Translations under genes and position numbers: made by a program | Sequence record: PZ386965.1 | Source of the DNA: a phage | Strand: one strand, 5' to 3' | Length of the DNA: 64,000 bases | The notes under the pieces: generated by a model | Databases searched by the model: none | What the model was told of the DNA's origin: nothing | What the model saw: the letters and a program-made list of their open reading frames with translations, nothing else | In this document: positions 1 to 64,000 of the stretch, piece by piece | How positions within the stretch are numbered: position 1 is the stretch's first letter | How the letters are laid out: every line of letters begins with the position of its first letter

Positions 1-128
1 ACACTATGAAGGAATGCATCAGTGTAGTATTCTAATTGAACAGGTTCTTTAATCACTTTAGCCGCTTTGGTTTCAAACAGGCCCATAAGGGCCTTTTTAA
101 GAATTTGTTCGTTAGTGTTCAGTTTCAT
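1..128 (-). CDS. hypothetical protein, N-terminal part only (gene runs off window start)
   Basis: ATG at 128 on minus strand opens a stop-free frame to the window edge (MKLNTNEQILKKALMGLFETKAAK...). Confidence 0.3.
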   Translation of the reverse strand, partial: MKLNTNEQILKKALMGLFETKAAKVIKEPVQLEYYTDAFLHS

Positions 129-175
129 AGTCAAAATCTCTTCGTTAAGTTTATAATTAAAACTTTTTCTAGAAA

Positions 176-1345
176 TCATTCCGGGTACCTCAAAGCGTCA
201 TCAGAGTTAGTTATATCAATAATAGATATGGAGTTTTCTGCTAACCCGTTTTTAGATAATTGACGTTTATAATACCTTTCACAATATGTACACGTTGACC
301 CACAGATTTCATTAGCACAATCAAAATCTGGATGTCTGAACCACCTTTTTTCTAAAAAGCCATCTAACAAAGAGGTTTCAATATTTACTGTATGTGAAAA
401 CTCAGTCTCATTTTCAAGAGTGAAAATAGTCTCTAAAGGCTTCCACAGTTCTAACAAATTACCTTCAAACTTTTCAGAAGCGTATGCTTCAAGAACTTTC
501 AAAATGTAGTCTGTGCTACCTGTACGTCCTGAAACTTTGAATTGAGTGATACCAATATCATTATAAAGTTTCAAATCTTGAGGACGAACAAAACGAGTTC
601 TCAACCAGTTAAATGGGTCTGTATCACGAGCTTTAATACAGTGCTGCATTGGATATCCATTTAAGGATTTAGCATCATCAGCGGTAACATCAGTACTATG
701 GAAAATATAGCAAGAGTCACGATAGCTACAATGTGTTGTATACCCTTTACCAGCATTAGAACAGAACTCATTTACAAGAACTTCAAATATTATATTGTTC
801 TTATTGCAAAACTCTGCTGCACGCTTCAGGAAAGAAACTGAACGGTTCTTATGAATTCCACAGCAGACCTTTTTGATATTATATTGGTCATGCAAGTATT
901 TGATTTGAGTTACGGCATCAACATGTAGAATTGTTGAAACTTCAATCTCAATATCTTTATTGACTTCACGAACAATTTCCATAACAACAGGGTTAGCGAT
1001 AGTAATACGCCATACGCCTATTGACCAAAGATACTGAACATAATCCTGAATAGCTTTCTTCTTCCACTCAACTAGTTCTCTTTTTGAACCAGGATTTATC
1101 GTGTTGAGTGTATAGTTAAAGCAAATACCTAATTCATTACAACGTTTAACATAGTCTTCTAACATCTTTTTGTCAACGTCAGGAAGCCTAAAATCAGGTC
1201 TGGCTGCTACAAAAGCCATTTCTCTTGTAGAACCATATACTTCGTTTATCAAGCTATTAGGATAGGTTTTATTGAGCTCTACGATTTTATCAAGAAGAGC
1301 TAAATCAAAATTCGTTCCGATTTTAAAAGTATTCATTTTTTGCAT
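176..1345 (-). CDS. hypothetical 389-aa protein with C-terminal CxxxCxxC cysteine cluster; first gene of the sugar-nucleotide module
   Basis: Long ORF from track; C-terminal CANEICGSTCTYC cluster; immediately downstream of HAD phosphatase and NTase/kinase genes. Confidence 0.6.
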   Translation of the reverse strand: MQKMNTFKIGTNFDLALLDKIVELNKTYPNSLINEVYGSTREMAFVAARPDFRLPDVDKKMLEDYVKRCNELGICFNYTLNTINPGSKRELVEWKKKAIQDYVQYLWSIGVWRITIANPVVMEIVREVNKDIEIEVSTILHVDAVTQIKYLHDQYNIKKVCCGIHKNRSVSFLKRAAEFCNKNNIIFEVLVNEFCSNAGKGYTTHCSYRDSCYIFHSTDVTADDAKSLNGYPMQHCIKARDTDPFNWLRTRFVRPQDLKLYNDIGITQFKVSGRTGSTDYILKVLEAYASEKFEGNLLELWKPLETIFTLENETEFSHTVNIETSLLDGFLEKRWFRHPDFDCANEICGSTCTYCERYYKRQLSKNGLAENSISIIDITNSDDALRYPE

Positions 1346-1391
1346 CTCGCGTTAATTGATGCGATGGTTTTTACAGGTCTTACTTAAATTA

Positions 1392-1778
1392 TTATAGATT
1401 CGGTTTATATGATTTAAATGTTTCGAATTCGCCTTTATTCATAAGAGTTTTGAATTCGTCAGGACGCATAGCTTTGTCGTCGATAATCCAATCATATACT
1501 GGTTTATGTGTTAGCAAATTATGGTACTTCAAACCAATGTTTTCCAAGTTCTGAATCAGACTTGGGAGAATGTCAATTGCTATACGACCAGGACCTACTG
1601 ACTTCATACCACGAGCAGTGTAAAGCGTTATGGTATGCCCTGCATCATACAGGGCATTAATGGCAGACACCATTTCGACGTCCGGTTTGAAGTTCACGTA
1701 ATCACGATTGTTATTCCACTCTGTTATACAATCATCGACATCAAAACAAAGATTAAGCATGTTTTCTACACGGTGCAT
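1392..1778 (-). CDS. HAD-superfamily phosphatase-like protein
   Basis: Asp-rich DxD motif near N-terminus (FDVDDCIT); ATG overlaps upstream stop (TAATG); track ORF trimmed to internal ATG. Confidence 0.55.
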   Translation of the reverse strand: MHRVENMLNLCFDVDDCITEWNNNRDYVNFKPDVEMVSAINALYDAGHTITLYTARGMKSVGPGRIAIDILPSLIQNLENIGLKYHNLLTHKPVYDWIIDDKAMRPDEFKTLMNKGEFETFKSYKPNL

Positions 1779-3463
1779 TAGATTCGTTCCCATTGATGAG
1801 TGATATCGCCACCGATTGGACGATAGGAAACACCAGTTTCTTTATCAGTTAGTACCCATTTACCAGGATTTTTTGTAATCAGAGTAGCCATTACAGGTTC
1901 TGCTACGTCATAACTAATAGAGCCATCTTGAAGTACACGACCCATGTTACGTAATTGCTTAGTCAGAAGTTCCATACCTTTATAATATGCGGCTACCGCT
2001 TTAAGTGGATTATTCTTGAAATAACCACCTAATGCAATCCAGATAATTGCTACTGCCAAATGATGATACTCGTTAAACGAACTCATCTTTCCATATTTGT
2101 AAACTAATGGATTGATGTTAATAGTCACATTACAAGTTGTTTCATCAATAGTAAACTGTCCCCAGGTCGGATTAGCATTGAATTCATCATAACCTGAAAC
2201 AGCATAAAGCACTTTAGCTTCATCGTACAATTTTGGCCCGTAAATCTTGGTTTCACCAAAATATCCACGAGGGTCGATAAACTTGACTTCGCCGTTATCA
2301 GTAATCATAGTATTACTGAAGTTCGGGTCACCATGAATAACAGAGTACTGTCCCTGAGAACGGTTATGATAACGAATAAGATGTTCTAAAGCTTGTTTCA
2401 ACATTGGCTTCAGACGTCCAATCTTAGTGTAGTTCACGTGTGTGATTTTACCAAATGAATCAATCAATGGCTGAATGCTTTCACAACGATCAATAACTTT
2501 CGTATAGAACTCTTTAGTGAAATCACGGCGAACAGTTTCAGGACTTACAAAATAAGTGTCCGTGCTGAATTTCAGTGCATCTAAAATTGCATCAACAATT
2601 TGTGGACGAGCAAGACTTGATTTGGATTTAATATATTCAAATGCCGGCTTACCTTTAATACGTTCCATTTCAAAATTATTTTCATTTACCGAAACTAACT
2701 GAGGAACTGAATCTGATTTCACTTTCAAGTACCATGAAATCTCATCTTTTTGAAGAGCTCGACCTTGTTCGGTTAACGCGAATTTAGTTACAGTTTCTTC
2801 GCCAATTTCAACTGCATTAAAACTACGATTAAGTTCACGAACTTCATGAGCTTTTTCAAGTTTAGGCATATCACCTAAATCAATTAGATTCATAAGCTCT
2901 GATTTATTGAATGCACTCCCGTAAAGGAATTCTACAAAATCACGTCCTTTGCAGTATTCGTGAATTTCCTCATCAGTAGAACCCATGTAGAATTCCCAGT
3001 CTTTGAACTGATAAATTCCTACAACATTACCGCCTGTTGAACCTACGTTAGTGATATTTTCACCATCGAAATTATATCGACATTCATCACCCTTAACATA
3101 GATTGCGTTAACATTCCAAGACCATGAACCAAAATCAGGAATAATATCACACCAGTTAACAATTACGTTATGTCCATCTAAATCTTTGTATAATTTAGCA
3201 AGAGCATAAGCAGAACCATACGCTTCATCAACTGTACGAATAGTCACATTGAACCCTTCTTGCTCACAATAAGCTCGAACAGTTTCAGCAAATTTTGAAT
3301 GAACTACTACAATAATTTCATCTGCGCCAAGGTCAGAATAAATTGTATACAAATTGCTCAGAATAGTGTCTTGTTTATAGTTAACAAGCACCTTAGGAAT
3401 ATGATGCGTTATTGGATACAAACGAGTTGCCAGTCCAGCACCAAGAATAACAGCTTTTTTCAT
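1778..3463 (-). CDS. bifunctional sugar-1-phosphate nucleotidyltransferase / sugar kinase (APH-like)
   Basis: N-terminal GxGTRLxPIT-type signature (ILGAGLATRLYPIT) of NDP-sugar pyrophosphorylases; C-terminal HGDxxxxN (HGDPNFSN) and IDPRG kinase motifs. Confidence 0.7.
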   Translation of the reverse strand: MKKAVILGAGLATRLYPITHHIPKVLVNYKQDTILSNLYTIYSDLGADEIIVVVHSKFAETVRAYCEQEGFNVTIRTVDEAYGSAYALAKLYKDLDGHNVIVNWCDIIPDFGSWSWNVNAIYVKGDECRYNFDGENITNVGSTGGNVVGIYQFKDWEFYMGSTDEEIHEYCKGRDFVEFLYGSAFNKSELMNLIDLGDMPKLEKAHEVRELNRSFNAVEIGEETVTKFALTEQGRALQKDEISWYLKVKSDSVPQLVSVNENNFEMERIKGKPAFEYIKSKSSLARPQIVDAILDALKFSTDTYFVSPETVRRDFTKEFYTKVIDRCESIQPLIDSFGKITHVNYTKIGRLKPMLKQALEHLIRYHNRSQGQYSVIHGDPNFSNTMITDNGEVKFIDPRGYFGETKIYGPKLYDEAKVLYAVSGYDEFNANPTWGQFTIDETTCNVTININPLVYKYGKMSSFNEYHHLAVAIIWIALGGYFKNNPLKAVAAYYKGMELLTKQLRNMGRVLQDGSISYDVAEPVMATLITKNPGKWVLTDKETGVSYRPIGGDITHQWERI

Positions 3464-3504
3464 GTTGTGGTCCTCATTGGTAAGTAGGTGTATTGTACAC
3501 TATT

Positions 3505-3615
3505 CTAGTTAAAGCATTCATACTTTGCTTGTAGTCCAATCATAATCCATCCGATTATAAGAGTCGGAATCATTACTGGAGCCGTTAAGCTCCAGTAGAT
3601 AGTCATGACAAGCAT
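3505..3615 (-). CDS. possible small hydrophobic protein (36 aa)
   Basis: Short ORF MLVMTIYWSLTAPVMIPTLIIGWIMIGLQAKYECFN in the intergenic gap; no motif support. Confidence 0.2.
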   Translation of the reverse strand: MLVMTIYWSLTAPVMIPTLIIGWIMIGLQAKYECFN

Positions 3616-3644
3616 CAATAGTAAAAGTCCTATTGTTATTGCTT

Positions 3645-4280
3645 TCATTGCTCGCCTCGTAACATGGCACCTAGTGCACCGCCTGGATGGAACTTAAGGA
3701 AGTCATTAGAGGTAAATCCACGTTCAGACGAAAGGTTGATAGCGAACGTATCGATAAGCGCTAACAACAATGTAGTGGACATTGTCGGAGCTAAAGAGTT
3801 CTCGTCAACTTCTACCGCGATACCGGTACAGAACGTATAATCAAAAAGAGCTTCGTATTCTTGCGGAATGTCCGGGTTACAATGCAACAGAATCTGTTTA
3901 ACCTGAGGACGAATCATACGAAGATGTTTAGCAACACCTATCATTTCTTCAGTTTTACCAGAACGACTAATATGAATCAACACGTCATTAGGCGCAATGA
4001 ATCCTGCATCACCGTGAGAATAATGCCCAGTGTTCAAGTACATACTTGGGATACCGAGTGAAGCAAATGTCTCGGAAGCTTTAGTTGCAATATTAGCATT
4101 CTTACCAACACCTGTAATAATTACTCGGCTTTCATAATTACTAAGACCAGGGCGTCGAAGAGTTTCTAGAATAGCATTATAACGAGCAGGGTTTTGACTA
4201 ATTACTTTAGCCATAGCGGCCAAAGAAGAAGCTTGTTTTATGATTGCGTCAATAGCGATATTAATAGGAGTAGTTTTCAT
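3645..4280 (-). CDS. SIS-domain sugar-phosphate isomerase (arabinose-5-P / heptose isomerase-like)
   Basis: SIS-like phosphosugar-binding region (ITGVGKNANIATKASETFASLGI), ~210 aa typical of single-domain SIS isomerases. Confidence 0.65.
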   Translation of the reverse strand: MKTTPINIAIDAIIKQASSLAAMAKVISQNPARYNAILETLRRPGLSNYESRVIITGVGKNANIATKASETFASLGIPSMYLNTGHYSHGDAGFIAPNDVLIHISRSGKTEEMIGVAKHLRMIRPQVKQILLHCNPDIPQEYEALFDYTFCTGIAVEVDENSLAPTMSTTLLLALIDTFAINLSSERGFTSNDFLKFHPGGALGAMLRGEQ

Positions 4281-4320
4281 ATTTCTCTCATTTAATTAGT
4301 TTACCGTCCATGGTATTATA

Positions 4321-7032
4321 TCAAAAATCGAACATATCGAACAGAGATGCTTTCTTCTCGTAATCGAGTTTCGCTGCTGATGTGAATCCTTCAAGTGGTT
4401 TAATAAATGTCTTCTCAAGGAGAACAGTGTAGTCCATCCAATGAAGTACGTCGTCTTTAATTAAATCTGTGATTTCAGTACCAGAAGGCCATGCGATACA
4501 TTTATCACCGAATGGGTTTCCTTCACGTAAAGGCAGAACATATACTTTTTCACCTTCTACAACTTGTGGAGCATCAATATTACCTTTGATAGCCCGGTTA
4601 TACGTCAGAATTCCACGAATATGGAACGGACATTTAGGGCCAGGGAATCCACCAACATCATATTTAGCAATGTTATTCGCAGAAGATACCGACGCGATGC
4701 TAATATAATTCAATTGACGGAATTCTTTTTCAAACTCTTTAAAATATTCTTGTAATGATTCTTCACCTTCTTGAAGCATACGACGAATACATTCCTTAAG
4801 AGCTTTCTGTACTGCTTTAGGAGTCGAAGATTTCTGAGTCTCGAGACCCATGATTTTGAGTTTAGGCTCAGCGTATCTGGTTCCTTCCATATCCCACACG
4901 TTTAATGCATAACGTTTCTTACCAGTCCAAAATCCGCCAATACCTTTAGAACCGAGCGGAGGGCCAGCAATAGCTTCTCGGTCCATGAACATTAAGTGTT
5001 GTTTATTGTTCATGTATTCACACATTTCACGGAAACCTCTATCAATAGCTGGTTCCATACGTTCACGTGCAAACTTATCTAAGAAGTCTACCCAATGGTT
5101 AGTATCACGGAATTTAGATTCACCAACCTTATCAATAATTTTATCTGCAGATACGTAAATAGAGTCTGTATCACCATAAAGAACGAAAGCTTCACCTTCT
5201 GTACCACAAACTTCATTCAGATATTCATTAACTTTACGTTCAATCCACTGTAAAGCCATTTGTCCGAATGTTGTGATTGCAGTAGCATTACGCAAATCAT
5301 AATAACGGAACCAGACGTTGCCAAGTGCACCATAAAGTGAGTTGATAAGCAATTTACGGTTAATTTGTGCAGTCATACCTGCAACTTCAGTACGTTGAGC
5401 TCTAAACAACATTTCATTAAGAGATTTAGCAGACAACTTTTTAATCTTTTCTTTAATCTCATCACTGAAGTCGAAACGATAATCAACATCTAATGGTTCG
5501 TCAACAGAAAGATTAGGATTATGCAATGCCTCTTTAATTATTTCACCGTTACGTTGAGCTGCAAGCATGTAACCTTTATGTTCTTTACGTTGATTAAAGA
5601 CCTTAGTGATTTCAGTTGGAACTACACCATCACGATCTTTATAATACATCATGCCGTTAGGAGAACAACTGTACACATCTGAAGGACGTTCAGCGATTGC
5701 GTTAATATAATCATGCAATGGAGCTACTTTAAACGTTCCTGCTATTGTTTCCGGGCTAATATTCACTTGGCGAATAATACTTGGATACAGAGATGTAAGG
5801 TCGAAACTCATTACATATTTGTATCGATTTGGAATAGGTTCCTTAACAAAAGCGCCAGGATAAGGTTGAACCGGGTGAGAACGACCTTGTGGAATCACCT
5901 TGTTCTGCTCTTTAAGGCTATTAAAAATAATAGCATCCCATGTTTTAATTGGGCTAAACACAGATTGAATCTGTATCTTAGCATAATAACCCATGTCCAA
6001 ACTCAAGTTGATGAACTGACGCTTAGCATCAATTTGCAATACACGATACACGTCGATAATGTTATAAGAAATATATCGTTGGTGATTGCTTTCACGAAGC
6101 TTAGAAATAGGGCCGTCATATTTCAGTTTACCAACGTTCAATTCAAATTCTGAAATGTAATCCAGAGAATACGACGGTTGATTGGTAAAAGAGAATTTTT
6201 TGTAAAGGTCGATATAATCAAGAACAGAGATACCGAACAATGTAATGATTTCACGAGAACCATACATGTTTTCGATAACTTTAACACGAGTTTTACGATG
6301 TGGTGATAAACGTTTCGCAGTAGATTCGCCAAAAATATTCTTGATTCTGTTATACACATATGGAATATCAAATGACTCAACGTTCCATCCAGTCAAAATG
6401 ACAGGAGTTTTCTGTTGCCAGAAGTTGAGATATTCCATCAACAATTCTTTTTCGTTATCGAACGGCATATAAATGATTTTATCGATAATTTCAGATGGAA
6501 CTTCATCACCACCTTGTTCTTGAAGCTTAGCCGCAATTTCGATAGACCATTCTTCTACATTACCATACGGAGAATTCAATAGATCAAATACGTAGAACCT
6601 GTCGTCAATTGAGTCATAATGGGTGATAGCATCAATCGGATGTTTTGCTTGTGACGGCTCAGGGAACCCATCCGGAGATGTTACTTCGATGTCGAAGTTA
6701 GCCACACGAATTTTTGTATGGTCGTATTTGATTTCATAGTTATAAGTGTCAGACAAATACGCCAATTTGAAATCGTCCATGCCAAGTGCTTCAAGTCCGA
6801 TATCTTCCATGCGTTTAATCCATTGGGAGGCATCACGCATATTAGCGAACAACTTACGAGTACACGGCTTACCGTAGATATCGAAATATTTCGTAGCCTG
6901 ACTTTCTGGACAATGAGCAAACAGTGATGGTTTATATTCTACTTCACGAGTACGTTCACGGCCATTAGAATCGATGTAACGTTCAAAAATTGAATCACCA
7001 ATCTGTTCAACCGTTAAGTAAAATTCTTTCAT
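4321..7032 (-). CDS. 43: DNA polymerase (family B, T4 gp43 type)
   Basis: 903 aa; exonuclease FDIEVTS and polymerase YGDTDS motifs; N-terminus MKEFYLTVEQIGDSIFERYID matches RB69/T4 gp43 as I recall it. Confidence 0.97.
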   Translation of the reverse strand: MKEFYLTVEQIGDSIFERYIDSNGRERTREVEYKPSLFAHCPESQATKYFDIYGKPCTRKLFANMRDASQWIKRMEDIGLEALGMDDFKLAYLSDTYNYEIKYDHTKIRVANFDIEVTSPDGFPEPSQAKHPIDAITHYDSIDDRFYVFDLLNSPYGNVEEWSIEIAAKLQEQGGDEVPSEIIDKIIYMPFDNEKELLMEYLNFWQQKTPVILTGWNVESFDIPYVYNRIKNIFGESTAKRLSPHRKTRVKVIENMYGSREIITLFGISVLDYIDLYKKFSFTNQPSYSLDYISEFELNVGKLKYDGPISKLRESNHQRYISYNIIDVYRVLQIDAKRQFINLSLDMGYYAKIQIQSVFSPIKTWDAIIFNSLKEQNKVIPQGRSHPVQPYPGAFVKEPIPNRYKYVMSFDLTSLYPSIIRQVNISPETIAGTFKVAPLHDYINAIAERPSDVYSCSPNGMMYYKDRDGVVPTEITKVFNQRKEHKGYMLAAQRNGEIIKEALHNPNLSVDEPLDVDYRFDFSDEIKEKIKKLSAKSLNEMLFRAQRTEVAGMTAQINRKLLINSLYGALGNVWFRYYDLRNATAITTFGQMALQWIERKVNEYLNEVCGTEGEAFVLYGDTDSIYVSADKIIDKVGESKFRDTNHWVDFLDKFARERMEPAIDRGFREMCEYMNNKQHLMFMDREAIAGPPLGSKGIGGFWTGKKRYALNVWDMEGTRYAEPKLKIMGLETQKSSTPKAVQKALKECIRRMLQEGEESLQEYFKEFEKEFRQLNYISIASVSSANNIAKYDVGGFPGPKCPFHIRGILTYNRAIKGNIDAPQVVEGEKVYVLPLREGNPFGDKCIAWPSGTEITDLIKDDVLHWMDYTVLLEKTFIKPLEGFTSAAKLDYEKKASLFDMFDF

Positions 7033-7090
7033 TTAATTTCCTTTAGACGAGTTATTGTCTTTTGTTTGTTGATGAACTTATTATACTCCA

Positions 7091-7111
7091 AATGGGACCG
7101 AAGTCCCATTG
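7091..7111 (-). terminator. stem-loop with UUCG tetraloop between regA and gene 43
   Basis: GGGAC-TTCG-GTCCC hairpin on transcribed strand. Confidence 0.4.
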
Positions 7112-7113
7112 CT

Positions 7114-7482
7114 TTAATTACCAATTGTATATTTTGCTTTCAAAGTCCAGTCATCTTTCTGTTTAAAAGAGATAACACGGAAGTTATTAGTCAGGCCAAA
7201 CAGATCTTCACGAGCAGAGTCTTCAATAACAATTAATCCCCAGTCTTCAAGCAACTGAGCAATCGAATCACGTCGCTGATAGTCTTCACCATCAATATCA
7301 ACCTGACGTCCATCCATACGCAACATTTCTTTAAAGTGGACGATATAATACTTACCTTGCTTTTGGAGGATATGACAAGACTGGTAAAGGACTTTATCCT
7401 TGTTATTAGCGATGCCCATACGAGTCAAAGTCTCTTTGACTTTCAGAAAATCTTCAGGGTTCTTCAATTTAATTTCAATCAT
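7114..7482 (-). CDS. regA: translational repressor RegA
   Basis: 122 aa from MIEIKLKNPEDFLKVKETLTRMGIANNKDKVLYQSCHILQK, collinear with T4 RegA; start overlaps gene 62 stop. Confidence 0.9.
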   Translation of the reverse strand: MIEIKLKNPEDFLKVKETLTRMGIANNKDKVLYQSCHILQKQGKYYIVHFKEMLRMDGRQVDIDGEDYQRRDSIAQLLEDWGLIVIEDSAREDLFGLTNNFRVISFKQKDDWTLKAKYTIGN

Positions 7483-7484
7483 TT

Positions 7485-8048
7485 TTACCATTCCAATGCT
7501 ATTTTTTTAAATTGTTTTTGTTCTTTCACATTTTTTGTAACTTCTTTGAGAAACTCATCAGTGACCATGGCCTTCAGTTCTTTAAGGACTATTGGCAGCT
7601 TGTTATTTTTTTCAAGGAGCCGCTTATACTCGGTAGCATCATTCATGTTGATTGTGTAACGTTTCATCAACAGTTTGATAACTAGTAACTCTGAAGTGTC
7701 TTCGACTAGTTTAGCCCATTTAGAGAATCGACGACCATGCGGAATTGCCACCATCATATAGTTGAAGTGCGCTTCATCACTTAATTCAGAACCGACTAAG
7801 TTCATCATGTAAACAGCTGGCATACATTCCGGGAACTGTGATAATGAGTTCTCAACCATAAATTTTGAGTAGTCGACCTGAGCAATTGACATAGATTTCT
7901 TTTCATTAATAGCATTAATGATTTTAAAGAATTCATTCTCAGGTTTTTCTTTAAACATATCAGCACATTTTTGAATCGCATCAGCGTCATTAGACTTCCA
8001 TGCAATTTGGTGCTCGTTAAGTTGGACGTCATCATCAAATAAGTTCAT
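7485..8048 (-). CDS. 62: clamp loader small subunit gp62
   Basis: 187 aa, position between 44 and regA as in T4. Confidence 0.85.
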
Positions 8049-8049
8049 A

Positions 8050-9012
8050 TTATTTCCAAGTCAGTTCGCAGGTCAGTTGAAGAAGCATATACATAACATG
8101 TAATTCAATATTACTTGCTAATCCATGAAACTTATTATTTTCGCCTGCAATTTCATAAAGCGAAATAATACTTTTACCAGGTGCAACTTGGTCATAACAT
8201 TCTGAAACTAATTTATCGATGAACCATGAATAATCTGCAGCATATTTTGGAGCTAATGCACGAAGTTGTTTGATATCTTTGTTCTTCATTGCTTCGATAA
8301 CATCAGAGACTGTGCCACGGTCATTAGTTACGATAGACAAAATACCTGCATCAAGAACACCTTTAGACGAGTACTGGTCTAATTGACCAATTGTACGACG
8401 AAAGTCCGGGAAGTTCTTTTTAACCAGAGCTGCAACAACTTTCATATCAGCGATTTCGATATTTTCATTCTTACAGATTTCAACCATACGATGAATCATT
8501 TTCTTCATCATCGAGATTTTATCTTCTTCGGTTGGACGTCCGAATTCGATAACTCGACAACGACTACGTAATGGTTCAATAATTCCATCGATGTTGTTAG
8601 CAGTAATAACAATAGAGCAGTTACTAGAGAATTCTTCCATAAACGTACGAAGGTGACGTTGTGATTCGGCGAGGCCACTACGGTCAAATTCATCAATAAC
8701 AATAACTTTAGGCTTGCCTTCCATTGAGACTGAACGAGCGAATGCAGTTAACGGACCACGCACAAAATCAATCTTACAATCAGAACCGTTGACGAACATC
8801 ATTTCGGCATTGATATCATTACATAATGCTTTTGCTACGGTTGTTTTACCTGTACCAGGAGAAGGAGAGTGCAAAATAATATGAGGAAGTTTTCCTTTAG
8901 ATACTAAAGACTTGAATGTTTCATGGTCATACGCAGGCAGAATACATTCGTCAATGGAAGAAGGACGATATTTCTGTTCTAGAATGTGTTCTTTAGAATT
9001 GATAGTAATCAT
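8050..9012 (-). CDS. 44: clamp loader ATPase gp44
   Basis: Walker [11 protein letters not shown], Walker B VIVIDEFD; [19 protein letters not shown]-terminus as in T4 gp44. Confidence 0.95.
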
Positions 9013-9087
9013 GTAATTTTCCTCATTATCATTAAACTGGAGGATTTCTCCTCCATAATCGTATCACAATAAACGTAAAGCTTTGAC

Positions 9088-9774
9088 TTAGAAGTCGTGA
9101 GTAGAATCGGCTTCCATCGCAATAACATAACTTACTTGAGAGCTTTCAAACTTAGCTGCAACTTTATCACCAGCTCCCCACAACATTACTTTATAGTTAC
9201 CTGGCTGGATTTTCATATTAGCCATATTGATTACGAAGTTAAAGTTGTTAGAACCATCATAATCAGTAAGAGTCAAAGAATACTTAGGACGAGTTAGACC
9301 AGAATCTTCAACTTTATTATAACCATTGATAACAATTTTACCATCTTTATTTGTAATAGCAATTGTATCAATCTGAAGACCACGTGAAACTCGAAGCAAT
9401 TGTTGAAGGTCTTCAGCTTTAATTTCAGTAATCACAGAAGCCACTGGGAATTGAATTGGCTTATTAGGAAAAACAATGGTGCTCTTGTCAGCGGCAGGCC
9501 AATAAACCGTGGAACGTGTATCTGCAATTTTAATATTGCCATCGGTGTGCATTGAAATTTCGGCATCATCAGACACTAGACTCAAAATGCTTAAGAAGCT
9601 ATTCAAATCATAAAGTGCTACGTCAAAATCAATTTCATCAGAGATATTTGCTTCCGCATAAGTGGTGCCATTAACTGCACGAGTCATAATAAATTTACCT
9701 TGACTCAGCAGAATGCCGGAGTTAATAGAGGCAAAGTTTTTCAGAATAGCGATAGTATCTTTAGACAGTTTCAT
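9088..9774 (-). CDS. 45: sliding clamp gp45
   Basis: 228 aa from MKLSKDTIAILKNF; collinear with T4 gp45. Confidence 0.93.
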   Translation of the reverse strand: MKLSKDTIAILKNFASINSGILLSQGKFIMTRAVNGTTYAEANISDEIDFDVALYDLNSFLSILSLVSDDAEISMHTDGNIKIADTRSTVYWPAADKSTIVFPNKPIQFPVASVITEIKAEDLQQLLRVSRGLQIDTIAITNKDGKIVINGYNKVEDSGLTRPKYSLTLTDYDGSNNFNFVINMANMKIQPGNYKVMLWGAGDKVAAKFESSQVSYVIAMEADSTHDF

Positions 9775-9816
9775 TTTATTTCCTTTCAAGACAATTCAAA
9801 GTTTATAACAAATTTA

Positions 9817-10233
9817 TTATGCAGCAACCATTTGCTTTTTGATAGCTTCAGGCAGTGATTCAATATATTCTGGAATTTTAGAAGCAACAATTTCGCCAGC
9901 TGCAATTAGTTGTTCGTCGGCATCAACACAATAGAAATCTTCCAGACGCTCAGAACCATCTTTATCAAGAACGATTTTTCCACCTGCTTCAATAGAATCT
10001 TTATAGTGCTTACGCATCAGATGAATCCACATATCAGATACATCGTTATCAATAAAACCATAAATCATAAAACGAGTTTCTTGTGGCAAAGATTGAAGCT
10101 TTTTAGCACTTGCGTCATCACAATGCAGGACCCATGCTTTACGAACACGATTATGGTTATGCGGGTTAGCGTCAGTACGGATAGAAGTAACTTTCAGATC
10201 AGCAGCGGTAAAACCTTTAGCAGTAGTAAACAT
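9817..10233 (-). CDS. rpbA: RNA polymerase binding protein RpbA
   Basis: Position between 45 and 45.2; size similar to T4 RpbA. Confidence 0.7.
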   Translation of the reverse strand: MFTTAKGFTAADLKVTSIRTDANPHNHNRVRKAWVLHCDDASAKKLQSLPQETRFMIYGFIDNDVSDMWIHLMRKHYKDSIEAGGKIVLDKDGSERLEDFYCVDADEQLIAAGEIVASKIPEYIESLPEAIKKQMVAA

Positions 10234-10245
10234 ATTATTTCTCTC

Positions 10246-10437
10246 TTATTCGTAGAAGTCAGTAACTGTCCATGCGGAATTGCGATTAGACATTATTTTA
10301 TTATACTCATCTTTAAAAGCAGATTTGAGCATTTGTTCAGTAACAATATGTTCTTCACCTGAAAACGTATTGGTCAAAACATATTTTTTAATTTCAGGGA
10401 CAACGAGAAGATGTTGTCCGGTTGAATACTCCGCCAT
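10246..10437 (-). CDS. gp45.2-like small protein
   Basis: 63-aa ORF in T4 45.2 position. Confidence 0.6.
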   Translation of the reverse strand: MAEYSTGQHLLVVPEIKKYVLTNTFSGEEHIVTEQMLKSAFKDEYNKIMSNRNSAWTVTDFYE

Positions 10438-10461
10438 TATAAATCTCCGTGTTTAAAGCAA

Positions 10462-10469
10462 TATAAATA
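10462..10469 (+). promoter_or_regulatory. late promoter TATAAATA upstream of HNH endonuclease gene
   Basis: Exact TATAAATA about 45 nt upstream of ATG at 10515. Confidence 0.5.
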
Positions 10470-10514
10470 GGTTTATCAATTTATCTGTTGCTGTATCAAA
10501 TAAGGATTTAGTAA

Positions 10515-11231
10515 ATGAATTATAACTCAATATACGAAAAGCTTATTACCAATGCTAAATCAAGAAGTTTAGATGGTTATACAGAACGTCATCACATTAT
10601 ACCACAATGTTTAGGTGGAAGTGATGATGCTTCAAACTTAGTAGACTTAACACCAGAAGAACATTATTTGGCACATCAACTGTTGGTAAAAATCTATCCA
10701 GATAATGCCTCTTTAATATACGCTGCTCGTATGATGACCATATCATCTCCTAAAGCAGATAGAAGCAAAAACAAATTATTTGGATGGCTTCGTCGTAAGA
10801 ATCAAGAAGTTCAAAAGAACAAAGAATTCACGGCTGAAACCCGTAAGAAAATGTCCGAGTCTGCAAAAAATAAACCAAAGATTACCTGTCCACATTGTGG
10901 TTTAACTGGAACTGAAGGAAACATGCGTCGTTGGCATTTTGATAATTGTAAACAAGGTCCAACGCCTAAAATAGTAAAATTATCTGATGATGAAAAACAG
11001 AGGATAAGTTCTAAACTTAAAACAATAGAGTGGAAACTCCACACATGTGTACACTGTGGTCTAGAAGGAAAAGCTTGCAATATAGTTCCTCATGAGAAAA
11101 ACTGCAAACTTAATCCTAATAGAATAAAACCTAATGTAACAATAGTGGAATGTCCATACTGCTCTAAAAGTGGTTCTATATCAAATATGAAAAGATGGCA
11201 TTTCGATAATTGTAAATATAAGCCTCATTAA
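10515..11231 (+). CDS. free-standing HNH homing endonuclease with three Cys-rich repeats
   Basis: HNH core HHIIPQCLGGSDDASNLVDLTPEEHYLAH; three repeats of CxxCG...RRWHFDNCK; only plus-strand gene inside a minus-strand block. Confidence 0.85.
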   Translation: MNYNSIYEKLITNAKSRSLDGYTERHHIIPQCLGGSDDASNLVDLTPEEHYLAHQLLVKIYPDNASLIYAARMMTISSPKADRSKNKLFGWLRRKNQEVQKNKEFTAETRKKMSESAKNKPKITCPHCGLTGTEGNMRRWHFDNCKQGPTPKIVKLSDDEKQRISSKLKTIEWKLHTCVHCGLEGKACNIVPHEKNCKLNPNRIKPNVTIVECPYCSKSGSISNMKRWHFDNCKYKPH

Positions 11232-12916
11232 GAGGCTTTCATCACAGTAAATCGTCCAACTTTGCTCATTTGAAGATGTTGTCCATAAGCTTGTGGGTCA
11301 TGGTCTCTGTGACTAATTATAAACACGTTTGCATCGGTTAGAGAGTTAAGAATTGTTGAAATAGCTTTAATACCTTCAGAATCAGTCGCGGAATCCATGA
11401 CTTCGTCCATAATTAATGTATTGATTCTAACACCAGAGACCTTTTCAGCAATATCTCGCCATGTAAACAACAATGCGATATCGATACGTGCCTTTTCACC
11501 TTGACTAAATGAAGCATAACTGAACTCTTCACGGCCACGTGATTTTATAGATTCATTGAATTCTTCATCAATAGAAAACACGTAATCAGCTTCCATGATT
11601 TTAAGGTAATGGTTAATCTGCTTGTTGAACAGAGGCACATATTTTTTAATGATAGCACCTTTAATACCAGAATCTTTTAACATATCTGTGATAATACCAC
11701 GATGGTATTTTTCAAGAACGATATCTGATTTTGTTTTAATGATTTTATCAAGTTCTTTTTGAAGCAAAGCTATCTCATCGGCATGGTCGATAAATTCCGC
11801 CGAGGCTTGTTCTATTGCAGCTTTAACTTTCTTAGCTTTATCAATAGTGGCAATCATTGCTTGTTTCTTGGTACGAATATCAGATGCAAGGTCCTGTTTA
11901 GTCTTAACATTAGCTCTATATTCGTCCACTAGGACACTCAGATTATCTCTGTGACATGTAAGTTGCTCGAATGAGTGATTACATTCATGAAGCTTATCGG
12001 TAATCTTAGAGACAATAGGATCACCCTGGTGCAACTGTGATGCACAAGTAGGACATGTACCGCCATCATGATACATCTTAATAACTTTGTTATATGAGTC
12101 AATTTTAGATTTAATCAAGAATGCTTCTTGTCCGATCTTGTTGAATGCCTCAGTAGGGTCTTCGTCAAGAACGATATTAAGTAGACGCTCATTAGCTTCT
12201 TCGATTTCTGCTTTTAATGAACGAGCTTCTTTGGCTAGGTCGTCATACATATTCTGTAGACGCGCTACATTATCACCAGATAATTTCTTTTGACGTTCGA
12301 TATTCTCGTTATAAATCTTAATTTGTTGGATAACACCATCTTTCTTGGCATCGAGAACTTGTCCCTGGGAATTAAGTTCTCGAACTTGAGACTTATTGAT
12401 TTTATCCATTTCAGCAAGTGTGCCGACTTCTAAAAGGTCTTCGACAAGTTTTCTACGAGCAGGGGTGCTAAGAGCCATGAAAGGGGTATACCCTGCCGTC
12501 CCAAGCACAACGATCTGTTTAAAAGACGCGTATGACATTCCGATGCTACGTTCAAATTCTTCTTGGAAGTCACGACTGCTGGCAGATTCATCGAGACGAA
12601 CACCGTCAACGGAGATTTCGAAAATATTGGGCTTTTGGCCACGTTTAATGAAGTATTTTTTATCATCGAATTCCATCCAAAGCTCAACTAAGAGCTCTTT
12701 CTTGTTCGTGCTATTAATGATTTGTCCTTTCTTAACATCACGAAATGGTTTACCGAAAAGTCCGAAAGTAATGGCTTCTAACATCGTAGATTTACCACCG
12801 CCATTTTTACCAGTGATTAATGTTTTTTGGACTTTATCTAATTGGATATCAATAGGATTCCCACCTACCGACATGATGTTTTGATAACGAACACGATTTA
12901 ATTTAAATGATTTCAT
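11228..12916 (-). CDS. 46: recombination endonuclease subunit gp46 (Rad50/SbcC-like)
   Basis: 562 aa; Walker A GKNGGGKST; coiled-coil middle; T4 order. Confidence 0.93.
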   Translation of the reverse strand: MKSFKLNRVRYQNIMSVGGNPIDIQLDKVQKTLITGKNGGGKSTMLEAITFGLFGKPFRDVKKGQIINSTNKKELLVELWMEFDDKKYFIKRGQKPNIFEISVDGVRLDESASSRDFQEEFERSIGMSYASFKQIVVLGTAGYTPFMALSTPARRKLVEDLLEVGTLAEMDKINKSQVRELNSQGQVLDAKKDGVIQQIKIYNENIERQKKLSGDNVARLQNMYDDLAKEARSLKAEIEEANERLLNIVLDEDPTEAFNKIGQEAFLIKSKIDSYNKVIKMYHDGGTCPTCASQLHQGDPIVSKITDKLHECNHSFEQLTCHRDNLSVLVDEYRANVKTKQDLASDIRTKKQAMIATIDKAKKVKAAIEQASAEFIDHADEIALLQKELDKIIKTKSDIVLEKYHRGIITDMLKDSGIKGAIIKKYVPLFNKQINHYLKIMEADYVFSIDEEFNESIKSRGREEFSYASFSQGEKARIDIALLFTWRDIAEKVSGVRINTLIMDEVMDSATDSEGIKAISTILNSLTDANVFIISHRDHDPQAYGQHLQMSKVGRFTVMKAS

Positions 12917-13152
12917 ATGTATTCTCTTCGAATGAAGTCCTCTACATATTTTAACATGTCATCTCTATCAGCAAAATACTCATCTAGTTCTGCATACATA
13001 ACAACACCTGGTGCGTACTCACAGGTAACATACATTGTTCCAAAGAAACGAGGAGTTGTCTCCTCGTAATTCTCAGTCCATTCAACGATACCAATATAAC
13101 CGTCACCAATACTAAATTCGTGACGATGGATTTCATAGTCAGTCTTCGTCAT
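12913..13152 (-). CDS. gp46.1-like protein
   Basis: ORF trimmed to ATG overlapping upstream stop. Confidence 0.55.
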   Translation of the reverse strand: MTKTDYEIHRHEFSIGDGYIGIVEWTENYEETTPRFFGTMYVTCEYAPGVVMYAELDEYFADRDDMLKYVEDFIRREYI

Positions 13153-13396
13153 TATACGCATCCTCGATACACGCTTCAGCCATTTTAAGAATAGAGCCAG
13201 GAGTATCATTGTCCATTATATTAAAGCTAAATTCAATAGCCCAGTCGGTACAGACATGAACGGCTTTAACTTCATTGCCTTCAACGCGTAATGGCTCAAT
13301 CCAATACTTGATAGTGTTCTCGAATCCATCATCATCTTTAACGTCTATTTCAACTTCAAGCCCGAGCCCAGCATTATTAAATTCATCTAAAGTCAT
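13139..13396 (-). CDS. gp46.2-like protein
   Basis: 85-aa ORF, overlaps gene 47 stop. Confidence 0.55.
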   Translation of the reverse strand: MTLDEFNNAGLGLEVEIDVKDDDGFENTIKYWIEPLRVEGNEVKAVHVCTDWAIEFSFNIMDNDTPGSILKMAEACIEDAYNDED

Positions 13397-14412
13397 TGTG
13401 TTGCCTCAATATAAAGTTCGTTGGAATATTTGACCAGCGCTTCTCTGTCTTCGTCTGAGATATCTGGAATAGCGTCAATATATTCTTTAATGATATCTTG
13501 AAGTGATTTAATCTCGATTTCCTGGTCATCATCAGATTCAACACTGTTATCAACTTTAGAAACCATACGAAGAGAGTGAACTACTTTTTCAAGTTCAGAT
13601 TCAAACTTAGTCAACTCTGAATCAATTTCTGATACTATAACACGTACGGCTAGATTAGTATAATCAGAATAATTGATTTTGCCTTTAAATGGATAAGTGA
13701 TTCGTCGATGCCATGTTGTTTCATTAGGAATAAATTCCATACGTTCAACATCAGTGTCAAATACCCAGAATCCACGTGGGTCGTTCTCGTCACCTGCAGT
13801 AAGGGTCCATGGTGTCCCAATATATTTGACGTTAGCAGCTTCAGAGATTGTGTGGAAGTGGCCGGACCAGACTTGTTTATAGGTCTTTAAGAAATCAGGT
13901 TCAAGCCCATGGGACTTCATTCCTTTATAGAAATAAAAGCCGTTCAGTTCCCAGTGACCAACACAATACGCAGCAGAAGAAGTCTTGATGTGCTCTAAGA
14001 TTTCACCTGTATTTTCTTCACACATCCATGGAACGATATCAATCAGACATCCGTCAAAATCTACAGTAGTTGGATGCTCGTAAATAGTAAAGTTTTCAAA
14101 TTGAGTTAACAATTCAGAAACAGTGTTAGGTGTTATTGTATTCTTAAACGCCATGTCATGGTTTCCTATCGTGACATGAACGTGAATGCCTGCTTTAGAA
14201 ATCATATCAACGATTTCACGATTGAATTCCATTGTACGATGTGTTATTGCTTTACGGACGTCAAACCAATCACCGTACTGAATCCAAGTTTTAATCCCGT
14301 GTTTCTTAGAGTATTCAATTGCTTGTCGAATACCATCACGTTGAATATCTTGAACCCATGGGTCGTCTTGTTTGACTCCGATATGGAAGTCGCCTAAGTG
14401 CAAAATTTTCAT
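13393..14412 (-). CDS. 47: recombination endonuclease subunit gp47 (Mre11/SbcD-like)
   Basis: Phosphoesterase motifs LHLGDFH and GNHD; 339 aa. Confidence 0.93.
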   Translation of the reverse strand: MKILHLGDFHIGVKQDDPWVQDIQRDGIRQAIEYSKKHGIKTWIQYGDWFDVRKAITHRTMEFNREIVDMISKAGIHVHVTIGNHDMAFKNTITPNTVSELLTQFENFTIYEHPTTVDFDGCLIDIVPWMCEENTGEILEHIKTSSAAYCVGHWELNGFYFYKGMKSHGLEPDFLKTYKQVWSGHFHTISEAANVKYIGTPWTLTAGDENDPRGFWVFDTDVERMEFIPNETTWHRRITYPFKGKINYSDYTNLAVRVIVSEIDSELTKFESELEKVVHSLRMVSKVDNSVESDDDQEIEIKSLQDIIKEYIDAIPDISDEDREALVKYSNELYIEATQ

Positions 14413-14460
14413 ATTATTTCCTCATTAGTTAATTCATTCTATCATCCGTTTATAAAGCAA

Positions 14461-14490
14461 AAAAGGAACTCCGAAGAGTTCCTATCCACA
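14461..14490 (-). terminator. rho-independent terminator
   Basis: GGAACTC-TTCG-GAGTTCC hairpin followed by TTTTTTG on minus strand. Confidence 0.75.
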
Positions 14491-14655
14491 TAGTACACCA
14501 TACAGAGGCTCATTTGAACTTTTAAATCGAATTGGCTTGTATGTAATAGTTCCTTCGGCTTTAGCTTTATCATAAGACTCTTTAAAACGTCTCATTCTTT
14601 CTGCTTTGCCTTTACGGATTTTATCAAAATTTTCAGAAGTCGGGATGTTCGTCAT
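14482..14655 (-). CDS. small basic protein (57 aa)
   Basis: ORF MTNIPTSENFDKIRKGKAERMRRFKESYDKAKAEG... ending at terminator hairpin; below track length cutoff. Confidence 0.4.
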   Translation of the reverse strand: MTNIPTSENFDKIRKGKAERMRRFKESYDKAKAEGTITYKPIRFKSSNEPLYGVLCG

Positions 14656-14694
14656 GCATAAGCACCTCTCAGAAAATGCCTAAATCGATTTCTC

Positions 14695-14901
14695 TCATCG
14701 TTTCCACCATTTCTTAACTTGAAATGAATCAACCCACACGAGTTGTTTTGGGTCTGCCTTTACAATAGGCGGACAAATTTCTGTAATAGAACCGTCGTGA
14801 TATTCCTTTTCGGAAATTTTAACACAAAGAGGACCACCCAATTTAATGGTGAACCCTGCGTTCAGCTTCAGACGTTTAAACTTTGTTTGAACTAGCGCCA
14901 T
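14695..14901 (-). CDS. hypothetical protein
   Basis: Track ORF, trimmed start. Confidence 0.45.
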   Translation of the reverse strand: MALVQTKFKRLKLNAGFTIKLGGPLCVKISEKEYHDGSITEICPPIVKADPKQLVWVDSFQVKKWWKR

Positions 14902-15199
14902 TAATGATGTCCTCAATAGCTTGACGAGTAGTAACCCACTGGATTTTAATTAACTTGTCATTATATGGTTGTCGTAGAATATCCCGAGATTTCTTAATAG
15001 CATATTCGTAAGCTTCGAAGTTGTTTTGAATTGCTGCTTCTTGAGCATGAGCATAAAGACGGTTTAGTTCAAAACGGTTCTTTTTAAGAATCTTTTCGGA
15101 TTTTTTACGTGCTTCAGCTTCATTTTTCTTTTGGATTTCTTGTAGCATTTTAGCTACTGCATCTTCTGCTTCTTTATTTTCAATAATCTCGGTAGTCAT
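14876..15199 (-). CDS. hypothetical protein (55.x region)
   Basis: 107-aa ORF, lysine-rich. Confidence 0.5.
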   Translation of the reverse strand: MTTEIIENKEAEDAVAKMLQEIQKKNEAEARKKSEKILKKNRFELNRLYAHAQEAAIQNNFEAYEYAIKKSRDILRQPYNDKLIKIQWVTTRQAIEDIINGASSNKV

Positions 15200-15200
15200 A

Positions 15201-15416
15201 TTATCTCATTAAATTAAAATAAAAACGTCCGTCCTCTTCAATACAGAACTCGTACTCAACTGGAGTCCCATTTATCGAAAATGACACGTCATGCGGGTTC
15301 AAAGGGTCGATGTCAAAATTAATTTTAAATTCTCGACCCAACAGTTTTACCAAATAAGGGATTGCTTCGTCAAAAGGTTCTTCTAAGTAGTTAGAGATGT
15401 CAATTGTCATCCTCAT
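15201..15416 (-). CDS. hypothetical protein
   Basis: ATG overlapping gene 55 stop. Confidence 0.45.
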
Positions 15417-15975
15417 ATAAAAAATCCAAACTAGGCGAATCGCTAACAACTTCCTTCTTTTCAGCCCCAGGAGCTTTATAAGCGGATTCTTCATAATGCG
15501 TCATTTTATCGTAGATGTCTTGAATAAACGTTTCATCTACCAACGCTACCATATCATCGTCATGACTGTCGTAGACATTATGAACGAAGTAACTATATTT
15601 CTTTGCAACTTCCTTACGTTCTTTTTTGATACGTTGGACAAAAGCATTAAAACAAGCTCGAGTTATGTATGCATGTGGGTTATTGTACTTAGTTTCGTCG
15701 AAATTATGAAGTCCCTTAATAGAGGCTTCAATCCCATCTGCAATCATCTCCTGCTTCCAAGACTGGGTATATCCTGAAAAGTTGAAACGTTTGGACAGGC
15801 CTTCGGCGATAAGCATAATTGCTAAACCGATGGTATCATTCTGACGAATAATTTTGTTTGGGTCTTTATTATTTAAGAGCTCCTTTTTCCACTCGATTAT
15901 AGCGGCGAGAAGCTCTTTATTATTCACATAGTTATTTTTAGGTTTTTGTTCAGTCATAAGTACCTCTTGGCTCAA
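15400..15975 (-). CDS. 55: late transcription sigma factor gp55
   Basis: [21 protein letters not shown] region collinear with T4 gp55; ~190 aa. Confidence 0.9.
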
Positions 15976-16029
15976 TTCATAGGTCTATTATATCATAATA
16001 TTTAGAGGCCTATCTTAAAGCACGAGATA

Positions 16030-16299
16030 CTATCGGAGCAAACAATACGCCTGGAATACTTTTTCCATTAAACGTTTGAACTCATGTATATCAATATAAA
16101 GCTCGGTTAATCCAGCTCCATAAAGAAAATCTAAAAAGTTCTCATGTGTTTCGTTATAGTCGCCTTCGTTTAATTGAGATACATGAGTTTCCCAAAAACC
16201 GACACCTTTAACAAATGGAAAATACGTAACTTTCATAAAGTTGTCGACGTAAAATTCGCCCAGCTTTTCTTCAGTTATACTGATTCGAGTTAATTTCAT
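16030..16299 (-). CDS. hypothetical protein
   Basis: Track ORF. Confidence 0.5.
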   Translation of the reverse strand: MKLTRISITEEKLGEFYVDNFMKVTYFPFVKGVGFWETHVSQLNEGDYNETHENFLDFLYGAGLTELYIDIHEFKRLMEKVFQAYCLLR

Positions 16300-16523
16300 T
16301 CTAGTTCCTTTGCCGCTTCAAGAGCAGCATCCAATGAATCAAATTGGTCAACGAAATCAATATTCAACGCATCGTCAACCGTAGCATATAACCACCATTG
16401 TTTGAATTCGTATTCTAGAATAAATCCAAGCCCTTCAATCTGAGAAAGACCTAGACTATTTGTACCAACTTCGTAACCAGCTAGACGCAGGTCATTAATC
16501 AAAGCTTCTGTTAATACGCTCAT
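16296..16523 (-). CDS. hypothetical protein
   Basis: Track ORF, coupled stop/start. Confidence 0.5.
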   Translation of the reverse strand: MSVLTEALINDLRLAGYEVGTNSLGLSQIEGLGFILEYEFKQWWLYATVDDALNIDFVDQFDSLDAALEAAKELE

Positions 16524-16855
16524 TTTACCGCCTTAACAATTTTCAGGTCAACGAATTTTTTCTTACGTTGATTTTTCATACGACGGATAGTCTTTTCAGA
16601 GATTTCATGTTTCTGATAAGCTTTAGATTCAACACCAAATGCAGCAACGTCAAATTCAGAAAGAATATATTGTACTAGAATTTCACGAATAGAATTACGT
16701 CCAATTTTCTGGTCGTGTTTTTGCATGATTTCATAAAGACGGAATTCCCAGGCGTCAAGAACTTGAGGAGTAACAATATTGCCAGATTCCAGAAGAGCAA
16801 CAACTTTATCGAAAGCGAAAGAATTAACTACGTTTTTGATTTTAGTAGACATATT
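16520..16855 (-). CDS. hypothetical protein
   Basis: ATG with GAGGA RBS; downstream of promoter cassette. Confidence 0.5.
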   Translation of the reverse strand, partial: NMSTKIKNVVNSFAFDKVVALLESGNIVTPQVLDAWEFRLYEIMQKHDQKIGRNSIREILVQYILSEFDVAAFGVESKAYQKHEISEKTIRRMKNQRKKKFVDLKIVKAVK

Positions 16856-16880
16856 ATTTTCCTCGGTTATTTTATTATCC

Positions 16881-16922
16881 AACGAGAGAATTATACTCAT
16901 CTCTCAAGAGTTTGTATATTAT
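16881..16922 (-). promoter_or_regulatory. early promoter / stem-loop cassette
   Basis: TATAAT -10 on minus strand embedded in GAGAGA/TCTCTC inverted repeat. Confidence 0.5.
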
Positions 16923-17158
16923 TTTTTAAGCATGAAAAGTAAGTAATTTGTATCACGTGGAGTAATATCAACACCCATATCAAAGATGCCTTTATAGATT
17001 GGGTATTTGTTTTCGGTTGTATCGAAGCTGAAACTATTTCCATCACAACTAACAGTAATAGCATCTGTTAAAATGTCATACTCAATCCTAACAATTGAAT
17101 CCCCAATTTTAACGTCGAGGTGTTTTTTGAATTTGATAAAATCTAATTCTTGGGCCAT
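16919..17158 (-). CDS. hypothetical protein
   Basis: Track ORF. Confidence 0.5.
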   Translation of the reverse strand: MAQELDFIKFKKHLDVKIGDSIVRIEYDILTDAITVSCDGNSFSFDTTENKYPIYKGIFDMGVDITPRDTNYLLFMLKK

Positions 17159-17170
17159 GATATTTTCCTC

Positions 17171-17222
17171 ATTTTAAGACGATAGGAAGATAATAACATG
17201 TCTTCCTATCGTTGTACATTAT
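17171..17222 (-). promoter_or_regulatory. early promoter / stem-loop cassette
   Basis: GATAGGAAGA...TCTTCCTATC inverted repeat plus TGTACA -35-like. Confidence 0.45.
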
Positions 17223-17434
17223 TAACCGAACTTTTTAGCGCCTTTCCAGCCTTCGTACATAACTGCACAAGTCAATAGTACAGCATGTTGGCATTCTTTG
17301 TATTTGTAAATCCAGAACCAGCGTAAGAAGTCTTCATCCTCAACACCATTGAGTTTCATGTTGGCAAAGAATTCGGCACGTTCTTCACGAAGCTTTTGCG
17401 ATAACATAGATTCAGGATTCATTTTATATTCCAT
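17222..17434 (-). CDS. hypothetical protein
   Basis: Track ORF. Confidence 0.45.
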   Translation of the reverse strand: MEYKMNPESMLSQKLREERAEFFANMKLNGVEDEDFLRWFWIYKYKECQHAVLLTCAVMYEGWKGAKKFG

Positions 17435-17646
17435 GCCCCATTTTCATCGATGAACTTAATCCAGTCATTTACAGACCATTTAGTTGTATCACCCTTTGGA
17501 TTAACATTTAAAGTATATAATCCCTGCTTAAAAAGCATTCGTTTGATATTCATAATTTCCTCAACTGTAACGATAACATTCGTTAGCTTTACGTTTGGCT
17601 TCAGTATGAGAAGTATTATAATCATACTCTTCTTTACTGTAAACAT
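17419..17646 (-). CDS. hypothetical protein
   Basis: Track ORF. Confidence 0.4.
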   Translation of the reverse strand: MFTVKKSMIIILLILKPNVKLTNVIVTVEEIMNIKRMLFKQGLYTLNVNPKGDTTKWSVNDWIKFIDENGAWNIK

Positions 17647-17854
17647 CTTTTTTCAACTTACGAACTTCTTTGCGGAGTTGTCGATTCATTTCATTCTTGA
17701 CTTCAGAATCAACACCTTTCATACGTTTCCATTTATCTGAGCGGAAGATGTTTTCAACCATGTCTTTGTGGCTAACACCATCAGGAGCTTTACGCTTACC
17801 AAAATAGTCGTAATCGCGAACTTTCAAATCTTTACGACGATATGTTTTACCCAT
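17561..17854 (-). CDS. hypothetical basic protein
   Basis: Track ORF trimmed; overlaps neighbour in another frame so one of the pair may be spurious. Confidence 0.35.
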   Translation of the reverse strand: MGKTYRRKDLKVRDYDYFGKRKAPDGVSHKDMVENIFRSDKWKRMKGVDSEVKNEMNRQLRKEVRKLKKDVYSKEEYDYNTSHTEAKRKANECYRYS

Positions 17855-17861
17855 AAGTACC

Positions 17862-18110
17862 TCAGAGGTTGATTGATACAATGCGTTTGATAAAATTCAC
17901 TTCACTTACTGAAAGGTCTTTAAGACCGATTGATTCTAAACGCTGAGTAAGCGTCAACATCGGGATATAATCCCAATGAGTTTTATTTGCTTGATAAGTA
18001 CGAACGCCATTAGCAATTTCAACATGCAAATCTGAAATGGTAACGAATACCAGACGCTCATCATTAACTTTAAGGGTTAGAACAACTTTCTTTGAATCTA
18101 AACTAATCAT
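17862..18110 (-). CDS. hypothetical protein
   Basis: Track ORF. Confidence 0.45.
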   Translation of the reverse strand: MISLDSKKVVLTLKVNDERLVFVTISDLHVEIANGVRTYQANKTHWDYIPMLTLTQRLESIGLKDLSVSEVNFIKRIVSINL

Positions 18111-18289
18111 AGTTTAATTTCCTTCGCGATTGAACAGAAGATACCACGGTCACAAAGCAGTTCACCAATTTCTGGATATTTGATTGAACGGTACCAAACA
18201 TCCAGGCTTGAAATTCTGGTTATCTGTATTGCATTACCGTTGACAGAATAGTACTGGTCAACCTTAATTTCTTTATCTTCAATTGACAT
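18107..18289 (-). CDS. hypothetical protein
   Basis: ATG with AGGAAA RBS. Confidence 0.4.
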   Translation of the reverse strand: MSIEDKEIKVDQYYSVNGNAIQITRISSLDVWYRSIKYPEIGELLCDRGIFCSIAKEIKL

Positions 18290-18456
18290 TTTGTTTTCCT
18301 CTGTGGTAGATGATGCTAATCTTAACATATCTATCGAGGATGTAAACTGTTTTATGAAAATATTTTTGATTTGAGAGGGGCACAAGGAGATAGTGAAGTG
18401 AAGATTCTAATGGATTATATTAGAAATAAGGATAAAGAAGACCAGGCGGCACCTGG

Positions 18457-18780
18457 TCAATCTTCTATGATATCAGAGTCGTATCCTAATGAAATCAAGG
18501 ACTTTTTAAACTCTGCAATATTCTTTTGTTTCTTATCATTTAAAAATATGACAGGATAACGAATATTAAGTGAAGTGAATCCTGCACGTTTAGCAAGAGA
18601 TACGATTAAAGGACGATCATATTCAATCTTACCATTATTAGTGAGGACTTTATAAAATGTATAAGGAGCATTGAGCTCCTTTAAAAGTTTTGTAACGGTA
18701 TAACATCCTGGACAACGTCCAACTTCTTCAGGGATGCCATAGACTTCAATCTTATTCTTTAAGTTCGAGTTTTGTTCCAC
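18457..18780 (-). CDS. nrdH: glutaredoxin-like protein (NrdH-like), probable GTG start
   Basis: CPGC redox motif after KIEVYG strand; T4 nrdH position; GTG with AAGGAA RBS. Confidence 0.65.
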   Translation of the reverse strand: MEQNSNLKNKIEVYGIPEEVGRCPGCYTVTKLLKELNAPYTFYKVLTNNGKIEYDRPLIVSLAKRAGFTSLNIRYPVIFLNDKKQKNIAEFKKSLISLGYDSDIIED

Positions 18781-19063
18781 GAGAAATAATTCCTTGGTAA
18801 GCCCAATAAGGAGGATTAACAGAATCATCACCAGAATTTTCTTCAGGGAAATAAACCTGGATAACGAAGCCGGATTCATCAAAGGTGAAATAAGTAGTAG
18901 GCAGTTCACCTAACAAATCGGCACGAGCGTTGATTTCTTCGAGGTCTTGTTCACGTCCAGCCCAGAAGCTTGGGTTCAGACTACATTCATAGAAATAATA
19001 GTCATTACCGAACATATCAAACCCCTTCCAACTCTCTACCACGTACTGCTCAAAACTAATCAT
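18752..19063 (-). CDS. hypothetical protein
   Basis: 103-aa ORF. Confidence 0.5.
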   Translation of the reverse strand: MISFEQYVVESWKGFDMFGNDYYFYECSLNPSFWAGREQDLEEINARADLLGELPTTYFTFDESGFVIQVYFPEENSGDDSVNPPYWAYQGIISRGTKLELKE

Positions 19064-19065
19064 AA

Positions 19066-19281
19066 TTAAGCCTTTTTATCAAGAACAGAATTCAGTTTGT
19101 TAGTAATTTTGTCCAGACGCTCATTGAACTCACTAGAAGATAAGCCCTTTTCTGGAGAAATTAAACTAATCACGAAAAATACACCAGTAAAAGGAATAAG
19201 AAAAATAGCTCCAACTGCCATAAACAAAAAGAACGTTACAGTTGTAAGAAAATCAGCTAAACCTTTACGAAATTTATACAT
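19066..19281 (-). CDS. small membrane protein
   Basis: Hydrophobic core FFLFMAVGAIFLIPFTGVFFVISLI. Confidence 0.5.
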   Translation of the reverse strand: MYKFRKGLADFLTTVTFFLFMAVGAIFLIPFTGVFFVISLISPEKGLSSSEFNERLDKITNKLNSVLDKKA

Positions 19282-19392
19282 ATTTACCCTTAATTAATTA
19301 ACCAAGCGTTGATAAGCAAACAATATTGCGAATAAAATTCTGGACCAAAATGAAAAATCATATCATTTATAGTGTCCATAATGTAATTCAAT

Positions 19393-19863
19393 TTAATCAT
19401 GTTTCCACACCCCATCGGTATTTGACCAAAGTCGCTGATTATCTGATCCTCGCCACAACTTTTTGGTCGGAAGATTTTTCTCATACTTACCATCAATAAT
19501 AACATCAACATATTTAAGCATTTCTAGTTGTTTAATATCTTCAAACTTATATCCTGTCCACAACCAAATGCTTTTACTGGGATAAAGATTTTTAATAGTT
19601 TGAACCACAGAGTGAATCACATCTCTGTTATCAGGATAGAGAGGGTCACCTCCGGTTATAGTCAATCCTTCTATATAATCATTATTCAAACATTCAATTA
19701 ATTGTTCTAGTGTCTCTCCGGTGAATGGAGCACCATTTCTAGCGTTCCATGTTGATTTATTATAACACCCTTCGCATTTATGCAAACAACCTGTAACGAA
19801 AAGAACGACCCTGCAACCAGGGCCATTAACAAAATCGCAAGGATAAAATCTATCATAATTCAT
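19393..19863 (-). CDS. nrdG: anaerobic ribonucleotide reductase activating protein NrdG
   Basis: Radical-SAM CxxxCxxC (CLHKCEGC); 156 aa. Confidence 0.93.
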   Translation of the reverse strand: MNYDRFYPCDFVNGPGCRVVLFVTGCLHKCEGCYNKSTWNARNGAPFTGETLEQLIECLNNDYIEGLTITGGDPLYPDNRDVIHSVVQTIKNLYPSKSIWLWTGYKFEDIKQLEMLKYVDVIIDGKYEKNLPTKKLWRGSDNQRLWSNTDGVWKHD

Positions 19864-21677
19864 TGGTGTTTAACCCTATGCATGATTTCTTTATTTTTAC
19901 CGAGATTAAATCCGCGTTCGTTCGGATTTCCAAGATAACCGCATGTTCTTCTTATGGTGTTCATCTTTTTAGGATCAGTTTCTCCACAAACTGAACAAAC
20001 AAATCCATTTTCAGTAGGAGTCATTTCATGAGTACTTCCGCATGTAAAACATTTATCCACTGGCATATTAACACCAAAATAATCTAAATGTTGCGCAGCA
20101 TAATCCCAGACAGCCTCAAGTCCCTTTAAATTGTTTTTCATATCTGGAAGTTCAACATAAGAAATGTGACCACCTGTCGCAATGAAATGATACGGCGCTT
20201 CACGAGAAATCTTTTCAAACGGAGTAATATTTTCTTCTACTGAAACATGGAAACTATTAGTGTACCAGCCTTTATCGGTAACATCTTTTACGCTTCCATA
20301 TTTTTCAGTATCAAGTTTACAGAAGCGATAACAAAGGTTTTCAGCAGGAGTAGAATATAAACTAAAAGCAAATCCAGTTCTTTCGGTCCACTGTTTAAGA
20401 TGAGCATTCATTTTAGTTAAAATTTCTTGTCCAATATCACGACCAACAAGAATATTCAATTCATGAATACCAATGTATCCTAAAGACACTGAACTTCTGC
20501 CGTTTTTAAATAACTCAATTATATCGTCATCAGGTTTAAGACGAACCCCGAATGCACCTTCTTGGTAAAGAATAGGAGCAACAGTCGCTTTAACTCCTTT
20601 TAAAGAACTAATTCTACACATCAAGGCTTCAAAACACAGATCCATTCGTTCATTAAATAGCTCAACAAATTTCTGTTCATTGAACTGTGTTCCAATATAA
20701 GAATCTAACGCGATACGAGGAAGATTCAGTGTTACAACACCAAGATTATTACGTCCATCAAGAATTTCATTACCAGTCGAATCTTTCCATACGCTCAAGA
20801 AACTACGGCAACCCATTGGAGAAACAGGAACTGAAGAACCGGTAATAGCTTTATTATTCTTAACAGAAATAATGTCAGGATACATTCTTTTGCTTGCACA
20901 TTCTAACGCAAGTTGTTTAATATCATAGTTTGGATCATCTTTATAAAGATTAACACCTTCTTCAACAAACATAACAAGTTTAGGAAAAATAGGAGTTATT
21001 CCATCACGACCAAGACCTTTAATGCGGTTTTTAAGAATTGCCTTCTGAATCATTCGTTCAGTCCAGTCGGTTCCTGTTCCAAATGTTATAGTAACAAAAG
21101 GAGTTTGCCCGTTTGAACTAAAAAGAGTATTTACTTCATATTCATAAGCTTGGAATGCATCGTATACGTCTTTTTCCGTTTTAGATTGAGCATAATTCAA
21201 CGCATCAGCGATTTGCCATTTTTCTGCATCCTCAATATGTTTTGCATAGGTGCGTTTAACATAGGGAGAAAGTACTTTATCTACATTAGCAAAAGTCGTT
21301 CCGCCGTATTGATGGGAAGCAACTTGTGCAGTAATTTGTGCCATAATTGCAGTAGCAACACCAATCGATTTAGGCGTTTCGATTTGAGCATTGCCTAATT
21401 TAAAACCATTCTCAAGCATCCCCTTTAAATCGACTAAACAGCAATTAGTAAACGGAAGAGCAGGAGAATAATCAATATCATGCATGTGGATAATTCCACT
21501 TTCATGCGCATTCATAATAAAAGACGGGACCGTATTTTTGGCAATGTGCTTAGACACAATACCAGCCATAAGGTCCCGTTGAGTTGGAAAAACACGAGAA
21601 TCTTTATTAGCATTCTCGTTCAAAAGATCTTTATTAGTTTTACGAATTAATCCTTCAATTTCTTTTTCAATTTTCAT
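19860..21677 (-). CDS. nrdD: anaerobic ribonucleoside-triphosphate reductase NrdD
   Basis: 605 aa continuous; C-terminal glycyl radical motif RRTCGYLG and Zn-ribbon cysteines. Confidence 0.95.
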   Translation of the reverse strand: MKIEKEIEGLIRKTNKDLLNENANKDSRVFPTQRDLMAGIVSKHIAKNTVPSFIMNAHESGIIHMHDIDYSPALPFTNCCLVDLKGMLENGFKLGNAQIETPKSIGVATAIMAQITAQVASHQYGGTTFANVDKVLSPYVKRTYAKHIEDAEKWQIADALNYAQSKTEKDVYDAFQAYEYEVNTLFSSNGQTPFVTITFGTGTDWTERMIQKAILKNRIKGLGRDGITPIFPKLVMFVEEGVNLYKDDPNYDIKQLALECASKRMYPDIISVKNNKAITGSSVPVSPMGCRSFLSVWKDSTGNEILDGRNNLGVVTLNLPRIALDSYIGTQFNEQKFVELFNERMDLCFEALMCRISSLKGVKATVAPILYQEGAFGVRLKPDDDIIELFKNGRSSVSLGYIGIHELNILVGRDIGQEILTKMNAHLKQWTERTGFAFSLYSTPAENLCYRFCKLDTEKYGSVKDVTDKGWYTNSFHVSVEENITPFEKISREAPYHFIATGGHISYVELPDMKNNLKGLEAVWDYAAQHLDYFGVNMPVDKCFTCGSTHEMTPTENGFVCSVCGETDPKKMNTIRRTCGYLGNPNERGFNLGKNKEIMHRVKHQ

Positions 21678-22147
21678 TTTAAACTCTTTCTAAGCTGCTT
21701 TTTGAATGAAGCTATTAATTGTGTTTTAGTATCAGATTCATTATATTCAAATCCTCTTTGAAGCATCTCGGCCATCATTTCCTCTTTACCTAGTCTTGAG
21801 AACTCTTTAGTTTTGTCTGGAACAAAATTAGGATGGATATTATTATCAGAATAATCTTGTTTCAAATAAGCAAGAAGAGCTTCAAGCCATTCTAAGTAGT
21901 CAACGTTTTGACCTTTCAAACCGGAACGGTTGAACTTATGCTTCATTTGACCTTCTGCTGCGTTGCACAGATTACAGAGTAATCCACGAACTCTACCGGC
22001 TTTTGGCCCATTTAATTCGTGGTCATGGTCAAGATGGTTACCTTGAACATCAGGGTCTAATTCACGGTGGCAAATAGGACACTTACCGTTCTGTGCATCA
22101 TAAAATTTTTGTTTTTCTTCTTTATATTTTGCGCCTGATAATAACAT
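21674..22147 (-). CDS. 49: endonuclease VII (Holliday junction resolvase) gp49
   Basis: 157 aa; CPICHRELD and HLDHDHELNG motifs as in T4 EndoVII. Confidence 0.93.
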   Translation of the reverse strand: MLLSGAKYKEEKQKFYDAQNGKCPICHRELDPDVQGNHLDHDHELNGPKAGRVRGLLCNLCNAAEGQMKHKFNRSGLKGQNVDYLEWLEALLAYLKQDYSDNNIHPNFVPDKTKEFSRLGKEEMMAEMLQRGFEYNESDTKTQLIASFKKQLRKSLK

Positions 22148-22166
22148 GATAAACCCTTACCTTAAA

Positions 22167-22175
22167 TAGATAAGG
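22167..22175 (-). promoter_or_regulatory. late promoter TATAAATA upstream of gene 49
   Basis: Plus-strand tatttata at 22168 = TATAAATA on minus. Confidence 0.5.
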
Positions 22176-22185
22176 GTATTTATAA

Positions 22186-22365
22186 TTTAGTAAACGTTAT
22201 AAAAGTCTCGATGGAAACGCTTATACTGACGAATCATTCTTTTAGTAGGACGAGTTTCTGAAATAATTGAAGTCCTCATATTTGGATTGTTTGGGGCCCC
22301 AATCATAATAAATTTCCAAGATTTTTGACCGTTTGTTCTTTCGCCAAAAAATAACGCAGTTTTCA
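22186..22365 (-). CDS. small hypothetical protein (59 aa)
   Basis: ORF MKTALFFGERTNGQKSWKFIMIGAPNNPNM... below track cutoff. Confidence 0.35.
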
Positions 22366-22375
22366 TAATAAGCCC

Positions 22376-22789
22376 TTAACTTAAACGTCTTTCTAAATAT
22401 TCAATGTATTCCGCTGCGGCTTGCATCAGATTGCCTTCATAACCGTCATTATTTTCTTGACCAGCTAATTTAGCTAAAGCATAAGAAATACGTTCACCTT
22501 CGAATTCGCCAAGTCCACCATCACAAACTACTTGGTCAATTTCTTCGAGTTCGTCTATTGAATGGGATTCCCAGAAGCACCAAAGAGAAGTATCACGGTC
22601 ATAGATGCAAAGTTTCTCACCTGTGTTCAACATCACTTCGATAATGCCATGGTCGCCATAACCATCTTCGGTAGTAGTACCAATTACCTTGATGATTGTT
22701 CCTTTCTTTAATTCAGGAAACTTGTCTTGTAGTTCTTCGTCTTCTTTAACAATCTTGAACCATTTACCGCGAGTTTCAGAAATATTCAT
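22376..22789 (-). CDS. hypothetical acidic protein
   Basis: Track ORF trimmed to internal ATG. Confidence 0.5.
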   Translation of the reverse strand: MNISETRGKWFKIVKEDEELQDKFPELKKGTIIKVIGTTTEDGYGDHGIIEVMLNTGEKLCIYDRDTSLWCFWESHSIDELEEIDQVVCDGGLGEFEGERISYALAKLAGQENNDGYEGNLMQAAAEYIEYLERRLS

Positions 22790-22790
22790 A

Positions 22791-22988
22791 TCAATATTCT
22801 CTATAAAAGTTACGATGAGAACGTTTAGCTTTGCGAAGCTGACGTTTAGTAGGACGAACTGTAAATGGTTGTCCAGAGAAAAAATTCGGATCGGTTTTAA
22901 TAAGCAAACACCAATCATGCTTGCCATTTTTTAATAAACGGTACAATAATTTAACTTGCATAATAATCTCTTCCCATTTCCATATCAA
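22791..22988 (-). CDS. hypothetical basic protein
   Basis: Track ORF. Confidence 0.4.
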   Translation of the reverse strand: MIWKWEEIIMQVKLLYRLLKNGKHDWCLLIKTDPNFFSGQPFTVRPTKRQLRKAKRSHRNFYREY

Positions 22989-23089
22989 TTAATTCATTTA
23001 TTGAAGGTTCATCATAACATGGTTCTTCGTCGTTGTAAACCGTTTCGACGTCTGGCTCGACAGTCTCCCATCGAGCCGAATACCACGGT

Positions 23090-23446
23090 TTAACCCCGGA
23101 GTTTATTGAGCTCTTCATAATCAATCCAGGATTCTAGCCCTGATGGCAGGTCACATTCAATGTTCCACAGAAGCTCTTCAATGGCTTGCAGGCGATTATA
23201 TTCTTCAACGGTAATGGTAACCATTGGTGCAACCGGTTCTGCCTTTTTAACCATCATATCGTTCATCAGGACGTAAAGGTCATCACGAACGACAGTGTCG
23301 TTCCAACCCCATGATTTGGCTTCGTAAGCTAATGACGAAGGGAGCACATTTAAAACTTCAATAATAGATGGAGATTCAGGACCAAGCTCTGATACACAAA
23401 CTTCGTATGCATCTTGGAAATCTTTAAGATTTAATGAATATGTCAT
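23090..23446 (-). CDS. hypothetical protein
   Basis: Track ORF. Confidence 0.5.
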   Translation of the reverse strand: MTYSLNLKDFQDAYEVCVSELGPESPSIIEVLNVLPSSLAYEAKSWGWNDTVVRDDLYVLMNDMMVKKAEPVAPMVTITVEEYNRLQAIEELLWNIECDLPSGLESWIDYEELNKLRG

Positions 23447-23464
23447 TTAAAATATTCTCGCAGT

Positions 23465-23761
23465 TTATTGTTCTACCCAGGCACAGGAAACTTCGAAATC
23501 AGGACCACCGTATTCCCAGTGATATTCACCAACAGGAATCCAGTCACCGTGCTCGTTTTCTTCGTAGTCTTCAGGTTCAAGACCAACGAATCGCCATTGA
23601 ACACCTATGATTCGATTACCCATTAATATACGAAATTCACCCCATGGATTATCGATAGCATATTGGATATCGTTCTTAGCACGAGAACACATTTCTTGAT
23701 ATAACAAAGCTTCTAATTCGCCCTGATCATAAGGGCCCGGGAAAGTTAAATCAATACTCAT
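23465..23761 (-). CDS. hypothetical protein
   Basis: Track ORF. Confidence 0.5.
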   Translation of the reverse strand: MSIDLTFPGPYDQGELEALLYQEMCSRAKNDIQYAIDNPWGEFRILMGNRIIGVQWRFVGLEPEDYEENEHGDWIPVGEYHWEYGGPDFEVSCAWVEQ

Positions 23762-24021
23762 TTAAAATATTCTCGCAGTTGGTCAAATCCACCAATATGA
23801 CTTCCGTCAGGAGCAAATACTTGAGGCATAGTCAATCCAACTTGTGATTCACGTCCAAGCTTAACCAGAAGCTCAGCAATTTTTTCTTCATCGAATACAC
23901 CTTTTTCTGGCATAATGTTGATAAATTCAAACGGCTGTTTCTTAACAGTCAGCAATCGTTTCGCATTATCGCAATAAATGCATTTATGAATAGTAGAGTC
24001 ATACCCGTACACTTTAAACAT
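23758..24021 (-). CDS. nrdC: thioredoxin/glutaredoxin NrdC
   Basis: MFKVYGYDSTIHKCIYCDNAKRLL... collinear with T4 NrdC (87 aa), CIYC redox site. Confidence 0.93.
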   Translation of the reverse strand: MFKVYGYDSTIHKCIYCDNAKRLLTVKKQPFEFINIMPEKGVFDEEKIAELLVKLGRESQVGLTMPQVFAPDGSHIGGFDQLREYFK

Positions 24022-24427
24022 TATTTTTCCTTTCATCGATTAAATATGCAACGCCAAATACAATACATGTAATAAAACCTGTGATACAGATAGAAACCAA
24101 CAACACTGTACCAAAGAACCAAATCAAGTTATCTTTAGTAGTTTGTTTGATATCCATCTCACGAATTTCTATAGCTATCGTATCACCTTTATTCAGAAGC
24201 GTATAAAATGACGGTGATACACGCCTGTCAAAAACTCGTCCTTGCTCATCTTTATAGACTGCAATAAATTCTAATTTAGAATATTTTCCTGTAGATTGGC
24301 CTGAGATTAATTCCACTACCTCCACAGGAATTACTTTAGTTTCCATGTAAGTATTCTGGCTGTTCCAAATGAATGGAATAATAGCAAAAACTAAAGCTGC
24401 GATAAAACAACGAAGGCTATATCTCAT
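24014..24427 (-). CDS. membrane protein (nrdC.1-like position)
   Basis: N- and C-terminal hydrophobic segments. Confidence 0.55.
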   Translation of the reverse strand: MRYSLRCFIAALVFAIIPFIWNSQNTYMETKVIPVEVVELISGQSTGKYSKLEFIAVYKDEQGRVFDRRVSPSFYTLLNKGDTIAIEIREMDIKQTTKDNLIWFFGTVLLVSICITGFITCIVFGVAYLIDERKNNV

Positions 24428-24732
24428 TATAATGTTCTCTCAAATTTGTGGAAGCATTTACGGCATTTCAATTTCAAGTTATCAGTGGTCCAGTTAACCA
24501 GTTGGACTTGGATAGTTCCACATTCCGGGCATGGATGTTTTGCTGCCGATTTGGCAGCATTTTCACGTCGTTCAACCATTTTCATTATTTCGTTCCATGC
24601 TGGAGGAACGAACTCTTCTTCACCGTGGATTTTATCTCGCTGAACAAATTCAATCTTTGAACTATCGTCAATAAACTTAACCAAGCCATGATTAGTGCTC
24701 ATATCAATATCCTCTAAAAGACGTAGGTTCAT
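24427..24732 (-). CDS. zinc-ribbon protein
   Basis: CPECG ... CRKC cysteine pairs at C-terminus. Confidence 0.55.
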   Translation of the reverse strand: MNLRLLEDIDMSTNHGLVKFIDDSSKIEFVQRDKIHGEEEFVPPAWNEIMKMVERRENAAKSAAKHPCPECGTIQVQLVNWTTDNLKLKCRKCFHKFERTL

Positions 24733-25673
24733 TATAACACCTCAATGGCATTTCGTAAACCGTCCGCTTTCGCATTCAGAGCTTTTAACGATTTAGTCTG
24801 TTCTTTAATCTGAGCTTCGACTTCTTTCAGACGAGATTTGAGATATTCACGTTCTTCGCTCAGGTTATCAACCTTTTCAACTTTAGGTTCTTTAGGCTTA
24901 TACTCGTTAGGATTCTTCAGTTTAATTCGAATTCGAGAACTGAATAACATTGAACCGTTATCTTCGGTTTCGTCGAACATTTCAACAACATCCATAGTCT
25001 GTAACATCACGCAGAGTTTATAAGACAACGAACGAATAGTTTTGTTGTGCTTATTAATTTCTTCGGCTTTCATGGCACCGAGATTACGTGAGTAGTAATA
25101 AGGAACCTGGATATCAATTGATAATGATGCGTTACCATTACCTGTTGGTTTGAATACTGCAGTAACCCAATCTTTAACATGAACTTTATTTGTACGATCA
25201 TCGCCGCCTGTGAATAATTTACGAGAATGTTTAAAAAGCATATTCACTTGGTTATTGAATTCACAAGCAAATTTATCAGCAAATTTAGTTTCAGGAATGG
25301 TAGATAACCAATCAGCCAAATGAGTCTTTTTAACATCATTAACAATAGTGAATTCAACCAAATCGGTTTTAGATGTCACAGATTTAATAAAGCTCGGTTT
25401 CATAAAGTTTTTAATGTTATCGCGAGCTACAGTAGAAGATAATAAACGAGAACGTTTGAACCATTGAAGCAGCGTCCCTAATGAATGAGAATATGCATTT
25501 TGAGTATCTTTACAGATATGATTTTCTTGGTCCGTGTATGTACCAAAATCTCGAAGAATACCACTTACTACATCTCGGTGTGGAATATCAAATCCTAGTG
25601 CACCAGAAGCGCGCTGAGCATGAACGTTAGCGATAAGACCGGCAAAGTATTCAATGTAATGTGAACGTGTCAT
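24732..25673 (-). CDS. hypothetical 313-aa protein with C-terminal coiled coil
   Basis: Long ORF; heptad-like tail; own upstream promoter cassette. Confidence 0.65.
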   Translation of the reverse strand: MTRSHYIEYFAGLIANVHAQRASGALGFDIPHRDVVSGILRDFGTYTDQENHICKDTQNAYSHSLGTLLQWFKRSRLLSSTVARDNIKNFMKPSFIKSVTSKTDLVEFTIVNDVKKTHLADWLSTIPETKFADKFACEFNNQVNMLFKHSRKLFTGGDDRTNKVHVKDWVTAVFKPTGNGNASLSIDIQVPYYYSRNLGAMKAEEINKHNKTIRSLSYKLCVMLQTMDVVEMFDETEDNGSMLFSSRIRIKLKNPNEYKPKEPKVEKVDNLSEEREYLKSRLKEVEAQIKEQTKSLKALNAKADGLRNAIEVL

Positions 25674-25698
25674 AATATTTTCCTCTCGTTAAGATAGA

Positions 25699-25738
25699 AA
25701 GATTATACTCTAACCATCCTTGGTTGTAAACTGATTTA
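25699..25738 (-). promoter_or_regulatory. early promoter / stem-loop cassette
   Basis: Minus strand GTTTACA-N17-TATAAT with AACCA..TGGTT hairpin in spacer. Confidence 0.55.
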
Positions 25739-26695
25739 TGATTTTAATGCATTCATTGCGTTAAAAAGTTTAGAGTATTGCAACTGGAGATTGGTCACCA
25801 CCTGTTGAGCATCACGAAGCTTAGCTTGTGCCTTATCAAGTTCAGCAGACAGTTGGTCTACAGTAGCCTTGATTTGATTGTAATAATAATCTTCAGCCGG
25901 AAGAAGGTCATTAGAAACATTTAGTTTTACTGCCGACAGTTTGCACACATTTGGCAAACCTTTAAACATACCAGATTGTGCTGGAGAATATGCACCTAGA
26001 ACCTCTGCATTACCGACTGGTGTTGCTGTAATATTGCCTTCAAACAATGCATTTTCCTTTTTAAGATTTTGATAGTATTCAGAGTCTTTGTGCCACCATG
26101 GTGCAGGAACCTTTTTACCAATAGATACACGAGCTTGGATAGCGATATGGCCCTTATTCTTGATAAGGTCGACAATATTAAGCTCACGAGAATAAATTGC
26201 TTTAATCTGGTGGATATTATCACCTAAAACTTCCAACGCTTGGTGGAATACACGAGCAACGTTATCATTCTTAGGTTTATACGTAAGAGTGAACTCATTC
26301 TCACTGATAACCATGATTTCCAACTTATCGTAAGTATATTTCAAATGTTTCATGTTAATTGCTTGAGGACGAATACGAGAAGCAATGGCCATCAGATTGT
26401 TAAGGTTATTCCGGAACTGCTTAGCGAAATATTGTCCTTCACCGCCAATACAAAAATTACGAAGTTTCTGTTTGGCCAGTAAACGACTGAACTCGCCATT
26501 TTTAATGAACTCTTTAACGGGTGTGTTAGTAACGCATTCAAATTGAGTAAACTTACGAGAATTAATCCCATAATACGAACAGATTTCTTCAATCTCTTCA
26601 GGAGTCTTTACAGGCATACGGATAGGATTAGGTCCTGGGGTATATGCGTTCGAGGTAAATTCTTTGATAAGTTCTCTACGTGTAATAAAAGCCAT
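25736..26695 (-). CDS. hypothetical 319-aa protein with C-terminal coiled coil
   Basis: Long ORF; same architecture as neighbours. Confidence 0.65.
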   Translation of the reverse strand: MAFITRRELIKEFTSNAYTPGPNPIRMPVKTPEEIEEICSYYGINSRKFTQFECVTNTPVKEFIKNGEFSRLLAKQKLRNFCIGGEGQYFAKQFRNNLNNLMAIASRIRPQAINMKHLKYTYDKLEIMVISENEFTLTYKPKNDNVARVFHQALEVLGDNIHQIKAIYSRELNIVDLIKNKGHIAIQARVSIGKKVPAPWWHKDSEYYQNLKKENALFEGNITATPVGNAEVLGAYSPAQSGMFKGLPNVCKLSAVKLNVSNDLLPAEDYYYNQIKATVDQLSAELDKAQAKLRDAQQVVTNLQLQYSKLFNAMNALKS

Positions 26696-26718
26696 TTTAT
26701 ATTCCTCATGTTGAAAAA

Positions 26719-26758
26719 TTTATTATACTCCAACCATCCTTGGTTGTACATCATTCCT
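26719..26758 (-). promoter_or_regulatory. early promoter / stem-loop cassette
   Basis: Near-identical to cassette at 25699. Confidence 0.55.
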
Positions 26759-27746
26759 TAAGAAGTTTTACTACTTGAATAAGATTAGCTCGTTCTGTTT
26801 TATTTTTACCATTTAAGCCTGCTAATCGTGAGATTTCATCGTCAGTCTGTTGAATAGTTACATTAAGTTCGTTAATCAAAGCTTCAAAGTATTTGATTTG
26901 CTCAGCATGTTTTGATTCAAATTTCTGAACCGGAATAACGTCTTGGTTTAGTTCGTCAATAAGGTCTTTAAGAGCATCTTCTTGGTTGATATCGTATTCA
27001 ACTTCTTTTATTTCTTCAACTAGCTCGTCTTTATATCTAACGTCTTTTAGTCCTGGTGCTGGTCCTGAAATCTCTTCTTTAAGAGTACAAACATACCCAA
27101 TACGGTATCCAGTGCCGTCTCGCTTGATATCAACTTCGTCGATAAATCCACAATGTTTGAGACCAGAGCCGATTAGGTCAAAATATCCTTGACGACGTCC
27201 TTCAAACGTTACACGAACTACTAAGACAGTTTTGCCTGCAATCTTTTGAAGCTCACATTTATAAAAGTCAGTTGAACCTGAATAACGTGGATGAGTTTTA
27301 AAGTTCATCTGACGATCTAGGCCCATTTGTAAACGTGCTGTTACGGCCATAAAACGTGTTTGGTTCTCGTTAAGATGAGCAACAATCCATTTCAAAGGCA
27401 TTTTACACTGTTCACGACCGAACAAATCAGTACGTCCTAGATTACGCAGGATGTTGTTAGAGTTAATCATCGACAGAACGTTAAGTTTATTCAGCGCGCT
27501 GAAGATTCCATCAGCCATTGATTTTCCGTAGCCTTTACACGCTTTAATAAGCGCTCGCGGTAGATTAGTATAGATTTCAGACGGCATATGAAAATCAAAT
27601 TTACTAACCAGTAATTGATGAACTTGGATAGCAATTCGTTCATAATTAAGCGCTCTGCGATCATTATGGTCTTTAAACCACACTTTAATCTGTGAAGCAC
27701 ATAAACCGTTAATTTCATGTTTTATCGCATCAGATGTAATGCTCAT
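26751..27746 (-). CDS. hypothetical 331-aa protein with C-terminal coiled coil
   Basis: Long ORF; acidic then coiled-coil tail. Confidence 0.65.
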   Translation of the reverse strand: MSITSDAIKHEINGLCASQIKVWFKDHNDRRALNYERIAIQVHQLLVSKFDFHMPSEIYTNLPRALIKACKGYGKSMADGIFSALNKLNVLSMINSNNILRNLGRTDLFGREQCKMPLKWIVAHLNENQTRFMAVTARLQMGLDRQMNFKTHPRYSGSTDFYKCELQKIAGKTVLVVRVTFEGRRQGYFDLIGSGLKHCGFIDEVDIKRDGTGYRIGYVCTLKEEISGPAPGLKDVRYKDELVEEIKEVEYDINQEDALKDLIDELNQDVIPVQKFESKHAEQIKYFEALINELNVTIQQTDDEISRLAGLNGKNKTERANLIQVVKLLKE

Positions 27747-27808
27747 AACTATTTCCTCAGATTGAATTGGAACTCAAAACCATTATAACCCGTCCTTGGG
27801 TAAAGCGT

Positions 27809-28336
27809 TTATGCGTGAACCGTCTTTAAACGTTCTTCAAATTTCCGAAGAGTACTAATACGTTCTGCTTTCTGTTTTGTATAGTTTGCAATACGTTCTG
27901 AAGTGAGAGCGTATCGTTCGTTTACTGTTTCTTTCATGAAGTCAGGGATTTCACGAGAAGCTTTAATTTCATCAAACTTGTCGAGTACTGCCTGGTCTTC
28001 AGCGATTAAATTTTCATACATCTCGATATCTTTCTTGATAAACTCGATATCTTCCTGAGTTACTTTGGATAAACGAGATGCTTTATCCTTTTTGTACTGC
28101 TCGTTAGTTTCACGAGACCAGAATAATGTACGTTTTTTGTTAGTGTTTTTGTAGACTTCCACAATTCCAACTGAATCGATGATAACAATCCAATTCCAGC
28201 GAGATTTGAAAATCTGACCTCCATCCACAGTAATCTCGTTACCATAAGCAACGTCATTAAAGAACTTGCTCTGTGCTTCAGATTTAAATTTACCGTCGTT
28301 ATAATTTACCAGGTTGAAAATATCTTTAGCGTTCAT
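27809..28336 (-). CDS. hypothetical protein
   Basis: 175-aa ORF. Confidence 0.55.
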   Translation of the reverse strand: MNAKDIFNLVNYNDGKFKSEAQSKFFNDVAYGNEITVDGGQIFKSRWNWIVIIDSVGIVEVYKNTNKKRTLFWSRETNEQYKKDKASRLSKVTQEDIEFIKKDIEMYENLIAEDQAVLDKFDEIKASREIPDFMKETVNERYALTSERIANYTKQKAERISTLRKFEERLKTVHA

Positions 28337-28350
28337 GTTTTACCTCCAGT

Positions 28351-28398
28351 AGTTGATAGGTCTATAATAACATAACCATAGACCTTGTAAACAACTAA
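28351..28398 (-). promoter_or_regulatory. early promoter / stem-loop cassette
   Basis: GTTTACA -35 and TAGGTCTAT/ATAGACCT palindrome. Confidence 0.5.
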
Positions 28399-28682
28399 AA
28401 GAAACTTTTTTCGGTATTTTTTCCACTGAACCAAACAGACTTCGGGATTTTTTGTAATTTTTCAGATTTAAGTTTCTCTTCCTGTTCTTTCTTATATACA
28501 CTCTTGTCGTACTGGAGCATCTCTATGGCATTCTTTTGCAAATGATCTAAGGTAATTAAGGCTTTAGTTTTTCCTTTCAAGGAAGAGTCCTGGCGAACCT
28601 CCTCGCTATATTGCATTGTAGAACTAACCATACGATGTGCATAGAGTTCGACTGCGGCTTTAATTTTTTGCATAAAATCCAT
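28395..28682 (-). CDS. hypothetical protein
   Basis: 95-aa ORF. Confidence 0.45.
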   Translation of the reverse strand: MDFMQKIKAAVELYAHRMVSSTMQYSEEVRQDSSLKGKTKALITLDHLQKNAIEMLQYDKSVYKKEQEEKLKSEKLQKIPKSVWFSGKNTEKSFF

Positions 28683-28820
28683 AACATATCCTCTTTGATT
28701 TGTACATCATTATTTTTAAATATTTCTATGCCCTCAGTAGGTTCCTGGTGTCCTTCTTTGAGGTAAGCCATATGATTATTCATCTTTATGGCTTTTGTTA
28801 CCTCAGAACTTCCTATAAGC

Positions 28821-29822
28821 TTATTTCAGTAAAGTAACTTCCGAGATTTCTTCCCAACCATCTTTATCAGTTGAAATAAAATCTGCTACATAAAGAGCCG
28901 TACGTAATGATACATTGCGAAGACGAGATACGTTAGCCTTCATCCAGGACAATGCTTTATACGTTTCTGCATCCGTCAGACCACGTTTCTGCATCATGTC
29001 AGTAGATAATATTACATCTTCAACTCGAACCATAATCTCTTCATTAGAGTGTACTCCAAGGTCGAGATACACTGAACGAGATACTAAAGCTTGAAGGTGT
29101 GGAGCAAGTTTCGAACCCCGTTCTAACTCTTTATCGATATCAACGTTTGTAATGAAAACGATAGTACCTTCAAACTCAAATTCTTTATCAATACCCTTAT
29201 CCTCGAGATAAGATGACGCAGTGCTCCAACAAACTTTGCGTTTATCTCCGGTATCTAATGCGGCTTTAAGAAGGTTCAGGATGTCCATATCTGAGAATAC
29301 GTCAACGTCATCGATTAAGAGAACGCTGTCTGCATCACGGTTGAGCCAAAGTTGTTCGTAAAGGCCAATACCAGAGATTTTACCATTAATGCTTTTGTAT
29401 TTGATGAAACCATTATCATTAGCATTACTAAGTGCTTTATCCAGAGAATACGTCTTACCAATACCAGCTGCACCTGAAATAATGAGTGAACGAATTTTGC
29501 CATCGATAATGCCATTCGTCATCATGTTCATTACTTTAAAGCGTTTGTTGATACGAGTTTTCATATCTTCAGTGCTTTCAACAACTGCAACTGGTGATGT
29601 CTCAACTCCTTCCATTACGATGTCTGATTTGAAGACCCATACTCCACGTTCAGAACCATCAATCATAACGAAAATTTTACCGTCACCTAAGTGAGAACAT
29701 TCAGGATTAAGCTTTGCCGGGAACCAGGTCTTTGTGGCAACATAAGAACCAGAGATTTCGTTATTACGATAGATACCTTTTTTGATTTGAACGTTGAACA
29801 TTTTATTCTCCAATTTACTCAT
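28821..29822 (-). CDS. P-loop NTPase (Walker A/B ATPase)
   Basis: Walker A SGAAGIGKT, Walker B VLLIDDVD; 333 aa. Confidence 0.7.
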   Translation of the reverse strand: MSKLENKMFNVQIKKGIYRNNEISGSYVATKTWFPAKLNPECSHLGDGKIFVMIDGSERGVWVFKSDIVMEGVETSPVAVVESTEDMKTRINKRFKVMNMMTNGIIDGKIRSLIISGAAGIGKTYSLDKALSNANDNGFIKYKSINGKISGIGLYEQLWLNRDADSVLLIDDVDVFSDMDILNLLKAALDTGDKRKVCWSTASSYLEDKGIDKEFEFEGTIVFITNVDIDKELERGSKLAPHLQALVSRSVYLDLGVHSNEEIMVRVEDVILSTDMMQKRGLTDAETYKALSWMKANVSRLRNVSLRTALYVADFISTDKDGWEEISEVTLLK

Positions 29823-29889
29823 TTCGTTTCGATAGGTCTATAGTATCATATCCTAAAAGCATGTACACTACTTTTTAAAAATATTTTAA

Positions 29890-29918
29890 CCCCCTAAAGG
29901 GACCCGAAGGTCCCCACA
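29890..29918 (-). terminator. stem-loop with UUCG tetraloop after secreted-protein gene
   Basis: GGGACC-TTCG-GGTCCC hairpin right after stop. Confidence 0.45.
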
Positions 29919-29919
29919 T

Positions 29920-30186
29920 TTACTTATCACACTTAGCAACATAATTAGGCATATCACAGAATACGGAGCGTGTAACTACTCGACCCTTTGACCATGCTTC
30001 AGTTGCTTGTCCGGCCGTGCTATTAATATAGCTTGATTTGATATTCTCAATACCCTGAGAATGTGATGCATTTACCGAACCGTTAGAAGGCGCAGAAGAC
30101 TGGTTACCACCAGCTCCTGTACCTGTGGTAGCACCAACAGAGAATGCCATCATTACTGCGAATAAACCAATTACTAATTTTTTCAT
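29920..30186 (-). CDS. small secreted protein (signal peptide)
   Basis: N-terminal MKKLVIGLFAVMMAFSVGA signal-like segment, Gly/Ser-rich mature part. Confidence 0.6.
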   Translation of the reverse strand: MKKLVIGLFAVMMAFSVGATTGTGAGGNQSSAPSNGSVNASHSQGIENIKSSYINSTAGQATEAWSKGRVVTRSVFCDMPNYVAKCDK

Positions 30187-30217
30187 ATTTACCTCAAGTT
30201 AATGGTTATTTATCTAC

Positions 30218-31207
30218 TTATTTATAGTAAGAATTATGATTTTCGAGATAGACTTGCTCAAGGAAATCATCCCAGAAACTCATATCTACTTTTTGTTGCA
30301 TACCATTCTTGGCAGCTTGTTCTGACGCATGTTCAACTTGGTCAACGATATCTTCTAGGAATTCTTGTACAGTTTTAAACGTATGTTTACCAAGCTTAAC
30401 ATCGAGAATAAATGGAGCATCTTGAAGTGGGTAAACCAGGTCGCCGGTTTTGTAAATTTCCAATAATTGAAGTCCACCACGACATGCATGACTCAATGCT
30501 TTCCAGTCAATACCTTCGTTAGCTTCTGCCTTACGAGCACGTTCACCATAGTTCTCTTCTAGTTTAACCAGGATGGCATTGAACTCTTTATTGGTTAACG
30601 TGTCTTGGAATTTACGGTCTAACAGATTATAGAATGTTTGCTTACCTGTTTTCTCGTTTTCGGTTTCAACCCACGAAGCAAATTCACCTACAGGCAGAAC
30701 ATTCTTCATATGTGATAAACGAATTACTGCACCATTATCAAAGTATTGTCCCCATTCATTAGAACGTTTAAGGGCTTGACGAAGAACAGCCAGTCGAGAA
30801 CCCTTGACACCGTATTTAGAAGCTTGCTTACGGACATACCCTAAATAAGATTTCATGTTAGTGGTATAGAAACGAGACCTGTTATCTTGAATATACTTCC
30901 ATACATCAGGCAAATCAGATTTAACTACTAGACTTGGTGGAGTGTGAAGCATATCTAATGCGACGGTTTCACCATCCGCAGCTAGTTTAAAGAAATATTT
31001 GAGACTATACAACTCATGGTCTACGTCGTCTTTTGTGTTCTTAGAAGATGTGTTATTCGTGTTCTTGCTCATGTGTTCTTTAACGTTACCGGTCAAGATA
31101 TCACGAGCATGAGGGACATAAATTTCTTTAAAATCGACGTCAGATTCAGGAGTAGACGTTCCATAAAGGTGGCTACCAAAGTAGCTTTTCATAATTGTTT
31201 TCATCAT
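30218..31207 (-). CDS. Pol-beta-superfamily nucleotidyltransferase-like protein
   Basis: GS-x11-DxD at N-terminus (YFGSHLYGTSTPESDVDF) typical of minimal nucleotidyltransferases; 329 aa with helical C-terminal domain. Confidence 0.6.
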   Translation of the reverse strand: MMKTIMKSYFGSHLYGTSTPESDVDFKEIYVPHARDILTGNVKEHMSKNTNNTSSKNTKDDVDHELYSLKYFFKLAADGETVALDMLHTPPSLVVKSDLPDVWKYIQDNRSRFYTTNMKSYLGYVRKQASKYGVKGSRLAVLRQALKRSNEWGQYFDNGAVIRLSHMKNVLPVGEFASWVETENEKTGKQTFYNLLDRKFQDTLTNKEFNAILVKLEENYGERARKAEANEGIDWKALSHACRGGLQLLEIYKTGDLVYPLQDAPFILDVKLGKHTFKTVQEFLEDIVDQVEHASEQAAKNGMQQKVDMSFWDDFLEQVYLENHNSYYK

Positions 31208-31677
31208 TTAGCCTTATATTCAAGAGTAGGACAGACTTTTTCTTTACGAGCTTTAAGGTATTCACCTATTAATGATTTCTTACGTTCAATAGGTTCAAGT
31301 CCATTTTTAATTCGTTCTTGGTTTTGCGCAATGAGCTCAATTTCTTTATAATATTTTCTGTCGTTATATTTGTCTAATAACCAAGATGGACCAATTACCG
31401 CCCCGACAGCAATAAGAACCATTACTGATATTGTTAAAATGCCTATACCAATTGAAGCAGGAACTAATGTCCATAAACTACTAAAGACAAAGAATTTAGT
31501 TAAAATTTCTTGGCCAATGATTGCGGCACCTGCTAAAGTTGCAAATCCAACAATTGAAACAGCCAATACCGGAATAAACGTTTTCCAAAAATAAGCACAT
31601 AATGTTTTCGGACGATTCCATGTACTATTGAACGTGGCATAAATTTTAAAGTGCCAAGAGTTTTCATTGATAATCAT
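31204..31677 (-). CDS. membrane protein
   Basis: Two long hydrophobic segments. Confidence 0.55.
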   Translation of the reverse strand: MIINENSWHFKIYATFNSTWNRPKTLCAYFWKTFIPVLAVSIVGFATLAGAAIIGQEILTKFFVFSSLWTLVPASIGIGILTISVMVLIAVGAVIGPSWLLDKYNDRKYYKEIELIAQNQERIKNGLEPIERKKSLIGEYLKARKEKVCPTLEYKAK

Positions 31678-31686
31678 AATAATTCC

Positions 31687-32229
31687 TTATTTCAAAGTCG
31701 GGATAATAGAATCGAGATAAGCTTTAAGAGCAACTGCTTCATCTTTGTCTAATGTAATGATATGTTGACGAAGGTCGTCAATTTGACGAATAACTACAAC
31801 ATCACCGTCTTCATAAGAAGGATTAACGCTCAGGACTGTTGTATAGTCAGGGTTGTCCTGATTTGTAATAAAAGCATTACGACATTTAGCCCATTGAAGT
31901 TTGGCCTTTTTGGCTGTTTCAGATTCCATGAATTCTTTCACTTTAGCGACGAATGTTTTCCAATTATTAATAGAAAAACATTCGTCTTCTGTTTCGATAT
32001 TAACCCCACTATAAAGTCCGTGATAAAAACGAACTTGAAGGTCTTCATCAATGTTAATTACAGATGCATGGCCTGGTGGATTGAGTTTCAAAATCTTGTC
32101 CAGTTCCATAGGAAGAATAGTAACAGCATCATCTTCTTGCGTCAGAACGTAAGCATAACCGCGTTTTTCAATACATAAATCACCAAACAATTCAGTTGTT
32201 TCAATTACAGTTTTCATATTATTCACCAA
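31687..32229 (-). CDS. hypothetical protein
   Basis: 180-aa ORF. Confidence 0.55.
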   Translation of the reverse strand: MVNNMKTVIETTELFGDLCIEKRGYAYVLTQEDDAVTILPMELDKILKLNPPGHASVINIDEDLQVRFYHGLYSGVNIETEDECFSINNWKTFVAKVKEFMESETAKKAKLQWAKCRNAFITNQDNPDYTTVLSVNPSYEDGDVVVIRQIDDLRQHIITLDKDEAVALKAYLDSIIPTLK

Positions 32230-32399
32230 TTAAAGTTTCAACAAAATTCACCAAAGCATTCTGGCAAGCGTCAACCTGATTTTCATAAAAGTCTCCGTTA
32301 TCATTTACCGCATGATAAGCTACATCATTCAAATCTGAATCGGCTTCACGTAAGTCATGGATAAGGTCCATCAATTTATTAGCTTGTTCACGGGTCATT
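32222..32399 (-). CDS. small acidic protein (~59 aa)
   Basis: ORF MTREQANKLMDLIHDLREADSDLN... below track cutoff; coordinates approximate. Confidence 0.3.
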
Positions 32400-32520
32400 T
32401 TACCATACTCGTTTCAATAAGATTCACTATGCCGTTTACCATGTTATAAGTAAACATCGGATAATTGTATTGTACTACAACATAAGCGATAAGCAAAAGT
32501 TTCATTTTGTTCTCCGTTCG

Positions 32521-32566
32521 TTTTGATAGGACTACTATAACATAGTCCTATCAAGTTGTAAACTAC
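32521..32566 (-). promoter_or_regulatory. early promoter / stem-loop cassette (high-identity copy)
   Basis: TTGATAGGACTACTATAACATAGTCCTATC + GTTGTAAAC. Confidence 0.55.
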
Positions 32567-32799
32567 CGATTGTGTTTTAAATGTTGATAAAGTTCTTCAA
32601 CTTGTTTAGGGTCCAAAACAATTAAGTCATTTTCTTGACGAAGATAAATCCATCCCTTATCCCCAGGGCCATTTTTACAAAACATCACCGTCGTCATATC
32701 GTCATCTTCAGCGCTTTCAGGTAAAAGTTCAAGTACACCATCTTCAGATTTTCCAGTATAATCGTAAAGCATAATATCCTCACATAATCTCGTTAACAT
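32563..32799 (-). CDS. hypothetical protein
   Basis: 78-aa ORF. Confidence 0.5.
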   Translation of the reverse strand: MLTRLCEDIMLYDYTGKSEDGVLELLPESAEDDDMTTVMFCKNGPGDKGWIYLRQENDLIVLDPKQVEELYQHLKHNR

Positions 32800-32959
32800 A
32801 CATTTGCAATTCGGTGTGCGTATCAGCCATCTTTTTCATAGCTCTGTTAATGTCGATGTCTCCATCTTCGCAACCATGAGCATTTTCCCAATCAGATACC
32901 GCATTAGCGTACTCTTCAATCAAAAACATTAACTTAGAAATTTTTTCTTTACGTGACAT
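32780..32959 (-). CDS. hypothetical protein
   Basis: ATG with GAGGAGAA RBS just downstream of cassette. Confidence 0.45.
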   Translation of the reverse strand: MSRKEKISKLMFLIEEYANAVSDWENAHGCEDGDIDINRAMKKMADTHTELQMYVNEIM

Positions 32960-33030
32960 AACGTTCTCCTCTAGTAAGTAAGGTCTACTATAACACAACC
33001 TGAGGAAAAGTAAACTGCTAAATGCCAAAA

Positions 33031-33058
33031 AGCCCCAACCTTTCGGAAGGGGCTATTA
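33031..33058 (-). terminator. rho-independent terminator after rI
   Basis: AGCCCCTTCCGAAAGGTTGGGGCT hairpin followed by TTTTTGG. Confidence 0.7.
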
Positions 33059-33060
33059 AA

Positions 33061-33363
33061 TTAGATAGATGTAGGCTCTAATTTTATTTTCATGAACTCA
33101 GCAAATTGTCTGGCGGTTTTTATGCCTTGTTCATGACATTCAAATGCATCATCACAGGGACTATTTTTGTAATGCTTTGCCATATACTTATAGAATTTTT
33201 CAGAATTCTCGACATTTTGAATTTCAAACAAAGTATATACGTTTTTAATCCCTGATTCCATAAAGTTATCAAAATATGGGTCGATATGTGCAGTACCAAC
33301 GATAGGAGTTGTTGCTGCAAAAAACCCCAGCATCGCTATGACAGCTATCGCTCTTAAGGCCAT
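33061..33363 (-). CDS. rI: lysis inhibition regulator RI (antiholin)
   Basis: MALRAIAVIAMLGFFAATTP signal-anchor then DPYFDNFMESGIKNVYTLFE, collinear with T4 RI. Confidence 0.85.
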   Translation of the reverse strand: MALRAIAVIAMLGFFAATTPIVGTAHIDPYFDNFMESGIKNVYTLFEIQNVENSEKFYKYMAKHYKNSPCDDAFECHEQGIKTARQFAEFMKIKLEPTSI

Positions 33364-33375
33364 ATAGGCCTCCTG

Positions 33376-33588
33376 TTAATTTTGGCCAGTATTTATTTTT
33401 CGCCTTTGGACGGCCTTAACATCTGTGAGGTATTTTTCCAGCTTGCGCTTGCGTGTATAATCAGCTTTAGAACCAGTTTGACGGATATCCTCATTTAAAT
33501 GAGAAATAGAATGTCCTAATTCTCTTCGGATTTCATCCAATTGGGTTACAGTAAGATTACGAAGTTGTCTTTCGTTTAATTGCTGCAT
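33376..33588 (-). CDS. hypothetical protein
   Basis: 70-aa ORF. Confidence 0.5.
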
Positions 33589-33615
33589 ATATACCTCTTG
33601 GTTAGATATTAGTAT

Positions 33616-34197
33616 TTATAACAACCCTGTCAAATCATTCCAATGCTTCCGGCATAATGACACGTATCTATCAGTATCACCAATTTCAATTTGACTGCCA
33701 TCTGTAATTGGAAGTCCGTCTTCCGTGACTCTAGCTACCATTGTGGCCTTTTTACCACAATGACAGACACCTTTAAGTTCAACAAGCTTATCGGCAATAG
33801 CCATTAATGCTTGAGAACCTTCAAATAGATTACCTTTAAAATCTGTTCGTAGTCCATATGCCATTACTGGCACATTGTATACGTCAACAATACGACTAAG
33901 TTGATACACCTTTTCAGTAGTTAAGAACTGAGCTTCGTCAACAAATACACAATGAATATCCTTTTGTGCTGCAGCCCATTTATAGAATTCAAAGATGTCC
34001 ATGTCTTTTGTAATTATATTGGCATCCTGACGAATACCAATACGAGAGACTATTTCACCTTTTGAATCACGAGTATCAATAGCCGGTTTAAGAACTAATA
34101 CACCCATGCCACGTTCTTTATAGTTATGTGCAGCAGTAAGTAATGAAGCAGACTTACCGGCATTCATAGCGGCATATGTAAAAATTAAACTAGCCAT
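33616..34197 (-). CDS. tk: thymidine kinase
   Basis: 193 aa; P-loop YAAMNAGKS; C-terminal zinc cysteines. Confidence 0.95.
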   Translation of the reverse strand: MASLIFTYAAMNAGKSASLLTAAHNYKERGMGVLVLKPAIDTRDSKGEIVSRIGIRQDANIITKDMDIFEFYKWAAAQKDIHCVFVDEAQFLTTEKVYQLSRIVDVYNVPVMAYGLRTDFKGNLFEGSQALMAIADKLVELKGVCHCGKKATMVARVTEDGLPITDGSQIEIGDTDRYVSLCRKHWNDLTGLL

Positions 34198-34206
34198 AAG
34201 AGTCCC

Positions 34207-34389
34207 TTATAGTGAATTCACGTAGTCAATGAGTTCTTGTTCTTTCCTGTCAAATGATTCCATCAATGCGTGATATTCTTCGTCCGTCAAAGGAGCATAT
34301 TCATCGTACGCATTGGTGGCTGCTTGTTCATCCAATAGGTCATGGATAAGTTCGAACAGTTTAGCTTTCTCTTCTTTAGTTAATTTCAT
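34207..34389 (-). CDS. hypothetical protein (tk.x)
   Basis: Track ORF. Confidence 0.45.
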   Translation of the reverse strand: MKLTKEEKAKLFELIHDLLDEQAATNAYDEYAPLTDEEYHALMESFDRKEQELIDYVNSL

Positions 34390-34598
34390 TTAGGTTCACC
34401 TTCTTTAACGAAATCTGGGTAAGGGTAAAATCCTGAGTAAAATCCTTCACCTTTATGATTGCTACAACCTTTGTTCGAACAGTAACACCAATAATCAAAA
34501 TCACAAGCCATTTCGTCATTGCATAAAGCAAAAACTACAGGCCATTCGCATTTTTCGCATTTAGCACCTGTAAGAATTTTTGTTTGGCTCATAACCAT
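34386..34598 (-). CDS. cysteine-rich small protein (tk.x)
   Basis: CEKCEW...CDFDYWCYC...CSNH. Confidence 0.5.
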   Translation of the reverse strand: MVMSQTKILTGAKCEKCEWPVVFALCNDEMACDFDYWCYCSNKGCSNHKGEGFYSGFYPYPDFVKEGEPK

Positions 34599-34816
34599 GT
34601 CACCTTTAAGCAGTATTCTTCTACATGCTGTTTACGACCTTTCTTATCAATAAAGGTATATTCAACGAATGTTCCAATGTAGTCTTTATCTACGTCATGT
34701 GGACTATTAATTGGACATTTAGTACGACAAATGCGTTCCCATTGACGAATAATTACTGCTTTATTTTTAGGATCAAACGGATGTGGGTAATGCACATTCA
34801 TAATAATGGTTCCCAA
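34589..34816 (-). CDS. hypothetical protein (tk.x)
   Basis: Track ORF. Confidence 0.45.
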   Translation of the reverse strand: MGTIIMNVHYPHPFDPKNKAVIIRQWERICRTKCPINSPHDVDKDYIGTFVEYTFIDKKGRKQHVEEYCLKVTWL

Positions 34817-35265
34817 TCAACAATCACAATTTCTAGTTTAGTGGAATATGTATCAAGAATTTCTTCAATGATATCCCAGTTTCCACCACCTATACCTGCA
34901 CCAATTCTTGGCATATAAATTACAGGCTTTGTTATCTTATTTTTTCCGAATTCATTTAATTCTATTATACAATTCATTAAAGCATAGTACTCAAAATTAG
35001 GTCCCGGCTCAAACTGTGTATAAAGATTAAAGCAATAAGCTTTATGGGTCTTAAAATATTTTTCATAAACCGAATAAGTCCCGAGTTTAGACTCATCTCC
35101 GAATTCGGTTTGAAGTTTATCGGCTTCTAAAATTTTTGGATAAGCCTTTGCCAATTGACCTGCTACACCGGCGCCCATTGTATGAAAACAATTGCACCCA
35201 TGAGCAATATTATTACCTTTAGAAAACAGGGCGATATTGTCGCCCTTGATATAGTTTTTAATCAC
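34798..35265 (-). CDS. macro-domain protein (ADP-ribose binding / hydrolase-like)
   Basis: Aligns by eye to macro motifs: NIAHGCNC..MGAGVAGQLAKAYP (cf NAAN..GGGVxGAI..AAG) and RIGAGIGGG (cf ISTGIYGYP). Confidence 0.6.
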   Translation of the reverse strand: MIKNYIKGDNIALFSKGNNIAHGCNCFHTMGAGVAGQLAKAYPKILEADKLQTEFGDESKLGTYSVYEKYFKTHKAYCFNLYTQFEPGPNFEYYALMNCIIELNEFGKNKITKPVIYMPRIGAGIGGGNWDIIEEILDTYSTKLEIVIVDWEPLL

Positions 35266-35605
35266 TTGCTACAAGTCCTCTAGTATAAGAGTCAACTAGA
35301 CGGTCCACCATAGAATTGCATGCTGCCTTATCTTTAGGTTCCGCCACCGAGCATTCTAATATTTGCCATTTTTTATAGTATCTTTTAATTAAAGTAGACG
35401 CCTTGAACCTACTAGACGCCCCATCTTTTTCTCCGTCTTTATATGCATATAACAATTTTTGTGAAAAATCTACTTTACACTCTTGACTTTTACCACAATA
35501 ATCAGACGCCGTTCTGTTTGTATACTCCGTTACATCAGTATATGTAGTATTAGCAAGAGCGTTAAATGAAACCAAGCCAACTATTAAAGCCAACATTTTG
35601 GTCAT
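35258..35605 (-). CDS. secreted protein in vs position (115 aa)
   Basis: Signal peptide; same length and position as T4 Vs, identity not verifiable from memory. Confidence 0.5.
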   Translation of the reverse strand: MTKMLALIVGLVSFNALANTTYTDVTEYTNRTASDYCGKSQECKVDFSQKLLYAYKDGEKDGASSRFKASTLIKRYYKKWQILECSVAEPKDKAACNSMVDRLVDSYTRGLVASD

Positions 35606-36144
35606 TCTTTTATTTCCAGTAGTTTATTTGATTTAAGGTAATTAGCCTTTTCTAGGACTTCAGAAGCATATTTACTTCCAGCACTTGTCTTCCATCCCGC
35701 ATTATATGAGGATATAGCTTTTCTTATATCCCCGTTATGTATATTTAACCAATAAGAAAATTCGATATAAGCCCATCTGGTTGAATTAGACCGCTTAGAT
35801 AGCATTTTCTTAATTTGGGCATCAGACATATTATAACCAAGCTGGTTAATTCTTGCCCTCATTGTTGGTAGATAATTTTGGAACATTCCATACGCATGGT
35901 GACCTTTCTTATCTTTAAGATTAATACCGGCAGATGATTCCTGCCATAGTATTGCGGCCATTATGTATCCAAGTCCTTTCTTATGCATATTTTCATGCGT
36001 TTTAAATTTTCCATCCTTAGAAAACTGTTCCCCAAACTGATAAGCATAATTCAAGTTATCGAGTTGGACATTACTAAAAGTATGCTCGGAGCTATGTGCT
36101 GATAATGAAAGAGCAAATAGACCAGCGAGTAGTGCTTTTCTCAT
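35602..36144 (-). CDS. secreted lytic transglycosylase-like protein (SLT domain)
   Basis: Signal peptide; SLT motifs WQESSAG, AYGMFQ, YNAGW. Confidence 0.6.
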   Translation of the reverse strand: MRKALLAGLFALSLSAHSSEHTFSNVQLDNLNYAYQFGEQFSKDGKFKTHENMHKKGLGYIMAAILWQESSAGINLKDKKGHHAYGMFQNYLPTMRARINQLGYNMSDAQIKKMLSKRSNSTRWAYIEFSYWLNIHNGDIRKAISSYNAGWKTSAGSKYASEVLEKANYLKSNKLLEIKE

Positions 36145-36152
36145 GTTTACCT

Positions 36153-36611
36153 CTAGATTTTAATCACTGCTTTAGAAGCTTTTCCTGGTAGTCGTTTATT
36201 GTTAATAATAGCCATTCTGCATTGAAGAGTCTTCATTTTGAATGCTGGATTTTCGCGACAAACTGTAAGTCCTAACCAAAGATTTCCATCAGTTATTTCT
36301 AAACGGCCTGGGCGATATTCGACACCTTCGACAAAATCTTCATCAACATCTGGACGTGCCGGCATTGATAAAAATTCTGCAACTTCTTTAACATGATTTT
36401 TTACTTTACGAAATAATTCAAAAACGTAATTCTCATCTATTTCTCTCTGGATGGCACGATCTAAGAGATGTTGAGAATACTTGATATGAAAGCCCGGTAG
36501 TCCAAGAGACTTTGCAGCATCTTTTATACTGGCATTTATTTTGCGGAACTCCGTTTCAAAGATTCGACGGAGTTTATTGCGGCGGATAAAAACGTCTGAA
36601 TTGATAGTCAT
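36153..36611 (-). CDS. regB: endoribonuclease RegB
   Basis: 152 aa in T4 regB position and size. Confidence 0.7.
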   Translation of the reverse strand: MTINSDVFIRRNKLRRIFETEFRKINASIKDAAKSLGLPGFHIKYSQHLLDRAIQREIDENYVFELFRKVKNHVKEVAEFLSMPARPDVDEDFVEGVEYRPGRLEITDGNLWLGLTVCRENPAFKMKTLQCRMAIINNKRLPGKASKAVIKI

Positions 36612-36623
36612 TTTGATTTCTCC

Positions 36624-36668
36624 TCTAGTTGACAGGTCTATAGTAACACAACTAGAGGAGAAGTAAAC
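36624..36668 (-). promoter_or_regulatory. early promoter / stem-loop cassette
   Basis: TCTAGTTG..CAACTAGA inverted repeat, GTTTAC -35 on minus. Confidence 0.5.
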
Positions 36669-36967
36669 TACTCTTTGAAAGGAATTAACTTTTTAACTGC
36701 TTTAGATACTTCGTCACGAACCTGGTGGAAGTTCTTGAGCTGTTCAAGGCGTTGTTCGTAATACGCAATCTCATCTTCTTCAAGACAATCGTCAGCGTCT
36801 TCTTTCAGATATGCCTTGTACTCATTAAAGAGGGCCCATAGGCGATTCTCAAAGTCATCAAGGCTTTGAATTTTCTTGTGCTTCGGAACAAGGCCAAAAG
36901 GATTGCTTTCAGTTATGCGTCGAGATGCTTCATAATGAGTTCCAAAGCCTGATAGGATTTGAGCCAT
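36668..36967 (-). CDS. hypothetical protein (vs.x)
   Basis: ATG overlapping upstream stop (TAATG). Confidence 0.45.
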
Positions 36968-37212
36968 TAGTATTTTTCCTCTGGTTGAAATACCGCACGA
37001 CAAGCCCACATACTAGCTTCCTTTAGGCGTTCTTTAGCACAGTTCAATTGGGACAAAGCCGTCAGAGCTTCAGGAGTATTTGCTGATAATGCTTCTTCTG
37101 CCAGGGCGTCTAGAATAAGTCCTAAACGAACTTCGGCATCTTTAATAGCGTTCACTTTACCGATTTTATCATCGGTATGCGGCTTGTAGCCTTTGATGTC
37201 TTCAATCGACAT
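36967..37212 (-). CDS. small helical protein (vs.4 position; possible Acb2-like sponge)
   Basis: 81-aa ORF with coupled start; position only. Confidence 0.4.
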
Positions 37213-37426
37213 AAGGAATTTCCTCATCTGTGGCAAGGTCATATTCGACCAATTGGATAGGCTCATTAATACCATATCCACGTACAGTGATATCAGTTGT
37301 CGGATAGTTTCCAGTAATATCACCCATTCTAAATGCTTCAATGAATGATTGCTCGCCTGAGCAACTAAACCAGGCGGCAAAACATTTTAAAACATCTTCA
37401 GACCCTTCTATAATCAATTTAGTCAT
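37202..37426 (-). CDS. hypothetical protein (vs.x)
   Basis: 74-aa ORF. Confidence 0.45.
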   Translation of the reverse strand: MTKLIIEGSEDVLKCFAAWFSCSGEQSFIEAFRMGDITGNYPTTDITVRGYGINEPIQLVEYDLATDEEIPYVD

Positions 37427-37788
37427 TATAGACTCTCGGTAAAGGTACGAGCGATAACGTCGCGCTGCTGTTCCGGAGTCAGAGAGTTAAAGCGAACTGC
37501 ATAACCGGATACACGGATGGTCAGCTGCGGATATTTTTCCGGATGCTTAACTGCATCTTCCAGAGTTTCACGACGCAGAACGTTAACGTTCAGGTGCTGA
37601 CCACCTTCAATTTTAACTTTAGGTTGATGTTCAATTTCAATTTCACGAGCATTCAAACCGTAGAAAATTTCTGGATCTACAATAGCGTCTTCTTTAAAAG
37701 TCTTAGAGACAATAATCCGGGCTTGAGTACCGTCTTCAAAATAAATAGTGCCTTTATGTTCACCTTCAAGAATTTGATATGCTTTCAT
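37426..37788 (-). CDS. autonomous glycyl radical cofactor (GrcA/YfiD-like)
   Basis: C-terminal glycyl radical motif RVSGYAVRF in ...[60 protein letters not shown]. Confidence 0.9.
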
Positions 37789-37794
37789 ATAACC

Positions 37795-38103
37795 TCAATT
37801 AGAAAATAAATTTATCCAAGTTTTTTCTTTAATCAAAAATGGGTCGGAATTAAACGCCATTAAACTTTGGGTGATTAATCCTTTAAATGGCCCATCAATA
37901 AATTCCATTTTGAAATGCGGAATACTAGTCATCAACCGTGCATTAGGAGCGGTACAAAGAACCTGCTGCCCTGCGAACGGACCTTTAGTCAAACGGTATC
38001 GTTTAGGTTTAAAATGGTAAATCTCATAATTTTCTACAAGTGCCCTTTTATTGCATACTGGACTGTTATAACAATATTCAAAAACTTCAATAGTTGTCAT
38101 CAT
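37795..38103 (-). CDS. hypothetical protein (vs.x)
   Basis: ATGA-coupled start. Confidence 0.45.
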   Translation of the reverse strand: MMTTIEVFEYCYNSPVCNKRALVENYEIYHFKPKRYRLTKGPFAGQQVLCTAPNARLMTSIPHFKMEFIDGPFKGLITQSLMAFNSDPFLIKEKTWINLFSN

Positions 38104-38639
38104 TGCATTCCAATCACAAAAAATTGAGGACGAGCAATACCACCGATGCAATATTTGCTTTTGCAACAGTGTTGGACTGTTTTAATATGGATGTCGTAAA
38201 TCTTATCCATATCAGGAGCTTTAATAGGCTCGTCAATTATGTACAGAATACGAGAAAGTGTTAATCCACGGAATTTATGTCCTTCATTACCAATAAAACT
38301 ACGGACAGAATCAGTAAATAAACGGAATCGAATATCATCGCTAGAATATCGAGAAAATTCTTTTTCAATGTTGCCAGCAGAAATTTTAGCATAAGCTGAA
38401 GTATTAGAAAGAACAATAACCGTTCCGCCATCATACAACCAATTAGCAGCAAAATTAGTCACAGCAATTGATTTACCTGATTGTCGGCCGCCGTCTAAAC
38501 GAAGTGTACAGTACTGCTTGAGTACGTCTTCAAATGGTGGGACATAACCGTTCTTACAAATTTCTTCTACTCTAGCATCAGAATGGTGTGTAAAAGCATT
38601 CATCAGGGATAGATAAGGTCCAGTTAAAAATGTTCTCAT
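38100..38639 (-). CDS. P-loop-containing hypothetical protein (vs.x)
   Basis: GGRQSGKS Walker-A-like. Confidence 0.5.
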   Translation of the reverse strand: MRTFLTGPYLSLMNAFTHHSDARVEEICKNGYVPPFEDVLKQYCTLRLDGGRQSGKSIAVTNFAANWLYDGGTVIVLSNTSAYAKISAGNIEKEFSRYSSDDIRFRLFTDSVRSFIGNEGHKFRGLTLSRILYIIDEPIKAPDMDKIYDIHIKTVQHCCKSKYCIGGIARPQFFVIGMQ

Positions 38640-38811
38640 ATTATTTCTCTTAAGGTTTGGGCCATTCCGTGGCACATGTTAGGTCCTTCGACTCGCTATG
38701 TAAACCCATTACCGCATTGCGCTCGACCTTATTACAGGTTGGAAAAGGTACATCACTCAGAGGACTCGACGTTCATGAGGAGAGGTTGCGTTTCCCTTTA
38801 TTAGGCAAGAA

Positions 38812-39141
38812 TTATACTCTAGGCTTTTGAGCTTGTTTGGTATTGGATTCCCATGCGGCTTTGGTAATTTTGTTAGCGGCATAACCAAAGGCATTAGATA
38901 GAACACCTTTAGAGTTGAATACATCCAATCCAATAAGTACACCGGCTGCGTTAAATTTAGGAGCAAAGTACGCATTAGTTTTAGAAAGAGCTTTTTTCAA
39001 TTCAGGGTCTTGAACCAAGCCATCAAAAACGCCTTTACTATTTACTTTATATGTTACTTTGGGATTCTTACCTTCTTCGATAGCAGCTTTCTGTTCCGCA
39101 GATAATGTAACTTCAGTGATAAACTCCTGATATGTTTTCAT
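38812..39141 (-). CDS. internal head protein (capsid-targeting MKTYQEF N-terminus)
   Basis: MKTYQEFITE start like T4 IP capsid targeting sequence. Confidence 0.7.
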   Translation of the reverse strand: MKTYQEFITEVTLSAEQKAAIEEGKNPKVTYKVNSKGVFDGLVQDPELKKALSKTNAYFAPKFNAAGVLIGLDVFNSKGVLSNAFGYAANKITKAAWESNTKQAQKPRV

Positions 39142-39166
39142 TTTGTTCCTATTGTTTTAATTTATG

Positions 39167-39481
39167 TTATTCTTTAGGGAAGTTTTTAGAGTATGCATCA
39201 TAAAGTTTATTACCAATACGACGGAAGACTTTAGCTGCAAAACGGTTTTCAGGGTTTTTAATCATGATTTGCATCATGTAAGTTCCTGCATCCGAAAGAG
39301 CTTCTTCATAGTACCCATTAATTTCTTTAAGAGTCCTACGTTTACCACCAGGACCGTCAACAGTAATTTTCCATTTACCTGTAGAAGTGCGGCTCGGTGG
39401 CTCAACTTGTTCAATCCAAATATAACCACCTTCAACGCGTTGGTTGGCGGATTCTGCAATAAATTCTTTATACGTTTTCAT
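39167..39481 (-). CDS. internal head protein (capsid-targeting N-terminus)
   Basis: MKTYKEFIAE start. Confidence 0.7.
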   Translation of the reverse strand: MKTYKEFIAESANQRVEGGYIWIEQVEPPSRTSTGKWKITVDGPGGKRRTLKEINGYYEEALSDAGTYMMQIMIKNPENRFAAKVFRRIGNKLYDAYSKNFPKE

Positions 39482-39545
39482 TTTTTGTTTCCTTGTTTGT
39501 TTTGATAGAGTAATTATACCATATTAATACTTAAGCGTAAACAAT

Positions 39546-39806
39546 TTAAGCTTTACCTCCAGAAATAATTCCGAAGTTGTTAAAATCGTATCCAATATCG
39601 TCAACATCTACTTTAGGACTTACTACAACATAAGCAATTTCACTACGTTTTGCATAGGTGTTGATTTCTTTACCATCGCCACCTAAGAAAGAATACCCAT
39701 TACGTTTTAATGAGCCAAAGTCTTCCGCATCACCAATGAAAGCTTTAACTTTAAATTTGGGGTCTTTGGCATCTGCTTCAATGATAAATTCTTGATACAT
39801 TTTCAT
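39546..39806 (-). CDS. internal head protein (capsid-targeting N-terminus)
   Basis: MKMYQEFIIE start with AAGGA RBS. Confidence 0.6.
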   Translation of the reverse strand: MKMYQEFIIEADAKDPKFKVKAFIGDAEDFGSLKRNGYSFLGGDGKEINTYAKRSEIAYVVVSPKVDVDDIGYDFNNFGIISGGKA

Positions 39807-39813
39807 TTTTTCC

Positions 39814-40227
39814 TTAGTAAATTGATTTACCATAGTATTTGTACCAAGACGGCCGTTGAGCAATTTTTTCATCTAAGCGTGCTTGACTTATCGCAATGGA
39901 CGCTTCGGACGGGACGTAATTATTACGAAATTCTACAGGAATGTCGGAAATATCCTGGACAGTCGTGTCCTTGATTTTGAAACCACGTTTCAAGCATTCA
40001 GCGATTAGCTCGATTTGACGTAAACGTAAAAATTCGAGTTTGTCGTAAAAGAATGTTACGTGACCTGTGCCTAAGATAAATGTTGGAGAGATTTTAAAAT
40101 CCTTTACACGTTTACCGTTTTGAACATGTTTACGGACTGCACCAAATACGCGTGGTAATTCACGATACTCGGCCATAAGATGTTGGTCGGCCAGTTCAGA
40201 AACAAGTGTTAAATTGATACGGGTCAT
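39814..40227 (-). CDS. denV: pyrimidine dimer DNA glycosylase DenV (endonuclease V)
   Basis: [34 protein letters not shown] collinear with T4 DenV; 137 aa. Confidence 0.95.
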
Positions 40228-40230
40228 AAT

Positions 40231-40280
40231 TTCCTCCAAGTAGTTGATGAATGTATAGTATCAAAACTCTTGGAGGAAGT
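40231..40280 (-). promoter_or_regulatory. early promoter / stem-loop cassette
   Basis: TTCCTCCAAG..CTTGGAGGAA inverted repeat around -10, GTTTAC -35 on minus. Confidence 0.5.
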
Positions 40281-40285
40281 AAACA

Positions 40286-40567
40286 CTATTTTTCTGAAGC
40301 GCCTGAAATATATTTTTCAAGACGTTGTTTCATCAGCGAGCCGTTCTTAGCAATTTCTTCCGGTTTATCGCACATGCGCAACAATGCTTCAAGCTTAACG
40401 ATATCACTGGTACGTTCAAATTTGCGAGTATCTATCTTACTAGCAAGTTCAGAAATACGTGCTAATAGACTTTCAGCTTCAACCAAAGCTGCACCTAGCT
40501 TAGTTGCAAATGTGTCAGTAGCTTCGTTAAGAATAGATTCTGATAAAAATTCACTATATGTTTTCAT
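40286..40567 (-). CDS. internal head protein (capsid-targeting N-terminus)
   Basis: [10 protein letters not shown] start. Confidence 0.65.
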
Positions 40568-41052
40568 ATATACGCTTTCCAAGTTCCTGTTTTAAATGTT
40601 GAGATTACGCGTTTCGCTCGATTAGGTGTCTGACGATACCATTTAGATTGGGCTAGATTTACTGCCGCCTCGTCCCAACGTTTCTGTTGAAGCATACGAA
40701 GAGAATTAGTAAAACCGGCAACGCCTGCTACACCCATTTGGAAGACCATATTGATCAATGCACATCGACGAACCGCATCTAAAGAATCATATACCGGTTT
40801 AAGTTTAGCATTACCCAAGATTCCTCGAACGGCTTTATCAACGTCTTCATTAAATAGCTTTTCAGCCTCATCAAGGGTAATTGTACCGTTGCATTTACGA
40901 CCGATCATTCTGTCAAGTTCAGCTTTAGCTACGGCTAAAGACGGGTTCTTTGTTACTAAATGGCCTATGCCAATCGTCCAAAAGCCTTCAGTGTCTTTAT
41001 ATAAAGTCAGTCTAAGACCTTCGTCATTACGAAGCATTTCAAATATATTCAT
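40564..41052 (-). CDS. e: endolysin (T4 lysozyme)
   Basis: [32 protein letters not shown] with catalytic Glu/Asp/Thr positions as in T4 lysozyme. Confidence 0.96.
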
Positions 41053-41080
41053 AATACCTCCCACGTTTATAGGAGGTATT
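41053..41080 (-). promoter_or_regulatory. RBS-sequestering hairpin with embedded late-promoter-like TATAAACG upstream of e
   Basis: Minus RNA ACCUCC-UAUAAACGU-GGGAGGU-AUU-AUG: SD paired in stem. Confidence 0.6.
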
Positions 41081-41086
41081 TATTAC

Positions 41087-41545
41087 TTATAGGATGGTAG
41101 TGAGCACCTTATATAACGATTTGCCCATTACATATTCCCATTGAGAAGGTTTAATTAAAGCGAATGCATCAAATTCAGGAATCTGACGTCCGTCTGGGAA
41201 TGTATGATAGGAATTACAAACACTGTTTCTGAATTGCTCGTGCTCTACAGGGATGGTATATAGGAACAGATGAATATTCTTATTGTCTGAGTAATGATGT
41301 TCACCTAGGTCTTTCAGGAAGGCAGGGTCATATTGTGTAAACCCAGTTTCTTCTTCGCATTCACGAATAGCGGCTTCGATAGGAGATTCACCTGGCTCGA
41401 CACGGCCTTTAGGAATATCCCACCGATGAGCTAAAGAACCTTTAGGACGAGAACCAGTTACACGCCCCATGAATAATTCTTTATCTTCGGTAAGGAAAAT
41501 AATACCGGCTGATAGTTCTTTCACTTTATTTTTCTTACTCATCAT
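41087..41545 (-). CDS. nudE: Nudix hydrolase NudE
   Basis: Nudix box GRVEPGESPIEAAIRECEEETG. Confidence 0.9.
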   Translation of the reverse strand: MMSKKNKVKELSAGIIFLTEDKELFMGRVTGSRPKGSLAHRWDIPKGRVEPGESPIEAAIRECEEETGFTQYDPAFLKDLGEHHYSDNKNIHLFLYTIPVEHEQFRNSVCNSYHTFPDGRQIPEFDAFALIKPSQWEYVMGKSLYKVLTTIL

Positions 41546-41786
41546 CTCGGTCCCATGATTTAGCCATTAATTCGGACATAAATTCTTCAATGCGCGTTTC
41601 TTTAGATGGACTTTCACTATTAGAGACCGCAAGTTTGTAATCTGCAATAGGACAGAACATATCAAGGTCCGTATTAAGGTCGTCTTTGATTTTTTCTTCT
41701 GACACATCTTTATCGTATGTGTACAGATAACTATCACATGATTCTGATTTAATGTAAATTGCTATACTCATCTCAAATTCCTGCAT
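41535..41786 (-). CDS. hypothetical acidic protein
   Basis: Track ORF. Confidence 0.45.
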   Translation of the reverse strand: MQEFEMSIAIYIKSESCDSYLYTYDKDVSEEKIKDDLNTDLDMFCPIADYKLAVSNSESPSKETRIEEFMSELMAKSWDRDDE

Positions 41787-42259
41787 TCGGTAATAAAACG
41801 TTCAACTTCATTATTCTTGGCCTTTATCTTGTCTTTACGTTCCTGTAAACTACTTTTAACAAGATTAATAATGATGGCGGCGGTACCGCCGCCAATGATG
41901 CCACCAACAACACTTATGATACTAGATGCTAATAAGATAGCAATAATATCAACAAAACCGAAAGAACTCACCTTAGTACTGAAAAACCATACCGACGGTA
42001 CAAATATAATCCATCCTGTTATCCATTGGCACTTATTGAAAAACTTTTCAAGCTCAGCTTGAGTTGTTCGTATTACTTCATCGATAGGTTGATATCCATT
42101 AATGTATCTGTTCACGATAATACCTGCTGGCTGGTCGATTTTAAATTCTTGGCAAATACGTTTCACTAAGTAGGATGGACATCCTGTCCAATCTACTGAA
42201 TAGTATGAAATACCTTCGTTGCCATCGTCTATATTAGACCAATATGTTTTGTTAATCAT
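41768..42259 (-). CDS. membrane protein
   Basis: Hydrophobic segments plus Gly-rich IGGGTAAIII. Confidence 0.5.
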   Translation of the reverse strand: MINKTYWSNIDDGNEGISYYSVDWTGCPSYLVKRICQEFKIDQPAGIIVNRYINGYQPIDEVIRTTQAELEKFFNKCQWITGWIIFVPSVWFFSTKVSSFGFVDIIAILLASSIISVVGGIIGGGTAAIIINLVKSSLQERKDKIKAKNNEVERFITECRNLR

Positions 42260-42945
42260 TACCAGCCTTCCATAGGGAATTCTAGATAAACTTGAGCGTT
42301 GACACGAATTTCATTGGTAATCTTTTTAACTCGGTCTGTATTACGAGATACACGTCCGAACCAACGCCATCCATTACTAATTGCACGAGAACCAGTGTGC
42401 CATGTTTGCCAATCAAACTGAAGAAGAGTACGGTCTGGAGCTTCCCATTTCTCTAGTTCACCTTTTTCAATTTTTTCGAGGACTTCTTTGTGCCACTGGC
42501 GATAGATAAGTTCGCCATCAGGAATCTGACTGAACTCTGCAGTTCCTGTTGCAAAATGAGTAGGACACACGTCAGCGTTAACAAGACCAAGAATATGTTC
42601 AGAATGGTAACGAGGGTTATCATAGTCAGGTTGTCCTGCAGTAATAAAGTGTTGGCCGACTGGAATATCAGGGCGAGGAACATCGTCATGGTGGTATCCA
42701 GGAATAGCAGGATACCAACCAGGCATAAGCATATGAACACGTGAATCGAATACTACTTCATTAGTGTTCCAGTCATCAGGCAGATTCATGATGAAAGAAC
42801 GAGTGATAGGACCGCCGTTATCAAAAGCAAACTTCAGGTTGCAGTTGAAGAACATAGGCTCATTTTTAATTTTATCATTACTGATACGGCCAGCGAAACC
42901 ACCTACTGCACGAGCTTGACTATTAAACACTTTAGAACTATTCAT
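42259..42945 (-). CDS. hypothetical protein (Trp-rich, 228 aa)
   Basis: Track ORF. Confidence 0.55.
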   Translation of the reverse strand: MNSSKVFNSQARAVGGFAGRISNDKIKNEPMFFNCNLKFAFDNGGPITRSFIMNLPDDWNTNEVVFDSRVHMLMPGWYPAIPGYHHDDVPRPDIPVGQHFITAGQPDYDNPRYHSEHILGLVNADVCPTHFATGTAEFSQIPDGELIYRQWHKEVLEKIEKGELEKWEAPDRTLLQFDWQTWHTGSRAISNGWRWFGRVSRNTDRVKKITNEIRVNAQVYLEFPMEGW

Positions 42946-42946
42946 A

Positions 42947-43252
42947 TTATTTTCCTCGACATTCTTTAATGAAATTTTCTAGATTGGTAGATTCAATAGC
43001 TTTTTTACGAGCTTCAGCGTGTTCTTCTTCAGTTAATCTACGTTTAAACTTGACCCAAACATTATGGTCGAAACCTGTTGTCGCGTATAATAACAGAGCA
43101 CCAACGAATAACAAAAACGGTGATAAAAATACACAACCAGGAACACCATCCATATCGTAAGCCTTTTGTAATACTGCAACAGAAAGAGCTGCGTAAAAAG
43201 GTGATGCAAATATTGTTAAAAGACCAATTCGGTTGGTTTCGCCTAATTTCAT
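42947..43252 (-). CDS. membrane protein
   Basis: Two hydrophobic helices. Confidence 0.5.
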   Translation of the reverse strand: MKLGETNRIGLLTIFASPFYAALSVAVLQKAYDMDGVPGCVFLSPFLLFVGALLLYATTGFDHNVWVKFKRRLTEEEHAEARKKAIESTNLENFIKECRGK

Positions 43253-43267
43253 AATATTCTCCTCATG

Positions 43268-43316
43268 TTTTAATAGGACTACTATAACATAGTCCTATCT
43301 TGTTGTAAACAGTTTT
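43268..43316 (-). promoter_or_regulatory. early promoter / stem-loop cassette (high-identity copy)
   Basis: TAATAGGACTACTATAACATAGTCCTATCTTGTTGTAAAC. Confidence 0.55.
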
Positions 43317-43322
43317 GTGAAG

Positions 43323-44279
43323 TTATTTGAAAGGTTTTACCATATGAAAATTTTGTTTGAAACGCTTGACGTAATCGTCGTGTCCTAAGCTTTGATACAT
43401 ACTTACTACTTTGCCATAGTTCTCCCAGGCATACTCACGGAACCAGCCTGATGTGATTGAAGTACAGACCTTTTCTAATGCCATCATAAAACTATCACGA
43501 GGATGGATTTCAAAGCCATTAGGAATCTGAGAACGTTCTAATGCTAGTACACATGATTCTTCGTATACGCCGGCCAATTTGACCATTTCCGGTAATGATT
43601 CGAACTTCTCGCGTGAGGTCATGACTTCAGAACCATCTTTCATATAAAATGTATACGCTGGACGGTCTGTTAGTGCAATGGCTTCGTGAATAGTATCATG
43701 GTCATACGTATAGATGTCATCTTTAAAGAATGCGCTTTTAGAAGTGTCAAGAACCGGGTGAGCATAGTTCAAGGTTTCTTTCTGGCGTTTCAGCATAATT
43801 TCAGTAAGTTCATCGTCCAGTGTAACACCTTTACCACGAAGATACTGAATATGGTTCATAGTCTTTAAAAAGAATGGATTATTTTTCTTGAAACGATGAG
43901 ACATCTTAATTGCAAGACACATCTCAGGAGTTGCCCAGTAAAACCCGTTCAAACGGTCTTTAGTCAAATTTTTCTTGGCGTATTTTAAAAGGTCATAAGA
44001 AGACGTGAAATCTTCAGGAGTGAGTTCACCGACTAATTCACGGACATTAGTGATTGCCGGAACAATGTATGCTTCAAAATGAGTTTCGCGTCCGTTATGG
44101 AAGCATTTGAAAACTTGGACATCAGGGTTATCTTGGTGAACATATACACCCATCATTTGATTTTTGAATACATTCCAAGAACCTTGGTCCGCAATAAAGT
44201 CCCAATCACTATTTTTGATAGCGCTAGAATCAATAAGGCCGTGATAGTGAAGTGCACGAGAACCAATAACCAACATCAT
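43323..44279 (-). CDS. hypothetical 318-aa protein
   Basis: Long ORF. Confidence 0.6.
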   Translation of the reverse strand: MMLVIGSRALHYHGLIDSSAIKNSDWDFIADQGSWNVFKNQMMGVYVHQDNPDVQVFKCFHNGRETHFEAYIVPAITNVRELVGELTPEDFTSSYDLLKYAKKNLTKDRLNGFYWATPEMCLAIKMSHRFKKNNPFFLKTMNHIQYLRGKGVTLDDELTEIMLKRQKETLNYAHPVLDTSKSAFFKDDIYTYDHDTIHEAIALTDRPAYTFYMKDGSEVMTSREKFESLPEMVKLAGVYEESCVLALERSQIPNGFEIHPRDSFMMALEKVCTSITSGWFREYAWENYGKVVSMYQSLGHDDYVKRFKQNFHMVKPFK

Positions 44280-44304
44280 AATAATTTCCTCGAATTTAGA
44301 TTAC

Positions 44305-44556
44305 TTAAATTTCGCGACATGCGATATTATATTCATCCCAGAGGTCGTCATGTGAAGCCTCTACCAATGGAACGATTGTGCCGTTTATGTCTTCATTATA
44401 AGGGCAAATTGTACAGTGCGCATCTTCGAATCGGATGCCTTTGTGTTCAGATTTTTTATAACGCATATCGAATATCTTTGCAAACTTTTCACGAGTAATA
44501 GTTTTAGCAACTACTTCGGTTCCGATACTTTCGTAATAAATCATTGTAGACTCCAT
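44305..44556 (-). CDS. hypothetical cysteine-containing protein
   Basis: Track ORF. Confidence 0.5.
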   Translation of the reverse strand: MESTMIYYESIGTEVVAKTITREKFAKIFDMRYKKSEHKGIRFEDAHCTICPYNEDINGTIVPLVEASHDDLWDEYNIACREI

Positions 44557-44557
44557 T

Positions 44558-44602
44558 TAATTTGATAGGACTACTATAACATAGCCCTATCTTGTTGTAA
44601 AC
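44558..44602 (-). promoter_or_regulatory. early promoter / stem-loop cassette (high-identity copy)
   Basis: TTGATAGGACTACTATAACATAGCCCTATCTTGTTGTAAAC. Confidence 0.55.
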
Positions 44603-44606
44603 TGTT

Positions 44607-44804
44607 TTAGCAAGAATAACTAGATGATACCCAGCCTTGAACAGTAATACTATTATTTGATAACGAGATTGCGTCCTGGAGATTAAGACCTGCGTTATCT
44701 TCAATCCACAATGTAACTTCTTCACGCTCTTCGGTTGCAATCTGGAACAGGTTTTCTAGGGCAGCTACTGCTGTACGTACAGCACAATCTAATTCACGAG
44801 ACAT
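44607..44804 (-). CDS. small protein, WVSSSxxC C-terminal family member A
   Basis: Ends ...QGWVSSSYSC. Confidence 0.55.
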   Translation of the reverse strand: MSRELDCAVRTAVAALENLFQIATEEREEVTLWIEDNAGLNLQDAISLSNNSITVQGWVSSSYSC

Positions 44805-44813
44805 ATGATTTCC

Positions 44814-45086
44814 TTAACAAGTGTGAGAAGATGCAACCCAACCGCCATCTTCAAGGCTCAAGTTGTAGTCGTATTGGTAAACATCGGCCCATTCAGCATA
44901 ACCGTTTTTTGTACAACGTTCAAGATCGGCTTTAAGATGTCCTGGCGAATGATAGGTTCCACCCATGCCATAAGCTGGATACAAGTCGAATGTTGTGTTT
45001 TGTTTATCAGCAATTTCTTTGGCAGCCTCAATAGCTGCATAGATTTTTGCTACGGCTTCAGCCAGTTCGGTTTGTTCTTTAGACAT
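44814..45086 (-). CDS. small protein, WVSSSxxC C-terminal family member B
   Basis: Ends ...GGWVASSHTC; shares YGxGxTY motif with member C. Confidence 0.6.
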   Translation of the reverse strand: MSKEQTELAEAVAKIYAAIEAAKEIADKQNTTFDLYPAYGMGGTYHSPGHLKADLERCTKNGYAEWADVYQYDYNLSLEDGGWVASSHTC

Positions 45087-45095
45087 AATGATTCC

Positions 45096-45401
45096 TTAGC
45101 ACAACGCAGAAGACGAAACCCAAGCACCTTCAGTAATAACGTAACCATTACCTTCACGCTTAACGTCGCCACCATTATTTTCAATTTCATTTTTCATCCA
45201 CTGGGATACGATTTCACCCTTAGGATAATAAGTACGACCGCTACCATAATCACCTACAGAAAACGATACAGCGTATTGGTCTGCGATCTTTGTTGCTTCT
45301 TCTTCGATACGTTCAGCTTGATTCAGAAGTTTATAAATTGCATCTGAAGCGGATTTGGCATCATTAAACTCTGGTACTTTAATTTCAATAATCTTACTCA
45401 T
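45096..45401 (-). CDS. small protein, WVSSSxxC C-terminal family member C
   Basis: Ends ...GAWVSSSALC. Confidence 0.6.
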   Translation of the reverse strand: MSKIIEIKVPEFNDAKSASDAIYKLLNQAERIEEEATKIADQYAVSFSVGDYGSGRTYYPKGEIVSQWMKNEIENNGGDVKREGNGYVITEGAWVSSSALC

Positions 45402-45757
45402 TTTCTACATTCCTTAATAAAGTTTTCGATTGTTTCATTTTCACGTCTAGCTAGGAGTTCATTATAACTAATCATTTGAGAAGCGTAAACCTTTTTATTT
45501 TTCTTGTTATGGTTTATAAAATCGTAGTAAAAATAGACTACAGTACAAAAGGATGCTATTGATGCAAAGGCTTGGGTATACCGTAAGTCCTGCCATTGGT
45601 CTGTGAATCCACCGGTGTTACCTATAAATCCTAACACAACGCCATCAATAAGAAATCCAACTAATCCAAAGGCAAATCCCATGCCAATACTCATAATAAA
45701 AATTAGAATGTTCTCGCCAAGAGAAGGCCATACGGTTAAGAGTTGAGGCTTTTGCAT
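45398..45757 (-). CDS. membrane protein
   Basis: Multiple hydrophobic helices. Confidence 0.5.
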   Translation of the reverse strand: MQKPQLLTVWPSLGENILIFIMSIGMGFAFGLVGFLIDGVVLGFIGNTGGFTDQWQDLRYTQAFASIASFCTVVYFYYDFINHNKKNKKVYASQMISYNELLARRENETIENFIKECRK

Positions 45758-46131
45758 CTTATTTCCTTAACGAATTCCATAGCTTCTTCATATTCATACT
45801 TTTTAACAGCTTCAACATACTGAGCTTGGGCTTTTGCGCACTGAACTTTCCACTCGCGAACTCGAGCTCTGTGATGACGGCCTTGGTGCCAATATCCTGC
45901 CCAATTAATAGGCATTAATAAAAACGGTACAATAAGTGGTGCGACGAACATTAATGAAAACGCTGCATCAGACGATATAACTTTATTGGAATCTAAAATA
46001 GCTCCTATAATCATAAAGATTAAAAATGCTAAAGCTAAAATAGGGCCAAATAGTACTTCGTTTGGGATTAATTTACGTTTGTATTCGTATGCCCAGGGCT
46101 TAATTGGCATGTACAGGGTTGGCTTTGACAT
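45736..46131 (-). CDS. membrane protein
   Basis: Hydrophobic helices; start uncertain (track start is non-ATG). Confidence 0.45.
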   Translation of the reverse strand: MSKPTLYMPIKPWAYEYKRKLIPNEVLFGPILALAFLIFMIIGAILDSNKVISSDAAFSLMFVAPLIVPFLLMPINWAGYWHQGRHHRARVREWKVQCAKAQAQYVEAVKKYEYEEAMEFVKEIRCKSLNS

Positions 46132-46696
46132 ATTCTCTACATTCCATAATAAATTGCTCAAGGATTAAATTGTTAGTGAAATTAGGACTAACAACCATAG
46201 TTTCATAAAGCGCATCAATAGCACTTAAAGCATCAACTCTTTTAAGCAAAGGCTTGCCTTCATACATAGTTTCAGAATCGATGATTAACGTAAAGTAATA
46301 TTTTTTATTATCGACTAGAACTTCTGTATCGATATAAAACATATTAGACCTCAGAAGCTTATCTCTAAAACCATAATAATCTTCTGAACGTTCGCTGATA
46401 TATTCCCATTCAGTGTTTAAACAACAAACAGACCATGTAGGAGCAACGAAATCAGTGAATCTAATATCATGGTCTGCAACTAGTTTAGCAATAGCTCCGA
46501 TATCATGAATCATAATACCTGGGGCTAATAAAGATTTTCGGCGATTTGCGTATTCAGTTGTCTCATAAGAAGCTGACCAGTACCATTTACGTCCAGTTGC
46601 AACATATCGTAATGAATCAACTAAAGACGTAGGTGGATTTACCTTATCTCGGAACTCTTCGAACATTGAGTCAATATCATTATTTTGGTTTCGCAT
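46100..46696 (-). CDS. hypothetical protein
   Basis: ATG with AAAGGAG RBS. Confidence 0.55.
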   Translation of the reverse strand: MRNQNNDIDSMFEEFRDKVNPPTSLVDSLRYVATGRKWYWSASYETTEYANRRKSLLAPGIMIHDIGAIAKLVADHDIRFTDFVAPTWSVCCLNTEWEYISERSEDYYGFRDKLLRSNMFYIDTEVLVDNKKYYFTLIIDSETMYEGKPLLKRVDALSAIDALYETMVVSPNFTNNLILEQFIMECREYVKANPVHAN

Positions 46697-46745
46697 GTTA
46701 ACTCCTTTATTATCCAAAAGGAGGACCGGAGTCCTCCGTATTATT

Positions 46746-47339
46746 TTATTTCAAAGAGTTAATATATTCTTGTACATCAGCAGAAGTGGTTTCGACACCG
46801 GCTGGAGTACCATTGAACGTTTCAACACGAGTCAGAGTGTCTTCGATATCAACCTTGGTCAGTGCAGCAATTTCGATCACATCATCGGCCGTAGAGATAC
46901 CAAGGGCATTGGCTGCTCGAGTTTCGCGGATGTATTCAAGTTTGATTGCCAGATTCTGACGAGCATCGTCAAGTTCAACCACCTTACGAGCAATTTCAAT
47001 TCGCATAGCGGCATAACCGTCAGCTTTTGTATTAAGTTGTTCGGCAGTTCGACGATACAGAAGACCAAGCTTAGCATGCATGGTAACATCTTGTCCTTCA
47101 GCCAGGAGCTTACGAATTTCACGTTCCTTAGAAGCGGCTTGCTTGTTCTTTTCATTAACAAGTTCGCGAATACGTTTTTCTTCATTAATAGATTTAACAG
47201 AAGCCGTTTTTAGTTCTTTGATTTGGGTAATCAACTTATCTGCGGCTGCGTTATACTGTTCTTCGACAGTCAGATTTTTAGCCATAGCAGTACCCAGTTT
47301 AGTGCGGATGAATTCAACAAGTTTCTTCAGTGTGTTCAT
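46746..47339 (-). CDS. coiled-coil protein (PspA/IM30-like architecture?)
   Basis: ~197 aa, mostly helical heptad repeats. Confidence 0.5.
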
Positions 47340-47364
47340 ATTATTACCTTTCAATTGGTGGTTT

Positions 47365-47410
47365 ATTATCCATGAGAGCATTATACTCTGCTCTCAAGAG
47401 TTTGTACACT
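47365..47410 (-). promoter_or_regulatory. early promoter / stem-loop cassette
   Basis: GAGAGC..GCTCTC inverted repeat around TATAAT, TGTACA -35 on minus. Confidence 0.5.
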
Positions 47411-47691
47411 TATTTGTACGAATTAATAATCTCTTCCATTTTATCCAGAACATGGATATCGATTATACGAGGAAGTGCCGAAAGATTAGAACCGTCGAAA
47501 GATTTAAGGTCTTCCAAAATAATATTTTCAATGGCCTTTAAAGCTTCCGCAGATTCTGATGCAGAATTAAATTCAGGAATTTCTCCAAAAAGACGTAAGA
47601 ATGAACCAAAGTATTCTGCGGCGATTTCTTTAGCTTGTTCGATATCAGACTTAAACATTTTGTTTTCCTCATTTGTTGGTGGAGTAATCAT
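47410..47691 (-). CDS. hypothetical acidic protein
   Basis: 93-aa ORF. Confidence 0.5.
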   Translation of the reverse strand: MITPPTNEENKMFKSDIEQAKEIAAEYFGSFLRLFGEIPEFNSASESAEALKAIENIILEDLKSFDGSNLSALPRIIDIHVLDKMEEIINSYK

Positions 47692-47715
47692 ATCACCATC
47701 CTTGGCGTTTGTACA

Positions 47716-47943
47716 TTATTTTTTAATCAAGTTGACATAAAATTCTGCATCTTCAGGGTGCATGCCTTCGCAGTATTCTTCAACCATGAACTTCTTAACA
47801 GCTTCATAAGGACCGCTCAGATTAAGTTCAGTTGTCCAGAACTTGGAATCTTGAACCGAATCGATACGAACTTCAGGGTGTCGGTTGCGAATAACTTCTT
47901 CGGTGTATTCATAATCAACTACATCAATACTAACTTTAGCCAT
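47716..47943 (-). CDS. hypothetical protein
   Basis: 75-aa ORF. Confidence 0.5.
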   Translation of the reverse strand: MAKVSIDVVDYEYTEEVIRNRHPEVRIDSVQDSKFWTTELNLSGPYEAVKKFMVEEYCEGMHPEDAEFYVNLIKK

Positions 47944-47989
47944 TTTGTTTTCCTCTTGATTTGATGTGATTACTATAACATAAACTTAC

Positions 47990-48154
47990 TTAGATGTAAA
48001 TTATTTCAACGTCACCTTTAGCTGCTTTATAACCTTCAGCCCAAGATACAACAGAGTTTTTATCTGAGGATTCAAATTCAGGCATTGGACTTTCACCAAT
48101 ATTCACACAGTATGTTTCTTCATTTTCATCGAACCAAATAATTAAAGTAGTCAT
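47990..48154 (-). CDS. small hypothetical protein
   Basis: ATG with AGAGGAG RBS directly downstream of cassette at 48171. Confidence 0.4.
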   Translation of the reverse strand: MTTLIIWFDENEETYCVNIGESPMPEFESSDKNSVVSWAEGYKAAKGDVEIIYI

Positions 48155-48170
48155 TTTGTTTACTCCTCTG

Positions 48171-48220
48171 TAGTTGATAAGTCTATAGTAACACCGTCCT
48201 TGGTGTTTGTACATCATTTA
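48171..48220 (-). promoter_or_regulatory. early promoter / stem-loop cassette
   Basis: GATAAGTCTATAGTAACACC...TTTGTACA. Confidence 0.45.
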
Positions 48221-48223
48221 TTT

Positions 48224-48529
48224 TTAATTTTTCCAACTTAACAACTTGTAGTGTCCTTCATTCGTACGAGGTTTATCCCAAGAAATACTAATATATGATT
48301 CGCCATCAATAGAAGTCGCCGGGTTTTTCTCTACTGTAAGACCTTCACTTTCCAGCCATTCAATAGTATTTGCGCATAAATCGGAAGAACACCTCATCGG
48401 AAACTGGCAAGATTTTTCACCTTTAGCTGCAGTGTTATACATCTTTTCTAAAATACGCTTTTGCACGTTTTTAAAAATAGTTTCAGCAGATTCTTCAGAT
48501 TTTTTATTCAGTTCAGTGTAAAGACTCAT
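48224..48529 (-). CDS. hypothetical protein
   Basis: 101-aa ORF. Confidence 0.5.
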   Translation of the reverse strand: MSLYTELNKKSEESAETIFKNVQKRILEKMYNTAAKGEKSCQFPMRCSSDLCANTIEWLESEGLTVEKNPATSIDGESYISISWDKPRTNEGHYKLLSWKN

Positions 48530-48540
48530 AACATTTTCCT

Positions 48541-48590
48541 CATGTTTTGATAGGTCTATAGTAACACATCTATGGAAGAAGTAAACAACT
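48541..48590 (-). promoter_or_regulatory. early promoter / stem-loop cassette
   Basis: Minus strand GTTTAC-N17-TACTAT with GATAGGTCTATAG element. Confidence 0.5.
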
Positions 48591-48610
48591 TTTTCAGTAA
48601 GTTATAGACC

Positions 48611-48636
48611 CCCTAATGGGGACCGAAGTCCCCATT
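48611..48636 (-). terminator. stem-loop with UUCG tetraloop
   Basis: GGGGAC-TTCG-GTCCCC directly after stop of 48639..49259. Confidence 0.4.
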
Positions 48637-48638
48637 CT

Positions 48639-49259
48639 TTACTTACGAGTTTTTGCATACTGAGCAGCGTCAGCAGCCAAACGACCTGCCTGACGAAGTT
48701 TTTCTTTAATCTCATCATGAAGTGGTTGAGTATACTTCAAACCTTCGATAGTCAAATAAAGACGATAAAGGTCTGGGGTGTCAAGGTTGTTGATATGTTG
48801 GCCATTACGAAGAATATTGAATTCACGAACGAGTGAAGATGTATCAGATTCAATATCACGAACAAGCGAAGATAGTTGTTTATATTTTTTTTCCAGGCTA
48901 GAAGTATCAAACTTAAGAGCAGGAGCTTTAGGAGCTGCTTTTACTTCCGGCTTAGGCTCAGGTTTTGCTTTAGGGGTCGCAGGTTTAGGAATGGTAGGAG
49001 CAGGTTTTACTTTAGGCGAACCAGATTTAGCAGAAACACCACCACTAACAATATCTTTGAATGCTTTAGAAGCTCTGTAATATTCTTTTTGGCTGGAAGT
49101 GTCGATACCATACATGGCTTGAACGTTTTTGAAAAACTCTGTACTAGTTTTTGTACCAGAAATAGCATCGTAAGCAGCTTGCCATTTCTCTTTTGTCATG
49201 CGTACACCGGCTTCGGTGATTACTTCCGTTTCGGCTAAAAATTCATTAAAAGTATACAT
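48639..49259 (-). CDS. internal-protein-like protein with Pro/Lys-rich linker (variant capsid-targeting N-terminus)
   Basis: MYTFNEFLAE start; PKPATPKAKPEPKPEVKAAPKAP linker; late promoter TATAAATA upstream. Confidence 0.6.
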   Translation of the reverse strand: MYTFNEFLAETEVITEAGVRMTKEKWQAAYDAISGTKTSTEFFKNVQAMYGIDTSSQKEYYRASKAFKDIVSGGVSAKSGSPKVKPAPTIPKPATPKAKPEPKPEVKAAPKAPALKFDTSSLEKKYKQLSSLVRDIESDTSSLVREFNILRNGQHINNLDTPDLYRLYLTIEGLKYTQPLHDEIKEKLRQAGRLAADAAQYAKTRK

Positions 49260-49286
49260 TGATGGTCCTTAGAAAGTAGGTTTATT

Positions 49287-49296
49287 GTTTACTATA
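49287..49296 (-). promoter_or_regulatory. late promoter TATAAATA
   Basis: Plus-strand tatttata = TATAAATA on minus about 30 nt upstream of ATG at 49259. Confidence 0.55.
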
Positions 49297-49304
49297 TTTA
49301 TACA

Positions 49305-49337
49305 AAAAAGCCCCAACCTTTCGGAAGGGGCTTTATA
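49305..49337 (-). terminator. rho-independent terminator
   Basis: AGCCCCTTCCGAAAGGTTGGGGCT hairpin followed by TTTTTTG on minus. Confidence 0.75.
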
Positions 49338-49339
49338 CC

Positions 49340-49634
49340 TTGTTGGGGTTTCCACCTACTAGGTAAGTGTTTGTACGAAACGCCGGGATTTGAACCCGGT
49401 TATTAAGTAGTTGACGCTACTCAATATTTTTAAAAGGCCATATCTCGACCATATCCGAACGTTCCGTCAAAAACGCTACTCGGCTTACGGCAAAGATATT
49501 TCCTCGAATCGTTAATTAGGTGCGCCGTTTCTGCTGTGATGTAAGGGGATATTAACAAATCGTAAAGATTTATTAAGACCAGTCCTTACTCAGGGAACAT
49601 CAGTCCGACGACTTGCCGGTAGCGACCCGGCTTC
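49340..49634 (-). ncRNA. candidate structured stable RNA region with tRNA-like T-arm
   Basis: ~300 nt non-coding, GC-rich; CCGGG-TTCAAAT-CCCGG T-arm-like hairpin at 49392..49410; no full cloverleaf found. Confidence 0.3.
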
Positions 49635-49979
49635 TTATTTTGGCATATCATCAATTTGCTCTCGACGCCGACGCCATAGATTAATCGCTTCATAAACACA
49701 TTCAGCATTTGGTATATGGCGACAATAGTATAGTGATTCGCGTTTCTGGAACCGATGTTGTAATGGAATTTCGTTTAAAAGGTCTTTACGGTCAAAGTAT
49801 TCAAAACTAGTTAACCCGGAACGGTTTTTAAGAAACTTCCAATGTCCGAATTCATTTTTAAAATAAACGTAATCAGCGTGTTGATATAACGAATTAATCA
49901 ACCGGTCGGAAATAACTGTATCTTGTTCGTTAAAATAAAACGTTAAATCATGAACTACTAAGTAAACATTACCTTTCAT
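49635..49979 (-). CDS. hypothetical protein adjacent to tRNA genes
   Basis: ATG with GAGGAAAA RBS; track ORF trimmed because its 5' end overlaps tRNA-Arg. Confidence 0.5.
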   Translation of the reverse strand: MKGNVYLVVHDLTFYFNEQDTVISDRLINSLYQHADYVYFKNEFGHWKFLKNRSGLTSFEYFDRKDLLNEIPLQHRFQKRESLYYCRHIPNAECVYEAINLWRRRREQIDDMPK

Positions 49980-49997
49980 ATTTTCCTCACTTAAAGT

Positions 49998-50074
<77 letters not shown>

Positions 50075-50080
50075 AATATA

Positions 50081-50154
50081 TGACCCAGACCAGATTCGAA
50101 CTGGTAACCTTTCCCTTATGAGGGGACTGCTGCTAACCATTGAGCTACAGGGCC
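50081..50154 (-). tRNA. tRNA with CAU anticodon (Met or lysidine-Ile)
   Basis: Hand-folded: D-arm TAGCTCAATGGTTAGC, anticodon loop CTCATAA, T-arm ACCAG-TTCGAAT-CTGGT, acceptor with one mismatch. Confidence 0.7.
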
Positions 50155-50250
50155 TAAATAACTTTCTATTATGAAAGGCACTTGAGGGAGCACCTTTGGT
50201 AATAGAGGGTAGATTAATAATAACACATAATTCTTAAAGCAAATTACGTT

Positions 50251-50541
50251 TTACCGTACCATATTAATGTAGTTATATTCAATGCAACGTAATTTCAAAG
50301 GGTTCTTGAAAATATCATATTCAAGAGGGCCTGATTCAGTTTCAATAAAGAAATCAAAGTTCACACTATTAAATTTGCGGTCTTCCCAAAGTAATTTAAC
50401 CTGTGAAGATGAACGGTCGACGTAAACCTTTTCAACCTCAAAGTTAGTCAGAATACCGTAGTCATCGACTAGTGCTTTAGCTGCACGTCGGTCACTTTCA
50501 TATCCATTCTCAACGGATTTTACCTTAGCATAAAGAATCAT
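50251..50541 (-). CDS. hypothetical protein
   Basis: 96-aa ORF. Confidence 0.5.
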   Translation of the reverse strand: MILYAKVKSVENGYESDRRAAKALVDDYGILTNFEVEKVYVDRSSSQVKLLWEDRKFNSVNFDFFIETESGPLEYDIFKNPLKLRCIEYNYINMVR

Positions 50542-50900
50542 GAATGTTCCACCACTTCGAAGGTATGAGCATCAACAATATGATACCAGTCAAAATTTTC
50601 TTCTGCGTTTTTATAAATTTCGCGAAGAGCATCCACAGTTTTTCCTGTAGCAACAAGGTCGTCAATACCACCAAGAGGATAACAGTCATAACCAGCAAAC
50701 AGAAGGAAATTAATAGTTTCTGTAGGTTCTGGATGCAGTGTACCATTGTCATCGACTACTTCAAAGAACATATAACCAGGCGATTTAGTTTTAATCCAAG
50801 CCCATGCTTGAGCCGCTGAATCAAATGGTCTGCGTATCAAACGACAATCAGTGTCTTTAGAAGGATTTGCTTCAAAATCCGCATATACATGATATTTCAT
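50538..50900 (-). CDS. hypothetical protein
   Basis: 120-aa ORF. Confidence 0.5.
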   Translation of the reverse strand: MKYHVYADFEANPSKDTDCRLIRRPFDSAAQAWAWIKTKSPGYMFFEVVDDNGTLHPEPTETINFLLFAGYDCYPLGGIDDLVATGKTVDALREIYKNAEENFDWYHIVDAHTFEVVEHS

Positions 50901-51107
50901 TTACTCACCTTTTGCAATTTTATCCATAACGATAGCGATTAAGCCGATTAGAAATGCTACTACCAATGAGATAGAATTTTCGGTTGTTGTCAGTAGTCCG
51001 CAAATGAATCCTACAAACATCGAAAAACTAAAAGCCATTGAAGCAATTACTACAGCAACATTACGAATCAGTTCAGCGCGTTTCATTTTATTTCTCCATT
51101 TACTCAT
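50901..51107 (-). CDS. small membrane protein
   Basis: Two hydrophobic segments. Confidence 0.5.
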   Translation of the reverse strand: MSKWRNKMKRAELIRNVAVVIASMAFSFSMFVGFICGLLTTTENSISLVVAFLIGLIAIVMDKIAKGE

Positions 51108-51152
51108 TTGTTTTGATAGGACTACTATAACATAGTCCTATCGGCATGTAAA
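51108..51152 (-). promoter_or_regulatory. early promoter / stem-loop cassette (high-identity copy)
   Basis: TTGATAGGACTACTATAACATAGTCCTATCGGCATGTAAAC. Confidence 0.55.
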
Positions 51153-51156
51153 CTAC

Positions 51157-51444
51157 TTACAGAAGAGTTTTTGCAATAATTTTAAGTTGAGCTACAGAAA
51201 TATGCTTAGCTTTAAACAGTGCGGTCTCTTCAGCCGGAGAGATAACAATAGTAGCGCCATCTTTCTTAGCAGACCATCCATCCCCTAAGTAAACAGTACC
51301 TTTTACTTCTTCGCCGTCAACCAGACTAATCATTGGTTTACCCTCACGGCCTTTGTTTGCTTTAATAACTTCGGAAGTAAGGGTTGCTTCGGTCAGAGTA
51401 GAAACGTTAGCAACAGGTGATATAAATTCTTTATAGGTTTTCAT
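51157..51444 (-). CDS. internal head protein (capsid-targeting N-terminus; ipI position)
   Basis: MKTYKEFISP start; 95 aa; adjacent to 57B as T4 ipI. Confidence 0.7.
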   Translation of the reverse strand: MKTYKEFISPVANVSTLTEATLTSEVIKANKGREGKPMISLVDGEEVKGTVYLGDGWSAKKDGATIVISPAEETALFKAKHISVAQLKIIAKTLL

Positions 51445-51460
51445 TTTATTTCCTTGAGGT

Positions 51461-51510
51461 TGTTTATTTGATAGGATGATAGTAACACACCATCATCCTT
51501 ATGTAAACCA
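51461..51510 (-). promoter_or_regulatory. early promoter / stem-loop cassette
   Basis: AGGATGAT..ATCATCCT inverted repeat, GTAAAC element. Confidence 0.5.
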
Positions 51511-51521
51511 TTTTGTGAAAA

Positions 51522-52207
<686 letters not shown>

Positions 52208-52211
52208 TTTA

Positions 52212-52946
52212 TTACCTTAAGATTGTTTCAATTTTAGAATAAAGCTCTTCTAAAGAGCCGTCGTTTGTAATAACTAAATCGCCTTCTTCAATAGGCAACC
52301 CAGCTTCTGTAATATGTTTATCAGTGGATTCCGTACCAGAGCGAACCACATGAATAACTGTAGCACCCATCGCTCTAGCGGTTTCCATTTCATGGACTTG
52401 GCGTGTATCGGTTACAACATAGTAATCGAAATCACTTCCAATATAATCCATATAATTTAATGCAAAAAGTTTAACCCAATACATACGGTCAAATAAATTA
52501 ACGACAACATCCGTACCGAGGGCTTGCATAAGACGGCGGATTGACCATGTGTCGTTGATATTATTTATAGCTTCACGCAGGGCTTCATATGGTTTAATAT
52601 CTAGATACGAATATCCACCTTCTAACGATGATAATACTTTAACATTATTAATTGGTAAATATTGACTTTGTAAATAAATTAACGCTTCTTCCAATAATTC
52701 AATAACATCCAACTTATTGAGATTTAATGGCGTTTCACGGTCGTATCCAATGCCTTCAAAGTATTCGTATTTCAACTCTGTGAATACATCAGGATTTTCA
52801 GCATGCCTACGTCCCCAGGCTATTGCTAGAGCGTCTTTAATCGGATATGCCAATTGGTATTTTACGGATTTAAAGTTTGAATTGATGTAATCAGCAGTAG
52901 TGTCTTTACCACTACGTTTGATGCCGCTTAAAAAGATTAGCTCCAT
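52212..52946 (-). CDS. 1: deoxynucleoside monophosphate kinase gp1
   Basis: FLSGIKRSGKDTTADY P-loop; GATVIHVVR..ITNDGSLEEL collinear with T4 gp1. Confidence 0.93.
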   Translation of the reverse strand: MELIFLSGIKRSGKDTTADYINSNFKSVKYQLAYPIKDALAIAWGRRHAENPDVFTELKYEYFEGIGYDRETPLNLNKLDVIELLEEALIYLQSQYLPINNVKVLSSLEGGYSYLDIKPYEALREAINNINDTWSIRRLMQALGTDVVVNLFDRMYWVKLFALNYMDYIGSDFDYYVVTDTRQVHEMETARAMGATVIHVVRSGTESTDKHITEAGLPIEEGDLVITNDGSLEELYSKIETILR

Positions 52947-52999
52947 AGGTTTTCCTCATATAATTTATGAGTGATTATAACATACGGAGCTAGAAGCGA

Positions 53000-53590
53000 T
53001 TATCGCAAGGAAGGGTGTCTAGAAATGGATTTAGATTCGACTGCTTGACGTGGTTGTTGAGATACAATGACTTCGCCATCCTTTTCTATCGTCATATACG
53101 CGTAGTGAATAGTTGCTACGCACGTAACGGCAGGGTCAGAGTCTTCAGTGTAACTAAATTCAATTTCACTCAAATCAGAAATCCATGGTTTATAGAAATT
53201 TGCCGTCAAAACTACTTCGGTCTTATTGTTGTTTAAAATGTGCAAAGTAACAAACTCAGGACCATCTGAGTGGGCCGTATTATGTCCGGTTATATAGTTA
53301 TTAGTGCTGAGCATCCATTTATACATGTTCATCCAGGACGTCATGTCTTCATCAACTATAAATCGTACAACAAAAGGGTCATATTCAAATGTGGTGCCTG
53401 CACGCATTGCACGTCCTAACCCCATTGTGCCTGTCACAGTTTCAACAACAGGAATTCTCACACCTGGCAATGGTGCCGTTTGGGCATTGAGCACAAAACC
53501 TGAAGTTCGTGTACTATCCGGGATATCCACAACAAAGTTTGTTATATTTGTTTGGTTAAAAATCTGTCTCGCTGGACGAGTCATAAGCAC
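53000..53590 (-). CDS. 3: tail completion / sheath stabilizer gp3 (by position)
   Basis: ORF between genes 1 and 2 as in T4; start uncertain. Confidence 0.65.
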   Translation of the reverse strand: MLMTRPARQIFNQTNITNFVVDIPDSTRTSGFVLNAQTAPLPGVRIPVVETVTGTMGLGRAMRAGTTFEYDPFVVRFIVDEDMTSWMNMYKWMLSTNNYITGHNTAHSDGPEFVTLHILNNNKTEVVLTANFYKPWISDLSEIEFSYTEDSDPAVTCVATIHYAYMTIEKDGEVIVSQQPRQAVESKSISRHPSLR

Positions 53591-53686
53591 CTCAAAAACG
53601 CTTTAATAAAAATGCAGTATAATGGTTTTAGGTCTCTTCCATTAATCCGGTTCAACAGAATATCAGAAGAACGGAAGAGAATAGAA

Positions 53687-54508
53687 TTAAGATTTCCAAA
53701 CAGTATTCGCGGAGAAACGTTTTCCTTTTGACATAAACTGCTGAGTAGGTAACATGATTATGTTAGCCCAGTCTTTAGGAGCTATTTCTGTTATTGTTCC
53801 TCTAATGTGGCCTGGCAGGTATGCTTTAATCATTTTGTCAGCACCTTGAAATCCTTTCACCTTGCTCCAGTCTATCTTCAACTTCGTGTTATTAGTAATA
53901 GTAGTTGTGCTAGCATATTGCTTCAGCAATTCTTCAAGAAACTGTTGTCGTGCTTTAGGTGGGATATAGTGCAAGTTTAACCCATACATCAAATTATGTT
54001 TACCCAATCCTAAATAAATAATCAAAGGATATCTGTCCCAATACGGCAGAGTATCTTTATGTTTAGCATCATACACGTAAGTATAAATTTTGCCTGGCGT
54101 AGGCTTGACTACTTTATGACCTTTTACACTTTTCTTAATTGTTTCAACAAACCACTTAGATGATTTGTTGTTTACTGCTGCGCCTTCATTTCTAATCTTT
54201 TCTCGTATTGAACTGCGAAACGAGTTTATCATCAGAAGTTGACGTTCTTGCTTATTAAGTTTATTTTTAGGTTTAGATTCAAGCGTTTCAATTTTCTGTG
54301 CAGTCTTAATAGATGATGCATATCTAGACATTGCAGATGTAAACGACGAGTATTTTATTCCTTTTGATTCTGCAAATGCTTTTGCAGTGATTCCTTTCTC
54401 TTTAGCTTTCTTGTATTCTAATCCTATCTCAATCCATTTTCTTTCATTCATAGACTGAGCAATCTTAGGGGCTTGTACGCCTTCAGATATAATTTGGAAT
54501 ATGCTCAT
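53687..54508 (-). CDS. 2: DNA end protector gp2
   Basis: 273 aa; [39 protein letters not shown] collinear with T4 gp2. Confidence 0.9.
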
Positions 54509-55155
54509 TCAACTTTCCTCATTTTACAATTATCACCATGCCAACGTTTATAAGGCGCAGGTTTACATTCTATACCGCAGTATTGGCATATCTTATTAGG
54601 AGTATTTAAGTATCCTAATCTCATGTTTTCCTTTTCTTCAGGAGTTCTATTTCGTCCCGTAAGAGTATTTTTTATTTTGTCTCTAATCTCTTTAGGCATT
54701 ATCCTGCCTCGGCCTGCTTTACCTATTTTAGCTTTATGCTCTTCGGATAATTTCTTACCCTTCTTAGCTAAACTCATTTTCTTTTTAGATTCTTCGGAAA
54801 TAGGACCTAATTTTCTACCTCTGGATGAATCGCCTATTCTTTTTCGCACATCAATAGAACGGCCTCGTCCTCCCTTTCCTCCTAGGTCTATATTATATGT
54901 ATCTTCTCTATCCACAAAAGATTGATCAACTAATTCTGCTTCCTTTTGGAAAGCCATTTCTTCATTTAGTAATTCGTCACCGGTATCATACACATATAAT
55001 ACTTCTTTTACAAAATTATCTAATCCGTATTTAGCATGGGCTTTTAAGATAATTTTACCTGTTCCTTTATAAGAATCATCCGGGTTATTAGTTTTATGAA
55101 CACCTATATAAATTTTATTATTTACGATGTTAGTTATTTTATATACAGTATACAT
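54505..55155 (-). CDS. free-standing GIY-YIG homing endonuclease (Seg-like)
   Basis: [27 protein letters not shown] motif; basic linker; C-terminal [22 protein letters not shown]; inserted between genes 2 and 4. Confidence 0.85.
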
Positions 55156-55156
55156 A

Positions 55157-55606
55157 TCATCCCTTATATCCTAAACGACGTAAACCGTCTTCTGTGAGAA
55201 TTCTGAATTTAATATTTCTTTTAGCCGCTAATGCTGACGCAGCTTTCCATTTGTCGCAGTTCACAGACCACACGTAGATCTCGTTCATATAACGTTTCTT
55301 TGCTGCAGTAGTAAGATTTGCAGGCTTAATAGGCGGTTGAGTTTCTTTCTTTGGTTTTATTTCTACAAAAAACTCTTGACCTGATGCATCTTTCATCCAT
55401 ATGTCCATATAGTATCGACGTTTCTTACCTTCTGCGTTACAGAAATATGGAATTACTGCTGTTTCACTACCCCATGCAATAATTTCTGGATTTTTATCTA
55501 ACCATTCGAAAAAGAATTTTTCCCAGTTTGAACGATACGTTATTTTGGTATGGTCTCCACGGTATTTTTTTAAATTTTTCGGGACCCATTTACCAGAGTA
55601 GGCCAT
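55157..55606 (-). CDS. 4: head completion protein gp4
   Basis: MAYSGKWVPKNLKKYRGDHTKITYRSNWEKFFFEWLDKNPEIIAWGSETAVIPYFC collinear with T4 gp4. Confidence 0.93.
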   Translation of the reverse strand: MAYSGKWVPKNLKKYRGDHTKITYRSNWEKFFFEWLDKNPEIIAWGSETAVIPYFCNAEGKKRRYYMDIWMKDASGQEFFVEIKPKKETQPPIKPANLTTAAKKRYMNEIYVWSVNCDKWKAASALAAKRNIKFRILTEDGLRRLGYKG

Positions 55607-55617
55607 GTTGTCCTCCT

Positions 55618-55625
55618 TATAAATA
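55618..55625 (+). promoter_or_regulatory. late promoter TATAAATA for gene 53
   Basis: Exact TATAAATA 43 nt upstream of gene 53 ATG. Confidence 0.6.
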
Positions 55626-55633
55626 GTATTATT

Positions 55634-55641
55634 ATTTATAC
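55634..55641 (-). promoter_or_regulatory. late promoter TATAAATA for gene 4
   Basis: Plus tatttata = TATAAATA on minus, ~28 nt upstream of gene 4 ATG. Confidence 0.55.
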
Positions 55642-55667
55642 CAATTTCATATTGGAAGGAGACTATC

Positions 55668-56243
55668 TTGTTATTTACATTCTTCGACCCAATAGGATAT
55701 AGTGCTAAAACAGTTGATAAGAATGCACCTACTATTCCTATGACAGACATATTTCGTAACTATAAAGAGTACTTTAAGCGTGTGGCTGCCAATTATAGAT
55801 TACGTTCTTATTACATTAAAGGCTCTCCACGTCCTGAAGAACTAGCAAACATAATTTATGGCAACCCGCAATTATACTGGGTTCTTTTGATGTGCAACGA
55901 TAACTACGACCCGTATTATGGTTGGATTACATCTCAGGAAGCAGCGTATCAAGCGTCTATTCAGAAATATGCAAATGCTGGTGGAGACCAAATTCTTTAC
56001 CATATTAACGAGAACCGTGAGAAATTTTACAATTTAGTTTCATATCCGGATGAGCCTTTAGTGTGGTATGATAAAGGTGATGAAGCTCGTAAGTATCCAC
56101 AATATAAAGGACCTTTAGCTGCAGTAGATACTTATGAAGCGGCAGTATTAGATAATGAAAAACTTCGTAAAATAAAAATTGTTGCAAAAGAAGATATAAA
56201 CTCGTTTATTACTGATTTGATTCGTGAGATGGAGATTGCATAA
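55668..56243 (+). CDS. 53: baseplate wedge protein gp53
   Basis: MLFTFFDPIGYSAKTVDKNAPTIPMTDIFRNYKEYFKR... near-identical to T4 gp53 as recalled. Confidence 0.95.
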   Translation: MLFTFFDPIGYSAKTVDKNAPTIPMTDIFRNYKEYFKRVAANYRLRSYYIKGSPRPEELANIIYGNPQLYWVLLMCNDNYDPYYGWITSQEAAYQASIQKYANAGGDQILYHINENREKFYNLVSYPDEPLVWYDKGDEARKYPQYKGPLAAVDTYEAAVLDNEKLRKIKIVAKEDINSFITDLIREMEIA

Positions 56244-57976
56244 TGGAAATGATTAGCAGTAGCCTTAATTGGTTCGTGGGTGTTGTCGAGGACAGAATGG
56301 ACCCATTAAAACAAGGACGAGTTCGAGTTCGAGTCGTTGGTCTTCATCCGGCACAGAGAGCACAAGGTGATGTACAAGGTATTCCTACAGAAAAACTTCC
56401 ATGGATGACTGTTATTCAACCTATTACGTCTGCGTCAATGTCAGGTATTGGTGGTTCTGTTACAGGTCCTGTTGAAGGAACTCGAGTATATGGTCATTTC
56501 TTAGACAAATGGAAAACAAACGGGATTGTACTTGGTACATACGGCGGGATTGTACGTGAAAAGCCTAATAGACTTGAAGGTTTTTCTGACCCTACAGGTC
56601 AATATCCACGACGTTTAGGTAATGATACGAACGTATTAAACCAAGGTGGTGAAGCTGGTTATTATTCAAACTCTAACGTAATTCAAGATAACAACTTGGA
56701 TTATGGTATAAACCCAGATGATACAGATTTAGCAAATATTCCAGAAGATGACGACCCTAATTTTACAATAACAGAAATGTTACGTCGTGACGAAGGTCTT
56801 CGTGATAAAGTGTATTGGGACCATCTCGGGTATCCTACAGTAGGTATTGGACACCTTATCGTAATGGAAAAGACCCGAGATATGTCTCGAATTAATAAAT
56901 TGTTATCCGATCAAGTAGGGCGTGAAGTAACAGGAAATCCCGGGACTATTACATTAGAAGAAGCAACAGCGTTATTTGAGAAAGACCTTGCTAAGATGCA
57001 GAAAGACATTCGTTCTAATTCTAAAGTAGGTCCTGTTTATGCTAAAATGAACAGGTCTCGCCAAATGGCATTAGAAAACATGTGTTTCCAAATGGGCGTT
57101 GGTGGTGTAGCAAAATTCAATACTATGCTTAAAGCAATGGCCACAGGTGATTGGAAAACAGCATACAAATCTGGGCGTGATTCATTATGGTTCCAACAGA
57201 CTAAAGGTCGTGCTTCACGCGTAACAACAATTATTTTAACTGGTAACATGGAATCGTACGGTGTTCCTGTTAAAACACCACCTTCACCAGGAGTCGGTGC
57301 CGATTTAGTTACTAGAAATACCGATTCAGAAGACCCGGCCGGTCCTCCTGTTCCATTAGATTCACGTATCCTTTTTAAAGAACCGGAATCAAGTTATCGC
57401 GGTGAGTATCCATACGTTCATGCTATGGAAACAGAAAGTGGTCATATCCAAGAATTTGACGATACTCCAGGTAATGAACGTTATCGATTAGTTCATCCAA
57501 CAGGGTCATATGAGGAAGTTTCTCCGTCTGGGCGTCGTACTCGTAAAACTGTAGAAGACCTTTTTGACATCACTAATGGTGATGGGAACTTCTTGATTTC
57601 CGGTGATAAACTTGTTAACGTTGGTGCTAATGAAATATATTATAACATGGCAGACCGCCTCCATCAAATAGACGGCAATGACACAATCTTTATTCGTGGT
57701 AACCAAACTAAAACTGTTGAAGGCGATGGAACTCTTTACGTTAAGGGCAATATCAAAATAGTTGTTGACGGAAATGCAGATATTCTTGTTAAAGGTGATG
57801 CTAAAACTCAGGTTGAAGGGAACCATGATTACACCGTCAACGGAAACGTTAAATGGACTGTTAATGGTAATGTTGATATGACTGTTGCCGGGGATTGGGC
57901 AGAAACGATGTCCACAATGAGCTCAGTAGCTTCAGGACAATACACTGTTGACGGATCTCGTATTGATATTGGGTAA
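56243..57976 (+). CDS. 5: baseplate hub / tail lysozyme gp5
   Basis: 577 aa; internal lysozyme domain EMLRRDEGLRDKVYWDHLGYPTVGIGHL; C-terminal beta-helix octapeptide repeats. Confidence 0.95.
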   Translation: MEMISSSLNWFVGVVEDRMDPLKQGRVRVRVVGLHPAQRAQGDVQGIPTEKLPWMTVIQPITSASMSGIGGSVTGPVEGTRVYGHFLDKWKTNGIVLGTYGGIVREKPNRLEGFSDPTGQYPRRLGNDTNVLNQGGEAGYYSNSNVIQDNNLDYGINPDDTDLANIPEDDDPNFTITEMLRRDEGLRDKVYWDHLGYPTVGIGHLIVMEKTRDMSRINKLLSDQVGREVTGNPGTITLEEATALFEKDLAKMQKDIRSNSKVGPVYAKMNRSRQMALENMCFQMGVGGVAKFNTMLKAMATGDWKTAYKSGRDSLWFQQTKGRASRVTTIILTGNMESYGVPVKTPPSPGVGADLVTRNTDSEDPAGPPVPLDSRILFKEPESSYRGEYPYVHAMETESGHIQEFDDTPGNERYRLVHPTGSYEEVSPSGRRTRKTVEDLFDITNGDGNFLISGDKLVNVGANEIYYNMADRLHQIDGNDTIFIRGNQTKTVEGDGTLYVKGNIKIVVDGNADILVKGDAKTQVEGNHDYTVNGNVKWTVNGNVDMTVAGDWAETMSTMSSVASGQYTVDGSRIDIG

Positions 57977-57979
57977 TAT

Positions 57980-58495
57980 ATGGCACAAATACTTCCTTTA
58001 AATACCGACTTAGGAGAAGACATGGAAGGGGCGTCTATTGACGTCCTTTTTACTCCACAGTTAGAAACAACCGAAACTTTAGTGTCAATAAATATAACAG
58101 ATTATGAACCGACACAAGGCATTACGGTAGATGGTAATCGTTTATATGGAACATATGAAAGTGTGTTTAGCTTTTCTTCGGATGCATTGAAATACCGATT
58201 AAATGATGATTTTGAAACCGCATCTTCATGGGATGATTTACCGAAAGATGAATCCACACAGTTATATTTGTGGAGAGCTCCTCAGAATCTTCGTAAAGTG
58301 TTTAGTTATACGGTTGAAATGATTTATAACTACCAAGAAGAAAGTTCATCAGGCGGCACAAGAAGTGACTCTGGTACAGAACCTCCACCGGCTCCAGTAC
58401 AAAAAACTCTTACTAAGGTTTATACAAAAACTATAGTAGGAAATTGGAGCAAATGGGCACAACAATTACGAAACTATGTTTATATGAGGCCATAA
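57980..58495 (+). CDS. gp5.1-like protein
   Basis: 171-aa ORF between 5 and 5.4. Confidence 0.6.
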
Positions 58496-58497
58496 AA

Positions 58498-58791
58498 ATG
58501 TCTGGCTTAAGTTACGACCAGTGCGTTACAACAGGTCATGAAGCATGGCCTCCTACGGTAATTAACGCTTCTCAATCTAAAGTATTCACCGGTGGTATTC
58601 CTGTTCTTGTAGCAGGAGACCAAATAACACCTCATACAGAAATTAAAAAACCATACGAGACTCATGGAGGTGTTACTGAACCTCGTACATCTAAAGTATA
58701 CGTCACCGGTAAAAAGGCCGTTCAAATGGCTGACCCAATTTCATGCGGGGATACTGTTTCTCAGGCCTCGTCAAAAGTCTTTATAAAATAG
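58498..58791 (+). CDS. 5.4: PAAR-like spike tip protein gp5.4
   Basis: 97 aa from [41 protein letters not shown]. Confidence 0.75.
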
Positions 58792-58799
58792 GAATTAAA

Positions 58800-60773
58800 A
58801 TGGCAAACACTCCTGTAAATTATCAATTAACCCGAACAGCGAATGCTATTCCCGAGATTTTTATCGGGGGCACATTTGCCGAAATCAAACAAAACATTAT
58901 CGAATGGCTCCACGGGCAGAATGAATTTCTTGATTATGATTTTGAAGGTTCACGCTTAAACGTATTGTGCGACCTTTTAGCATATAACACTCTTTACATC
59001 CAACAGTTCAGTAATAGTGCAGTGTATGAAAGTTTTATGCGTACGGCAAACTTGCGTAGTTCTGTTGTACAAGCGGCTCAAGATAACGGATATCTGCCTT
59101 CATCTAAATCAGCAGCACAAACAGAAATTATGCTCACATGTACGGATGCATTAAATAGAAACTATATCACCATTCCACGTGGCACTCGTTTCTTAGCATA
59201 CGCTAAAGATACTTCTGTTAACCCGTATAACTTTGTTTCTACTGAAGATGTCATTGTAGTTAAAGACAAAAATAATCAATATTTCCCACGTCTTCGATTA
59301 GCTCAGGGTCGTATTGTTCGCACTGAATTAACATTTGATAAATTAAAACCTATCATTATTCGTGATAAGAACATTGACCGTAATTTGGTTAAGTTGTATG
59401 TTGACGGGGCAGAATGGATTAACTGGACTCGTAAGTCGATGGTTCACGCCGGTTCTACATCAACAATCTATTATATGCGTGAAACTGTTGATGGTAACAC
59501 CGAATTTTATTTTGGTGAAGGCGAAATCTCTATTAACACATCAGAGGGTGCGTTAACATCTAACTATATTGGTGGCCTTAAACCTGTTCAGGGTTCTAAA
59601 ATCGTAATTGAGTATATTTCTACTAATGGTGCAGATGCTAACGGAGCTGTAGGATTTTCTTATGCTGATACATTAGCTAATATCACGGTAATCGATATTA
59701 ACGAGAACCCTAGCAATAACCCAGACTTTGTTGGGGCTGACGGTGGTGGTGACCCTGAAGATATTGAACGTATCCGCGAATTAGGCACAATTAAACGCGA
59801 AACTCAACAACGTTGTGTAACCGCTTCCGACTATGACACATTCGTTTCTGAGCGGTTTGGTTCTATTATTCAAGCAGTTCAAACATTCACAGATTCATCT
59901 AAACCAGGGTACGCATATATTGCCGCTAAGCCTAAATCTGGATTGTATTTGACTTCTGTCCAACGTGATGATATCAAAAATTATTTGAATGATTATAACT
60001 TAGGGACTATTACACCTGTTGTTATTTCGCCTGATTATTTGTTTATCAAAATGAATATCAAAGTTACATACGCGTTGAATAAACTTCAAGAATCAGAGCA
60101 ATACCTTGAAGGACAGATTATTAATAAAATTGACCGTTATTATATCGAAGATGTAGAAATTTTTAACTCATCGTTTGCAAAATCTAAAATGCTAACTTAT
60201 GTCGATGATGCAGATATTTCTATTATTGGTTCTTCGGCTACTATTCAAATGGTTCGCGAAGTACAGAACTTTTATAAAACGCCTGAGGCCGGTATTAAAT
60301 ACAATAATCAGATTAAAGATAGATCGATGGAATCTAATATATTCTCGTTTGATTCACACAGACCTAATCCAGAAAATGCAAACGAAACTATTAAATACGG
60401 CGTTCGCATAGTATCTTCTGACCGTAATGACCGTGGCATAGGTCAAGTTATTATTGGTCCATTTGCAGACGGTGATGTTGTTGAAAACGAAAATATACAA
60501 CCTTATACAGGTAATGATTTTAATAAACTTGCTGTTACTGACGGACGAAACAAATACTATTCAATTGGTGAAGTGAATTATCCTGCCGATTCGATTTATT
60601 GGAACATTGCTAAAATTGACCTCACTTCAGACCGTTTTGAAGTTCAAACAATTGAACTTTATTCCGACCCTGCAGATGATATTATTTTTACAAAGGATGG
60701 TTCTTTAATCGTATTTGAAAATGACTTACGTCCTCAGTACTTAACTATAGATTTGGAGCCTATTTCACAATGA
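58800..60773 (+). CDS. 6: baseplate wedge protein gp6
   Basis: 657 aa from MANTPVNYQL; T4 order. Confidence 0.9.
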   Translation: MANTPVNYQLTRTANAIPEIFIGGTFAEIKQNIIEWLHGQNEFLDYDFEGSRLNVLCDLLAYNTLYIQQFSNSAVYESFMRTANLRSSVVQAAQDNGYLPSSKSAAQTEIMLTCTDALNRNYITIPRGTRFLAYAKDTSVNPYNFVSTEDVIVVKDKNNQYFPRLRLAQGRIVRTELTFDKLKPIIIRDKNIDRNLVKLYVDGAEWINWTRKSMVHAGSTSTIYYMRETVDGNTEFYFGEGEISINTSEGALTSNYIGGLKPVQGSKIVIEYISTNGADANGAVGFSYADTLANITVIDINENPSNNPDFVGADGGGDPEDIERIRELGTIKRETQQRCVTASDYDTFVSERFGSIIQAVQTFTDSSKPGYAYIAAKPKSGLYLTSVQRDDIKNYLNDYNLGTITPVVISPDYLFIKMNIKVTYALNKLQESEQYLEGQIINKIDRYYIEDVEIFNSSFAKSKMLTYVDDADISIIGSSATIQMVREVQNFYKTPEAGIKYNNQIKDRSMESNIFSFDSHRPNPENANETIKYGVRIVSSDRNDRGIGQVIIGPFADGDVVENENIQPYTGNDFNKLAVTDGRNKYYSIGEVNYPADSIYWNIAKIDLTSDRFEVQTIELYSDPADDIIFTKDGSLIVFENDLRPQYLTIDLEPISQ

Positions 60774-63700
60774 CAGTAAAAGCGCCAGCAGTCACAAGTC
60801 TCAGAATATCCAAGTTGTCCGCTAACCAAGTTCAAATACGCTGGGATGACGTTGGTGCTAATTTCTACTATTTCGTAGAAATCGCTGAGACTAAAACGGC
60901 AGACGGGGAAACAATTCCTCCTGCCAGCTACAGATGGATAAATTTAGGATATACTCCTAATAGCAACTGGTTCGAAAGTAGCTTAGACCCATTAACTTCT
61001 TATATTATTCGTGTATCAACTGCCGCTGAAGGCTTCGAGAGATCTGATTGGGTATATACCGAAATATTTGAATCATTTCAGACTAACGCGTATACATTTC
61101 AACATATGATTGAAATGCAATTGGCTAACACTTTTATTAGAGAAAAATTTACAAATAACAACACGGCTTATGTCGATTTTAATAACGACACTATAATGGC
61201 AGCTCTAATGAATGAATCGTTCCAATTTAGCCCTGCTTATGCGGATATTTCATCTATTAAAAATTTCATTATTGGCGAAAATGAGTATCATGAAATTCAA
61301 GGTTCGATTCAACAGGTGTGTCATGATATAAACCGTGTTTATTTGATGGAATCTGAAGGAATTCTTTATTTGTTTGAACGGTATCAGCCTGTGGTTAAAG
61401 TCTCTAATGATAAGGGACAAACCTGGAAATCGGTTAAATTGTTTAATGACCGTGTAGGGTACCCTGTATCAAGAACAGTGTATTACCAAACAGGTTATAC
61501 CACGTATGTTCTTGGGTATGATAAATTATTTTACGGCCGTAAATCAACTGACGTTCGTTGGTCTGCTGATGATGTGAGATTTAGTTCTCAAGATATAACA
61601 TTTGCTAAAATTGGTGACCAGTTAAATTTAGGATTTGATGTAGAAATATTTGGTAACTACGCATCATTACCTGCTAACGTATCACGTATTGCAGAAGCTA
61701 TCGTTTGCAACGACGATTATGTATACGTTGCTGCTCGAGATAAAGTTCGTTTTATTAAAACTAGCAATGCCCCTATTGATTCAGACCCGTTATCTCCGAC
61801 ATATTCCGAACGTTTGTTTGAACAAGAAACATTTAACATCACAGGTAACCCTAAGGCAGTTTGCTATAAAATGGATTCTGTTGGCGGTAAAATATTTGCA
61901 CTGATTATCGGCGAAGTTGTTAATCTTAATGACGACCCGAGGACCACTCCTATTGTTGATTCTGCTGATAAGGGCGTTTACGTTCTAGACCATGATGCTG
62001 GCACATTTAAACGTGTGTTTGGTAATACTGAAGAAGAACGCCGTCGTATTGAACCTGGGTACACCAGTATGTCTACTGATGGTGTTGAGTTATCTATTTC
62101 ATCTAGTAATTTTAAATTTCTAGAATCGGATATTGTTGATGACCCAAAAACACAAATCAAGTACGGTTTAATCGGTGCTGTTAAATATGAGTATCCTCGC
62201 GAATGGTTGGCTGATAAACATTATCATATGATGGCATTTATTTCAACTGAAGACTCTCAATGGGAATCGTTCACTCCCCAACCAATGGAATACTACGCTG
62301 AGCCATTCTTTAGTTATTCTAGAAAGTCTGGTACTCGTTGTTGGATTAATAACTCGGACAAGGCCGTTGTAATTTATTCTGATTTACTTTACACTAAGGT
62401 TATTGAGAATCATCCACTTAGTTCTTCAGACCGTGAAGTTCATGAATATTGGAAGGACGGTGACTGTACAATAGTGATGCCTAACGTGGATTTCACCGGA
62501 TTTAAAAAATATGCATCCGGCATGATTTTCTATAAATCATCGGGTGAGATTATTTCTTATTATGATTTTAGTTATCGTGTTAGAGATAATGTTTCTATAA
62601 TTTGGAAGCCTACTAATATATTCTTAACAGCATCGTTACAAAACCAAGAAAAAGATACCACATGGACTCCTGTAGAAGAGAACGGCATTGCGGACCCAGA
62701 TTTACGACCATTGCTCACTACAATGATGCCGGAGTCTTATCTTTTAGATAATACAAACTTCGAAGCATTCTGCGAGGCTTATATTCAGTATCTTTCTGAC
62801 GGTTATGGGACCCATTATAACAACCTTTTGAATCTTATTAAAAATCAATATCCGCGAGAAGAACATGCGTGGGAATATTTATGGTCTGAGATTTATAAAC
62901 GAAACATTTACTTAAACGCCGAAAAACGCGATTTAGTGTCTCGTTTCTTTGAATCAAGAAGTTATGACTTCTATTCAACTAAAGGAACTGAAGCGTCATA
63001 TAAATTCTTGTTTAAAGTGCTTTATAATGAAGATGTTGAAATTGAAATTGAATCTAGTTCCGGGACCGAATATGATATCATCATTGAATCTGATTCGTTG
63101 ACAGAAGATTTGGTCGGACAAACCATATACACCGCTACAGGACGTTGTAATGTGACGTATATCGAGAGAAGTTACTCTAAAGGTAAATTACAATGGACTG
63201 TAACAATTCACAACCTCTTAGGTCGTTTAATCCAAGGACAGGAAGTTAAAGCTGAAAGACTCCCGGGTTTTGAAGGTGAAATTGTTCGTGGTATTAAAGG
63301 TAAAGAGCTTTCTCAGAACAACATCGATTACATAAATCGTGGTAGAGCATACTACGTAATGAAGATTAAATCTAAACTTCCATCATCTCGTTGGAAATCA
63401 GACGTATTACGTTTTGTTCATCCGGTTGGATTTGGATTTATCGCAATTACCCTTCTCACAATGTTTATTAACACCGGATTAACACTTAAACATGTTGAAA
63501 CCATTATTAATAAATACAAAAACTATAAGTGGGATTCTGGATTACCGACTAAATATGCAGACCGAGTGGCTAAATTAGACCCACAAGGAAATGTTGAGTT
63601 TGACCCTATTACAGGTAAAGCGATATATGAAATAGGCCCTATGGCCGGTCAAGATTATCCATTGCCTGAAGATTATAACGCTGAAAACAATAACTCCATA

Positions 63701-63868
63701 TTTCAAGGTCAACTTCCATCGGAACGACGTAAACTGATGAGCCCATTATTTGATGCGTCCGGAACAACATTCTCTAGATTTAGAGATTTGGTTGAACAAC
63801 GGTTAATCGATAATGTAGGAAATCCAAGAGACCCCGTGAATCCACCACAGGTTAAATTAGATGAATGA
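60770..63868 (+). CDS. 7: baseplate wedge protein gp7
   Basis: 1032 aa, same length as T4 gp7; ATGA-coupled to gene 6. Confidence 0.9.
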   Translation: MTVKAPAVTSLRISKLSANQVQIRWDDVGANFYYFVEIAETKTADGETIPPASYRWINLGYTPNSNWFESSLDPLTSYIIRVSTAAEGFERSDWVYTEIFESFQTNAYTFQHMIEMQLANTFIREKFTNNNTAYVDFNNDTIMAALMNESFQFSPAYADISSIKNFIIGENEYHEIQGSIQQVCHDINRVYLMESEGILYLFERYQPVVKVSNDKGQTWKSVKLFNDRVGYPVSRTVYYQTGYTTYVLGYDKLFYGRKSTDVRWSADDVRFSSQDITFAKIGDQLNLGFDVEIFGNYASLPANVSRIAEAIVCNDDYVYVAARDKVRFIKTSNAPIDSDPLSPTYSERLFEQETFNITGNPKAVCYKMDSVGGKIFALIIGEVVNLNDDPRTTPIVDSADKGVYVLDHDAGTFKRVFGNTEEERRRIEPGYTSMSTDGVELSISSSNFKFLESDIVDDPKTQIKYGLIGAVKYEYPREWLADKHYHMMAFISTEDSQWESFTPQPMEYYAEPFFSYSRKSGTRCWINNSDKAVVIYSDLLYTKVIENHPLSSSDREVHEYWKDGDCTIVMPNVDFTGFKKYASGMIFYKSSGEIISYYDFSYRVRDNVSIIWKPTNIFLTASLQNQEKDTTWTPVEENGIADPDLRPLLTTMMPESYLLDNTNFEAFCEAYIQYLSDGYGTHYNNLLNLIKNQYPREEHAWEYLWSEIYKRNIYLNAEKRDLVSRFFESRSYDFYSTKGTEASYKFLFKVLYNEDVEIEIESSSGTEYDIIIESDSLTEDLVGQTIYTATGRCNVTYIERSYSKGKLQWTVTIHNLLGRLIQGQEVKAERLPGFEGEIVRGIKGKELSQNNIDYINRGRAYYVMKIKSKLPSSRWKSDVLRFVHPVGFGFIAITLLTMFINTGLTLKHVETIINKYKNYKWDSGLPTKYADRVAKLDPQGNVEFDPITGKAIYEIGPMAGQDYPLPEDYNAENNNSIFQGQLPSERRKLMSPLFDASGTTFSRFRDLVEQRLIDNVGNPRDPVNPPQVKLDE

Positions 63869-64000
63869 TTCAAGTGTTATCTATCGTGCAATAGTTACAT
63901 CAAAATTTAGAACAGAGAAAATGCTGAATTTTTATAATTCGGTTGGGGATGGAGATGATAAGAACTCCATTTATATTACGTTTGGGCGTTCAGAGCCTTG
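63861..64000 (+). CDS. 8: baseplate wedge protein gp8 (N-terminal part, runs off window)
   Basis: MNDSSVIYRAIVTSKFRTEKMLNFYNS matches T4 gp8 N-terminus. Confidence 0.85.
   Translation, partial: MNDSSVIYRAIVTSKFRTEKMLNFYNSVGDGDDKNSIYITFGRSEP

Follow-up and report, generated by a model that had tools for sequence, protein, structure and literature searches.

The question raised by this locus is why three consecutive small proteins of a T4-type phage, otherwise divergent, should all end in the same short tail with cysteine as the final residue, and what that tail might be for. The genes occupy positions 44607–45401 of the 64,000-nucleotide stretch of phage DNA that was analysed (sequence record PZ386965.1; hereafter the window), which derives from a Mosigvirus, an RB69/Shf125875-like T4-type phage, and is 97–98% identical to many records across 44300–46200. 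The first-pass annotation had interpreted the tail as a recognition or modification tag, for example a lipidation, cyclisation or protease site, and had proposed the adjacent membrane proteins as partners. Our analysis points away from the membrane proteins and towards a linked, enzyme-like gene on the other side of the family.

Three diverged paralogues with a common tail

All three genes lie on the minus strand. Member A (44607–44804; 65 aa) ends in QGWVSSSYSC followed directly by the stop codon, and is of a short type without the YGxG hairpin (phrog_4882, E = 1.1e-36). Member B (44814–45086; 90 aa; tail GGWVASSHTC-stop) is of the YGMGGTY type, and member C (45096–45401; 101 aa; tail GAWVSSSALC-stop) is of the YGSGRTYYP type; both match phrog_899 (E = 4.8e-19 and 1.8e-22, respectively). 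The first-pass description of three consecutive ORFs with Cys-ending tails agrees with these data in coordinates, lengths and tail sequences, and the internal YG(M/S)G(G/R)TY(H/Y)(S/P)(P/K)G motif that it ascribed to B and C is present, as YGMGGTYHSPG in the former and YGSGRTYYPKG in the latter. When all six frames of the 64-kb window were scanned, W[VLMI][SA]SS..C-stop was found nowhere but at the ends of A, B and C, and these proteins account for three of the four Cys-ending ORFs among the 161 of at least 60 aa.

The three proteins are homologous, as judged by BLASTP comparison of B with C (E = 2e-6) and, weakly, of A with C (E = 2e-3). A search for a DNA repeat across 44550–45450 found none, and the codons used in the three tails differ (TCA TCT AGT, GCA TCT TCT and TCG TCT TCT), so that conservation of the tail must act at the protein level; the earlier concern that the motif might stem from a repeated DNA segment translated out of frame is thereby refuted. 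A, B and C are paralogues that have diverged; they do not form a DNA repeat. Where C runs into B, and B into A, the sequence is TG(C/T) TAA GGA...ATG, with each stop codon overlapping the ribosome-binding site of the next gene (the TAA of B, for example, overlaps the Shine–Dalgarno sequence of A). The locus sits between the nudE/e region and the homologues of T4 e.3, e.4, e.5 and e.6, that is, in the place of T4 e.2.

The tail defines a phage family

A profile search of 1.84 billion representative sequences (E <= 1e-3) recovered a family of 671 clusters at 50% identity. Family proteins are about 65–135 aa in length; the profile-search matches listed measure 68–175 aa, with the domain at the very C-terminus. 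The tail stops exactly at Cys in 188 of 200 family sequences, distant homologues included; among these 188, Trp is found at position −7 in 186, Ser at −4 in 187 and Ser at −3 in 186, while position −5 is Ser, Ala or Pro. The 12 exceptions are frameshifted or truncated copies, or have one extra residue after the Cys. The tail is thus kept in homologues from other phages, which answers the second objection foreseen in the first-pass annotation. Since zero to two residues separate the Ser-Ser pair from the Cys, we define the tail as W-x-(S/A/P)-S-S-(x0-2)-Cys, a definition which all three ORFs of the window fit. The terminal Cys is the only cysteine in more than half of the members.

A second motif, (D/A)YG(S/M)G(R/G)TYYP, is present in most members and missing from those of types A and D. 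Type D proteins (about 75 aa) carry the W..SS.C motif twice, as an internal W.SS.CYGE and as a W..SSC tail. Because the tail is kept in types A and D, both of which lack the YGxGxTYY hairpin, it is the universal element of the family; no other part is as well conserved, and the earlier view of a conserved tail on otherwise divergent small proteins is borne out as that of a paralogous family with the tail as its conserved element.

Genes like that of member C were found by tblastn in 398 phage records and genes like that of member A in 252; the phages that carry the family infect Escherichia, Shigella, Klebsiella, Enterobacter, Aeromonas, Serratia, Yersinia and other hosts, and are mostly large lytic phages. 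Among the 185,579 genomes of bacteria and archaea that were scanned, a single marginal match turned up (11 residues, E = 3e-4), and the family is therefore essentially restricted to phages. Each genome holds one to five divergent family paralogues and one enzyme common to them. The family proteins are acidic (median pI 4.4) and are probably cytoplasmic. Searches of the small proteins with Pfam, NCBIfam and PADLOC gave no match above threshold; the sub-threshold matches were to Peptidase_S78_2 (E = 0.0036, 17.8 bits against a cut-off of 24) and E217_Gp32.

Predicted structure of member C

An AlphaFold2 (AF2) model of C, built from a 34-sequence alignment, has a pLDDT of 89.7 and a pTM of 0.74. 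It is compact, with a long N-terminal helix (residues 15–43), a hairpin carrying YGSGRTYY, a short helix and three strands; the conserved hairpin and the tail lie in one β-sheet. W-V-S is located in the last strand and is followed by a helical turn (SSAL), with the final Cys modelled at lower confidence. Comparison of the model with solved folds gave no match. A PDB profile search returned residues 647–704 of lacto-N-biose phosphorylase (DYGKGRGVY...AWSSSNPEC, E = 0.066), a marginal match that we take to be a local resemblance of the hairpin.

The family is linked to a DUF7277–DUF7275 gene

Downstream of the three genes, and on the same strand, the window encodes a 318-aa DUF7277–DUF7275 protein (43323–44279, minus strand; Pfam E = 1.8e-78 and 3.3e-27). 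To place this arrangement in context, loci were collected from both sides. The family-seeded set comprises one jumbo-phage contig of 371 kb, two contigs related to it, and 28 IMG/VR loci, the most distant at 31% identity; the linkage count takes in L006–L008 (jumbo set) and L011–L037 (IMG/VR), with the contig-truncated L035 left out. In 31 of the 31 family loci with a downstream flank, a DUF7275 homologue lies 0.3–2 kb downstream on the same strand, with one to four family genes just upstream of it. In one jumbo-phage locus the module is found among Gad2-like, RNA ligase and PNK genes.

For the enzyme-seeded set, 13 diverse DUF7275 loci were chosen from 734 phage records and their flanks scanned. 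Clear Cys-tail ORFs flank the enzyme in seven of the 13, all from other phage lineages. Pseudomonas phage M5.1 (Otagovirus) and Shewanella Thanatos-1 each have a clear family ORF beside the enzyme, Acinetobacter AM101 and the Ralstonia jumbo phage RsoM2USA have two copies each, and E. coli phage nieznany (Phapecoctavirus) has three; in Stenotrophomonas IME-SM1 the order is reversed, with the family gene downstream of the enzyme. Acinetobacter W16 keeps the enzyme, but the tails of both its paralogues end in Ser/Asp and not in Cys. The ORF of Pseudoalteromonas H101, which ends in WYESRC, is doubtful, and the scan found no family ORF beside the shortest and most divergent enzymes (those of Vibrio K412 and VH7D, and of Streptomyces, Gordonia and Mycobacterium phages).

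When the ORFs around the enzyme were clustered all-against-all, only the enzyme and the Cys-tail proteins were common across lineages. Within the phage collection, the two genes also occur in almost equal numbers per host genus (Aeromonas 57/59, Enterobacter 34/36, Klebsiella 32/35, Shigella 17/18). The family is thus tightly linked to one enzyme-like gene, independently of phage lineage, although genes in the accessory regions of phages can also lie side by side because they move together, and not because they share a function.

Neighbouring genes and elements

Between the family and the enzyme gene lies an 83-aa gene (44305–44556, minus strand; phrog_3723), which is present in many T-even-like loci and absent from distant ones, and whose membership of the module is uncertain. 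A promoter scan located a T4-early-promoter-like site with a stem-loop at 44568–44606 (minus strand), directly after the stop codon of member A, and a near-identical second copy at 43270–43313 (minus strand), directly after the 318-aa gene. The first element probably starts a transcription unit of the 83-aa and 318-aa genes. As these two genes are bracketed by promoter/stem-loop elements of their own, their adjacency to the family could partly reflect mobility of a cassette.

The membrane proteins encoded directly upstream of the family (45398–46161) are homologues of T4 e.3 and e.4. The complete T4 genome contains neither the Cys-tail family nor the enzyme, yet it keeps e.3, e.4 and e.5, which indicates that the membrane proteins are not obligate partners; moreover, e.3/e.4-type membrane proteins are absent from distant loci in which the pairing of family and enzyme persists. 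The suggestion that they serve as partners of the tailed proteins is not upheld by these distributions. The e.3 homologue carries the annotation 'sulfurtransferase'.

The DUF7277–DUF7275 protein as a candidate nucleotidyltransferase

The DUF7275 family comprises 2201 clusters, every one of them hypothetical. In an alignment of 33 sequences, G6, S7, D25, D27 and E69 are invariant; the first four remain so when the most divergent members are added, and E69 is invariant in the main class. The 318-aa protein carries an hG[GS]...DxD...E pattern, the signature of polymerase-β-type nucleotidyltransferases (NTases), and homologues have been labelled 'nucleotidyltransferase' independently by two GenBank annotators. 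Profile searches with the family against Pfam, NCBIfam and PDB chains (the last with both full-length and N-terminal alignments) revealed no significant link. Pfam Polbeta matched one of the 33 members weakly (E = 0.098), Pfam PF10127 (RlaP) matched none of the 33, and hhalign returned a probability of 0.1 against T4 nrdC.11, an RlaP-like NTase, and a non-significant result against an HD phosphatase. Given these searches, assignment of the protein as a polymerase-β-type NTase derives from the short motif, which suggests such an activity.

The C-terminal residues invariant in the same alignment include K125, H128, R165, E168, H174, H194, D195 and H198, together with E240, E241, C243, E248, R249, K270, C272 and R281. 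The resulting H...HD..H...EE pattern is reminiscent of metal-dependent hydrolases, and we can only speculate that it reflects an HD-like domain. A single-sequence AF2 model of the protein, with a pLDDT of 40, is too poor to be used. Around C272, the stretch KVC(272)TSITSGWFRE is kept in enzymes with a Cys-tail neighbour and reads K/RTITSLTK in the divergent class without one, a correlation which is confounded, since the neighbourless enzymes differ at many other positions too.

Proposed role of the tail

Linkage of the DUF7277–DUF7275 gene to the family in many phage lineages makes the idea of a dedicated partner enzyme a reasonable one. The tag interpretation of the tail is accordingly plausible in its general form, with a conserved enzyme-like gene linked to the family across lineages; the particular chemistries put forward with it found no support. 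The reading that we prefer, and to which we give somewhat less than an even chance, is that the DUF7277–DUF7275 protein is the functional partner of the family through the tail, which probably serves as its substrate. The common tail would dock each paralogue into the enzyme, and the enzyme would covalently modify or tether it, while the bodies, which differ between paralogues, would direct each one to a separate target in the infected cell.

Whereas the family, its conserved tail, the predicted fold and the gene linkage are shown, the function of the enzyme as an NTase, its contact with the small proteins and the chemistry are inferred. Polymerase-β-type NTases normally transfer NMP to hydroxyl groups, which makes the two invariant serines the most straightforward acceptors; the simplest chemical guess would be transfer of a nucleotide onto one of them. 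The duplicated W..SS.C motif of type D suggests that the Cys works in pairs, and the terminal Cys would probably be paired either with Cys272 of the enzyme or with a second copy of the motif. Three observations speak against the preferred reading: in W16 both paralogues lack the terminal Cys and the enzyme is retained, a few members have one residue past the Cys, and RB69 and mar005P1 carry frameshifted copies. The tail could also be structural, or part of an intrinsic site, since W-V-S forms a β-strand of the fold in the model of C. In its fuller form, the proposal is that of an undescribed phage modification system, in which a polymerase-β-type NTase would recognise the W-x-x-S-S-x-x-Cys tail on small acidic effectors, and a covalent change (a Ser-nucleotide adduct, a Ser-Cys crosslink or a thiol-linked conjugate) would activate or target these effectors during infection; we regard this more detailed version as possible but doubtful.

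The gene linkage applies equally if the small proteins are not substrates but subunits or regulators of the DUF7275 enzyme, conferring interchangeable specificity or inhibiting it, with the terminal Cys pairing or sharing a metal ion with Cys272. The presence of one enzyme per one to five divergent paralogues in each genome is consistent with such a role, as are the two motifs of type D, which suggest paired cysteines, and the presence of Cys272 in enzymes with Cys-tail neighbours and its absence from the divergent class without them. The last correlation is, however, confounded by overall divergence, and W16 retains Cys272 though both its partners have lost their Cys; we consider this arrangement rather unlikely, while taking it seriously. 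Alternatively, the small proteins may act alone in anti-defence or takeover, by binding a host molecule or serving as a sponge or decoy for it, with the conserved Tyr, Gly, Thr, Tyr, Trp, Ser, Ser and Cys forming an intrinsic ligand or metal site and the adjacency to DUF7275 reflecting a shared accessory island. The compact, confident AF2 model with the conserved hairpin and tail in one β-sheet fits this well, and so do the strong acidity of the proteins, their restriction to phages (mostly large and lytic) and the jumbo-phage module set among Gad2-like, RNA ligase and PNK genes; the survival of frameshifted copies in those two phages, RB69 and mar005P1, is in keeping with accessory genes that a phage can do without. 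What autonomous binding leaves unexplained is the pairing with DUF7275 across unrelated lineages and gene orders, including the reversed order in IME-SM1, and a search for similarity to known sponge or anti-defence families found none; it seems to us unlikely.

In a RiPP-like maturation, the enzyme would activate a tail Ser, elimination would yield dehydroalanine, and the terminal Cys would add to it to form a lanthionine- or AviCys-like ring; or the Cys would be converted to a small product on a carrier protein. The Ser residues at −3/−4 and the terminal Cys resemble the ends of AviCys/lanthionine precursors (such as epidermin and cypemycin-type peptides), several divergent 'precursors' adjoin one enzyme, and the invariant His and Cys residues of that enzyme could hold a Zn ion. 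Against this, LanB/C/M/KC/L, LanD, YcaO, radical-SAM, protease and exporter families were not found among the nine proteins encoded at 42947–46717, a result that also leaves the proposed cyclisation or protease site without a lanthipeptide, protease or cyclase family in this region. The 'core' is, moreover, conserved and partly within a folded domain, the opposite of typical RiPPs, and in the type D tail the Cys follows the Ser pair directly (SSC), which leaves too little room for the usual rings, so that we judge such a maturation very unlikely.

Least credible of all is that the tail is a tag for lipidation or membrane anchoring, working together with the neighbouring membrane proteins. The e.3-like and e.4-like proteins do lie directly upstream in the window; T4, however, has both with neither family nor enzyme, and distant loci keep the family without them. 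The N-termini (MSKIIEIKVPEF..., MSKEQTELAE... and MSRELDCAV...) show by eye no hydrophobic, signal-peptide-like stretch and the lipobox is absent; the Cys is the last residue and not at the CaaX position. With the acidity of the proteins added, the lipidation put forward in the first-pass annotation is improbable in the extreme. Overall, modification of the tail by the linked enzyme remains the reading that we prefer.

Large lytic phages contain hundreds of small genes without a known role, and three of these now fall into a defined, testable module. It consists of a universal Trp-x-x-Ser-Ser-x-x-Cys tag, a predicted fold without relatives and a conserved enzyme-like partner, which several phage families carry in hundreds of genomes. 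If the enzyme does modify the tail, the post-translational chemistry would be new, as would the pairing of tag and enzyme, which might serve as a tool; this would also provide a function for PHROG 899/4882 and DUF7275/7277. A true modification system would be a C-terminal tag–enzyme pair of a new kind, widespread in large lytic phages of Proteobacteria. If, instead, the small proteins act alone as binders, they are candidate host-takeover or anti-defence factors.

Comparison with known systems

The proteins of the window clearly belong to phrog_899, phrog_4882, DUF7275 (PF23940) and DUF7277 (PF23942), all of which are entered as 'unknown function'. As far as our searches reach, the PHROG and Pfam entries of both families make no note of the Cys tail or of the pairing, and a literature search found no paper mentioning phrog_899, phrog_4882, DUF7275, DUF7277 or such a C-terminal tail; within the reach of these searches, the module of family and enzyme is undescribed.

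Several other identities were considered and rejected. For a bacterial lipoprotein or a CaaX protein, there is no lipobox Cys, and the tail Cys closes the protein instead of standing at −4. Ubiquitin-like and ThiS–MoaD sulfur carriers are characterised by a β-grasp fold with a C-terminal Gly-Gly, a combination which the small proteins do not show. An NTase toxin–antitoxin system (MenAT, AbiE or MNT–HEPN) was set aside in view of the one marginal match in 185,579 genomes and the lack of PADLOC or Pfam matches. One homologue, in phage ESCO10, is labelled as T4 Inh (the prohead protease inhibitor), but this results from an annotation list shifted against the genes; T4 Inh itself is unrelated and has no such tail.

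RlaP (PF10127; for example T4 nrdC.11), an RNA-repair NTase of phages and bacteria, shares with the DUF7275 enzyme the polymerase-β-type GS/DxD motif and a wide occurrence in large phages, in some cases alongside genes for RNA ligase and PNK (PMC7824862; PMC12776372). RlaP differs in that it works on RNA 3′ ends and lacks a Cys-tail partner.

AviCys and lanthipeptide precursors share with the module a Ser at −3/−4 before a terminal Cys and the presence of multiple precursor-like genes by one enzyme, although Ser and Cys in a C-terminal core (SSSxxC) amount to a resemblance at the level of the motif only. In contrast to such precursors, the Cys-tail proteins are folded domains from lytic phages with a conserved rather than hypervariable C-terminus, and Pfam, NCBIfam and PHROG identified no dehydratase/cyclase or LanD among the nine proteins at 42947–46717.

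GlnD–PII (GlnB/GlnK) and MntA–HepT, in which polymerase-β-fold NTases nucleotidylylate small partners, resemble the module by analogy only: a search for GlnD- or MntA-type sequence or profile similarity in the enzyme found none, and the small proteins have no PII or HEPN fold. The analogy lies in an NTase-motif enzyme encoded together with small partners, sometimes as several paralogues, and in the second conserved domain of the window enzyme, which is rich in His, Asp and Glu. The acceptors in GlnD–PII and MntA–HepT are tyrosines located in loops, whereas in the module described here the acceptor would lie in a C-terminal Ser-Ser...Cys tail.

Variation in the Cys tail

The terminal Cys is missing from both paralogues of the family in Acinetobacter phage W16 (L041; 2372-2560 and 2560-2826), which end in WSASSENS and WYASND; their counterparts in phage AM101 (L042) end in WSPSSETC and WYNSSESC. 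The DUF7277-DUF7275 enzyme adjoining the Cys-less W16 paralogues retains all of its conserved motifs. Frameshifted copies without the Cys tail occur for member C in reference RB69 (P0002, RB69ORF139c, 71 aa) and for member B in phage mar005P1 (P0046, 75 aa), and these copies indicate that the member B and C genes are dispensable, at least in propagated stocks.

Possible relatives and gene context

T4 tk.1 (T4 genome, L005, 60346-60534; 62 aa) matches the family profile weakly (E=0.007) over the helix and the SFxxxxYGxxxTYY part; it has no Cys tail, and could represent a distant or degenerate relative. Residues 647-704 of lacto-N-biose phosphorylase (PDB 2zus/3wfz; DYGKGRGVY...AWSSSNPEC) also align (E=0.066), with both family motifs matched in the correct order, a likeness which is probably due to chance or to local structural convergence.

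In a 371-kb metagenomic contig of a jumbo phage (L006, 105-16249), the module of Cys-tail genes and adjoining DUF7275 homologue shares one block with genes for a Gad2-like protein, a T4-type RNA ligase 1, a PNK/phosphatase, a DNA ligase and two metallophosphatases, a context suggestive of RNA repair or counter-defence.

Public annotations of the region are unreliable, as seen in phage ESCO10 (L004), vB_Eco_F31 (L001) and the protein P0207. In ESCO10 the product names are out of step with the genes, and the name 'inhibitor of prohead protease' on its C-type homologue, which derives from this shift, was rejected. An e.3 homologue is publicly named 'sulfurtransferase', and a DUF7275 homologue 'prohead assembly scaffold protein'.

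Neighbouring genes and promoter elements

Four neighbouring minus-strand proteins of the window (42947-43252, 45398-45757, 45736-46161 and 46100-46717) share a C-terminal motif of their own (ENFIKECRGK, ENFIKECRK, EFVKEIRCKSLNS and QFIMECREY), which recurs in T4 e.3, e.4 and e.5 (EFVIDCRKIK, KFVKESRCKSQS and KFVKECREY). Since member C takes both its ribosome-binding site and its start codon from the final codons of the e.3-like gene (AAG GAA TGT AGA AAA TGA), part of this motif may be dual coding.

The 83-aa and 318-aa (enzyme) genes (44305-44556 and 43323-44279, minus strand) lie between two near-identical minus-strand elements of approximately 45 nt (44568-44606 and 43270-43313), with the sequence ACAGTTTACAACAAGATAGG(G/A)CTATGTTATAGTAGTCCTAT, each comprising a T4-early-type promoter and a stem-loop. 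These elements resemble the promoter-early/stem-loop cassettes of T4-type hyperplastic regions.

Follow-up and report, generated by a model that had tools for sequence, protein, structure and literature searches.

Introduction

In PspA and Vipp1/IM30, the N-terminal helix α0 is the one that binds to the membrane. Bacterial homologues of PspA typically act together with small membrane partners, for example PspBC and LiaI (PMC9239133). As for phages, a comparison with pdb70 was reported to show homology to PspA for Gp_125 of the Salmonella phage SeF3a (Kuttervirus), a member of phrog_1203, and an anti-Abi role was hypothesized for this protein (Gendre et al. 2022, PMC9409062). Also, one Kuttervirus record in GenBank is labelled “PspA/IM30 family protein.”

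Phage T4 is the reference lytic phage, and about half of its genes have no assigned function. Among them is e.6, which is still listed without function in both the T4 RefSeq record and PHROGs; our literature searches yielded neither a paper connecting PspA with T4 e.6 or Straboviridae proteins nor a study on the function of e.6. Here, we have examined e.6 in a 64-kb stretch of phage DNA, which is called the window throughout this text. The comparison of sequence profiles suggests that the product of this gene is very probably a highly divergent and shortened member of the PspA/IM30/Vipp1 family in the ESCRT-III superfamily. With this assignment, a proposal already published on in-silico grounds is carried over to the model phage and to over 1,000 genomes; no new kind of system is described.

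Identity and spread of e.6

The window is a Mosigvirus (RB69-like) genome, and the 2 kb around e.6 is 97–98% identical to many Mosigvirus records. On the minus strand, an ORF encoding 197 aa (46746..47339) extends from an ATG at 47339 to its stop at 46746, and the same gene in vB_EcoM_SA79RD is annotated as similar to RB69/T4 e.6. The encoded protein matches phrog_1203 (“unknown function”) at E = 6e-87; in T4, e.6 (69312..69905) also encodes 197 aa and is annotated as “conserved hypothetical protein.” Between the window and T4, the amino acid identity is 88% against the nucleotide identity of 80%, with a dN/dS of 0.065; this is therefore a genuine gene under strong purifying selection, which bears out the ORF of about 197 aa that a preliminary description of this DNA had placed at these positions. 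The T4 protein has, furthermore, been detected by proteomics (PMC9697503, supplement). Judged from these sequences, T4 e.6 has its Mosigvirus orthologue in this ORF.

When 50,697 phage records were searched with tblastn, e.6 was present in 1,102 of them, with a query coverage of at least 80% in 1,100, and the hosts of the phages with e.6 include Escherichia, Shigella, Klebsiella, Enterobacter, Yersinia, Citrobacter, Serratia, and Aeromonas. Within the Tevenvirinae/T-even-type phages, e.6 is near-universal and strongly conserved. The gene had been regarded as unusual cargo for a T4-type phage, but this view cannot be maintained; with about 1,100 phage genomes having it, e.6 is a standard conserved gene of T4-type phages. 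In an exhaustive HMMER search, the e.6 family was found to consist of just 45 clusters among 1.84 billion representative proteins, the complete members having 195–209 aa and the shorter ones matching the profile just in part. In an alignment of 44 family sequences, G147 and Y192 hardly vary, and purifying selection keeps the family in Straboviridae and in part of Ackermannviridae. In the databases, the homologues are labelled “hypothetical,” “host specificity protein,” or, in some cases, “tail completion protein”; the latter two labels are evidence-free.

Start codon, flanking signals, and expression

A longer ORF of 211 aa can be read from an upstream ATG at 47381. The homologues as well as the PHROG profile, nonetheless, all begin at the Met of 47339; a Shine-Dalgarno sequence, GAAAGG (47347..47352, minus strand), of which AAGG is kept in T4, sits 7 nt 5′ of the ATG at 47339; and the upstream ATG is overlapped by the −10 hexamer of a promoter-like site. 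For these three reasons, the reading of 197 aa is preferred to that of 211 aa.

The promoter-like site, TGTACA-17-TATAAT of the sigma-70/T4-early type, was located by a consensus scan immediately 5′ of e.6 (47380..47408, minus strand), and T4 has an early promoter, GTTTACA...TATTAT, at the equivalent position. According to the same scan, sites of this kind show no overall enrichment in the e.6 region. We infer from the sequence that the site would function as an early-type promoter of e.6's own in the window. In the annotation of SA79RD, a “terminator” is placed directly 5′ of e.6, which corresponds here to GAGAGC...GCTCTC; this was not accepted as a terminator, because it overlaps the −10 hexamer and is without a T-run. 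In the gap between e.6 and e.5, a scan detected a G+C-rich hairpin, GGAGGACTCCGGTCCTCC, followed by TTTT (46720..46737, minus strand), which is annotated as a terminator in SA79RD. T4 also has a hairpin in the e.6–e.5 gap, the stem of which is of another sequence, GGGGCTTCGGCCCC. The hairpin may act as a weak terminator or stabilize the RNA.

In terms of expression, T4 e.6 is classified as early RNA and middle protein in time-resolved omics of T4 (PMC9697503, supplement). We rejected the identity as a virion “host specificity protein” on the basis of this classification, the early-type promoter, and no similarity to tail families. The proteobacterial Psp system (PspF–PspABC) was also rejected: the ten neighboring ORFs scanned have no Pfam match to the PspB, PspC, and PspF families and hence no linked pspF, pspB, or pspC, and the promoter is of the sigma-70/T4-early type, not of the sigma-54 type. 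As for the host, its psp operon was found in a transcriptome study to be strongly induced by phiX174 and weakly or partially activated by T4 (PMC12795941).

Profile comparisons with PspA and Vipp1

When used alone as a query, the window protein gave no PspA match in Pfam or NCBIfam and no match in PDB by phmmer; against PF04012 (PspA_IM30), the gathering threshold of which is 33.9 bits, no match was obtained even at E ≤ 10. With a profile of the close relatives of e.6 (A1), Vipp1 was found in PDB at a marginal E of 0.4–0.9, in an alignment that is already collinear from the N-terminus, and hhalign of A1 against PspA and Vipp1 gave Prob 14. The 44-sequence alignment of the family (A2) includes distant members from the exhaustive HMMER search; as a profile for hmmsearch against PDB, it had Vipp1/PspA chains as all of the eight best matches (E = 4e-5 to 1.6e-3), in which positions 1–146 of A2 align to residues 1–147 of Vipp1/PspA and which ranked above all other coiled coils.

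The alignment of PspA and Vipp1 used for hhalign (A3) is composed of 15 cyanobacterial Vipp1 and nine enterobacterial PspA sequences; the cyanobacterial Vipp1 sequences were added because a word-indexed search with E. coli PspA gave near-identical enterobacterial sequences only. A2 was aligned to A3 with Prob 95.2 and E = 2.7e-8 over 194 columns, where residues 1–197 of e.6 are placed on residues 1–219 of PspA/Vipp1. In this alignment, Met1 is on Met1, the α0 helices are in register, R12 is on a conserved Arg, VETF of e.6 is on the FERME region of α4, and a C-terminal stretch of 10 residues is on the DELAxLKAQ helix α5. AEDP after α0 and the FERME motif, which are hallmarks of PspA, are replaced in e.6. 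The hhalign score was 58.4, in comparison with 15.5 and 16.8 upon reversal of the template or the query and with 15.7–35.4 for 20 block-shuffled templates. The resemblance to PspA/Vipp1 that the preliminary description had pointed out is, therefore, supported by both the family profile (Vipp1 at E = 4e-5) and hhalign, the controls of which are far lower, and no unrelated coiled-coil family competes in the profile searches.

Five of the 44 family members match PF04012, among which P0063 (39.0 bits) and P0056 (35.1 bits) are above the gathering score. Both are from contigs with the T4-type replication genes uvsX, gp41, and ligase. The close relatives of P0063 are from Ackermannviridae phages, one of them being annotated as “PspA/IM30 family protein,” and its farther matches are the genes annotated as e.6 in RB43 and phiAS4. 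Direct alignment of the window protein with P0063 gave an E of 5e-13 across 172 aa, the C-terminal region included. When P0056, P0062, and P0063, each of which had been recognized on its own as Pfam-positive, were removed from A2, hhalign still gave Prob 93.4 and E = 2.4e-7; removal of the whole distant clade resulted in Prob 62 and E = 7.6e-5, with the full length still aligned. Given that the profile of close relatives reaches just Prob 14, the link between e.6 and PspA is transitive; at the level of sequence profiles, the signal is real and yet dependent on the depth of the family.

Furthermore, the e.6 family matched the Vipp1-type subset of the reference with Prob 94 and the enterobacterial PspA subset alone with Prob 50–74, both of these subsets being shallow. 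The closer resemblance to Vipp1-type sequences speaks against recent acquisition of pspA from the host.

Predicted architecture of the e.6 protein

In two models predicted by AlphaFold2 (mean pLDDT of 77–78), DSSP assigned helices to residues 3–22, 25–80, 86–145, 152–160, 166–173, and 186–196, which correspond to about 84% of the residues; the protein had been described as almost entirely helical, and the models agree. The confidence is high in the hairpin of the two long helices (pLDDT of 85–97 in both models) and low in the N-terminal helix, which is not packed (pLDDT of about 46–49), and in residues of about 150–180. A hydrophobicity scan found no hydrophobic or transmembrane segment in the protein.

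The N-terminal part (codons 2–22; 47274..47336, minus strand) is predicted to be a basic amphipathic helix equivalent to α0 of PspA/Vipp1, as judged from the AlphaFold2 models and the alignment to residues 1–22 of Vipp1. For the helix at residues 3–22, the hydrophobic moment is 0.435 and the net charge is +3. Its amphipathic character, which had been noted before, is thus comparable to that of α0 in E. coli PspA with a moment of 0.422, but the value falls just in the 7% tail of shuffled sequences; the moment of E. coli PspA is likewise not far outside the shuffles.

The N-terminal helix is followed by a long helical hairpin (codons 25–145; 46905..47267, minus strand), which consists of helices at 25–80 and 86–145 with a turn at 81–85 and is aligned to residues 25–146 of Vipp1. 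In the models, this is the counterpart of the α1/α2+α3 hairpin in PspA/Vipp1/ESCRT-III, and a conserved motif of 10 residues that opens its second arm aligns with LAREALxRKK of PspA/Vipp1. The heptad periodicity ascribed to this protein was confirmed in helix 25–80, where the power at 3.5 residues was exceeded by 0.3% of shuffles, but was not significant in helix 86–145 by the same test. The C-terminal part (codons 146–197; 46749..46904, minus strand) contains a conserved LGI hinge together with a pair of short helices and a last helix at the C-terminus, the pLDDT being low to medium, and hhalign aligned it to α4 (FERME) and α5 (DELAxLKAQ) of PspA/Vipp1; this region is shorter than its counterpart in bacterial PspA. 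As far as the models are concerned, therefore, e.6 has the feature of the ESCRT-III superfamily, namely, a long α1/α2–α3 hairpin and then the shorter helices α4 and α5.

When the predicted structure was compared with PDB by Foldseek, ranks 1–8 were all occupied by Vipp1 chains (best E = 4.8e-4), and the matches also included the archaeal ESCRT-III protein CdvB2 and Synechocystis PspA. In a viral fold library, the family's own members came first, followed at ranks 8 and 10, among unrelated proteins, by Snf7 from a giant virus and a “PspA/IM30 family protein” from an Acinetobacter phage. The predicted fold is compatible with the assignment to PspA but is no proof of it, and the argument is carried by the sequence profiles. 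The identity as a BAR-domain protein, which would call for membership in that family by sequence and for a dimeric crescent, was discarded.

Neighboring genes and a shared C-terminal tail

The gene order of e.6–e.5–e.4–e.3 is common to the window and T4, and e.2, which is directly next in T4, is located farther downstream in the window. Directly 3′ of e.6, e.5 (46100..46696, minus strand; phrog_2607) encodes a soluble protein of 198 aa with a C-terminal tail of FIMECR. Then, e.4 (45736..46131, minus strand) encodes a small protein with two hydrophobic segments and a tail of FVKEIRC, and e.3 (45398..45757, minus strand) a small membrane protein with FIKECRK right before the stop codon. Hydrophobic segment(s) and a FIxECR-type tail are also found in an e.2-like gene (41768..42259) and a further membrane ORF (42947..43252), and another ORF (44305..44556) has a variant tail. 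The preliminary description had e.6 beside three membrane-protein genes; while all of these three (e.3, e.4, and the e.2-like gene) have hydrophobic segments, the immediate neighbor is the soluble e.5, the e.2-like gene is 4.5 kb off, and the membrane ORF at 42947..43252 was overlooked. We consider e.5, e.4, and e.3 to be candidate partners of e.6, of which e.4 and e.3 would be the membrane partners.

The tail F-I/V-x-E-C-R ends the e.2-like gene, the ORF at 42947..43252, e.3, and e.5, and its variant form is seen in e.4 and the ORF at 44305..44556. The strict motif, which was defined after the data were seen, has four occurrences in all six frames of the window, each of which is 1–11 residues before the stop of an ORF in the e.x cluster. 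Since codons differ among the copies, the tail is conserved at the protein level; a Shine-Dalgarno sequence (AAGGAA encoding K-E) as the cause of the tail fits e.3 only and was dismissed. The same tails are present in T4 and also on the gene after e.6 in Marfa, CHI14, and avDM5. In Ackermannviridae, the genes 3′ of the PspA-like gene encode small transmembrane proteins with a looser Φ-Φ-x-x-A-R motif. These are not considered as homologues of e.5, because BLASTP detected no similarity and the resemblance is in the position and the tail motif only. In Kuttervirus, the PspA-like gene comes and goes, as one indel of 1,409 bp, with the gene for a membrane protein of 190 aa and with the greater part of that for a transmembrane protein of 86 aa.

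Possible roles of e.6

As the best explanation overall, we favor, with some reserve, that e.6 is a diverged PspA-type protein protecting the inner membrane in infection. More specifically, there is about an even chance that e.6 works as a PspA made constitutively and without a regulator, which would preserve the inner membrane and the proton-motive force in infected cells. Envelope protection or lysis timing, which the preliminary description had brought up as possible functions, would likewise be hypotheses. The protein would be produced from the first minutes of infection, independent of the host Psp response under the control of sigma-54/PspF, and its basic amphipathic N-terminal helix would bind to the cytoplasmic face of the inner membrane. 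Polymerization via the hairpin and the C-terminal helices might then yield coats or rods resembling those of PspA, which would close proton leaks, and the proton-motive force could thereby be held during the puncture of the envelope, the insertion of many small phage membrane proteins, and the build-up of holin. As a result, neither premature triggering of holin nor membrane collapse of the abortive-infection type would occur; the proton-motive force would be stable until programmed lysis, and defense systems that kill by depolarization might possibly be blunted. The small membrane-protein genes 3′ of e.6 are counted as support for this role, in that PspBC and LiaI accompany bacterial PspA and LiaH.

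Alternatively, e.6 might be derived from PspA but repurposed as an adaptor or scaffold for the small membrane proteins of the phage or as a decoy for Psp components of the host, which we regard as unlikely. As a scaffold, cytoplasmic e.6 would dock, organize, or regulate proteins of the e.2, e.3, e.4, and e.5 type with the FIxECR tail. This improbable form of the idea would be consistent with the confinement of the strict tail to C-termini of the e.x cluster in the whole window and its recurrence 3′ of e.6 in T4, Marfa, CHI14, and avDM5, with the Kuttervirus PspA-like gene and two membrane-protein genes being one 1.4-kb indel, and with the use of small membrane anchors by bacterial PspA homologues (PMC9239133); divergence of the α4/α5 region from bacterial PspA also fits repurposing. 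The tail motif is, nonetheless, post hoc and looser in Ackermannviridae, where the neighbors have no BLASTP similarity to e.5 and the link is positional only. As a decoy, e.6 would engage PspF, PspBC, or host PspA; this form is also rather improbable, and a decoy for PspF seems needless, as psp is only weakly induced by T4 infection (PMC12795941).

Another alternative is counter-defense, in which the selected task of the phage PspA would be to neutralize Abi or toxin systems that depolarize or permeabilize the inner membrane (Rex-type and similar), and not to maintain the membrane of infected cells in general. This was put forward by Gendre et al. (2022, PMC9409062) for a member of phrog_1203; the distribution within Kuttervirus is patchy, the gene being part of an indel cassette, as one would typically expect for accessory or counter-defense genes, and e.6 is located in the e-tRNA region of T4 amid small accessory ORFs. 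We consider it quite unlikely as the main explanation, given that the gene is near-universal and strongly conserved in Tevenvirinae-type phages, which fits a general role better than that of an arms-race gene; its mechanism, moreover, overlaps that of membrane protection, the same activity having another selective benefit.

Also doubtful is the idea, drawn by analogy with PspA–PspBC or LiaH–LiaI, of a “Psp module” that is encoded by the phage and has no regulator, with e.6 as its effector and with small proteins encoded downstream that would serve for docking or sensing at the membrane. With the same reservation, the partners would be e.5, e.4, e.3, the e.2-like gene, and ORF133c, or the small transmembrane proteins in Ackermannviridae, and they could conceivably be recognized through the shared C-terminal tail (E/D)-x-Φ-Φ-x-x-[C/A]-R. 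If true, such a module would be a viral membrane-maintenance system of the ESCRT-III type in the best-studied phage, made from proteins unrelated to PspBC/LiaI.

Finally, a generic coiled coil (spanin-like, scaffold, or virion protein) with similarity to PspA as an artefact of composition or heptads could draw on the weak matches to an Rz-like spanin (E = 0.046) and LysB (E = 0.023), both far below the cut-offs, on the “host specificity protein” and “tail completion protein” labels of some homologues, and on the high composition bias of the HMMER match to Vipp1, but is highly improbable in view of the reversed and shuffled profile controls far under the real hhalign score, the alignment collinear from Met1 to the C-terminus with motifs in common, the family members exceeding the curated PspA threshold of Pfam, the early RNA/middle protein with an early-type promoter unlike a late structural gene, and the lack of a transmembrane segment or lipobox, which a spanin would require and which, together with no significant family score, led us to reject an identity as Rz-like spanin or LysB.

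T4-type phages, therefore, probably carry a membrane-protection protein of their own. Placing e.6 in the PspA/Vipp1/ESCRT-III superfamily provides a concrete and genetically testable hypothesis for T4, namely, that the phage supplies early membrane repair and upkeep of the proton-motive force in a period of only weak induction of the host Psp response. The hypothesis is relevant to the energized state of infected cells until programmed lysis, lysis inhibition included, to the possible resistance of phages to defense systems that kill through membrane depolarization, and to the extent to which viruses of bacteria have taken up ESCRT-III-type proteins. In practical terms, more than 1,000 phage genes that are “hypothetical” or mislabelled (“host specificity protein”) are open to re-annotation.

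Comparison with known systems

Among the systems described so far, cyanobacterial and chloroplast Vipp1/IM30 (Synechocystis sll0617; PDB 7O3W, 8QFV, and 6ZVR) is the best match to e.6 in both the profile and Foldseek searches. According to the models, e.6 resembles Vipp1 in a putative amphipathic helix at the N-terminus, the α1/α2+α3 hairpin of equal length, the basic motif opening α2, and the α4/α5-like helices; also, like e.6, many cyanobacterial pspA/vipp1 genes stand alone without PspF/PspBC (PMC9239133). In contrast, e.6 has 197 aa as compared to about 260 aa in Vipp1 and is without the C-terminal α6 extension, and with an identity of 14–18% it does not keep the AEDP and FERME motifs. Unlike Vipp1, furthermore, e.6 is phage-encoded with an early-type promoter.

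E. coli PspA (PF04012), the effector of the phage-shock response, belongs to the same family as e.6 by profile comparison, and the moments of their α0 helices are similar. By analogy, e.6 would presumably share its activity to bind to the inner membrane and limit proton leak. Nonetheless, e.6 is 25 aa shorter and closer to Vipp1-type sequences, and is probably no recent copy of the host gene; its transcription would be constitutive and early, whereas PspA is induced by stress via sigma-54. In LiaH–LiaI of Bacillus subtilis, the gene of a PspA-family effector adjoins that of a small membrane protein, as is the case with e.6 (PMC9239133), but no sequence similarity to the LiaI/PspBC families was detected in e.3, e.4, and e.5, and recruitment of e.6 by these proteins is purely hypothetical.

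The PspA-like proteins in Kuttervirus/Ackermannviridae (SeF3a Gp_125 and vB_SentM_sal1 ORF8, “PspA/IM30 family protein”) are, like e.6, members of phrog_1203 with about 200 aa and are 22–27% identical to the window protein, and their genes also have small membrane-protein genes next to them. The two family members above the PF04012 threshold are of Ackermannviridae, whereas the T-even/Mosigvirus proteins do not pass it. The position in the genome is also different, the Kuttervirus/Ackermannviridae genes being located between dsbA/gp41 and DNA ligase; and while the Kuttervirus gene is a patchy indel, e.6 is near-universal in T-even-type phages.

Discussion

In the gene cluster around e.6, the C-termini of six neighboring ORFs, all on the minus strand (41768..42259, 42947..43252, 44305..44556, 45398..45757, 45736..46131, and 46100..46696), were found to share the tail F-I/V-x-E-C-R, when variants such as FVKEIRC and YNIACREI are included. 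Four of the six encode membrane proteins, and all six belong to different PHROGs, none of which is functionally annotated. The codons of the motif vary from copy to copy, and when the window is translated in all six frames, the strict motif occurs at no other site. Tails of this type are also present in T4, Marfa, CHI14, and avDM5, all of which carry e.6. Also, we noticed in T4 (L005, about 3472..3560, minus strand) a reading frame ending in ...NNFITECRKLK* that lies between e.2 and nudE, extends into the nudE start, and is missing from the annotated features in the T4 record shown; this frame may represent a short ORF that escaped annotation, or else what is left of an e.2-like gene bearing the same tail motif.

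Three consecutive small soluble ORFs in the window (44607..44804, 44814..45086, and 45096..45401; minus strand) end in another tail, G-x-W-V-S/A-S-S-x-x-C, followed directly by the stop codon. In Marfa and CHI14, tails resembling it (WVSSSEMC, WVSSSMEC, and WVSSSETC) come after the e.3/e.4-like genes. These ORFs look like a small paralogous family. The same accessory cluster also contains a conserved phage protein of 318 aa (43323..44279, minus strand) matching two Pfam domains, namely, DUF7277 (E=3e-27) and DUF7275 (E=2e-78).

In SA79RD, an annotated relative, a rho-independent terminator is registered at the site matching 47364..47397 (minus strand) of the window. This site has a GAGAGC/GCTCTC stem, with the promoter -10 hexamer TATAAT inside the loop and no T-run; instead of acting as a terminator, the stem could, in read-through RNA, block the e.6 promoter or modulate it.

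As for e.6 itself, many GenBank and UniRef entries for its homologues are labeled "host specificity protein" and one BFVD entry "Tail completion protein"; these labels are unsupported and look like propagated mis-annotations. In Kuttervirus, a single 1,409-bp insertion/deletion (2889..4297 of L010, Salmonella phage vB_SentM_sal1) is made up of the PspA-like gene of the same family, the gene for a membrane protein (190 aa), and the greater part of that for a transmembrane protein (86 aa), as compared with STML-13-1 (L011), the only genome in which the breakpoints were verified. This stretch, with a conserved ORF on one side and the gene for DNA ligase on the other, appears to be missing from many Kuttervirus genomes (query coverage of about 70%).

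Follow-up and report, generated by a model that had tools for sequence, protein, structure and literature searches.

The DNA analysed here, a stretch of 64,000 nucleotides (sequence record PZ386965.1; the window in what follows), belongs to a T4-type phage of the Mosigvirus kind, with 97.6% identity to phage JN02; G53, a close relative, has been assigned to Mosigvirus. By sequence comparison, we showed that the minus strand of the segment 49340-49634 encodes the orthologs of the T4 genes rnaD (species 2 RNA) and rnaC (species 1 RNA). In T4 these two stable species come from the end of the tRNA operon and had their sequences determined in the 1970s, and with both RNAs known already for about 50 years the segment is a re-discovery. 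The original prediction had assumed a single element; the segment holds two RNAs, and their order is that of T4, with tRNA genes, rnaD, a short spacer, rnaC, a trailer hairpin and a terminator on the same strand.

Genes and features of the segment

The following features were assigned, all on the minus strand, with the basis of each assignment in brackets.

50154..50081, minus: tRNA with anticodon cat (ARAGORN, Rfam)
50074..49998, minus: tRNA-Arg(tct) (ARAGORN, Rfam)
49635..49980, minus: 114-aa ORF, phrog_3355, between tRNA-Arg and rnaD (ORF list, PHROGs)
49519..49638, minus: rnaD homolog (species 2 RNA), 120 nt (5′ end placed by T4 alignment)
49615..49631, minus: predicted rnaD 5′ hairpin GCCGG-GUCGCUA-CCGGC (fold, covarying closing pair)
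49520..49612, minus: predicted rnaD rod with a variable distal arm (fold, homolog comparison)
49612..49606 with 49527..49520, minus: closing stem of the rnaD rod, GUCGUCG pairing with CGGCG-C-AC (invariant in 19 sequences)
49512..49518, minus: 7-nt spacer UAAUUAA between rnaD and rnaC (alignment)
49375..49511, minus: rnaC homolog (species 1 RNA), 137 encoded nt (X03016 boundaries)
49505..49511, minus: 5′ strand CGAUUCG of the rnaC acceptor-like stem (pairs with 49382..49376)
49435..49504, minus: predicted rnaC long arm at the D-arm position, AGG/CCU and four more stems (RNAalifold, MFE)
49465..49470, minus: apical loop UUGACG of the long arm, first partner of the loop-loop pairing (pair counts)
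49401..49426, minus: rnaC hairpin 2, stem of 8-10 bp and 6-nt loop (covariation)
49416..49411, minus: hairpin 2 loop CGUCAA, second partner of the loop-loop pairing (paired in 30/30)
49383..49399, minus: rnaC T arm CCGGG-UUCAAAU-CCCGG (sequence, stem covariation)
49375..49382, minus: 3′ strand CGUUUCG of the rnaC acceptor stem and discriminator U (49375) (pair counts)
49353..49369, minus: conserved 3′-trailer hairpin CACUUAC-CUA-GUAGGUG (alignment)
49304..49334, minus: intrinsic terminator of the tRNA/stable-RNA unit, GCCCC..GGGGC and U-run (sequence, homologs)

The roughly 300 bp from the terminator to the ORF stop at 49635 contain nothing but ORFs of 25-42 aa, which bears out the original statement that no convincing ORF is present. 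The segment is GC-richer than its surroundings (0.447 versus a window mean of 0.371, a value reached in only 0.7% of 295-nt windows), as had been noted, the difference being less dramatic than the word "markedly" implied. The perfect CCGGG-TTCAAAT-CCCGG hairpin also exists, not at 49392..49410 as given at first but at 49383..49399, where it forms a T arm on the minus strand; the earlier coordinates were displaced by about 10 nt. Allowing at most one mismatch, the 11-nt T-loop motif gave 5 matches versus 3.9 expected, which is chance level. The significance of the segment thus comes from folding and homology, the T-loop motif by itself being no better than chance. Folding of the minus strand, proposed earlier as a check, gave z = -5.0 against shuffles for the whole segment, -4.92 for rnaC and -3.49 for rnaD.

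Standard RNA annotation recognised neither gene. The only calls made by ARAGORN were the two tRNAs at 49998..50154, outside the segment. The Rfam scan, likewise proposed earlier, recognised nothing within 49340..49640 at the gathering thresholds of Rfam 15, and cmscan at E<=10 returned no tRNA match there, only noise with E from 0.9 to 8. The mascRNA match (E=8.4) corresponded to the 17-nt T arm alone, the YrlA match at E<=10 fell on the genuine tRNA genes, and tmRNA was found neither by ARAGORN nor among the Rfam matches. Accordingly rnaC and rnaD appear to have no Rfam family.

BLAST of the segment matched about 800 phage records, with 89-91% identity to Tequatrovirus records that annotate rnaC and rnaD (RB33, RB3) and 88.9% to a T4 genome record. 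The matches fall on annotated rnaC/rnaD features in RB33, RB3, RB7, RB27, RB55 and T4 NC_000866, the last using the wording "small, stable RNA; species 1 RNA" and "species 2 RNA", and the original T4 tRNA-region record X03016 carries "species 1 RNA" and "species 2 RNA" at the matched stretch. The earlier suggestion of a stable small RNA like the species beside the T4 tRNA genes was therefore correct. We carried over the rnaD and rnaC boundaries by alignment to the annotated ends in T4, RB33, RB3 and X03016, the T4 references being NC_000866 70908..71046 and X03016 4741..4877 for rnaC, and NC_000866 71053..71171 and X03016 4615..4734 for rnaD. The rnaC part aligned over its full length with 98.5% identity to T4 (135/137 nt), and the rnaD part, with 120 nt aligned, is about 87% identical to its T4 counterpart and 99% identical to that of Mosigvirus G53.

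The T4 rnaC gene lies on the same strand, is flanked in the same order by rnaD, the trailer hairpin and the terminator, and has the same predicted fold. It differs from the gene analysed here by two substitutions, one in the T-loop (UUCGAAU in T4, UUCAAAU here) and one, U to C, in the long arm; directly ahead of C1, A is found here and U in T4. For rnaD, the 5′ hairpin, the closing stem, the type of distal arm and the site directly upstream of rnaC are common to both phages.

Work on T4 has detected RNAC and RNAD and assigned them to the late RNAs, with a Northern blot using an RNAC probe (PMC9697503). A T4 primary transcript of ~1.75 kb, which terminates behind the species I gene, gives rise to eight tRNAs and to the species I and II RNAs (PMC2330249). 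Judging from this homology, rnaD and rnaC would be transcribed together with the tRNA genes, at the distal end of the operon, with termination at 49334..49304, and processing of the transcript would release them as stable RNAs about 120 and 140 nt long. The terminator described next to the segment was found as a hairpin and T-run on the minus strand; a simple terminator scan overlooked it due to an internal mismatch, and the homologous position is annotated as a terminator in G53 and X03016. In the trailer hairpin, a G-C pair of T4 is replaced by A-U here, and the hairpin is kept in Dhakavirus, where rnaC is deleted. The T4 late-promoter motif TATAAATA was absent from the transcribed strand between 49300 and 51500, and the sigma-70 promoter scan gave nothing above chance.

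The junction of tRNA-Arg and rnaD differs from that of T4, where rnaD begins 1 nt after the tRNA-Arg CCA, as it also follows tRNA-Arg by 1 nt in RB33 and RB3. Here a 346-bp ORF, absent from these three phages and present in T2-type phages and wV7, separates tRNA-Arg (end 49998) from rnaD (start 49638), and the ORF's stop codon overlaps the 5′ end of the rnaD homolog, falling within its initial 4 nt. The 114-aa product had no match in Pfam, and PHROGs gave only phrog_3355 (unknown function). The dimeric precursor arrangement of the T4 type is thus not present; with the ORF now lying between the two genes, a T4-type rnaD 5′ end is impossible and 5′ maturation must differ, the gene itself being orthologous.

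In G53 and dozens of other records a hypothetical-protein CDS is drawn over the segment, and the ORFs of 34-42 aa would be the candidates if the segment encoded small proteins. We give this reading next to no likelihood: the 42-aa ORF (49558..49430) spans the rnaD/rnaC junction and does not exist in genera with a single RNA, the substitutions are compensatory in RNA helices, and T4, RB3 and RB33 annotate RNAs, not CDSs, at the site. As a candidate, coding potential was rejected on the same grounds, with short ORFs unconserved across genera and a substitution pattern of RNA helices.

Predicted structure of rnaC and rnaD

We aligned 30 distinct rnaC homologs from about ten T4-like genera (Tequatro-, Mosig-, Dhaka-, Karam-, Winkler-, Teguna-, Gelderland-, Kanagawa-, Moon- and Marfavirus, and Citrobacter phage Ursula), all of them 136-140 nt long. 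In the consensus structure 92.7% of cells pair and 17 pairs changed on both sides, values reached by 0/500 shuffles, and slid controls paired at 32-51%. RNAalifold independently produced the same acceptor stem, long arm, hairpin and T arm as the pair counts, and the two methods agree on a cloverleaf-like topology. Covariation-supported structure in homologous regions, the lack of which the original prediction had named as a refutation, is thereby found for rnaC.

The acceptor-like stem joins the two ends of the RNA. At its pair 3, 11 sequences have A-U and 19 have G-C; pairs 4 and 5 are U.U in 28/30 sequences and U-A and C-G in Tegunavirus. The pairing drawn originally, CGGAACG with CGTTTCG, can be formed here, but it shows no compensatory change and scored below all 500 shuffles; the internal CGGAACG was rejected as acceptor partner, the conserved partner being the 5′-terminal CGATTCG (49511..49505). 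CGGAACG actually belongs to the apical stem-loop of the long arm, a 70-nt domain with many compensatory pairs. Hairpin 2, labelled "pot. stem-loop structure" in X03016, has both-side changes in 8/8 core stem pairs, and in the T-arm stem pairs 119/133 and 120/132 covary. The T-loop sequence is not conserved in all homologs: it is UGCAUGC in CIP9-type phages and also differs in Virsaitis27, so that T-loop-specific recognition cannot be universal.

From these sequence comparisons, rnaC is a tRNA mimic: it carries a T arm, a 7-bp acceptor stem and a discriminator U, and encodes no CCA. The tRNA-mimic option considered originally fits this half of the segment. The first 7 nt of rnaC and the 7 nt after the T arm form, together with the T stem, a 12-bp acceptor/T minihelix followed by the discriminator U; the comparative data show this tRNA-like minihelix and the folds of both RNAs.

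A canonical T arm, the 7-bp acceptor-like stem, the site among tRNA genes and the failure of any tRNA detector to recognise the gene would all be expected if rnaC were a decayed tRNA gene, a pseudogene with insertions, as the original prediction had also considered. We find this highly improbable, since about ten phage genera keep rnaC at a conserved length, compensatory substitutions occur in the loop-loop pairing as well as in each of the helices, the Mosigvirus and T4 sequences are 98.5% identical, and the RNA is abundant and stable in T4 (PMC9697503). An ancient tRNA origin of rnaC is possible.

UUGACG (49470..49465), in the apical loop of the long arm, and CGUCAA (49416..49411), which forms the loop of hairpin 2, are exact reverse complements. 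We detected 100% pairing between the two loops in 30/30 sequences, versus 16-50% for slid controls, including the variants UUGAUG/CAUCAA in Tegunavirus and UUGGCG/CGCCAA in Marfavirus. These are the only two covariation events, independent of each other, in separate lineages and at different positions, and the pairing is kept in the Ursula/Melville/PEi20/Marfavirus group despite an otherwise unrelated long-arm sequence. A degenerate pattern scan of IMG/VR yielded 22 loci, all on large T4-like contigs and none spurious; no loop variants other than the Marfavirus type were added by these 22 loci. Covariation thus shows that the rnaC loops pair with each other.

The contact may be intramolecular or formed between two molecules. 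By a layer count, hairpin 2, the 6-bp loop helix and the apical stem make up ~21 bp and the remaining long arm ~24 layers, and an asymmetric bulge of 3-4 nt (GUAG here; UAA/UGA in the other type) is located at the required turn of the long arm. The count and the bulge at the turn make intramolecular kissing within a two-helix bundle plausible, and in this model a kissing contact that would close rnaC into a compact two-helix bundle is geometrically plausible.

For rnaD we compared 19 distinct homologs, which share the 5′ hairpin, the invariant closing stem and conserved internal segments. The closing pair of the 5′ hairpin covaries (A-U in 14/19, G-C in 5/19); the antisense of this hairpin is the feature flagged on the plus strand by the terminator scan. 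Three versions of the distal arm occur, unrelated in sequence (the T4/Mosigvirus, T2 and Dhakavirus types), and each of them folds into a hairpin. Double changes were found in five pairs only, and the fold is weak in the T4, T2 and Dhakavirus variants (z -0.75 to -1.0), leaving the rnaD structure less well supported than that of rnaC. On this evidence rnaD is an RNA of its own, predicted to be shaped like a rod, that begins with a 5′ hairpin and has a 3′ end resembling that of a tRNA, ...GCGC-A-CC(A).

Ends, maturation and relation to tRNAs

The species 1 RNA annotated in X03016 extends exactly from C1 to the discriminator U, 137 nt ending ...CGUUUCG-U. No homolog encodes CCA after rnaC, the next bases being ACAAA or UCAAA. 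The acceptor/T minihelix would be the recognition target of RNase P, 3′-trimming nucleases and the CCA-adding enzyme: RNase P would cleave before C49511, the 3′ end would be trimmed to U49375, CCA would then be added without a template, and the compact fold would stabilise the product. The mature T4 species 1 RNA, which we take to be 140 nt, would equal 137 nt plus CCA. An acceptor stem with a T stem-loop is a model substrate of RNase P, and T4 precursors without CCA are known (PMC11143913). The presence of the minihelix and discriminator U suggests, by analogy with tRNAs, that rnaC is most likely matured and stabilised through the host tRNA-processing enzymes.

The 3′ end of rnaD varies. Here the RNA ends in ...GCGCACC and the next base is U, whereas T4 has the A of CCA (encoded ...ACCU here, ...ACCA in T4), and the species 2 RNA of X03016 is annotated as ending in CCA. 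Among the 19 homologs, ACCA is found in T4 and RB3 only, ACCG in 11 and ACAG in 5. With no encoded CCA in rnaD here, the terminal A, or CA, would need to be added post-transcriptionally, and we infer that the pattern of 3′ ends would fit repair or completion by a CCA-adding enzyme.

Compared with a canonical tRNA (RF00005), rnaC shares the 7-bp acceptor stem formed from both ends, the single discriminator base, the abutting 5-bp T stem with its 7-nt UUCRAAU loop and the site among tRNA genes. It differs by its 137-nt length, by two U.U mismatches in the acceptor, by escaping both ARAGORN and the tRNA covariance model, and by having neither a D arm nor an anticodon arm with a 7-nt loop, their places being taken by the 70-nt long arm and the 8-10-bp hairpin with a 6-nt loop. 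Other RNAs have borrowed the acceptor/T-arm part of tRNA, namely the tRNA-like domain of tmRNA, YrlA, mascRNA and the gammaherpesvirus tRNA-like RNAs, where it leads to processing and stabilisation by RNase P, RNase Z or the CCA enzyme. None of them has sequence or model similarity to rnaC, and to our knowledge none has a body with a UUGACG/CGUCAA loop-loop pairing.

The acceptor/T minihelix is also the part of tRNA bound by several synthetases and EF-Tu. Together with the discriminator U and the presumed CCA end, it would allow for an rnaC that is completed with CCA, aminoacylated and used in, or interfering with, translation or amino-acid transfer. We regard a chargeable rnaC as very unlikely: the RNA has no anticodon arm, ARAGORN detected no tmRNA-like tag or ORF, and we know of no E. 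coli identity set matched by its acceptor pairs (C1-G, G2-C, R3-Y and two U.U).

Distribution and possible function of rnaC and rnaD

The rnaC gene is often located among tRNA genes. In Karam-, Gelderland- and Moonvirus a tRNA gene lies on either side of it at a distance of 4-9 nt, just as if rnaC were itself a tRNA gene; in Winklervirus it is within a tRNA array, with tRNA genes 9 nt downstream and about 85 nt upstream; in Ursula a tRNA is directly upstream; and in Tegunavirus the adjacent tRNAs are present and were left unannotated in the record. In Kanagawavirus (PEi20, Kosakonia phage 305) no tRNA gene is found within 500 nt of rnaC. The two RNAs are inherited independently. In the Dhakavirus phages CLB_P2 and IME08 rnaC is cleanly deleted and rnaD alone is present. 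Karam-, Teguna- and Gelderlandvirus and others lack rnaD, and most non-Escherichia genera have rnaC without it. The fact that either RNA can be missing from a genus argues against an indispensable role.

A host origin of the genes was considered and is unsupported: BLAST against 5,426 complete E. coli genomes gave no homolog, and the conserved 3′-half pattern had no exact match in a set of one genome per GTDB species (bacteria and archaea).

We found no paper assigning a function to rnaC or rnaD in the literature, where reviews and recent papers call the function unknown. Our best guess, made by analogy, is that rnaC may serve in trans as a tRNA look-alike that does not decode, occupying or diverting some host factor that binds tRNAs; the role would depend on the host and be non-essential. 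The idea is modelled on phage tRNAs that neutralise tRNA-targeting defences (PMC11464382). Such a role would fit with either RNA having been lost from some genera, and also with a convergent change in rnaD: when a T4-like phage was evolved on the semi-permissive E. coli strain ECOR34, the same rnaD SNP appeared in all lines (PMC12685909).

The main rival to a decoy in trans is punctuation and 3′ protection in cis. By this account the structured modules attract RNase P and 3′ nucleases, the tRNAs and mRNA upstream of them are protected from 3′ exonucleases, and the stable RNAs are by-products with no function in trans. The location of both RNAs at the 3′ end of, or inside, co-transcribed tRNA arrays, their loss in whole genera (rnaC in Dhakavirus CLB_P2 and IME08, rnaD in Karam-, Teguna- and Gelderlandvirus) and the about 50 years that have passed without a function being found are all in agreement with it. 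However, the Kanagawavirus rnaC has no tRNA gene within 500 nt, the constant length of 136-140 nt and the covarying 6-bp loop-loop contact exceed the needs of a 3′ stabiliser, and the convergent rnaD SNP was adaptive (PMC12685909). We therefore consider the cis-acting role rather unlikely.

For the whole explanation, comprising the rnaD and rnaC orthologs, a tRNA-type maturation, an rnaC mimic with loop-loop pairing and the guess of a decoy in trans, we estimate a probability of about 0.85. It is doubtful, and in our view distinctly unlikely, that rnaC represents an uncatalogued phage tRNA-mimic family with a kissing-locked body, found across at least ten genera of T4-like enterobacterial phages and acting as a decoy or inhibitor in trans and as a determinant of host range. 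The decoy would then be aimed, for example, at a defence nuclease that attacks tRNAs or at an enzyme of tRNA maturation.

In most of the deposited genomes of relatives, the closest ones included, the region is left blank or is filled with spurious "hypothetical proteins". With no Rfam model and with such blank or spurious annotation, pipelines will go on missing rnaC and rnaD. By-products of the present analysis are a corrected anatomy of the segment and evidence that many GenBank records mis-annotate or omit the two genes.

If true, the decoy reading would answer the 50-year-old question of the purpose of the T4 species 1 RNA. The comparative picture of rnaC and rnaD provides a testable structural model for this long-standing functional question.

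Upstream tRNA genes and the ORF next to rnaD

We compared the region upstream of rnaD and rnaC, the homologs of the T4 species 2 and species 1 RNAs, with the T4 locus (L004 3174..4531). T4 carries eight tRNA genes and the segB homing endonuclease gene upstream of rnaD/rnaC, whereas the window has only two tRNA genes there (49998..50154). The window tRNA-Arg(tct) is identical to its T4 counterpart at only 44 of 75 positions, and the other tRNA gene differs from a T4 gene annotated as tRNA-Ile at a single position (73/74 identical). The two features considered here are:

50081..50154, minus strand, tRNA gene with anticodon cat, called tRNA-Met by ARAGORN
49635..49980, minus strand, 114-aa ORF matching phrog_3355 (unknown function) in PHROGs

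The first probably encodes an AUA-reading isoleucine tRNA, whose CAU anticodon would be modified, not a methionine tRNA.

The ORF, for which the Pfam search gave no match, occupies the exact tRNA-Arg/rnaD junction, where T4 and the T4-like phages RB33 and RB3 have only a 1-nt gap, and its stop codon shares nucleotides with the 5' end of rnaD. The extra DNA has CCAA at either edge (CGACCAA/CTTT...ATGCCAA/AATAAG, edges marked by slashes). T2-type phages and wV7 have an ORF in a similar position with a different C-terminus, and a phrog_3355 gene adjoins the tRNA array in one Karamvirus. The phrog_3355 ORF has the look of a small cassette, mobile or recombining, aimed at tRNA-gene ends.

T-arm variation and loss of rnaC

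The rnaC T-stem is retained in the CIP9-type Enterobacter phages (L009, L022 and L024) with the loop UGCAUGC in place of UUCRAAU, and in Erwinia phage Virsaitis27 with the 6-nt loop GUGCAU. Because these loops replace UUCRAAU, the T-loop sequence as such is dispensable for the rnaC family. Within Dhakavirus, rnaC is missing precisely from CLB_P2 and IME08, where the rnaD end ...GCGCACCG runs straight into the trailer hairpin that otherwise follows rnaC (AACACTTGCC...); ABTNLsp5 has both RNAs.

The T4 homing endonuclease SegB reportedly recognises a motif conserved in tRNA genes, the T-psi-C stem-loop (PMC2330249). This motif is present in the window:

49386..49396, T-psi-C motif GGTTCAAATCC in the rnaC T-arm DNA

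In mixed infections, SegB could therefore have a secondary target in the rnaC T arm.

Terminator prediction and annotation of the RNAs

The terminator scan overlooked the true minus-strand terminator (49334..49304) because of an internal mismatch in its stem. The sole terminator-like site that it reported here (49615..49640, plus strand) consists of the rnaD 5' hairpin read in antisense, with a T-rich stretch after it.

No family for rnaC or rnaD was found in Rfam 15. Many GenBank records of close relatives (phage G53 and the BLAST matches H1-H30 and H31-H81) have short 'hypothetical protein' CDSs over rnaC/rnaD or no annotation in this region; among the G53 locus and matches H1-H81, the RNAs are annotated only in T4 and several RB phages. 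Taken together, rnaC and rnaD represent a systematic annotation gap.

Follow-up and report, generated by a model that had tools for sequence, protein, structure and literature searches.

Two endonucleases of different nuclease fold, encoded in one phage genome, carry the same Cys-rich module: is this the trace of an exchange between their genes or of an older relationship, and what is the enzyme that bears the module at the junction of genes 4 and 2? We addressed both questions in the window, the whole 64,000-nucleotide stretch of phage DNA analyzed here. Megablast comparison of positions 53000..57000 with a phage collection identified the window as a Mosigvirus (RB69-like, T4-type coliphage), with phages p000v, ChristianSchoenbein, HX01 and GADS24 matching at ~98% over 100% of the query. 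The names of the flanking genes 2 and 4 are those annotated in the closest phages, and a protein 100% identical to the 216-aa product encoded between them is present in phages p000v and HX01, where it is annotated as a 'homing endonuclease'. We regard it as highly probable that the 216-aa protein is a free-standing, Seg-like GIY-YIG homing endonuclease, precisely inserted between gene 4 and gene 2, in which a basic, flexible tether of NUMOD3-type helices leads to a terminal zinc finger of the I-TevIII/MobE type. The endonuclease gene is thus already annotated and its finger type already characterized in I-TevIII; the finding is real, not new.

The insertion is compact (Table 1). The endonuclease ORF starts 1 nt past the gene 4 stop codon, and its own stop codon overlaps the gene 2 start in an ATGA sequence. 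Phage moha, in which 2 nt separate the gene 4 stop from the gene 2 start, differs at the junction solely by lacking the 650-bp ORF; in T4 the junction is uninterrupted as well. The endonuclease gene occurs in 6 of ~154 close relatives (at least 95% identity); the remaining ~148 lack exactly the 650-bp ORF and have an uninterrupted gene 2/4 junction.

Table 1. Features at the gene 4/gene 2 junction and at the HNH endonuclease locus, in window coordinates
Feature	Position	Strand	Basis
Gene 2, DNA end protector, 273-aa ORF	53687..54508	minus	relatives' annotation
Free-standing Seg-like GIY-YIG homing endonuclease gene	54505..55155	minus	216 aa plus stop; ORF list
GIY-YIG catalytic domain, aa 1–95	54871..55155	minus	alignment, AF2, Foldseek, weak Pfam
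Basic linker, aa 96–186, NUMOD3-type repeats SxExxxKxxxxxKG	54598..54870	minus	Pfam, AF2
C-terminal C2HC zinc finger (predicted), aa 190–211, I-TevIII/MobE type	54523..54588	minus	motif, homology, AF2
Gene 4, head completion protein, 150 aa	55157..55609	minus	comparison with phage moha
T4-type late promoter consensus TATAAATA, preceding gene 4	55633..55640	minus	consensus match only
HNH (Mob-like) homing endonuclease gene, free-standing, flanked by genes 45.2 and 46	10515..11231	plus	PHROG 655, E 3e-66
HNH finger 1, CPHCGLTGTEGNMRRWHFDNCK, strict motif	10887..10952	plus	regex, BLASTP
HNH finger 2, CVHCGLEGKACNIVPHEKNCK, degenerate: X11 spacing, no RWH	11046..11108	plus	regex
HNH finger 3, CPYCSKSGSISNMKRWHFDNCK, strict motif, counterpart of I-TevIII finger 2	11151..11216	plus	regex, BLASTP
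Two-finger cassette, diverged from the NRG-P0074 allele	10981..11195	plus	allele comparison
Late promoter consensus TATAAATA, 46 nt before the HNH start codon	10462..10469	plus	consensus match only

The N terminus of the 216-aa protein carries the GIY...YIG motif pair as YTVYKITN...KIYIGVH. A search of PDB sequences with the full-length protein returned zero matches, and both relevant Pfam families scored below their gathering scores (SegE_GIY-YIG, 21.1 bits versus a cutoff of 25, E 4e-4; GIY-YIG, 11.8 bits versus 22.6). PHROG 314, a 'homing endonuclease' family, was matched at E 1.7e-50, and a large protein database held 318 homologues, many named Seg-like or group I intron endonuclease. An alignment of 67 homologues revealed invariant residues Y16, G18, Y29, G31, N88 and G93, with Y5, E72 and others nearly invariant. 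E72 and N88 are the counterparts of the I-TevI catalytic residues E75 and N90 and are conserved in the 67 homologues; for the catalytic arginine, R27 in I-TevI, this sequence alignment has no invariant arginine column. An AF2 model built on the same alignment reached a mean pLDDT of 92.9, with values of 92–97 across the beta-alpha N-terminal domain formed by residues 1–95, and the best Foldseek matches were structures 1mk0 and 1ln0 of the I-TevI catalytic domain (probability 0.96–1.00, TM 0.53 on the target). By homology, the ORF is a GIY-YIG endonuclease of the Seg/SegE-like clade, with enzyme activity predicted on the same grounds. These results, above all the Foldseek probability of 1.0 and the PHROG 314 match, bear out the initial annotation, which had described a 216-aa GIY-YIG endonuclease with a basic linker between genes 2 and 4. 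Residues 96–186, the linker, contain 28 K+R versus 11 D+E. The NUMOD3 assignment of this linker comes from a Pfam match (PF07460) in two stretches at 20.7 bits versus a gathering cutoff of 20.4, and the AF2 model folds it into five short helices, at residues 101–111, 121–131, 138–148, 155–165 and 172–184.

The linker ends in the Cys-rich tail that had been taken for a putative zinc-finger DNA-binding module shared by the GIY-YIG and HNH enzymes. Its ligands are spaced C190-x2-C193-x12-H206-x3-C210 and fit the motif CX2CX12-13HX3C, which was defined in the two zinc fingers of I-TevIII, an HNH endonuclease encoded by the nrdB intron of phage RB3 (PMC1865063). In BLASTP comparisons the tail is 56% identical to I-TevIII finger 2 over 32 aa (E 1e-8), and the finger regions of the window's GIY-YIG and HNH proteins align with each other at E 1e-6 and 2e-5. 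C, C, H and C are the sole invariant columns in an alignment of 38 fingers. In the AF2 model of the 216-aa protein the tail forms a beta-hairpin followed by a helix at pLDDT ~95–97, and modeling 44 residues with just the finger again gave a confident result (core pLDDT ~95) with a hairpin and then a helix. By sequence comparison, the Cys-rich tail is a genuine module, homologous in the GIY-YIG and HNH enzymes, and a finger of the I-TevIII type.

The finger has no dedicated Pfam family, only scattered weak matches to generic zinc ribbons, and the isolated finger found no significant counterpart in structure searches, as might be expected if the tail bore a chance or low-complexity resemblance without a metal site, the alternative named in the initial annotation. 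We consider this exceedingly improbable. A loose regex, C..C-x9-15-H-x3-C, finds exactly 4 sites in the six frames of the 64-kb window, one at the C terminus of the GIY-YIG ORF and three in the HNH ORF; 200 mononucleotide shuffles gave a mean of 0.2 sites and never reached 4. The pairwise E values of 1e-6 to 1e-8, the invariant ligand columns, the 11,306 protein clusters recovered with a finger profile (see below) and the zinc stoichiometry measured in the homologous I-TevIII fingers (PMC1865063) argue in the same direction, and chance and low complexity were rejected as the source of the motif on the shuffles, the pairwise E values and the size of the family.

The tail is implicated in DNA binding because of its membership in this CX2CX12-13HX3C finger type. 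C-terminal fragments of I-TevIII hold ~2 Zn, one per finger, in a PAR/MMTS assay, and replacing C211/C214 or C242/C245 with alanine costs half of the zinc and impairs both DNA binding and cleavage (PMC1865063). In I-TevIII of phage RB9, a member of the RB3 species, the fingers begin at C211 and C242 with cysteine pairs 211/214 and 242/245, and these finger cysteines are exactly the residues mutated in that study. We therefore infer from the homologous I-TevIII fingers that the finger of the GIY-YIG protein binds zinc and DNA, the role that mutagenesis established for I-TevIII and that the annotation as a putative DNA-binding module had anticipated. I-TevI contains a different, C4 zinc finger that acts as a distance determinant and not as a DNA binder (PMC1865063, PMC2988022), and the role of the finger in the GIY-YIG protein is therefore not certain.

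We compared the tail with the finger array of the HNH enzyme, where the module had been described as triplicated. Three CxxC...H...C units are present, of which two are strict; the middle one, CVHCGLEGKACNIVPHEKNCK, lacks RWH and retains the four ligands only, so the description was a little generous. This degenerate finger 2 is the counterpart of I-TevIII finger 1, CKLNPNRI linker included, and HNH fingers 2–3 align with the finger 1–CKLNPNRI linker–finger 2 segment of I-TevIII at E 1e-14 (BLASTP). The GIY-YIG protein also matches PHROG 655, the family of the HNH enzyme, through residues 114–212 (E 1e-8).

The initial annotation had read the shared module as domain shuffling between homing endonuclease families within one genome. 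Recent copying of a finger-coding segment between the HNH gene at 10515..11231 and the GIY-YIG gene would draw on the facts that a single genome holds both genes, that their fingers share the motif (K/R)RWH(F/G)DNCK and that recombination can exchange finger cassettes, as the two-finger cassette of the HNH gene illustrates. The finger sequences themselves speak against it. The GIY-YIG finger matches HNH fingers 1 and 3 at 45/87 nucleotides and 11/29 residues, a nucleotide identity of 52% that argues against recent exchange within the genome, and it is nearer to I-TevIII finger 2 of RB3-type phages (56%) than to HNH finger 1 or 3. Proteins with the same GIY-YIG, NUMOD3 and finger architecture already occupy the gene 4/gene 2 junction in other genera: one from the Lazarusvirus Konradin, an Acinetobacter phage, is 50% identical, and one from the Pseudotevenvirus GAP161, a Cronobacter phage, is 41% identical. 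Both the fusion and the insertion site therefore predate these genera. The two genes are also distributed independently. The HNH gene occurs in 14 phage records, all without the GIY-YIG gene, and is missing from RB69 and HX01; the 6 records with the GIY-YIG gene lack the HNH gene or are not among its carriers, and none of the 50,697 records in the phage collection has both. Recent copying within this genome is accordingly very unlikely, and this part of the initial annotation does not hold. The finger common to the two enzymes would instead reflect long-standing reuse, across the whole family, of a single small DNA-binding module.

Exchange of finger cassettes is visible elsewhere, at the HNH gene itself. 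Compared with the HNH gene of phage NRG-P0074, the window's gene is ~99% identical over 10515..10980 and over its final ~35 nt, and positions 10981..11195, the coding region of fingers 2 and 3, have ~50% nucleotide identity at unchanged length. The contrast between these alleles directly shows a sharply bounded mosaic replacement of a two-finger cassette, and with it the exchange of finger arrays between near-identical alleles. This swap supports module shuffling in general and not shuffling between the window's two genes.

We surveyed the occurrence of the finger beyond this genome. In a word-indexed protein database the finger profile retrieved 46 short ORFs of 32–77 aa only; eleven that we inspected resemble endonuclease remnants, and as such a set is unsuited to a tally of domain partners, we used an exhaustive HMM search and custom HMMs instead. 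Covering 1.84 billion representative proteins, the exhaustive search found the finger profile in 11,306 clusters at E <=1e-3 and in 1,393 at E <=1e-10, with arrays of up to 12 fingers. Among the best 149 finger-bearing proteins, the custom HMMs recognized a GIY-YIG domain at the N terminus of 75 and an HNH domain in 45; among the other 29 are short ORFs with fingers only and what look like divergent GIY-YIG variants. Seen from the nuclease side, 36 of the best 120 homologues of the GIY-YIG protein carry one or two fingers of the I-TevIII type. The finger shared between both nuclease folds is a family-wide property. It agrees with the published view that the DNA-binding regions of GIY-YIG and HNH endonucleases are beads-on-a-string modules shuffled among catalytic domains (PMC2988022, PMC1865063; see also PMC10448857). 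The searchable literature yielded no published description of the finger in GIY-YIG enzymes. The characterized I-TevIII finger is thus far commoner than this literature suggests and is attached about equally often to GIY-YIG and HNH domains.

In sequence, the finger also resembles classical zinc fingers, and classical C2H2 and TRAF-type C2HC beta-beta-alpha fingers were counted among the closest known systems. Its ligand spacing is that of C2H2 fingers, and a comparison of the finger profile with PDB sequences placed C2H2 fingers at the top and in register (ZBTB17, E 2e-5; CTCF; a consensus finger). The best match of the exhaustive search is a 3,179-aa protein built of C2H2-type repeats. We tentatively suggest, as a possibility to which we give rather low odds, that I-TevIII/MobE-type C2HC fingers form a very large phage family of beta-beta-alpha fingers related to classical C2H2 fingers, in which cassette swaps of exchangeable DNA-reading units retarget endonucleases of either fold. 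If true, programmable zinc-finger nucleases would have a natural counterpart in prokaryotic viruses.

The sequences flanking the insertion bear marks of mobility. On the gene 2 side, the nearest 300 nt are identical to those of endonuclease-free relatives. On the gene 4 side, ~200–300 nt of the 3′ end next to the endonuclease gene have diverged from these relatives, with identities per 50-nt bin, counted outward, of 32, 40, 44, 43, 48 and 47 and then at least 49. This tract reaches >=97.7% identity in the 6 endonuclease carriers alone; in non-carrier Mosigvirus records it is always at <=89%. We predict that the gene 4 3′ tract is a co-conversion tract, a protected target site or both. The divergence, which is the sole pointer to the target site, could also simply be imported donor sequence.

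Together with what is known of I-TevI, I-BmoI and the T4 Seg enzymes, these observations suggest a model for homing in which enzyme activity, target site and the role of the finger are assigned by analogy. During mixed infection, the C-terminal region would bind an endonuclease-free allele near the gene 4/gene 2 junction, with the finger as terminal anchor and the NUMOD3 helices lying along the groove. The tethered nuclease domain would then cut both strands at a nearby site that probably lies in the 3′ end of gene 4, and recombinational repair from the carrier genome would transfer the endonuclease gene together with adjoining gene 4 sequence to the recipient. The polymorphisms in the gene 4 3′ end would protect the carrier's own allele.

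Expression of the endonuclease is predicted to follow that of its neighbors. A T4-type late promoter consensus precedes gene 4, and a consensus scan found no second one between 55633..55640 and the endonuclease start; co-transcription with the late genes is therefore likely. The putative promoter at 55633..55640 probably drives a transcript of gene 4, the endonuclease gene and gene 2, an assignment to be read with the count of this consensus over the whole window, which equals chance expectation.

This arrangement, in which the gene apparently shares a transcript with essential late genes and is translationally coupled to them, would also suit a decayed or domesticated endonuclease that persists as an immobile passenger or as a DNA-binding regulator like the I-TevI autorepressor, with the finger in a repressive or structural role. 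Defunct endonuclease genes are frequent in phages, T4 I-TevIII being one, metagenomes often hold short finger-only remnant ORFs, and in the SegE-like clade no counterpart of the canonical arginine is obvious. The ORF is nonetheless full length, the GIY-YIG core residues Y5, Y16, G18, E72 and N88 are conserved, the AF2 model is confident throughout, and the presence/absence pattern with its tightly linked flank polymorphism is the product expected of active homing. We judge decay or domestication unlikely and retain the reading of the gene as a mobile homing endonuclease.

Comparison with characterized endonucleases places the 216-aa protein between known types. The T4 Seg proteins (SegA–G) share its Seg-type GIY-YIG domain, with T4 matches of ~48% identity over residues 1–96, and they too are inserted between conserved genes and sporadically distributed; SegB has NUMOD3-type linker repeats as well (PMC2330249). 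The C-terminal regions of the T4 Seg proteins are unrelated to that of the GIY-YIG protein, and T4, unlike the window, lacks an endonuclease gene between genes 4 and 2. In a regex scan of T4 positions 1–150,000, MobE and the I-TevIII remnant were the only bearers of the finger, which none of the seven Seg proteins has. The final 19 kb of T4 are not known to hold seg or mob genes. With the finger absent from the well-studied T4 Seg enzymes, the combination of a GIY-YIG domain with a finger is an architecture without a biochemical model.

T4 MobE ends, like the GIY-YIG protein, in one finger of the same type, CPHCGKKVNKGNALRWHYDKCK, and PHROG 655 unites the window's HNH enzyme with the Mob-like endonucleases; MobE differs from the GIY-YIG protein in nuclease fold, being a nicking enzyme of the HNH type. 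I-TevIII resembles the GIY-YIG protein in the spacing and sequence of the finger, but it is intron-encoded and dimeric with an HNH domain and two fingers, whereas the GIY-YIG protein is free-standing and joins its nuclease domain to one terminal finger. I-TevI and I-BmoI, the source of the mechanistic analogy (PMC2988022, PMC3664794), share the order of catalytic domain, flexible linker and beads-on-a-string DNA-binding region, and the catalytic fold matches. In I-TevI the C4 finger lies inside the linker and the terminal anchor is a helix-turn-helix, in contrast to the terminal C2HC finger seen here. Beyond correct annotation the locus has little significance, and it exemplifies the known modular build of homing endonucleases; natural combinations of nuclease and finger could nevertheless interest engineers of I-TevI-based nucleases.

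Two smaller observations concern the genes around the insertion. The 197-aa ORF listed at 55157..55750 on the minus strand is an over-extension of gene 4; comparison with phage moha gives the real CDS as 55157..55609. On the opposite, plus strand, the ORF list places gp53-like and gp5-like ORFs at the locus.

Comparison of the Mob-like HNH homing endonuclease gene with its counterpart in phage NRG-P0074 reveals ~99% nucleotide identity outside a single ~215-nt block, in which identity falls to ~50%. By megablast coverage, the gene is likewise ~99% identical to genes of ~12 other phages, with the same block excepted. The divergent block encodes fingers 2 and 3, is identical in length in both versions, and represents a mosaic replacement of a two-finger cassette. 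The window's version of the cassette was found only in record OZ035759.1.

The same C2HC zinc-finger type occurs in T4, where MobE carries it at the C-terminus (CPHCGKKVNKGNALRWHYDKCK) and the truncated I-TevIII contains two copies, and is absent from all T4 SegA-G proteins. The top finger-profile match in database searches is a 3,179-aa protein with repeated classical C2H2-type fingers (CPLCGTGFYSASNMRRHFNQVH), a hint that the phage finger is related to C2H2 fingers. Among the database proteins matched (P0121-P0166 and P0167) are numerous metagenomic ORFs of 32-77 aa composed of one or two fingers, some also bearing a NUMOD3 or GIY-YIG stub; these short ORFs are probably decayed endonuclease remnants.

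With a T4 late-promoter consensus 46 nt upstream, the HNH gene is apparently served by a late promoter of its own, and the GIY-YIG endonuclease gene apparently lacks one. Two further consensus matches are arranged back-to-back between gene 4 and gene 53, and the octamer count across the whole window equals chance expectation.

Features of the endonuclease loci and T4 finger sites
Feature	Position	Strand	Note
HNH divergent block, window	10981-11195
HNH divergent block, NRG-P0074	L007:1382-1596
T4 finger sites (MobE; truncated I-TevIII)	T4T 139753-139815 and 138630-138788
Late-promoter consensus	10462-10469	+	upstream of HNH gene
Late-promoter consensus (TATAAATA)	55618-55625	+	between gene 4 and gene 53
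Late-promoter consensus (TATAAATA)	55633-55640	-	between gene 4 and gene 53
Gene 4 mechanical ORF	55157-55750	-	197 aa

For gene 4, annotated relatives place the true start at 55609 (MAYSGKW), giving a 150-aa product; the extension in the mechanical ORF runs over the divergent gp53 start region and was rejected as an artefact. In Acinetobacter phage Konradin (L006:2975-3633), the orthologous block of gene 4, endonuclease and gene 2 is directly followed by a Mob-like HNH endonuclease gene, and gene 2 is therefore flanked by two endonuclease genes in this phage.
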